From contig CM074822.1 of assembly GCA_037447605.1 (NCBI GenBank), forward strand, positions 1,077,492 through 1,141,491: a stretch of 64,000 nt of DNA. Direction: 5' to 3'. Origin of the DNA: Zygnema circumcarinatum SAG 698-1b. Lineage: Eukaryota; Plantae; Zygnematophyceae. The notes below the pieces were generated by a model. It did not search any database. It worked only from the letters and a program-made list of their open reading frames with translations, and was not told the origin of the DNA. The number at the start of each line of letters is the position of its first letter. The stretch's first letter is position 1. Below, in pieces: positions 1 through 64,000 of the stretch. The position numbers were made by a program, and so were the translations under genes.

Positions 1-7380
<7,380 letters not shown>

Positions 7381-7398
7381 CATGATTATGATATCTAT

Positions 7399-7604
7399 TA
7401 GGGGGAGTCGGGCATTGGCCATGGCCAAATCAAAATTAGTAAGCCTGTCAGGTGAATTAAGCATTGGCTAGGTACGCTTTTCGGTACGGCTGGGTGCGGC
7501 GGAGCCGCGGATCCCGACCCGGAATTCGTAAACGGAACTTTGACTTTTAGTATACTAAATTCGGGAATTCAGTTACGGCCATGCTCAATGTCTGACTCCA
7601 CCTA
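7399..7604. mobile_element. 206-bp MITE with 28-bp imperfect TIRs (TAGGGGGAGTC...)
   Basis: Left end TAGGGGGAGTCGGGCATTGGCCATGGCC versus reverse complement of right end TAGGTGGAGTCAGACATTGAGCATGGCC, 23/28 match. TATTA lies on both sides if the termini are taken at 7401/7602. Confidence 0.7.
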
Positions 7605-7981
7605 TTATAAGATGACCTCCGGCTTCGGTTTTAAGCACCGACTCAATTGCTTTGCTATTTATTATTAGACCATGCTTGGACCCTTCAATACTATAAGCAC
7701 AATCTTTGTTATTTGAAGTCCGAATCTGCTTACACCATCTTCATTGCGAACGCATTCATCATTCACAGTATAAAAAAAAAATTGGGCAAATTTGTTGATA
7801 CACGGCTTCTGCAGGCTCGATTAAACCTTCACGGAGAAGTACTTTTAATTTATAAGAAAAGCAAAGGGCAATACTGCAATTGATAATGAAAGTGACCTAT
7901 TAAAATAAGGGTAATAAACTAACAAACTAGCAACGATCTATTTCGACTCAGCTCAATGCAGAACAGGTCAAGTGCCATACC

Positions 7982-8047
7982 TTCAAAATTTGAGGGGGGC
8001 TAAGGGGGGGCTTAGTTACCCCCCCCTCCCCCCCCTCAAATTTTGAA
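7982..8047. repeat. 66-bp hairpin with perfect 18-bp stem
   Basis: TTCAAAATTTGAGGGGGG (7982-7999) pairs with CCCCCCTCAAATTTTGAA (8030-8047); ~100 bp downstream of the GT47 stop. Confidence 0.85.
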
Positions 8048-8147
8048 AAATTGTCAGCCACTGGTCGCCTTTGAAGGCTGAATAGCAAAAATTCCCAACT
8101 CATTGGTCAGCCCCCTTTTGACTAAAATGCTGCTCCTGAAGGAGAGG

Positions 8148-12082
<3,935 letters not shown>

Positions 12083-12106
12083 GGTTGTTGTGGGTTGAAA
12101 GGAGGG

Positions 12107-12232
12107 AGAGGAAGAGAGAGAGAGTGAGGAATTGGGGAGGGGATGTTGCTGTGGTCGGTCGGTCGAGAGAGAATGAGAGAGAGAGAGAGAGAGAGAGAGG
12201 AATTGGGGAGGGACTGTTGGTGTGGTCGGTCG

Positions 12233-12301
<69 letters not shown>

Positions 12302-12500
12302 GGGACTGTTGGTGTGGTCGGTCGGTAGAGAGAGAGAGAGAGCGAGAGAGAGATTGGGGACTGTTGGTGAGGTCGGTCGGTAGAGAGAGAGAGAGAGAGC
12401 GAGAGAGACTGGGGACTGTTGGTGTGGTCGGTCGGTAGAGAGAGACGGAGCGCGCGAGAGAGATTGGGGGCTCGGTATTGGTCGGTCGGTAGAGAGAGAG
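12107..12500 (+). repeat. GA-rich minisatellite (TTGGGGACTGTTGGTGTGGTCGGTCGGTAGAG + (GA)n) x5-6 just upstream of the GT47 ATG
   Basis: GGTCGGTCGGT recurs near 12152, 12225, 12316, 12371, 12425 and 12480, separated by variable (GA)n. Confidence 0.85.
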
Positions 12501-12539
12501 AGGTAGAGGGAGAATGAAGTAAAAAGTAGGTGATTCGCT

Positions 12540-12745
12540 ACAGTACAGTACGATACGATACACTACAGTACCGTGCCTGTAATATTAATACGATACGATT
12601 GAGTATGTACAATATCAGTAACTACGATACGATACTATATGATCTTGGTAAATGATATGGAATATTGCGATACGATACGATTTAATTTCGATACTACGCT
12701 ACGATACGAAACGAAACGATACGTCACGATACGGTATGTGTCGGT
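12540..12745. repeat. Degenerate (CGATA)n block related to the 30.7-31.5 kb array
   Basis: CGATACGATACGATTT (~12669) is the reverse complement of AAATCGTATCGTATCG (~30881). Confidence 0.6.
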
Positions 12746-12796
12746 ACAGTAGAGCCCAAGAATGCTGTTATTTCTTTTTTTGTTCTTGGAATCTAT

Positions 12797-13726
12797 TAGG
12801 GGGAGTCAGACCAAGGTCTGGTCTGGTCTGGTCTGGTCGACTGGTTGCCAACCAGTGGATGCCACTGGTTGGCAACCATTCGACTGGTTTGGAACCAGTG
12901 GATGCCACTGGTTGGTAACCAGTCGACTGGTTTGGAACCAGTGGATGCCACTGGTTGGCAACCATTCGACTGGTTGGCAACCAGTGCCGCCGGATCGAAA
13001 CAACCATTCGACTGGTTGCCAACCAGTGGCATCCACTGGCATCCACTGGTTGGAAAGTGGCATCCACTGTTTGGAAACCAGTCGACTGGTTGCGAACCAG
13101 TGGCGCAGGACTGAAACAACCATTCGACTGGTTCGGAACCAGTGATCCAATGGTTGGCAACCATTGAATTTCTGAAATTATGCCTTTTTGCAAAAATGGG
13201 TCGTTTGTGTTTTTTGGTTGGTTGCCAACCGTTGACAACTAGTGTAACAAGCCTGATGCGTACAGATACGTACGGATTCGTACAGCATAATCGTACGGTT
13301 GTACGAGGATTTTGTACGGCCGAACCGTAATAGTTTTCTCCGAAACGCCGACGGCATTTTGGTAACTGTAGCGTTCAGTTCGCTACAACTAGTGATTTAA
13401 TGGTCGCCAACCATTTGATTTAATGGATATAACCATTCGACTGGTTGCCAACCAGTGCCGCCAGATCGAAACAACCATTCGACTGGTTGCCAACCAGTGG
13501 CATCCACTGGTTCCAAACCAGTCGACTGGTTGCCAACCAGTGGTTGCGGACCGAAACAACCATTCGACTGGTTGCCAACCAGTGGATGCCACTGGTTGGC
13601 AACCAGTCGACTGGTTGCCAACCAGTAGACGTCCAACCATTGCCATCCAATGGTTGTCCAATGGTTGCCGATCCACTGGTCCGAACTGTGCAACTGTTAC
13701 AACTCTTTTAAGTCTGACAGCCCCCT
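12797..13726. mobile_element. ~930-bp non-autonomous TIR element of the same family as 7399-7604, with two arrays of 17-bp palindromes
   Basis: Left terminus TAGGGGGAGTCAGAC at 12797; degenerate right terminus GTCTGACAGCCCCCT at 13712-13726. Arrays of ACTGGTTG(C/G)CAACCAGT at 12836-13167 and 13394-13681. Confidence 0.65.
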
Positions 13727-13809
13727 GGTACGGTCTTAATTGGGAAAAAAAAAAGAAACGGGGAAAATATCTGATCGGGTAAGAAAAATCGACCACTTTG
13801 TCCTTCAAT

Positions 13810-13970
13810 TTTTGCACGTGTGAACATATCTGAACTCCATCTAATTAGAGCCAGCCACGTCGGTCTCCTGCCTCAATCTGATTGGCTGGGCTTTCCGCCA
13901 TCCAAAATGAGCCTATCAAAGTGACGCCGAAAAAAACGGAACCAATCGGATTAGTCCATAACCAATCAGA
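13810..13970 (+). promoter_or_regulatory. Putative CHLP promoter: G-box and three CCAAT boxes
   Basis: CACGTG 13815-13820, GCCACGT 13854-13860, ATTGG 13881-13885, CCAAT at 13942 and 13962; 280-430 bp upstream of the ATG. Confidence 0.45.
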
Positions 13971-14247
13971 TGCCGTTAACGATATTTGTGTAGCGCTGGC
14001 CTGTTCCATGTGAAAGTTAGGCCCAAATACTTTTTCGGTTGCACGACAGTTTTTGGCGTTCTATGTTTCGGGGAGCATTTGCAGGCGCTTGTGTCCTTCA
14101 AGAAAGCGGAGGGGGGGACGAGGAGAGGTAGAAGGAGAGGTAGAACATCTGAAGTGGGGAGACTTTATCTCACTGGGCTGTTGATTACATTATTGTGCTT
14201 GGTTTCTTGTCGATAGATCAATAGACTGAGCTGCTGCAGCAGGAATC

Positions 14248-17200
14248 ATGGCGGCGACATCTCTTTGCGCTGCTGGTTTCAGCGTTGCATCTCTTGGAAA
14301 GCGCGTTCAGCAGACTTCCTCAAATGCAGGACGCTTGGAGCAAACAGTTTCTGCTGCTCTGCCGCTGCGCTGCAGCAGCAGCTCTAAGCAGGCGAGTCTG
14401 AACAGCTTCGACGGCCTCCGGCCTGCATCGCAGTCATCGGCAGCGACTTGCTCGTCATTTCTTGGAAGCGCCGAGCAGCTTATTGACTCGAGGAGGCAGC
14501 AGCCAGCGGTATTGGATGAGCGCGCGAGGCTGGTGATTGTTGCAGGCAAGAACAGCAAGAAGCTGGAGGGGAGGAAGCTTCGCGTTGCAGGTTTGTTTCA
14601 ATCAACCTTACTGAACCGATGGTCGTCGACTCTCGTTAGGCGGAATACTGCAGTCATTGGTGGCTGGCTACGCGTATTTGTTGCGGCAGAAGTTTCACAG
14701 TTCCTAATGTTTTGCACTTCTTGAAGGTTGTACATGATGTTGATTGAGTCACATCACCGTTTGATTGGCTGTCCAGAAGCGTTGATCAGAAATCAGTTTT
14801 TGCTCATTCAGAGGCGTTTCCTTACATTCTGACACTTTCTACCTTGTATTGTAGAGAATAAATTTCACGAGTATTGAGGAGGCCATTGTCTGACAAGATT
14901 TTGGTCATTGACTTCTCTTGCAGTTATCGGCGGAGGACCTGCTGGAGGCTGTGCAGCAGAAACTCTCGCTAAGGCTGGAATTGAAACGTTTTTGATTGAG
15001 CGCAAACTTGACAATGCTAAGCCGTGTGGTGGAGCTATTCCCCTTTGCATGGTTGACGAATTCCAGGTGTCAATCTGAACTAAGCTTGCTTTTCCATTAT
15101 TAGTTTCTGAACGTTGCAATAAATAAAGTAGAAATGCACCTAAATTTATTTTTATCCAGCTTGGTTCAATTGTTTGTTCAATTGTTCTACGTGTCGAATG
15201 GTCCTCTTGGGAGCGAGTGCTTTAAGTTCCCTTTGTAATTCTCTCTTCTTAACTTTTGTAGTTGCCCGCCGAGATTATCGACCGGAAGGTGACTAAGATG
15301 AAGATGATTTCACCTTCCAACGTGGAGGTGGATGTTGGAAAGACTCTCAGTGAGACAGAGTACATCGGCATGTGCAGAAGGTAATTTTGCATACACAATG
15401 GAGGAGAAGCTGGGAATATGGCTGTATGGACTGCGATTACTATTCTGCTCTCGCTGGATGTCAGCTACTATTTCTGGAATTCTAATTGCGATTCTATTCT
15501 ATTGTCTTCTATGTTCATTTGTGATTCTCACTTTGTTTATTTTTGAACAAACATAAACTGAACTGTACGGATACTTTTGATTTGCAGAGAAATCCTGGAT
15601 GGGTTCCTTCGTGAGCGTGCACGAGGCTATGGCGCCACAATCATAAACGGCCTCTTCCTTAAGATGGACACTCCGAGCGACGAGAACTCTCCCTATGTCC
15701 TGCACTATTCAGACTATTCCGTGGACGCCAAGGTGTGCTGATTGCTTTTTTCCTTTAGTATTGCCTTCTGGTATATGAAGTTTTAGCTTTGTTATCTGCT
15801 GAATTTTTGTGTGCCTTGTTGGAGTTTAGGGGTTTTGGAGTTTGGAGTTTCTGATACAATTCGCGGAATCCATGTGTCCCTCCTGCAGGCTGGAGCGGCG
15901 AGGACCATGGAGGTCGACGCGATTATTGGAGCTGACGGAGCCAACAGCAGAGTGGCAAAGGAGATAGACGCTGGTGAATACGACTATGCGATTGCTTTCC
16001 AGGTAATGCTCACTTCTGCCCGCAAAAAATGGTTTAGTTGATTTTACGCAGTGTTTTTTTGCTTTGCCTTCCTTTTCAGTCGTTATCAGACAGTTTTGTG
16101 TATGGATAGGTGGTTCCTTTTGCCTGCACTTAGAGGACGTCGAGATATTTGGTGTTGCAGGAAAGGATTCGTCTACCAGAGGAGAAGATGAAGTATTACG
16201 AGGACTTGGCTGAAATGTATGTTGGGGATGACGTGTCGCCCGACTTCTATGGCTGGGTCTTCCCCAAATGCGACCATGTGGCTGTGGGAACTGGAACTGT
16301 CATCAACAAGCCCGGCATTAAGAAGTATCAGACCGCAACCAGGTGAGTTGCATGGTCATTCAGCGTTTTGTGTCATGTCGTTTTTCGGTAATTCTCCCTC
16401 CTCCCTTCTCCCTCTCAAAATGTATGACTCTTGTGCATACAGAAACCGTGCAAAGGACAAGATTGTGGGCGGAAAGATCATCCGTGTGGAGGCCCATCCC
16501 ATTCCGGAGCACCCGCGGCCCCGCAGGACAATCGACCGTGTGGCTCTTGTTGGGGATGCTGCTGGCTATGTTACCAAGTGTTCGGGAGAGGTTAGTGAAG
16601 CTAACTGCCTGAAAGGGTAGCTTGTATGACGGCTACCGTTAGTAATGCCTTTTAACGAAAGTTTTGCTCTGTAGGGGTCCTGTCAAAGGTGCCATGGTTA
16701 CAAATGGAATCATGTTGTATGTAGACGGTGATCTCATGTAGACTTGCTTTAAATGCCTCCTTGTTGAATTTGGTTAAGATGGCATATGATAATCCCGATT
16801 CTGAATCTTAGGTACCGCTTTTCGCTAGTCCTGGATAGGTCATGATAGAGGATGTGGAATTTTGGCAGTCAGAGCTGTTCTTGATTTTTTTTCTTCTGTC
16901 CTTTCAGGGTATTTACTTCGCTGCCAAGTCTGGAAGGATGTGTGCGGAGGCAATTGTGGAGGGGTCTGAGAACGGGACCCGAATGGTCAACGAGTCAGAT
17001 CTTAGGGTGTACCTCGACAAGTGGGATAAGAAATACTGGGCCACCTACAAGGTAAGTTTCTGCATTCTCTAGCTTCTAGAGCATAGGATTGATTATGCAG
17101 ATGTCATTAGAGTTTGTATTCTTCGTGCCTAGCTGTCTGAAGTGGACTTGAGAAGTCTCTGGTTTCATACAAGTCCTGATCTTCTGTGAGTTCTTTTATA

Positions 17201-18054
17201 TGAAGGATTTTCTCAATGTGCCCTAGCTGTTCTATACCAGCTTGAAGGGGAGAGCCTGTGTAGAGTTGGAACAAGTGAATCATCTGTCTTCTGCTCTGTG
17301 GAAGTTCAAACAATATGCCGATTACTGAATTTGACTTCGGTTCCTTTTATTGGCAACAGGTGCTGGACATCTTGCAGAAGGTGTTCTACAGATCGAACCC
17401 TGCGAGAGAGGCGTTTGTGGAGATGTGCGCTGACTCTTACGTGCAGAAGATGACCTTTGACAGGTGAGCAGACCTCGTGCCATCTCCAAACCCTTCCTCT
17501 GATAAACTATGCCAACACATGCCCATACGAGCATATGTGAAACTATGCATTCATGGCATATGTACGATGAGTTTGCGGACTGCGAAGTCAGCCACAGACT
17601 GGCTGCATTTCAAAGTTGATTCAAGCATACGTACAGGATGCCTTTCCGGCTTTCTCTCCCTATCCGCGAGTAGCGAGTCTCTCTTTTTCAGGCCATACCA
17701 ACAACGCCAACACAATCATGAGACTGCAAAATGTTTACGCTGGACAGCATGCATGCGTTCAAGCGGATAGACTGCATATGACAAGTCAATGTGGCATTCT
17801 GTCCATGCTTCCGTGGCATGCGAGTACTCTTTCTTTACGTACTTGCATGATGCATTTCCTGCTTTAGCCTTTTTTAGCCTTTAAGAATATCACTGTCCTA
17901 AAACCACGTCTTACATGGTGGGATTTGCAGCTACCTCTACAAGACTGTGGCCCCCGGGAACCCCATCGAGGACCTGAAGCTGGCGGTGAACACCATTGGC
18001 AGTTTGGTGCGTGCCAATGCCCTAAGGAAGGCAACTGAGGGGATGATCGCCTAG
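14248..18054 (+). CDS. CHLP: Chloroplast geranylgeranyl diphosphate reductase, 10 exons
   Basis: Exons 14248-14590, 14924-15066, 15262-15380, 15588-15732, 15889-16002, 16161-16342, 16443-16590, 16908-17051, 17360-17463, 17931-18054, all GT-AG. Ser/Ala-rich transit peptide; [20 protein letters not shown] motif, [71 protein letters not shown]. Confidence 0.97.
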
Positions 18055-19516
18055 AGGATGAACTCATTTTACTCAACTCGAGAAGGGCTCAGTGATCAAG
18101 AGATCATAGTTGGGTAGTCAAACTTCTGCTTTATTATATAGCCAATAACCATTTTTTTCCTCATCGGTAGAAGTCGGACGGACAGTTCATAGTTCATAGT
18201 CCCTTGCCATTGACCATTTTTTGGTTCATTTTGAACCTGGGTGGTCAACGAGAACTGCTTTGCAGCCGAAAGATTTGGGCTGCTCCCAGTCCATTTCCGG
18301 TGAGTCTTGAGTTTCTGGAGGAGTGTGCAGGACATCGACGATTGCGAGGATGCAAATGTGATATAGACCATTGATAAGATGTGATTGACGCCTCAGAGAA
18401 ATGATGGGATTTAACTTCACCGCGTGGTTTCTTTCCCATTTGGTCTGTTCCTCTCGCGTGCTATCTCATCCTCCCTCTCCCTCCCTCCCCTCCTCTCTAT
18501 CTCCTCTCTCTATCTCTGTTTCTCTGGCTCCAGGAGTCAGAGTATACATTGTGTACTGTGGCATACATCAGCCTTGACATTCTGAAAACTTAGGAAACAT
18601 AATCCATCCATTTATGCAGTCCATGCCGAAGAATGTCACAAAGGACGTCTCGGAGAGATAGTCGGAGTCAAACACCACCATTACTGTCAAGGAAGAACAT
18701 ATCTCAAAAAAATCTTGACAGATGAATGAGGATGATGATGCAGTTAAATCTTCGCCTCTGTTCAAGTGGTTGATAGCGATTCACCTAAACTTCTCAGAAG
18801 TGTTGTTATCTCGGTGTGGAATGCGGAAGATAAGCGCTGGCGATTTGTCGCGGCACGGATCATAAATAGGGGATCGCTCGTCCTGCATGGTACTGTCGAG
18901 AAGAACGCTAAATTTGGGCACTGCAAGGTCCGAGCATCCTAATCAAATCCCTGGCAACTTCCACCACGATGCACGCATTGCGATGGACTACCTATCGACT
19001 TAAGCGATAGGAATGCCCTCATAAACATGCGTATATGGGCAAGTTCTCGCCGAATTCACATAAGTCTATTCTCATAATTATGGCGAGCATAAAGCACATT
19101 TGCGTGATCTGAACAAGATGTCATATGCGCTCTCGTGAAGAAAATAGTTTTTGCCGTAGGTTTTTCAAAATGTACAAAGAAAGGTTTCAATTTATCCGCC
19201 AAATTCCTTTGGGTCTAGCCTTCAAGCACACACATCTCAGACACTGATGGTAAATGCCATTTTCCTTCTAACTGACGAGTACTTGCACTGATGATCCTTT
19301 TGTGGAATAAGGAAACGAATCAAAAATCATTGCGCTACAAATAAAGAGCTTCCTTCCTCGCGGCTTCCATTGTTATCTTGGACTGCGATCTAAGCTTAAC
19401 ACGTCCTTCCCTCGAACACTCTCTCCTTCCAATTTCTAAAAACGAACCCCCAAAACTGTCAAAGCATCATCTTGGCCATCCCTTCAGCCAGCTCCGCCCA
19501 TCGTCCCCCGCCAACC

Positions 19517-21085
19517 CTAATACTCAGTTTTGAACACAACACAGCGGCGAGACGGCGGAAAGATGCCGTCTGTGTCGGGGGGCACATTGTAGGCCCTAGT
19601 TCCGTTGTAGGCCACGGAGAAGGCCTCCACAGAGAGCACAATGCAGCGATGAAGGAAGAAGTCGACCCCGCGATCTCTCTGATAAGTGCGCGCCCTGAGA
19701 GTGGCGTCCTCCCCAGTGAGATAGAACTGAGTGCCCGCAGACTCCTCACTATGGGGGCACTCCCTGAAGGCGCCCCTCCCCGACCTGTCGACTTCCACCT
19801 TCACCGCGGCCTCTCCCCCGACTCTCGATGTACGGAGGCCGGGACTGAGAGGCTGCGTCTCGTCCCTGCCCGCATCGTGGCCCAAATGGAACGTGGGGAC
19901 CTCCCTCTCATGGCCGGCGAAGAAGAAGTCGCAAAGCTCGTGTGGGTTGGAGGGGCAGACGGAGTGACAGGGGGGGGGAGATGGGGGTTTGGTGGGAGGA
20001 GGAGATGGGGACCTGCGGGGAGGAGGAGGTGAGGACTTGCGTTTGCAAAACTTGTTTTCCATGAAGGTGTGCTCATCCATGACAAAGCATCGCCGGTCGT
20101 CTGGGTACTTCGCCTGATTGGCGTCCCCCCTGTGAAGGACATTCTCCCCTTCGTGTGTTGCAAGTTGGATCCACGTAAGGGGGACGAGCAGGCAGCTCTC
20201 TGAGAGCCACTTTGTTGACAACTGTGCCAGAGAAAACAGCGCAAGGCCAGAATGAGTAGAATGAGCTCCTCCCCCACTTCCTTCTCCTTCCACATCTTCC
20301 CCACCTCTCACCTTCTTTCTCTCTTCTCATTTCTTCTCTTCTCCCCTTTTCTTCTCCCTATCTTCCTTCTCCTCTTTGTTTCCTCCTTTCTTCCCTTGAT
20401 ATTTCCTCTCTCCCTCCCCTCACCCCCAGGACGTAGTCGGCGGCCTCCTCCTTCTTGCAGAGCAATGCATTGACGGCGTCCGCGTCCGCAACGGCGACGC
20501 CGCCACTCACCGCGTCCGCCACGCGCCACTTCGCCCCGGAACTGCACGGACCTCCGTTCTCAGTTAAGCTGTCGTTAAACTGCACGGCAATCTGTGCTTG
20601 CGCTGTTCGCAAATTACAGAGCCCACGCGCTGAGCAATCCCTACGTTGACACTGCCACGTGGCGGACACTGACTAGGGAGCTGATGCCATGGCATCTGAC
20701 CTGGCACCACTGAGAAGCAAACCCTACAGATGTTCCGCCACGAGACGAAGCCAAATTGTTCAATTCGCTGACATGGAAAATGACCTGGCACCATTGAGAA
20801 GCAAACCCTACAGGTATTCCGCCACGTGGTGAAGTCATGCTGAAAAAATCCTAACATGTCAGATGACCTGGCAGCCCTAAGAAGCAAACCTTAACAGGCA
20901 TTCCGCCACGTGGTGAAGTCAAGCTGTCAAAATGATGACATGGCAGCTGACCTGGCATCCTTCCCGAGGCGGAAGTCGCAGTGCTCCCGCGCGGCGGCGC
21001 CGCAGCCGCCCTCGGACAGCGCCGCCGCCGAGCCGCCCAGGACCGCGCTAAACGCCAAAAGCGCCGCCACTGCCATCGCCGCCAT
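19517..21085 (-). CDS. Predicted secreted Cys-rich protein with two similar domains and an extensin-like SPPP linker, 3 exons, ~351 aa, left (intact) copy; family unknown
   Basis: Exons 21085-20952, 20640-20424, 20221-19517 splice in frame at GT-AG sites (phases 2 and 0). Signal-peptide-like MAAMAVAALLAFSAVLGGSAAA; 15 Cys; internal similarity EHCDF/ELCDF and C-x32-RRCFV / C-x31-RRCVV; linker SSPPPPRRSPSPPPTKPPSPPP. The exon-2 acceptor lacks a pyrimidine tract, so the model is inferred. Confidence 0.55.
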
Positions 21086-22835
21086 GATTGCCACGGCTCT
21101 CCGCTGCCGCCCGGCGCCCTCTTGTACTCACCGGAAATGTGGGCGGCCGACCGCAGGGGGCGGCATCGTTTGTCGTGATCCAAAGCGACGACGGGCGGGT
21201 GACACTGCGTGACGGGGCGGCTGGACCGCGACGGCGACTGGCGGACGGCGGTCGCCGTCGCGGTTCATGTCCGTACATAGTGTGGCAGATGGCGACGAGC
21301 AAATCGTGTACGTGGCACAATGTTGACCGTTGTGGCTACGGTTTTCCCGTTCAACGCGCCGTCAAACAGTCACATATTTACTCTACTATCATTAGTCAAT
21401 TATTGAACAATTAAAGACTTTTGGCTGTTCAAAATAGACGACTATTCGTAATCGTTGTCTTTTTGAAAAAATACTATTCCCGCTTTAGGTTTCTGGTTTT
21501 ATTTTGAAACAACCGTCCTTGTTCAAATGCGAATCTAATACGAAACCAATTGAACCTTGATTGATTTTTTATTTTTTTTCTTGGTCGTGTTCGATTTCAA
21601 TGGCAATCGCAAAGCGCGTGAAATTTTGGCCGTTTTCGTTCTTGTACCGTAAGGACATTGTTGATCTGTAAAGTCGTACGGCGAAAATTGTGCCGGAGTT
21701 AAGCAAATCTCTCAGATTGCCTAAATCCTGCGTGGCAAAAAGTGGAATCCACACGTGTGACCGAACAGAGTCAGATTTCGAACCATTGAACTACGAAATT
21801 ATATTGTTCAGTTTGGAAAACTATTCATTTCGAGTGTTCACAAGTTCAAATTGAACCTGCTCATTTGAACATTGAACAGTTCCAAAAAAACGTTCAATAG
21901 TTCAAATTGATGGTAGTACGGTATCGGGAGACGCTCGCTCCCGCTCCCGCTCCGCTTTGGAAATCTCTCAAACCGTACAGGGACGTCGACCGACGGACGG
22001 CGGTAGCCGTCCCGGTTCACATCCGTACAGGGGGCCGGTCCTTCCATGGGCCAGACATGGGGACTTATTGAACAAGAACAATATTTGCGGACGATGTCCG
22101 ATATTCGGTATATCGGGGTAATGGTTGAAGTCTCCCGATACGCTCTCAAAACGTGCAACATGTAAATTCATGTGTACATTGTTGTTGGTGAACATGTTGA
22201 TGTTGTTGTGGATGCATGCATGCATCACTGCTATGTTCCTTCGTTCGCTTTGGAAATCTCTGCGGACATTGTTGTTAGTGTCGTTGTGATGCGTACAATG
22301 TTAGGGCTCACCATGCAGGAACACTGCATTCACAACAACATCAACATGTTCACCAACAACAATGTACACATGAATTCATATGTTGCACGTTTTGAGAGCG
22401 TATCGGGAGACTCCAACCATTACCCCGATATACCGAATACCGGACACTGTCATCAAATGTTGATCTTGTTCAACAAGTCCCCATGTCTGGCCCATGGAAG
22501 GACCGGCCCTCTGTAAGGACGTGGACCTCGACGGCGACCGCCGTCCGCCGGTCGCCGTCGCGGTCCAGCCGCCCCGTCACCGCCGCCGCGTCACCCGTCA
22601 TCGACGCTTTCCTTCACGACAAACACTGCCGCCCTCCACGGTCGGCCGCCGACATATCCGGCGAGTACAAGAGGGCGGCGGGCGGCAGCGGAGAGCCGTG
22701 GCAATCATGGCGGCGATGGCAGTGGCGGCGCTTTTGGCGTTTAGCGCGGTCCTGGGCGGCTCGGCGGCGGCGCTGTCCGAGGGCGGCTGCGGCGCCGCCG
22801 CGCGGGAGCACTGCGACTTCCGCCTCGGGAAGGAT

Positions 22836-23151
22836 GCCAGGTCAGCTGCCATGTCATCATTTTGACAGCTTGACTTCACCACGTGGCGGAATGCCTGTTA
22901 AGGTTTGCTTCTTAGGGCTGCCAGGTCATCTGACATGTTAGGATTTTTTCAGCATGACTTCACCACGTGGCGGAATACCTGTAGGGTTTGCTTCTCAATG
23001 GTGCCAGGTCATTTTCCATGTCAGCGAATTGAACAATTTGGCTTCGTCTCGTGGCGGAACATCTGTAGGGTTTGCTTCTCAGTGGTGCCAGGTCAGATGC
23101 CATGGCATCAGCTCCCTAGTCAGTGTCCGCCACGTGGCAGTGTCAACGTAG
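22836..23151 (+). repeat. Intron 1 made of 4 tandem ~84-bp units each starting GCCAG|GTCA (mirrored at 20641-20956)
   Basis: GT of GCCAG|GT at 22841, 22925, 23008 and 23092; units share C(A/T)CGTGGCGGAA...GGTTTGCTTCT. Confidence 0.85.
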
Positions 23152-23368
23152 GGATTGCTCAGCGCGTGGGCTCTGTAATTTGCGAACAGCGCAAGCACAG
23201 ATTGCCGTGCAGTTTAACGACAGCTTAACTGAGAACGGAGGTCCGTGCAGTTCCGGGGCGAAGTGGCGCGTGGCGGACGCGGTGAGTGGCGGCGTCGCCG
23301 TTGCGGACGCGGACGCCGTCAATGCATTGCTCTGCAAGAAGGAGGAGGCCGCCGACTACGTCCTGGGG

Positions 23369-23881
23369 TGAGGGGGAGGGGGAGGGGAGGGGGAGGGGGG
23401 AGAGTATGGGGGAGGGGGGGAGGGGAGGGGGGAGAGTAGGGGGAGGGGGGGAGGGGGGAGGGGGAGGGGGGAGGGGAGGGGGGAGGGGGAGGGGGAGGGG
23501 GAGAGGAGGGGGAGGGGGAGGGGGGGAGAGAGGGGGAGGGGGAGGGGGGGAGAGAGGGGGGGAGGGGGAGGGGAGGGGGAGGGGAGGGGGGAGGGGAGGG
23601 GGGGGAGAGTAGGGGGAGGGGGAGGGGGAGGGGGAGGGGGAGGGGGAGGGGGAGGGGGAGGGGGAGGGGAGGGGGGAGGGGAGGGGGAGGGGGAGGGGAG
23701 GGGAGGGGGAGGGGGGAGGGGTAGTGGAGGGATGGGGGAGGGGGAGAGGCGGAGGGGAAGAGGGAGAAGAGGGGCGAGGGGGAGGGGGAGAGGGGGAGGG
23801 GAGGGGAGGGGGGGAGGGGAGGGGGGGAGGGGGAGGGGAGGGGAGGGAGGGGAGGGGAGGAGGGGGGGAGAGGGAAGGGGG
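23369..23881 (+). repeat. (GGGGA/GGGGGA)n G-rich tract in intron 2 of the right gene copy
   Basis: Direct reading; the left copy has a different, shorter tract (20255-20423). Confidence 0.9.
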
Positions 23882-26118
23882 AGATTCGTTCTCATTCTGG
23901 CCTTGCGCTGTTTTCTCTGGCACAGTTGTCAACAAAGTGGCTCTCAGAGAGCTGCCTGCTCGTCCCCCTTACGTGGATCCAACTTGCAACACACGAAGGG
24001 GAGAATGTCCTTCACAGGGGGGACGCCAATCAGGCGAAGTACCCAGACGACCGGCGATGCTTTGTCATGGATGAGCACACCTTCATGGAAAACAAGTTTT
24101 GCAAACGCAAGTCCTCACCTCCTCCTCCCCGCAGGTCCCCATCTCCTCCTCCCACCAAACCCCCATCTCCCCCCCCCTGTCACTCCGTCTGCCCCTCCAA
24201 CCCACACGAGCTTTGCGACTTCTTCTTCGCCGGCCATGAGAGGGAGGTCCCCACGTTCCATTTGGGCCACGATGCGGGCAGGGACGAGACGCAGCCTCTC
24301 AGTCCCGGCCTCCGTACATCGAGAGTCGGGGGAGAGGCCGCGGTGAAGGTGGAAGTCGACAGGTCGGGGAGGGGCGCCTTCAGGGAGTGCCCCCATAGTG
24401 AGGAGTCTGCGGGCACTCAGTTCTATCTCACTGGGGAGGACGCCACTCTCAGGGCGCGCACTTATCAGAGAGATCGCGGGGTCGACTTCTTCCTTCATCG
24501 CTGCATTGTGCTCTCTGTGGAGGCCTTCTCCGTGGCCTACAACGGAACTAGGGCCTACAATGTGCCGCCCGACACAGACGGCATCTTTCCGCCGTCTCGC
24601 CGCTGTGTTGTGTTCAGAACTGAGTACTAGGGTTGGCGGGAACGATGGGGGGAGCTGGCTGACGGGATGGCCAAGATGTTGCTTTGACAATTTTTGGGGT
24701 TTGTTTTTTTGAAATGGGAATGATAGAGTTCTCGAGGGAAGAGTTGGGCTTAGATCGCTTTCCAAGATAACAATGGAAGCCGCGAGGAAGAAAGCTTTAG
24801 GTTTGTAGCGCAATGATGTTTGATTCGTCTCCTTATTCCACAAAAGGATCATCATTGAAAGTACTCGTCAGTTGGGAGTGACGTGGCGTTGACCACCAGA
24901 TCGTGGGATGTTTGTGCTTGCTTGAAGGCTTGACTCGAATTCGGCGGATAAATTGAAATCCTTCTTTTGTGCATTTTGAAAAACCACCGCCATTACGTTT
25001 TTCTTTACCAGAGCTGATTCGGTTTGTTCTGACATCACAAATTTGCTTCATCCTCGCCATAATTATGAGAAACGATTCCTGATGAATAGGGCGAGAAACT
25101 TGCCCGTAGACGCAAGTTTATGAGAGTAGTCCTGTCGCTTTATCTCAACCTTAGAGTCGTGGTGCTCTTTTCATGATCCTTGGCGTGAGACATCGCCAGC
25201 CCATTCTACATCGAGACAACAACACATAGCTGAATCACTAGAAACCATTTGCAAACCGAGGCGGAGATTCACCTGTGTCACTCCAAACCGTTATTCCAAA
25301 TGTGTGGGCATTCCTGAGCTTTGGTCCTCCAAGGCATTGGCGGTGTTTGGCTTGACTCGCTCCAGAATGTCCTCTTTGGGGCATTCTTTTGTCCAGGCTG
25401 GAGGAAGGAATGGATGACACTCCCTATTGAGCATGAGAGGTTATAGGGTTTTCGGGTAGGTTGAGAGCATGCCACAGTACACAGAGTAGTAGGCTCTGGC
25501 TCCTATAGCCAGAGAGAAGTAGAGAGGGAAGGCGAGGGAGCGGACATGACCAAATGGGGTGGGTGTGTGAGTGGGAGGGAGGGAGGGCGGGAGGGAGAGA
25601 GGGAGGGAGGGAGAGAGGGAGAGAGGGAGAGAGGGAGCGAGGGGGAGGATGAAGTCGGGAGGGAGGGAGAGGGAGAGGGAGGGTGTTGGGATTGGGAGGA
25701 AGAGGGAGAGGGAGAGTACGTGCGTGGAGAGAGAGCCTCCCCCCGCTCCAAAGCACAAGAGGAAGAACAAAGAAAAGGCCCTGCCAAAGCTTCGTGCTTG
25801 GAAGCCCCGCCTGCCTAACTCACATTATAACATTGCAAATACAAAGGAAGTAGAGCAGACGGCATCCTACGAACGTTTCCGGTCGACCAGTGTTAGTCAT
25901 CGGGATCGACCGACCTTCTTTATTCACGACTAAACCACAAAGATTAAAGTCTATGCCCGAGAGTGGGTGCTAAATAGCCTTGCTAACGAACATTGACTTC
26001 CTCTTTCTCTTTCTAGAGATCCCATACTCTCAGCCTCCCACTCTCTTCCATTTCCCCATACTAATCTCAGGCAGCAAGTCATTTTTGGACCCGCTTTCCC
26101 TCTCCTCTCCCTCTCTCC

Positions 26119-28740
26119 TCAGGTCCCTCCTTCCCTTACTTCCCCCTCTTTTCCGCTACTTCTCAATTTCCTTCTTCCTGACTCCTGCTCTCCTTCAGCC
26201 TTAGCAGTATAAGCCCTACTCACCACTTCATCATCCCCCCCTCTCCCACATGGCTGCTTAGCCTTTAGTGCCCCCTCTCCTTCTGTAGAATCCTCTCCTT
26301 CCGTACTGACTCCTACTCCATTTAGACCTACCCCCACCCCACCTTCGAAAGGAAGGGAACCCCTATCTTTGTCTCCCTCACTAGCCTCAATAAGGCCGCC
26401 ATTATCACAGGATTCAATCGCTCCCTCACTCCTTCCTTTTCCTTCACTACCTCCTCCATCTTCCCCTCCCAGGTTATCGCTCAAAGTGGGTTTTTTTCTC
26501 CGACGAGTTCGAACCTTCTTCTTTCCTACCAAATCCGAAGACTGAGTTCTCTTTGCTACCATCGGAATTCCTGCAGCTTTCATCTCCTCCCACAGTGCTT
26601 GAGCTCCCTCTCTCCTCCCTGCTTTCCAGTAGGCTTCTAACATGGATGCATACATAACCCCATCCGGTTTTATGTCCGAAGATCTCATCTCTTCAAAGAC
26701 TCTCACTGCATCTCTATACATGCCTGCCTTCTTGTATACTTTAATCATTGTCCCATACAATACTTCGTCCAAAGGGCAACCTGCTGTTCTCACATCCTGG
26801 TAAAGATTAATAGCCTCCGGATAAAGCTCTGCAGTGCCAAGTGCATTTATCAAAGAGCTATAAGTCACTCCATCAGCTTTATAACCTGCAAGCTGCATTT
26901 TTCGGAAGGTTGATTCTGCTTCCTGAATCATTCCCGCCTTACCAAAAGCATCAATGAGAGAATTAAAAGTAAACTCATTGGGCTCTTGCCCAGCTTCCTG
27001 CATCTCCTTGAAAGTATCCAAAACCCTATCAATCTTTTTGGCTTTCCCATACATGTCTATCATACAGCTGTACACCACATTGTTAGGTTTAAGCCCTTTC
27101 TGCTTCATGTCTGCAAATAGACCTTCCGCATCTCTAACTTTCCCTGCCTTTGAAAAAACTCCAATAATCGCCGAATAAGTAACCTCCCCAAAAGCACACT
27201 TTTTCTCATTCATTTCTCTGAAAACTTCAATAGCTTGCCTCCACTTCTTTCCTGCTGCATATGAAGCCATTAACGAACTGTAAATAACTTCGTCCGGTTT
27301 TAATCCGTCCGATTCCATCATTCTCATCAAAGCTGTAACTCTCTCCTGCATTTGAGCTGCTCCAAATATATGCACAAGTGTCGCATAACTGAATTTGTCA
27401 GGCGAGATTCCACTCTCTCTCATCTCCAAGAAAAGACTATATGCCTCCTCCTTCCTTCCTGCTCTACCCAAACTATCCATTATGCAATTCCAGCATGTAC
27501 AATCCAAAGCTACTCCTTCCTTTTGAAGCTCACGAAAAAGACATAAAGCTTCATCAGCTTCCCCTGCCTTTCCATGTAAGTCAATCATCGTACTGTAGGC
27601 TACTAAATCTGCCATGTATCCTCTCTCTCTCATCCTCCCAAACATCTCCTTTGCCTCCTCTTTCAGCCCTGCATTCCCACATGCAGAGATCAAAGTCCCA
27701 TATGTGAATCTGTCTGGTTGAAGTCCTGCTTTCTTCATCTCCTCAAAAATCTCCATCGCCTGCTTATGCATTCTTGCTCGCCCATAGACATTGATCATAG
27801 CATTGAATGTAACGGAGTCTGGAGCACATCCATTTGATTTCATATGCTGAAACCATTTTTCTGCAGTCTCAACTCGATGAGATTTTCCTGCAAAACTTAT
27901 GACTGTGCAATATATGACATTGTCTGGTAAACATCTCCCTTCCTCCATCATCTCAGTCAACAAATCTTCAACTTCCTTCCATCTCTCCGCCTTTAGGAGA
28001 GACTTAACCAGCATTGTGTAGGAGTAGATATCTGGAAAAACAAAGGATTTCATCCAATCTACAAACTCCACAGCCTTTTGCCAGCCCTTGATCCCCTTCA
28101 GCACTCCATTCATGTCTAAAGCTGAAAGTTTTCCCTCCCATTCTCTCAAAGCCAATGAAAGACTTTCCCTTTGAGACAAATTCTGCACAATTCTCCTCAC
28201 TTCCTGCACTCTCTCTGGCTGTATCGCTCCTGACCTTCGACTAAAATCTGACTTTTTGACCGGCTGAGATCCCTCTCCTTCTCCTCCCTTGACTGACTCT
28301 CCTCCAGTCTTATAAAGTACCCTAATTCCCTTTCTATACTGAGCTTCTGCAGGTGTCCAGTTCGCCCGAACCCCACTACTTTTGCAGCTTGTTTGAAGTC
28401 TTCCATTTGCAGGCCTCTGCTCAACCTGCTCTTGAAATGACTCTCCACTACTGGTGCATGTTTCAGCATTCCATCGCGAGAATTTATCATAGCTTTTCTT
28501 CAAATCATTCACAGTTGAAATTCCACTTCCACTTCCGCTTCCTCCCCTATATTTTCCACCCTCCCCTTGTGCTGGAGAGCCCCCTAAACTCCACCCTGTC
28601 GTATCTGCTCTCTCTACCACAATTTCAGATCTTACCATCCGCTTCCATTTGCATTCCAAAACACTTTCACCGATTTTCCTTCCCCGACTTAGTCTCCATC
28701 CCAACTCCATCGCTGCTGCCAAGCCCGTCTGCAAAGCCAT
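26119..28740 (-). CDS. P-class pentatricopeptide repeat protein, single exon, ~873 aa
   Basis: ORF 26119..28767 (TTG start); first ATG at 28740. About 14 tandem 35-aa motifs, e.g. PDSVTFNAMINVYGRARMHKQAMEIFEEMKKAGLQ and PDRFTYGTLISACGNAGLKEEAKEMFGRMRERGYM. No E/DYW domain seen. Confidence 0.95.
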   Translation of the reverse strand: MALQTGLAAAMELGWRLSRGRKIGESVLECKWKRMVRSEIVVERADTTGWSLGGSPAQGEGGKYRGGSGSGSGISTVNDLKKSYDKFSRWNAETCTSSGESFQEQVEQRPANGRLQTSCKSSGVRANWTPAEAQYRKGIRVLYKTGGESVKGGEGEGSQPVKKSDFSRRSGAIQPERVQEVRRIVQNLSQRESLSLALREWEGKLSALDMNGVLKGIKGWQKAVEFVDWMKSFVFPDIYSYTMLVKSLLKAERWKEVEDLLTEMMEEGRCLPDNVIYCTVISFAGKSHRVETAEKWFQHMKSNGCAPDSVTFNAMINVYGRARMHKQAMEIFEEMKKAGLQPDRFTYGTLISACGNAGLKEEAKEMFGRMRERGYMADLVAYSTMIDLHGKAGEADEALCLFRELQKEGVALDCTCWNCIMDSLGRAGRKEEAYSLFLEMRESGISPDKFSYATLVHIFGAAQMQERVTALMRMMESDGLKPDEVIYSSLMASYAAGKKWRQAIEVFREMNEKKCAFGEVTYSAIIGVFSKAGKVRDAEGLFADMKQKGLKPNNVVYSCMIDMYGKAKKIDRVLDTFKEMQEAGQEPNEFTFNSLIDAFGKAGMIQEAESTFRKMQLAGYKADGVTYSSLINALGTAELYPEAINLYQDVRTAGCPLDEVLYGTMIKVYKKAGMYRDAVRVFEEMRSSDIKPDGVMYASMLEAYWKAGRREGAQALWEEMKAAGIPMVAKRTQSSDLVGKKKVRTRRRKKPTLSDNLGGEDGGGSEGKGRSEGAIESCDNGGLIEASEGDKDRGSLPFEGGVGVGLNGVGVSTEGEDSTEGEGALKAKQPCGRGGDDEVVSRAYTAKAEGEQESGRRKLRSSGKEGEVREGGT

Positions 28741-29357
28741 ATCTGATGAATATTGCCTTACTTCCAAGCCAGCAAAGGAAGCACTTGCACTGCTCCAGCA
28801 GTCAGGATGTAAAACAAGTCGCTGAGCACGATGTCCATGAGACTCCCCAAAGTATCAAACGATGAAGGCCGAAGTATGGTCTGCATCACATGCGTGAAAA
28901 CGAAGTCAGAGAAGGATGAGCCAAGCCATGGCCATGGTCAGCCATTGGTCAGCCTAAAAGGGTAAAGATAAAGTGTATTATAACTCATGCTCTATGTCTG
29001 ACAAACCAAACACATTGCGTTTCTTCTCTTTGAGAGCATGCATCATGTTTAAGTTGAAGCAGAGGATGAAGTCTATTCTTGCAAGCAGCAGCTATTGTAG
29101 TCCAAACCATCAGCTGGTTTGCCATTTTTCATTTGCAGGGTTTTACAAACAAGGACTGAGAGTATCAATCCTTTTTCCAACTAAGGAAAATCTTATCTGT
29201 AATAACAAAACTTGAATAAATTGAAATAATCGTATAACAATAAATGGAATAAATTCGGACTACTGTCGAGCAAAAACTAAAAGGACATTTCTGAATTCTT
29301 TCCAAAGATAAATTGAATCTATTTCCGGAGCAATTTAAGTATTTGCAGAAAAGGACA

Positions 29358-29414
<57 letters not shown>

Positions 29415-30719
29415 CGCTCTTCTCTCTCTCTGTCTCTCCCAGTCTCTCACTCTCTCTCTTTTCTCTCTCTATCTCTTCTCTCTCTCTCGCTCTTCTCTCC
29501 CTCTCATCTCTCTCTCTCTCACTCCTCTCTCGGCTGCTAGGAGAGAGAACACTATTCTAAGCTCAAGTTTTGTAAAAATATTCAAATAAATAATCATAGC
29601 GACGGCAGAAAGTATGCACTACAAAATCTGTGCATGCAATTTATAAAAATGCAAACTGTCAGAAAACCTATCCTTCACTCCGATTCCTCCTCTTCTCTTC
29701 TTATGCTTGCAGGATGCATTGTCTGAACATACATACTCCTCAACATTGTGCTTCATCCTAAAATAAAGCACATATATTTACTGCAATTCATCCTTATCCT
29801 TATCTTTATCTTTATCTTTACCTTTATCTCCTTCATAGAGATGCAAGGACGAATGAGAAGCCTAAAAGTAATAGATGATAATGATGATGATTATGTCTGA
29901 ATCAGAGCATGCAAATGCTGCAGAGGGTTATTCAAGATAACTGGAGACAAAATTTCCAGAGGGAATGTGCATGGGAAATAGGGCGCTTTTTCCAAATAAA
30001 AATCCAGAAATTTCTTCTAAAAGTTCTTCCAAATGTGAAAAAAAAACTGATTTCTGGCAAGAGAGAAAGAGCAATCAATACCTTCACAGCTGAAAAACGT
30101 TCCAGAGGGAATTAGAAAAATGCTGTTTGAAAAAAAAAAAAAAAGGGTATCGTCCATCACTGGTCTATCACTGATGTGAATCTCAAGACAATAGAGATAA
30201 AATATATATAAAAAAAAAATTAAATGAGTGATTCACTGAATCTGCATCCTCATTCATCAGAAAAATCACTTCAAGAGAAGCCCTGCAGCAAAGCGACCGA
30301 ACGGAGGTCCACCCCAATGGATGATCTCAGATCCACATATCTCCATTATCAAGATCAACATAACCGTCTCGCCTTGACCCTTTTATCCCGCATCAGGTAG
30401 AATCCAAACTTGCCTCAGAATGCTACACATGGACGTAGATCCCATGATCCACTTGTCCGATGGGTGCTAGATCAATCTTTGATCTTGGCCCGTGGACCCT
30501 GCGGCTGTCCCTCGGATCTACTCTGTGATCCGCGGCCGTGAATCCCGCTCAGCCAATCAGCGCGCGGAAAAAAAATGTGAGGAGCGACTACCGGGTGACG
30601 CGTGGATAAGGTACGGACCCAAAAAAAAATCAGTTTTTTCTTTGAGATTTTAAGAAGGCTTTTTGGGGTTTTAGTTTTTCCTTCCAACTGGGTTTGCAGT
30701 TTTTTAGAAAAAAAAGGGC

Positions 30720-32870
30720 CGATAATATCGTATCGGACTTAATGATTGTAATATCGAATCGTATCTAAAATCGGACTGAGCACAATAATACCGAATCGGA
30801 CTCAAAACAATAATACTGAGTCGAGCCGAAAACGATAATAGCGAATCGGACTTATCACAATTTTATCGAATTGTATTGATAAATCGTATCGTATCGACAA
30901 AGATAGTGACGAATTGGACTGACATCAATAATATCGAGTTGGACTTGACGACGAAAACATCGAATTGGTTTGAAACGATATAAACGTACGATATAAACGT
31001 ATCGATATAAGTACAATAATACTGAATCGTACTGCAAACAATATTACTGAATCGATCCGGAAACGGTAATAGCAAGTTGGACATATCACGATAATATCGA
31101 GTCGTATTGAATATATTATACCGTAGCATATCGAAAACGATAATACTGAATCGGACTGACAACAATAATATTGATTCGGACTGATAACGATAGCATCGAA
31201 TTTGGCTGAAACGATAATAACGTATCGACCTTAGTACAATAATACCGATAATTGTTAATCGGACTGACCACGATAATTTCGTTTTAATATCGTATTATAT
31301 TGAAACTGATAATATCGGAGCGTATTATAACAATGGTATCGCGCTGGACTGATGAAGATAATATCGGCTCGAACTGTTGACAAACGTATCGTATCGAGAT
31401 GATGACGATACCATCGAATCGACTCTAGAGACAATATTATAGAATAGGACCGGAGACGATAATATCGATTCGAACTGGAGACGATAGTATCGAGCCAAGT
31501 GGTCTGCTTGCTAGGCCGATTGTTGTGGACATTTCATGTTATTGTTATACATGGCTTACAAATGATTGCCATGGATGTACCTTTAGAGCAGAAGCTGCGG
31601 AGGTCACCAATGAAAGTCAATGAATGGTTTCAGATGACAGTATCGTTGGTTGGTATGTGGTTTCATGACATGCTATGTTTGGTGAGTGCGGAGAGTCAAT
31701 CGATTACCAATAGTTTGTTTGATTGTTTTACACAAAATGACCTTATTGCTCTATTTAAAGGTCATGTAGTCCTCGGCGGCACTTGGGCCTGACTGCTTGA
31801 TGCTGCAGCAATGCAGGCACCATTCATGCTCGGTTCGATTGAATACTATCGCGCTCGGTTTCGGTTCAATACTATCGTGCTCGGTTCGATTCCATACTAT
31901 CGTGTTCGGTTCGATTCAGTATTATCGTGCTCAGTTCGATTCAATATTATCGCGATCGGTCCGATTCAGTACTATCGTGCTCGGTTCGGTTCAATACTAT
32001 CGTTATCAGTTCAATTCAGTACTATCGCGCTCGGTTCAATTCAGTACTATCGCGCTCGGTTCGATTCAGTACTATCGTGCTCGGTTTGGTTCAATACTAT
32101 CGTCCTCGGTTCAATTCAGTACTATCGTGCTCGGCTCGGTTCAGTACTATCGTCCTCGGTTCGATTCAGTATTATTGTGCTCGGTTGGATTCAGTACTAT
32201 CGTGCTCGGTTGGATTCAATATTATCGTGCTCGGTTCTATTCAGTATTACTGTGTTCGGTTCGATTCAATACTATCGCGGTCAGTTCGGCTCAATAATAT
32301 CGTGCTCGGTTCGATTCCATACTATCGTGCTCGGTTCGATTCAGTATTATTGTGCTCAGTTCGATTCAATATTATCGCGCTCGGTTCGATTCAGTACTAT
32401 CGTGCTCAGTTCGATTCATTACTATCGTGATCGGTTCGATTCAATACTATCGTGCTCAGTTGGATTCAGTACTATCGTGCTCGGTTCGATTCAGTATTAT
32501 TGTGTTCGGTTCGATTCAATACTATCGCGCTCGGTTCGGTTCAATACTATCGTGCTCGGTTCGGTTCAATACTATCGTCGTCAGTTCAATTCAGTACTAT
32601 CGTGCTCAGTTGGATTCAGTACTATCGTGCTCAGTTCGATTCAATACTATCGCGCTCGGTTCGATTCAGTACTATCGTGATCGGTTCGATTCAATATTAT
32701 CGCGCTCGGTTCGATTCAGTACTATCGTGCTCGGTTCGGTTCAATACTATCGTTCTCAGTTCAGTTCAATATTATCGTGCTCGGTGCAAGTCAATTATCG
32801 TGCTCGGTTCAATTCAATACTATCGTGCTCGGTTCAATTCAATATTATTGTGCTCGGTTCGATTCAATAC
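30720..32870. mobile_element. Foldback-like element: diverged 25-bp subrepeat block (30720-31498), ~320-bp spacer, and homogeneous inverted block of ~41 x 25 bp (31843-32870)
   Basis: Right unit TACTATCGTGCTCGGTTCGATTCAG; left units such as ACAATAATACTGAATCGGACTGA are its reverse complement. Termini and TSD not identified. Confidence 0.55.
31843..32870 (+). repeat. 25-bp tandem minisatellite, ~41 copies
   Basis: Consensus TACTATCGTGCTCGGTTCGATTCAG; it produces the repetitive IQYYRARF ORFs in all frames. Confidence 0.95.
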
Positions 32871-34516
32871 TGAAAAATATAACCCAACTGAATAAGGGAA
32901 ACGAGGAACCAAGCCAGAGTCAGCAATGCAGCGCTGAACCAAACTAAGTTTAAGCAAACCAAACCAAGGAAAATAACCAATGGAACCAAACCAATAAACT
33001 AAACGAAACCAAAGCAAGCAGAAGCAAGACAAGGATTATCTATTTAGGACCGAAAAAAACTGGAAACTGGAACGGGAGCCAGGACAGCAGGATAGCAAGG
33101 TTATCCCTTTTCTTTTCACAAGGATTCTGTACCCTGCATTGGTTTCCAATGCACATATTTTACTTCTGTTTGCTTTTGGGCCATCCCCGGTACTTTAGTA
33201 AAGTCTCATCAAAACACGGAATTTGCATCTCCCATTGCTTAGCTGCCCCTGCTCGCCAGACCTGCTTGGCCTTAAGCATTCTAAAGAGCCTCCCTCGGAG
33301 GAAAATGTTCGGCGTGCCACTAGTCATGTGCCTTGTGTTGTAGCGAGGAGGATATTTTCTTTCGGGCCCTTATTCACGATGCTTTTATCGCTTCCAATGA
33401 CTGTAGCAAATAATTAGGAGCCAACAGACCATTACTCATTACTTTCCACACAAAAAACCACACATTCTCAATTCACAGGCTGAAAGTACATTTAGGGTAA
33501 CCGCAGTAGAAGCAGCAGAGAAAGGCATTCCATTCTCCCTCTTCTCTCCGCCCAACGAAAATCGATCACACAGCTTCCGCGATGTTGCCTTAAATGCATT
33601 CACCTGCGGAAAGCATTTCTCCCTCTCTCCTTTTTCCCTCACTCTCTCTCGCTGTATCTCTCTCTGTCTCTCTCTCTCCCTCTCCGCATTTTCATTTCTT
33701 CCCTGAAGCAAGCCACTGCACGCCTGGACCACAGGGCCTGAGCAGGACATGGCCATGGCCATGGCGGCAGCACCTCCTGCAGGAGCCATGGTAGGATTCA
33801 CCCTTAACCTTTCCTCCATTCCGGACTTCAGTCAAAAATCTCTAATCGCGACTTGCCACCTGTACAGCAGGTACACGTGGCAAATTTCGATTGGAAGTTC
33901 TGGAACAAAAATAGTCAAGCATCTTCCACTCAGGTTTCGCCACGTATACAGTATTGTACACGATGCGTATTTCGATTGGATGATGGTTGACTATAGCTCA
34001 CAGAAGAGAAAGGCCCCTGAAAGCCTGAAAGCCTGAAAGCCTGAAAGCCTGAAAGGAAAACAAAAAAGCCAAAATGCTTTACGTTAGAAAGGTACATCGG
34101 CATGCAAGGTACCCTCGACGGAAACCCACCGAGAGAGAGACAGAGAGAGGGAGCATCGGAGTGGGAGAGCGCGAGAGAGACAGATTGAGATTGAGGGAGG
34201 GAGAGAGAGAGCATCGGAGTGGGAGAGCACGAGAGAGACAGATTGAGATTGCGGGAGATAGAGAGAGAGCATCGGAGTGGGAGAGCGCAGGGAATGAATT
34301 GAGGGAGAGAGAAGGATGTGAAAGATGGGGAAGAGCGCGAGAAGAAGAGACAGGTGGGGTGAGGGAGAGAGAGAGAGAGAGGATTGAAGTGGGAGAGCGC
34401 GAGAGAGACAGATTGAGATTGAGGGAGATAGAGAGAGAGCATCGGAGTGGGAGAGCATGAGAGACAGATTGAGATTGAGAGAGAGAGGGAGTGAGGGAGA
34501 GAGAGAGAGAGAGATA

Positions 34517-34561
<45 letters not shown>

Positions 34562-34568
34562 CACCTAA

Positions 34569-48391
<13,823 letters not shown>

Positions 48392-48413
48392 TGGATAGAG
48401 ATGAGGCCGACTT

Positions 48414-48437
48414 TCAATTCGGTGAAATGAGCCGCAT
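48414..48437 (-). promoter_or_regulatory. Short uORF (MRLISPN*) in the RLK 5' UTR
   Basis: ATG at 48437, stop ending at 48414, 22 nt before the main ATG; it follows a TTTTTTTGCAG acceptor at ~48470. Confidence 0.45.
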
Positions 48438-48527
48438 ATTCACACCAGCTGAAATTTGAAGTTCAGAGTCTGCAAAAAAAACATTATTTCGAGATTGAAT
48501 GCGCCGAAGATATTTGCACGAACATGT

Positions 48528-48609
<82 letters not shown>

Positions 48610-49279
48610 AACATTTGGAGCATTATTGACATGCTATAAATAGTAATTAATAGCAAAAAAATGTAGCCTTCCATTCGAGAGTTTTTTTATATAATCGCAA
48701 GAATGGGAAGTACCGGAATTAAAGCTAGATAGAGGGAAGTCGAAAAAGTAAGTATAAAGCATAAAACTGGATCTGTATTCCAGAAGAGCGGAGCAGCTCG
48801 CCTTGATTTATGCTGATTCTGTAGAATTCTTCGACGAAGTGCGCCAGAAATCGCTTACTGGCTCCTCCTCCTCCTCCTCTCTCCCTTCTCTCTCTCCCTC
48901 TCCCTCGTCCTCTCTCCCTTCCTCTCTCTTCCTCTCCCTCTCCCTCTCCCTCTCCCTCTCCCTCTTTTGATCACTCCTCTCCCTTCAAGACTGCACAATT
49001 CAGTTCGGCCAACAATAAGATTAGCAGCCAGCCAGCTGTCGTCTCGCCTTTTTACAACCAGACTATTTCCCAATGTCCTCCTCCTCCTACTCCTCCTCCT
49101 CCTCCCCCTATATATATTGTATCTCTGCTCATATACATACAAATATATGTATATATCTGCCGCCACCAAGCTCCATAAGGCGCAGCTTTGCAGCCCTGCA
49201 GTTCAGGTCCTCCCCTGCAACTCAAAATTGGAAATTGCAAATTCCTCGACTCCGGGTTCCAAGAAGGCAGCTCGAGGGT

Positions 49280-50600
49280 CGTTGGGAGTCCGTACGACCG
49301 TACAACCGTATGACCGTACATTGAAATGTTGCCCCTCGCACTCCACATAAGTGGCAAGTATTAAAGCAAGAGTCAATCAGAGCCTGCCACGTTAGATACA
49401 GTTGACACGTGTCGTTTTATTATTAGTCAACGATGGATACGTCTACAATGGATACCCACCTTTGAGGGTACAGTGCCAGTTATCCAAGATCAGGGATCCC
49501 AAATGTACGGGCGTAAGAAAGTACCGTTGTAAAGTGGGGTATTTATTCTAGTCTAGAAATTCAGGAAACCAATGAGAGACGTCCACGTGTGCAAGACTTT
49601 CGACGTGGCGATATCTGATTGCGTTTTTAGTTTAACGTACAGGACAAATCGTTTGGATGTCCACCCCCGCTATCCGCTCTCCTAATCCCACGTGACCACC
49701 TCTGATCGGTCTTGCATTTTTTTCAACGTAAAAGACAATTGTTTTGAAAGGATGCCCAGTCCTGGACGTCGTTAGACTCGTTACAGCGGTCATGACCGGT
49801 ACAAAATAGTCAACAACGGTGACCGTTTCAGTTGAGCGTACAACGGTTCGTACGAAGGGCGGTGGGTCTGTCGGTCTGTCACACGGCTCCGCCAATCGGA
49901 GAGGCAAACGTGGCATCAGGACCGTACGTGTGTCGGTTTAGCCAATCAGGTGACGCTAAGTATAAACGTCAAGTCAAAATTTGTCGTTTTGTGACGATTC
50001 TGGTTCGAACTGTTTGTCGTTTTGTGCAGATTTTGGTTCGAATTGGGTCTCCTTCAAGCAAGGTCTCGCGATTTGTTTTTTTGGGATGGGTCTGTGAACG
50101 GCAGCCAGTCACAGCCTGTCACGTGGATTATGGGACACGTGTCGTCACAAAATGTAGCCACCTCATTCTTTAGTCAATGGACAAGGGTAAAGGAGCAAAA
50201 TCGTACGGTGCAAATCAATTTGCGGCTGCCTGTACAACATATGATGACGTAATTCCAACGTCATCATATTGCCATGCAAAGCCCAAAAAATTCGTGGGAG
50301 GAAATCCAACGGTCAAAGAATGACCACGTGGCACAACAGTCCGCATAAAAGCCACGTGGACAAGGCCTTTTGACCATATTGTGTCGTTTTGTTCCGACTG
50401 TTGAAAGCTTGGCTCCCGCCGACAAGGCCGACCAAATATTTCGGCTCCAAAACACTGAAAACGACAAACGTACCGCAAGTCACGACAAGAAGCCCAGGCG
50501 TACAGATCGACCGATAACGGATACCGTATCGATACATATTGATAATATCGACAATATTTATAATACTGGTTATATCGATATTGTCCTGTCGCTTGATACG
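49280..50600. repeat. Non-coding ACGT/CCAATCAG-rich repeat remnant between the divergent RLK and RFC3 genes
   Basis: CGTAC(A/G)ACCGTA repeats (49290-49320), CCACGT motifs (49386, 49583, 50325, 50354), CGATA block (50510-50580). Same motif vocabulary as 1-7300 and 13250-13330. Confidence 0.45.
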
Positions 50601-50756
50601 GGACCTCCAAAACCCTTAACTACAAATTCCGAGACCCTAAATAAAATCTTAACCCCTGAACCCTAGACGCGACTACCCCTACCCCTACGCCTACCCCTAC
50701 GACCATAGGCCCTGAATCCTGTCCCCTGCCCCCCTGCCCCTTAACCTCAAATTCGG

Positions 50757-50775
50757 AACCCTAAATTTTTGGGCT
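50757..50775 (+). promoter_or_regulatory. Telo-box-like AACCCTAAA next to a site II motif TGGGCT
   Basis: AACCCTAAA 50757-50765 and TGGGCT 50770-50775, with further degenerate ACCCTA copies at 50610-50700; upstream of a ribosome-related gene. Confidence 0.4.
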
Positions 50776-50798
50776 CAAGAAGGCGCCCAGAACTGACC

Positions 50799-51002
50799 AT
50801 GGCTGCTGCCGCCGCGAGGTCCGTGGGAGCGCCGCCATGGCGCCACGTGGCGGCGCAGGACGCGGATTCTTCACATGGAGGAGGAGGGCGGGGCCGTACA
50901 GGTTGCTCGCACGTGCGGTGTGTCCGGGGAGGAGGCGGTGGGGGGATTGGCGGCCATGGCGTGAGGGGAAGCTCGGGCTGCAGTCGGCAGAGTGTGGAGA
51001 AG
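50799..51002 (+). CDS. Candidate first exon of RFC3 (GC-rich, MAAAAARSV...) ending at AG|GTGAGG; phase does not match the next exon
   Basis: ATG 50799, donor 51003. A 10-N gap at 51092-51101 may hide another exon. Confidence 0.3.
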
Positions 51003-51824
51003 GTGAGGGAGAGGGAGGGAGGGGAAGAGAGAGAGGGAGGAGGGGGAGAGGGAGAGGGAGGGGGAGGAGGAGAGGGAGGGAGGGGGAGAGGNNNNNNNNN
51101 NGGGAGAGGGATAGGGAGAGGGGGGAGAGGGAGAGGGAGGAGGGGGAGAGGGAGGGAAGGGGAGAGGGAGAGGGAGAGGGAGGGGGAGAAGGGGGAGAGG
51201 GAGGGAGGGGGATGGATAGGGAGGGGGAGGAGAGGGAGAAGGAGAGGGAGGAGGGGGAGAGGGCGAGGGAGAGGGAGGGGGAAGTGGGGGAGAGGGGGGG
51301 AGGGGGAGAGGGAGAGGGGTTTAGAGAGAGAGAGGGAGAAGGAGAGGGAAAGGGAGAGGAAGGAAAGGCGGGGTCGAGGGAGGGAGGTTTTTCACAGGTT
51401 TTTTTGTCGTTTTTTTTTGGTTTTCTTGTAAGTAATTCGATTCTTAAGAGCAGCAGACGCAATGAAACATTTTTTCAGCCGGTTTGCACCAATTGCATCG
51501 CTTTACTTGCCTGATTTCAAGCCGAAAACTTCAATTATCTCTTTTTTCTCCCGTTTTAGCCACGCCTGCTTCGTCTCTCCCTTTTTGAACATTCTAAGAA
51601 TGCTTTTTCGCCACATCCTTTTCCATCTTTCCCTCGCCAGCCTCTCTTTTTCTCTCGCCCTCTCCCTCCCTCCCTCTCCCTCCCTCCGTCCTTCCCTTCC
51701 TCTTGTGCTCTCCTCCTCTCTCACACGCGCGAGAGTGAGGCTTTCTGAGTGCATAAATGTTTGGGATTTGTGTATTTATTTATTCATTCATCTCTTGTGT
51801 GAAATAGGGAAGACATGATTTTAG

Positions 51825-53072
51825 ATTGTTTGCTCGGAAAGGTGGAGACCAAGAGTCGTACCCTGCAATGAAGAAGAAACGTGAGGCTGAACCGGAGGTT
51901 GATCTCGATGTGGACTTTGACGATATCAGTGATGGTGAGTTGAAGGGAGTTTCGTAAGTGATAAAACACGAGAGAGAGGAAGGGAGAGGGGGAGGGAGGG
52001 AGGGAGTTCGTCTTCATATTTGGGAAAGGACTTGAGCGTCAGTGGAGAACACGGCAATTCATTGAATTTGCTTCTCAAGAATGTGATTCGCTTCATGGAG
52101 GCTGTGCATTTGATGAAGGAGATGGTGTTTGGAATGTTCACAACCGAAAGAGTTTTAACTGATGGTGAGAGGATGGTGTTGGCTGCATGCAGAGGAACTA
52201 CTATCAATGTTCGATTTACCATTTCAGTCTGATCTCGCAGTTCAGCGTAAGTCCCTTTTACTCTCCTTTAATAACCCTCCCTCTCCCGCCCTCTCTCTTC
52301 CTCTCTCTTTCCCTCTTCTTTCACTCTCTCTCCCTTCGCTCCCGTCTATCTCTCCCTCTTATTCACCCTTTCTCCATCTCTTCCTCCCTCCCCAACCTCT
52401 CTCCCTCCTCCTTACTCCATTCGGCTAACAAAAAAGGCTGACGGAACAAAGTGAGCATTTGTTGATGGCTTTCGTGGGGGGGGCAGCGCGGCATTACGAG
52501 TGCGTATTTTTAATTCACGAAGACTACTTTGAACAAGTTCCTGAGATAATTCAGAAAGTCAAAGGTAAGAAGTCGAAACCCTCTCTTTTCTCCCCTCTTC
52601 TTCCATGGTTGTGTAAGATATGTCTATATCCTGTTTTGTTGTCATGTCGGGCATCTAAAATTGCCGTTCTGTGTTATCTTGGGCAGCTAAAATTACGGAG
52701 TTTAAGGGAACTGTATGGCGTCTCAATGACTGGGGTCTGCGGAAAATGGCGTACAAGATTAAGAAGGCGAGCAAAGCAAACTACATTCTATTGAATGTGG
52801 AGGTGATGCCGCCACAAATCAACGAGTTTGAAAAAATGCTTCTGGATGATGAGAGGATCATACGCCACTTGATATTCAAAAAGAAGGGCCCCGAGACAGA
52901 GGACTACCCTCCTCCTCCAACATGGGAGCAGATGACAAGGAGCGAAAGCATGGTGGACGATGATGAGGAGGAAAACGAAGACGAGGAAGAAGAGGAGGAA
53001 GAGGAGCTTGTTGGTAATGGAAAAGGTGGTCCCAATAGCAAAACAATGGGCACTATAGAAAGGAGACAATGA
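51825..53072 (+). CDS. RFC3: Plastid ribosomal protein S6-like protein RFC3, 5' end unresolved
   Basis: Exons from 51825 (LFARKGG...DFDDISD), 52193-52246 (EELLSMFDLPF), RHYECVFLIHED...KVK, and KGTVWRLNDWGLRKMAYKIKKASKANYILLN...DDERIIRHL...TEDYPPPP with an acidic tail. Matches recalled Arabidopsis RFC3. Confidence 0.85.
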
Positions 53073-53611
53073 TCACATGCCTCACCATGGGCCATACCCA
53101 TATACCCATACCATGCCCATATCGATAATGCCATACCAAGTCATACCCTAGTTTACACATGAGTTTGAGTCGCAGCTTCACGTTGAGTATCGAAGTTTTG
53201 GTGCTTTCTCAGTTTGTGTGGCTATGACATGAAGGGAAGGATGCATGTGAGAGTTCAAAAAGAAGGGCACAACGTGTGTGAGAGGGAGAGGGAAGAGGGG
53301 AAATGGGAAGGTGGGACGGGAGGCGGAGGCGAAGGGGGAAAGGGAGAGAGAGAAAGAGAAGCTGACTAAGACATGCTCTGATGAGCATGTGGCGGTAGAA
53401 GCATCCTTGCCATGACGTCATACTCGCGACTCACGAAATCGGCACAAAGTCGCAATAGTGAATGCTCTCGTTTTTGCACAAAATCCCAAATTTCTTTTTA
53501 GGACATGTACTTGCTCCACCGCCTTCCGTCTTTCAAGCTGATTCAGCTTATTCTTGTTCCTACACTACAGAAAACTGAAACAAAAAAAAAAAAAGACGAG
53601 GGTAGAAAGTG

Positions 53612-63058
<9,447 letters not shown>

Positions 63059-63162
63059 GGCTGCACAGCCTTGCTCGCGGAGTGAAGTGCGAGTCCGCCC
63101 CTTTTTGAATGGTACTATGGTAATTTTAGATTATATACTTACAAACGACCTTCAACAGCACC

Positions 63163-63266
63163 GCCGCGATGGCGCAGTCGGTAGCGCGTAGGTCTCATAG
63201 CCCGACTCCTGTTGATTAACAGGCCAAGCAATCCTAAGGTCGAGAGTTCGATCCTCTCTCGCGGCA
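63163..63266 (+). tRNA. tRNA-Met-CAT: tRNA-Met(CAT), elongator, with 31-nt intron (63200-63230)
   Basis: Acceptor GCCGCGA/TCGCGGC+A; A box TGGCGCAGTCGG; anticodon stem TAGGT/TCCTA with the T31-T39 mismatch typical of elongator Met; B box GTTCGATCC; 73 nt mature; TTTT terminator directly after; upstream TATATA and CAA. Confidence 0.95.
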
Positions 63267-63745
63267 TTTTGCTGTCGGCCACAAACAAACGTATATGGCG
63301 CGGGTGGTCTTTTTGCTTTTTGGCTTTCTCAGAACAACTACTGTTTGCGGTCATCAACAAAATAAATTATGATGATGATCTCACGATGGCGATGATGCAA
63401 CATGGACAACATAAAGGTTTTCTATTCTGGACGTCCTTCGAATTTCATAGAAATCTTTGTTGTTCCACTTGTACTGCATGTAGTAAGTACCCCATGCAAT
63501 TTATCTACCACCACCACACATCAAATAAGAACGCCAAAGTCTAAATCCTAAAACCCCAAATAGCGGTTTTGGTATTCGCTAGCTGAAGTGCAGTGCACAA
63601 TTGCTCCACGAATTTGTTCTTCAAGTTTTTGACAACATACCGTGGTACTTGCACCCATAGCCGGAGCCAAAAAGCGTGTTGTTGGTACACCCCCAAAAGA
63701 GGCAAATTTGTGCATCATGAAAAAGCGACAATATTTTCCTTGGAG

Positions 63746-63840
63746 CGAGCACTGAGAGATTCGAACTCTCGCGGGTAGAACCCACACACTATGCTGCAGT
63801 AGGTAGCAGGCGTGCGCCTTAACCACTCGGCCAAATGCTC
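63746..63840 (-). tRNA. tRNA-Ser-GCT: tRNA-Ser(GCT) with 13-nt intron (63803-63791)
   Basis: Acceptor GAGCATT/AGTGCTC+G; D arm GCCGAGTGGTTAAGGC; anticodon stem CACGC/GTGTG; long variable arm; T arm GAGAG TTCGAAT CTCTC; 82 nt after removing CCTACTGCAGCAT after position 37; CAA at -7. Confidence 0.92.
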
Positions 63841-64000
63841 CTGGTTGATGAAATCATTCTTTTAAATTAATTATTCTTTACTTAAAAGCGCTCCACAGCC
63901 CCATGCCTTTCTCCTGCTGCAAGAAGCATGGTGATGGAGCCATGGCGACCGGCCATGGCCATGCAGCTCTCGGGCCATGGCTGCCGAGAGGGGAAGGCGG

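Follow-up and report, generated by a model that had tools for sequence, protein, structure and literature searches.

What is encoded by the head-to-head palindrome in the window (the whole 64,000-nt stretch of the Zygnema circumcarinatum genome analyzed here), and are the genes on its two arms still able to give rise to a protein? Zygnema is one of the conjugating green algae. No other living group is more closely related to land plants, and the wall proteins of these algae are little known (PMC10762512). In the explanation that we favor, and to which we give about an even chance, the locus is an inverted duplication kept uniform by conversion, and its left copy encodes a secreted two-module protein that binds wall or mucilage, provided that intron 1 is removed.

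The palindrome proposed in an earlier note on this DNA was confirmed by the coordinates of its arms. The inverted repeat is made up of an outer arm pair (19507–20313/23834–24640, 96%) and an inner arm pair (20404–21191/22601–23388, 98%), and outside these main arms it extends at 73–86% to ~19002/25140. When the arms were compared, no differences were found in exon 1 (0/134), intron 1 (0/311), or exon 2 (0/217), and three were found in exon 3 (3/705), including one K/R change, while the flanks diverge by ~23–26%. The spacer that separates the two divergent genes has an inner inverted repeat of its own (21977–22216/22325–22564, 90%), and a ~700-nt AT-rich stretch (21281–21976) is present on its left side only. 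The locus may have originated by an old inverted duplication, with a three-exon gene on each arm and both genes transcribed outward, away from a common ~1.6-kb spacer. Gene conversion would have held the gene bodies near-identical and left the flanks to drift, so that the locus would be a compact, small-palindrome case of gene conversion between arms. The features are listed in Table 1.

Table 1. Features of the palindromic locus, in positions of the window (D1 and D2, N-terminal and C-terminal domains of the predicted protein)
Feature	Positions	Strand	Remarks
Left gene, 3' UTR	19153–19516	-	Approximate end; left-arm-only RNA contigs
Left gene, exon 3	19517–20221	-	ORF, translation, profile match, RNA contigs; stop 19517–19519, D2 19520–19969, Pro-rich linker 19970–20038, end of D1
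Left gene, intron 2	20222–20423	-	CT-rich, GT-AG; confirmed by RNA contigs
Left gene, exon 2	20424–20640	-	Middle of D1; sole open frame and RNA contigs
Left gene, predicted intron 1	20641–20951	-	Phase 2, CAG/GT..AG; retained in covering contigs
Left gene, exon 1	20952–21085	-	ATG, signal-like peptide, C-x7-CDF (first Cys motif of D1)
Left gene, 5' UTR	21086–21215	-	Minimum length; X2 record 10 (21003–21215)
Central spacer	21216–22600		Separates the two divergent genes
Right gene, exon 1	22707–22840	+	Same sequence as left copy
Right gene, predicted intron 1	22841–23151	+	311 nt; same sequence as left copy
Right gene, exon 2	23152–23367	+	G run before GT donor one G shorter than left
Right gene, intron 2	23368–23925	+	Largely (GGGGGA)n microsatellite, ~85 units
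Right gene, exon 3	23926–24630	+	Linker 24109–24177, D2 24178–24627

As proposed, the three exons predicted on the left arm give a single 351-aa frame with 15 Cys across GT-AG introns. The left gene is transcribed. Exon 1 is covered by RNA contigs of the runs X2 (21003–21215) and X5 (record 23, 20811–21081), left-arm-only contigs reach the 3' UTR (X1 19153–19362, X5 19156–19560, X2 19257–19560, X3 19236–19560), and the word depth of 11–28 in exon 3 indicates that expression is not low. The predicted junction 20424/20221 was present exactly in RNA contigs of all four runs (X1, X2, X3, and X5); the joint skips 202 nt, which begin with CT and end with AC on the plus strand (GT..AG on the minus strand), and the RNA depth within this intron was zero. 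The junction predicted at 20952/20640 was absent from the RNA contigs, and every covering contig reads through intron 1. Contigs passing one or both of its splice sites were X1 record 2 (20424–20981) and X3 record 13 (20424–20958), as well as X5 records 20 (to 20692) and 23. The ends of contigs at 20692, 20958, and 20981 would allow for a transcription start inside intron 1. The same transcripts show intron 2 cleanly removed and intron 1 fully retained. Because intron 1 is read through in all covering contigs, the joining of the signal-peptide exon to the remainder is unproven; and since rare forms are dropped in assembled contigs such as those used here, a minor form with intron 1 spliced may still occur. 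With intron 1 unspliced, the transcript contains a long frame with neither an ATG nor a signal peptide. The intron consists of ~3.2 tandem units of 84 nt, in each of which the donor context is repeated, and no further copy of this repeat was found elsewhere in the window.

The right arm ends its second exon with GGGG+T at the donor, versus GGGGG+T in the left arm. As a result of this missing G, its frame is broken at the homologous junctions, which give a frameshifted product of 256 aa; an in-frame product of 348 aa would require a different donor, at 23359. A misassembled G run (23365–23368) may be an alternative to a true frameshift. The proposed in-frame layout of each arm thus holds for the left arm and not, with homologous junctions, for the right.

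It has to be considered that the gene pair is transcribed yet no longer productive, the growth of the donor-copying 84-nt repeat having crippled the removal of intron 1. Its mRNA would then present a 55-codon upstream frame and a start-less long frame, the right copy would be frameshifted as well, and conversion between the arms would spread lesions no less easily than it repairs them. The contrast between the two introns in the contigs, the donor context in every unit of a repeat with 100% arm identity, the frameshift at the right exon-2 donor, and the degenerate state of D1 all point in this direction, but the left copy retains a 351-codon frame in which the family motifs of D2 are all intact, its exon 1 retains the ATG, the signal-like peptide, and the C-x7-CDF in the correct phase, and the expression level and the loss of minor isoforms from contigs also count against it. 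We therefore regard a non-productive pair as unlikely, though as an explanation to be taken seriously.

Upon removal of intron 1, the left copy would yield a 351-aa precursor composed of a signal-like peptide, the degenerate D1, a short Ser-Pro3-4 linker, and the well-kept D2. A hydrophobic stretch of 22 residues (mean Kyte-Doolittle 1.9) that ends in AAA is encoded by exon 1. The putative secretion of the protein relies on this signal-like N-terminus and on the exon 1–exon 2 splice, which the RNA contigs lack. The linker of 23 aa, with SPPPP at 181 and SPPP at 190 and 198, is a minimum, with no long array, and is probably hydroxylated and arabinosylated. Tyr motifs cross-link extensins; the linker KSSPPPPRRSPSPPPTKPPSPPP contains no Tyr and is thus free of such motifs (YXY, VYK). 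A true extensin was rejected, given only three SP3-4 motifs, the linker devoid of Tyr, and the globular bulk of the protein, so that from the label "extensin-like" only the Ser-Pro3-4 linker could be retained.

The two halves had been described as diverged copies of one Cys-bearing domain. Their direct alignment was not significant (z 0.8; score reached by 399 of 2000 shuffles), but a relationship emerged at the profile level, with a family profile built from members in other species and with the window protein left out. Residues 200–350 (D2) matched positions 2–148 of this HMM with 115.9 bits (E 1e-37), and residues 120–165, the last third of D1, matched positions 101–145 with 24.2 bits (E 2e-9). 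The match of residues 26–39 to positions 6–19 was weak (E 0.24), and none was obtained for the middle of D1, encoded by exon 2. When both halves were added to the family alignment, each of the five conserved Cys columns of the family held Cys in both; in D1 these are C28, C36, C106, C127, and C162, distributed across all three exons. D1 is apparently without the QFY...RTFQ segment. By these profile matches and Cys columns, the N-terminal half is a degenerate copy of the domain that forms the C-terminal half.

The domain of D2 belongs to a hitherto undescribed family of ~150 aa. Searched by word index, the exon-3 protein had no match, and an exhaustive search gave 45 matches at E≤1e-3, from Mesotaenium endlicherianum, Netrium digitus, Closterium spp., and further assemblies. 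As far as seen, the family is confined to the conjugating green algae (Zygnematophyceae), in a collection that does not contain the proteins of this genome. The latter was deduced from a single-exon pentatricopeptide repeat (PPR) neighbor that found no self match. The matches of this neighbor were to PPR proteins of land-plant type, with 22–34% identity. Proteins that share the domain include ME000083S10042 of M. endlicherianum (P0002), CAI5475135.1 of Closterium sp. Yama58-4 (P0040), EP00270_P005442 of N. digitus (P0019), and the metagenome proteins P0001 and P0047. Their identity to D2 is 24–42%; with a best identity of only about 38%, no close orthologue was found. The family shares the pattern C-P-x-x-P-x3-C-D-F ... 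PTF ... QFY ... RTFQ ... C-V-x-L-P ... NLNPGDGN-x2-FPE-x-RRCVVFKT, and the C-terminus of the window protein (RRCVVFKTEY in the left copy and RRCVVFRTEY in the right) fits the family ending RRC[VI][VI]F[KQ]T.

Unlike the window protein, the relatives are mostly single-domain; many are Cys-bearing proteins of ~180–210 aa with a signal-like N-terminus. A hydrophobic N-terminus is found in most relatives, Pro-rich linkers occur, and 49 of 63 terminate no more than 5 residues past the domain. Fusions to a GDSL esterase, a TAXi-type aspartic protease, and thioredoxin are recurrent. The closest relatives, P0001 and P0047, have the same layout as the window protein (domain, SPPPP linker, domain), and in both a phase-2 CAG/GT intron splits the penultimate domain soon after the CDF motif, matching in position and phase those predicted for intron 1 here. 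The first domain of P0002 is far better preserved than D1.

No Pfam model matched the window pieces at E≤1, and a profile search of the PDB gave no match at E≤10. An AlphaFold model of 24172–24627 based on the family alignment reached a pLDDT of 88.7 and a pTM of 0.85 and is almost all beta, which places the modeled fold in the beta-sandwich class; from the single sequence of exon 3, the pLDDT was only 30.7. Searches with the model in the PDB and Swiss-Prot by Foldseek stayed at E>0.08 (PDB E>0.1) with a TM of about 0.3, a wide VIA-align search returned generic cadherin, Ig, and accessory-domain sandwiches (Z≤5.4), and feature and shape searches of the ESM Atlas gave chance-level rows only (scores ≤0.70, TM ≤0.41). 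Among the AlphaFold DB clusters, six uncharacterized proteins were retrieved with a TM of 0.47–0.59 and a probability of 0.99–1.0 (A0A835YRB6, R7Q9E1, A0A3R7P5Q9, A0A7S1XGZ4, A0A2V3IQ34, and D7FPM5), some of them presumably red or brown algal, judged by accession ranges. That neither a Pfam model nor a solved structure matches explains why the earlier note could assign the domain to no known family. Together, ~60 sequences and a confident model define an undescribed, putatively extracellular domain family.

The small size, single domain, Cys residues, and signal-like N-termini of many relatives, in a family confined to algae that reproduce sexually by conjugation, would also suit a diffusible signal or defense factor in place of a wall binder, comparable to the sex pheromones of Closterium or the pherophorin-derived signals of Volvox. 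Secreted glycoproteins do serve as pheromones in Closterium mating (PMC5736609). The named matches, however, include no named pheromone protein, of Closterium or otherwise, the RNA runs could not be matched to mating conditions, and the recurrent fusions to enzymes through Pro-rich linkers better fit an accessory binding module; we thus hold a diffusible factor to be quite improbable. That the frame belongs to a transposable element or repeat family, as the palindromic layout and repeat-rich introns might suggest, is close to refuted, since no copies beyond those of the two arms lie in the window, none of six spacer, antisense, or intron ORFs has a Pfam domain of any kind, and the homologues in other species are normal proteins of the secreted type, some of them carrying host enzymes as fusion partners, in keeping with the host gene that had been proposed.

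We therefore return to the wall- or mucilage-binding protein. Each of its modules would be a ~150-aa, disulfide-bearing beta-sandwich, and the domain, placed at the C-terminus of small secreted proteins or attached via Pro-rich linkers to apoplast-type enzymes, is a putative extracellular binding or anchoring module. Its recurrent attachment to such enzymes marks the domain as a concrete candidate for a module, specific to this lineage, that binds wall or mucilage. A protein with two modules might bridge or coat polymers of the wall or mucilage in the manner of a small chimeric hydroxyproline-rich glycoprotein, and we infer that it is a modular extracellular binding protein. The candidate role of the family is testable in Closterium, for which CRISPR knock-outs exist (PMC5736609). 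No established view is overturned by these findings.

A bolder reading, which we consider rather doubtful, is that the Zygnematophyceae invented this extracellular module as their counterpart of the pherophorins, and that its production is gated here by the regulated removal of intron 1. If so, the module would serve adhesion or the matrix of the conjugation tube or zygospore, as the streptophyte counterpart of the pherophorin; the gating intron would be built from its own 5' splice site repeated in tandem, with a G-box in every unit; and production of the secreted protein would be limited to certain conditions, for example mating or stress.

Among described systems, carbohydrate-binding modules and Ig- or cadherin-like sandwiches are of comparable size and beta-sandwich form, and, like binding modules, the family domain is terminal and stands behind Pro-rich linkers on extracellular-type enzymes. 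The generic structural neighbors include the SusE-like BT4661 (4ak1) and GH5 accessory domains (9l3d, 5xrc, and 4yzt). A described carbohydrate-binding module was rejected, as the likeness is that of generic sandwiches, no sequence relation was found, and none of the searches linked the domain to a CAZy-type binding module. Pherophorins have two related globular domains with a Ser/Pro-rich, hydroxyproline-bearing stretch between them and are secreted to the algal matrix, a layout similar to that of the window protein, with its two related domains and a Ser/Pro linker that, at 23 aa, is no long rod. Pherophorins belong to chlorophytes, the window protein to a streptophyte. They are hydroxyproline-rich matrix glycoproteins of Volvox and Chlamydomonas (PMC10762512). 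The pherophorin model (PF12499) matched neither the window pieces at E≤1 nor, with the cut-off relaxed to E≤10, a single one of 42 family members, and the PAC/Pollen Ole e 1 type of hydroxyproline-rich chimera (PF01190) had no Pfam match in the window pieces or family members. In the chimeric extensins and other chimeric hydroxyproline-rich glycoproteins (HRGPs) of plants and green algae (PMC10762512, citing Liu et al. 2016), a signal-like peptide and Ser-Pro3-4 motifs are combined with non-HRGP globular domains, as is likewise predicted here, and the Ser-Pro3-4 motifs of the window protein are of the kind that is hydroxylated and arabinosylated.

The head-to-head gene pair is transcribed, and its second intron is spliced exactly as predicted. 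Five RNA runs of one organism contained 51–69% of the sampled words of 19300–21400, and RNA contigs of four runs were placed on the left-arm region 19000–21500. The joint 20221/20424 was present in a contig of each of the four, with nothing inside intron 2. On the 3′ side, left-arm-specific UTR contigs extended to about 19153, and on the 5′ side of the left gene one contig extended to 21215. In the run X2, the exon-3 word depth of 25.4 dropped to 9.0 for the joint contig and to 3.3 for exon 2 (20206–20644); either 3′ bias or an additional start or partner of exon 3 could explain this.

The other predicted joint, 20952/20640 of intron 1, was not found in the RNA contigs of the four runs. Two contigs (X1 record 2 and X3 record 13) were spliced from exon 3 to exon 2 and then continued without a break across intron 1 as far as exon 1; X5 record 20 included 52 nt of the intron, and its donor was spanned by X5 record 23. 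When intron 1 is retained, the exon-1 frame ends after 55 codons, and the long frame of exons 2 and 3 lacks an ATG upstream of model residue 165. Because contigs lose rare forms, a minor isoform spliced at intron 1 is possible. Of the two junctions in the earlier note, one was seen and the other was not; its gene anatomy was largely right, with a real, transcribed pair and an exact intron 2, but the exon 1–exon 2 splice, on which its "secreted two-domain protein" hinges, was absent from the RNA contigs examined.

Features of the left gene, its product, and the palindrome. Arm differences (left vs right) are from base-by-base comparison; scores are against a family profile built from 36 domain instances of other species only. 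D1 and D2, N- and C-terminal domain copies.
Feature	Position	Strand	Joints	Arm differences or identity	Profile score
Exon 1	21085–20952	minus	GT-AG joint, one frame	0/134	
Intron 1				0/311	
Exon 2	20640–20424	minus	GT-AG joints, one frame	0/217	
Exon 3	20221–19517	minus	GT-AG joint, one frame	3/705	
Arm block	19507–20313/23834–24640			96%	
Arm block	20404–21191/22601–23388			98%	
D2	residues 200–350				115.9 bits, E 1e-37
D1, last third	residues 120–165				24.2 bits, E 2e-9
D1, start	residues 26–39				−2.1 bits, E 0.24

Several features nevertheless support, without proving, the view that intron 1 is a present or former intron. Exon 1 has an ATG and encodes a stretch of 22 hydrophobic residues that closes with AAA and is followed by C-x7-CDF, and in the relatives the domain likewise begins with a C-x7-CDF-type start directly behind signal-like N-termini. 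In D1, the five Cys columns of the family are distributed across exons 1, 2, and 3. The junction is of phase 2 (CAG|GT), and in the metagenome contig L002, which carries a gene of the closest relatives, the penultimate domain is also split by a phase-2 CAG|GT intron; this lies 12 residues after CDF, and intron 1 of the Zygnema gene 6 residues after it.

About 3.2 tandem units of 84 nt, with about 80% identity, make up intron 1 (20688–20957 and 22830–23095); each repeats the donor context GCCAGGTCA, and most carry the G-box palindrome CCACGTGG. No further copy of this repeat was found in the window. For the motif CCACGTGG, 0.35 occurrences would be expected in the window, and 14 are present. 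Those outside the two introns are clustered in GC-rich intergenic stretches (136–1137, 3645, and 50324–50850), often as GCCACGTGGC, and may be promoter elements.

Beyond the arm blocks, the palindrome continues as weaker inverted matches (73–86%), to about 19002 on one side and 25140 on the other. The three differences in exon 3 fall within its last 65 bases, and about one quarter of the positions differ in the 5′ and 3′ flanks. Because intron 1 is as identical between the arms as the exons, the comparison points to gene conversion between them over an old duplication, rather than to selection alone. The microsatellite that makes up intron 2 measures 202 nt in the left arm (20222–20423, CT-rich) and 558 nt in the right arm, in which some 85 units of a (GGGGGA)n array occupy 23366–23883; the homogenisation of the exons on either side has not extended to it. 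The G run before the exon-2 donor has one G fewer on the right arm, and the homologous junctions there would shift the frame, giving a 256-aa product without linker and D2; an in-frame product (348 aa) would require a donor at 23359. In three runs the contigs were broken at 19531, next to the last arm-differing base (19530), and two of these runs had the right-arm base at 19580 in combination with the left-type splice joint. Expression of both arms is suggested by this; the pattern would reflect either such expression, collapsed by the assembler, or an RNA strain that differs from the reference.

We saw no sign that the gene pair is a transposable element: ORFs of the spacer, intron 1, and the gene antisense strand contained no Pfam domains, and the 64-kb window held no third copy of the two-domain protein. 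Only the left half of the central spacer contains an AT-rich stretch of about 700 nt (21281–21976). Two similar sequences, each about 34 nt long (around 21245–21280 and 21995–22030, judged by eye), frame it, which suggests an insertion or a duplication-mediated rearrangement.

The predicted left-arm product of the three exons has 351 aa and 15 Cys. With it, the gene pair adds a new and divergent member to a zygnematophyte family of extracellular domains that has not been described before. A word-index search with the exon-3 protein gave no match; an exhaustive search gave 45 proteins at E ≤ 1e-3, with a best identity of 38%. The named sources are Mesotaenium endlicherianum, Netrium digitus, and several Closterium strains, and the others are Logan, ENA, or JGI assemblies, including metagenome contigs labelled GROS21. 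Such a distribution is consistent with a zygnematophyte. Pfam models matched the fusion partners of family members only, and none matched the domain. The "two diverged copies" of the earlier note hold at the level of the profile and the Cys pattern only, since direct alignment of D1 with D2 was at chance level; a QFY...RTFQ segment seems to be missing from D1. Just right of the palindrome is a single-exon gene for a PPR protein (882 codons, 26122–28767, minus strand), with best matches to land-plant PPR proteins (22–34% identity). It too had no self match in the protein collection searched, and the proteins of this genome are thus absent from the collections searched.

As modelled by AlphaFold with a 42-row family alignment (pLDDT 88.7, pTM 0.85; eleven strands and one short helix), the domain is a beta-sandwich without a close characterised relative. 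Searches of the PDB by sequence profile, Foldseek, and VIA-align gave no specific match, the best structural matches being a cadherin repeat (Z 5.4) and a SusE-like binding protein (Z 5.3). Swiss-Prot models and the ESM Atlas contained no match to the domain model, and the matches among AlphaFold DB clusters were uncharacterised proteins (TM 0.47–0.59). The modelling and the structure searches covered exon 3 or D2.

Most relatives measure 180–280 aa: their N-terminus is hydrophobic, they often have a spacer rich in Pro/Ser/Ala, and the domain forms the extreme C-terminal end. The domain also follows a TAXi-type aspartic protease, precedes a GDSL esterase, or adjoins a thioredoxin domain, each in two representatives. 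The closest relatives, the metagenome proteins P0001 and P0047, have the same domain-SPPPP linker-domain layout. The GROS21 contigs L002 (423–2547) and L001 (145–1205) carry the closest relatives, which are multi-domain genes with at least three domain copies (at least three in L002 itself), SPPPP-type linkers, and introns within the penultimate domain. In the wall proteins of green plants, contiguous Ser-Pro3-5 undergoes hydroxylation and arabinosylation. The extensins of green algae are chimeric, not classical (PMC10762512). With three SP3-4 motifs only and no Tyr in the linker of the window protein, "extensin-like" overstates the case. N-glycosylation sequons are present at N67 and N323. 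We favour a bivalent protein, a putative binder of wall or mucilage, because a terminal sandwich behind Pro-rich linkers, on extracellular enzymes, is how binding or anchoring modules usually look.
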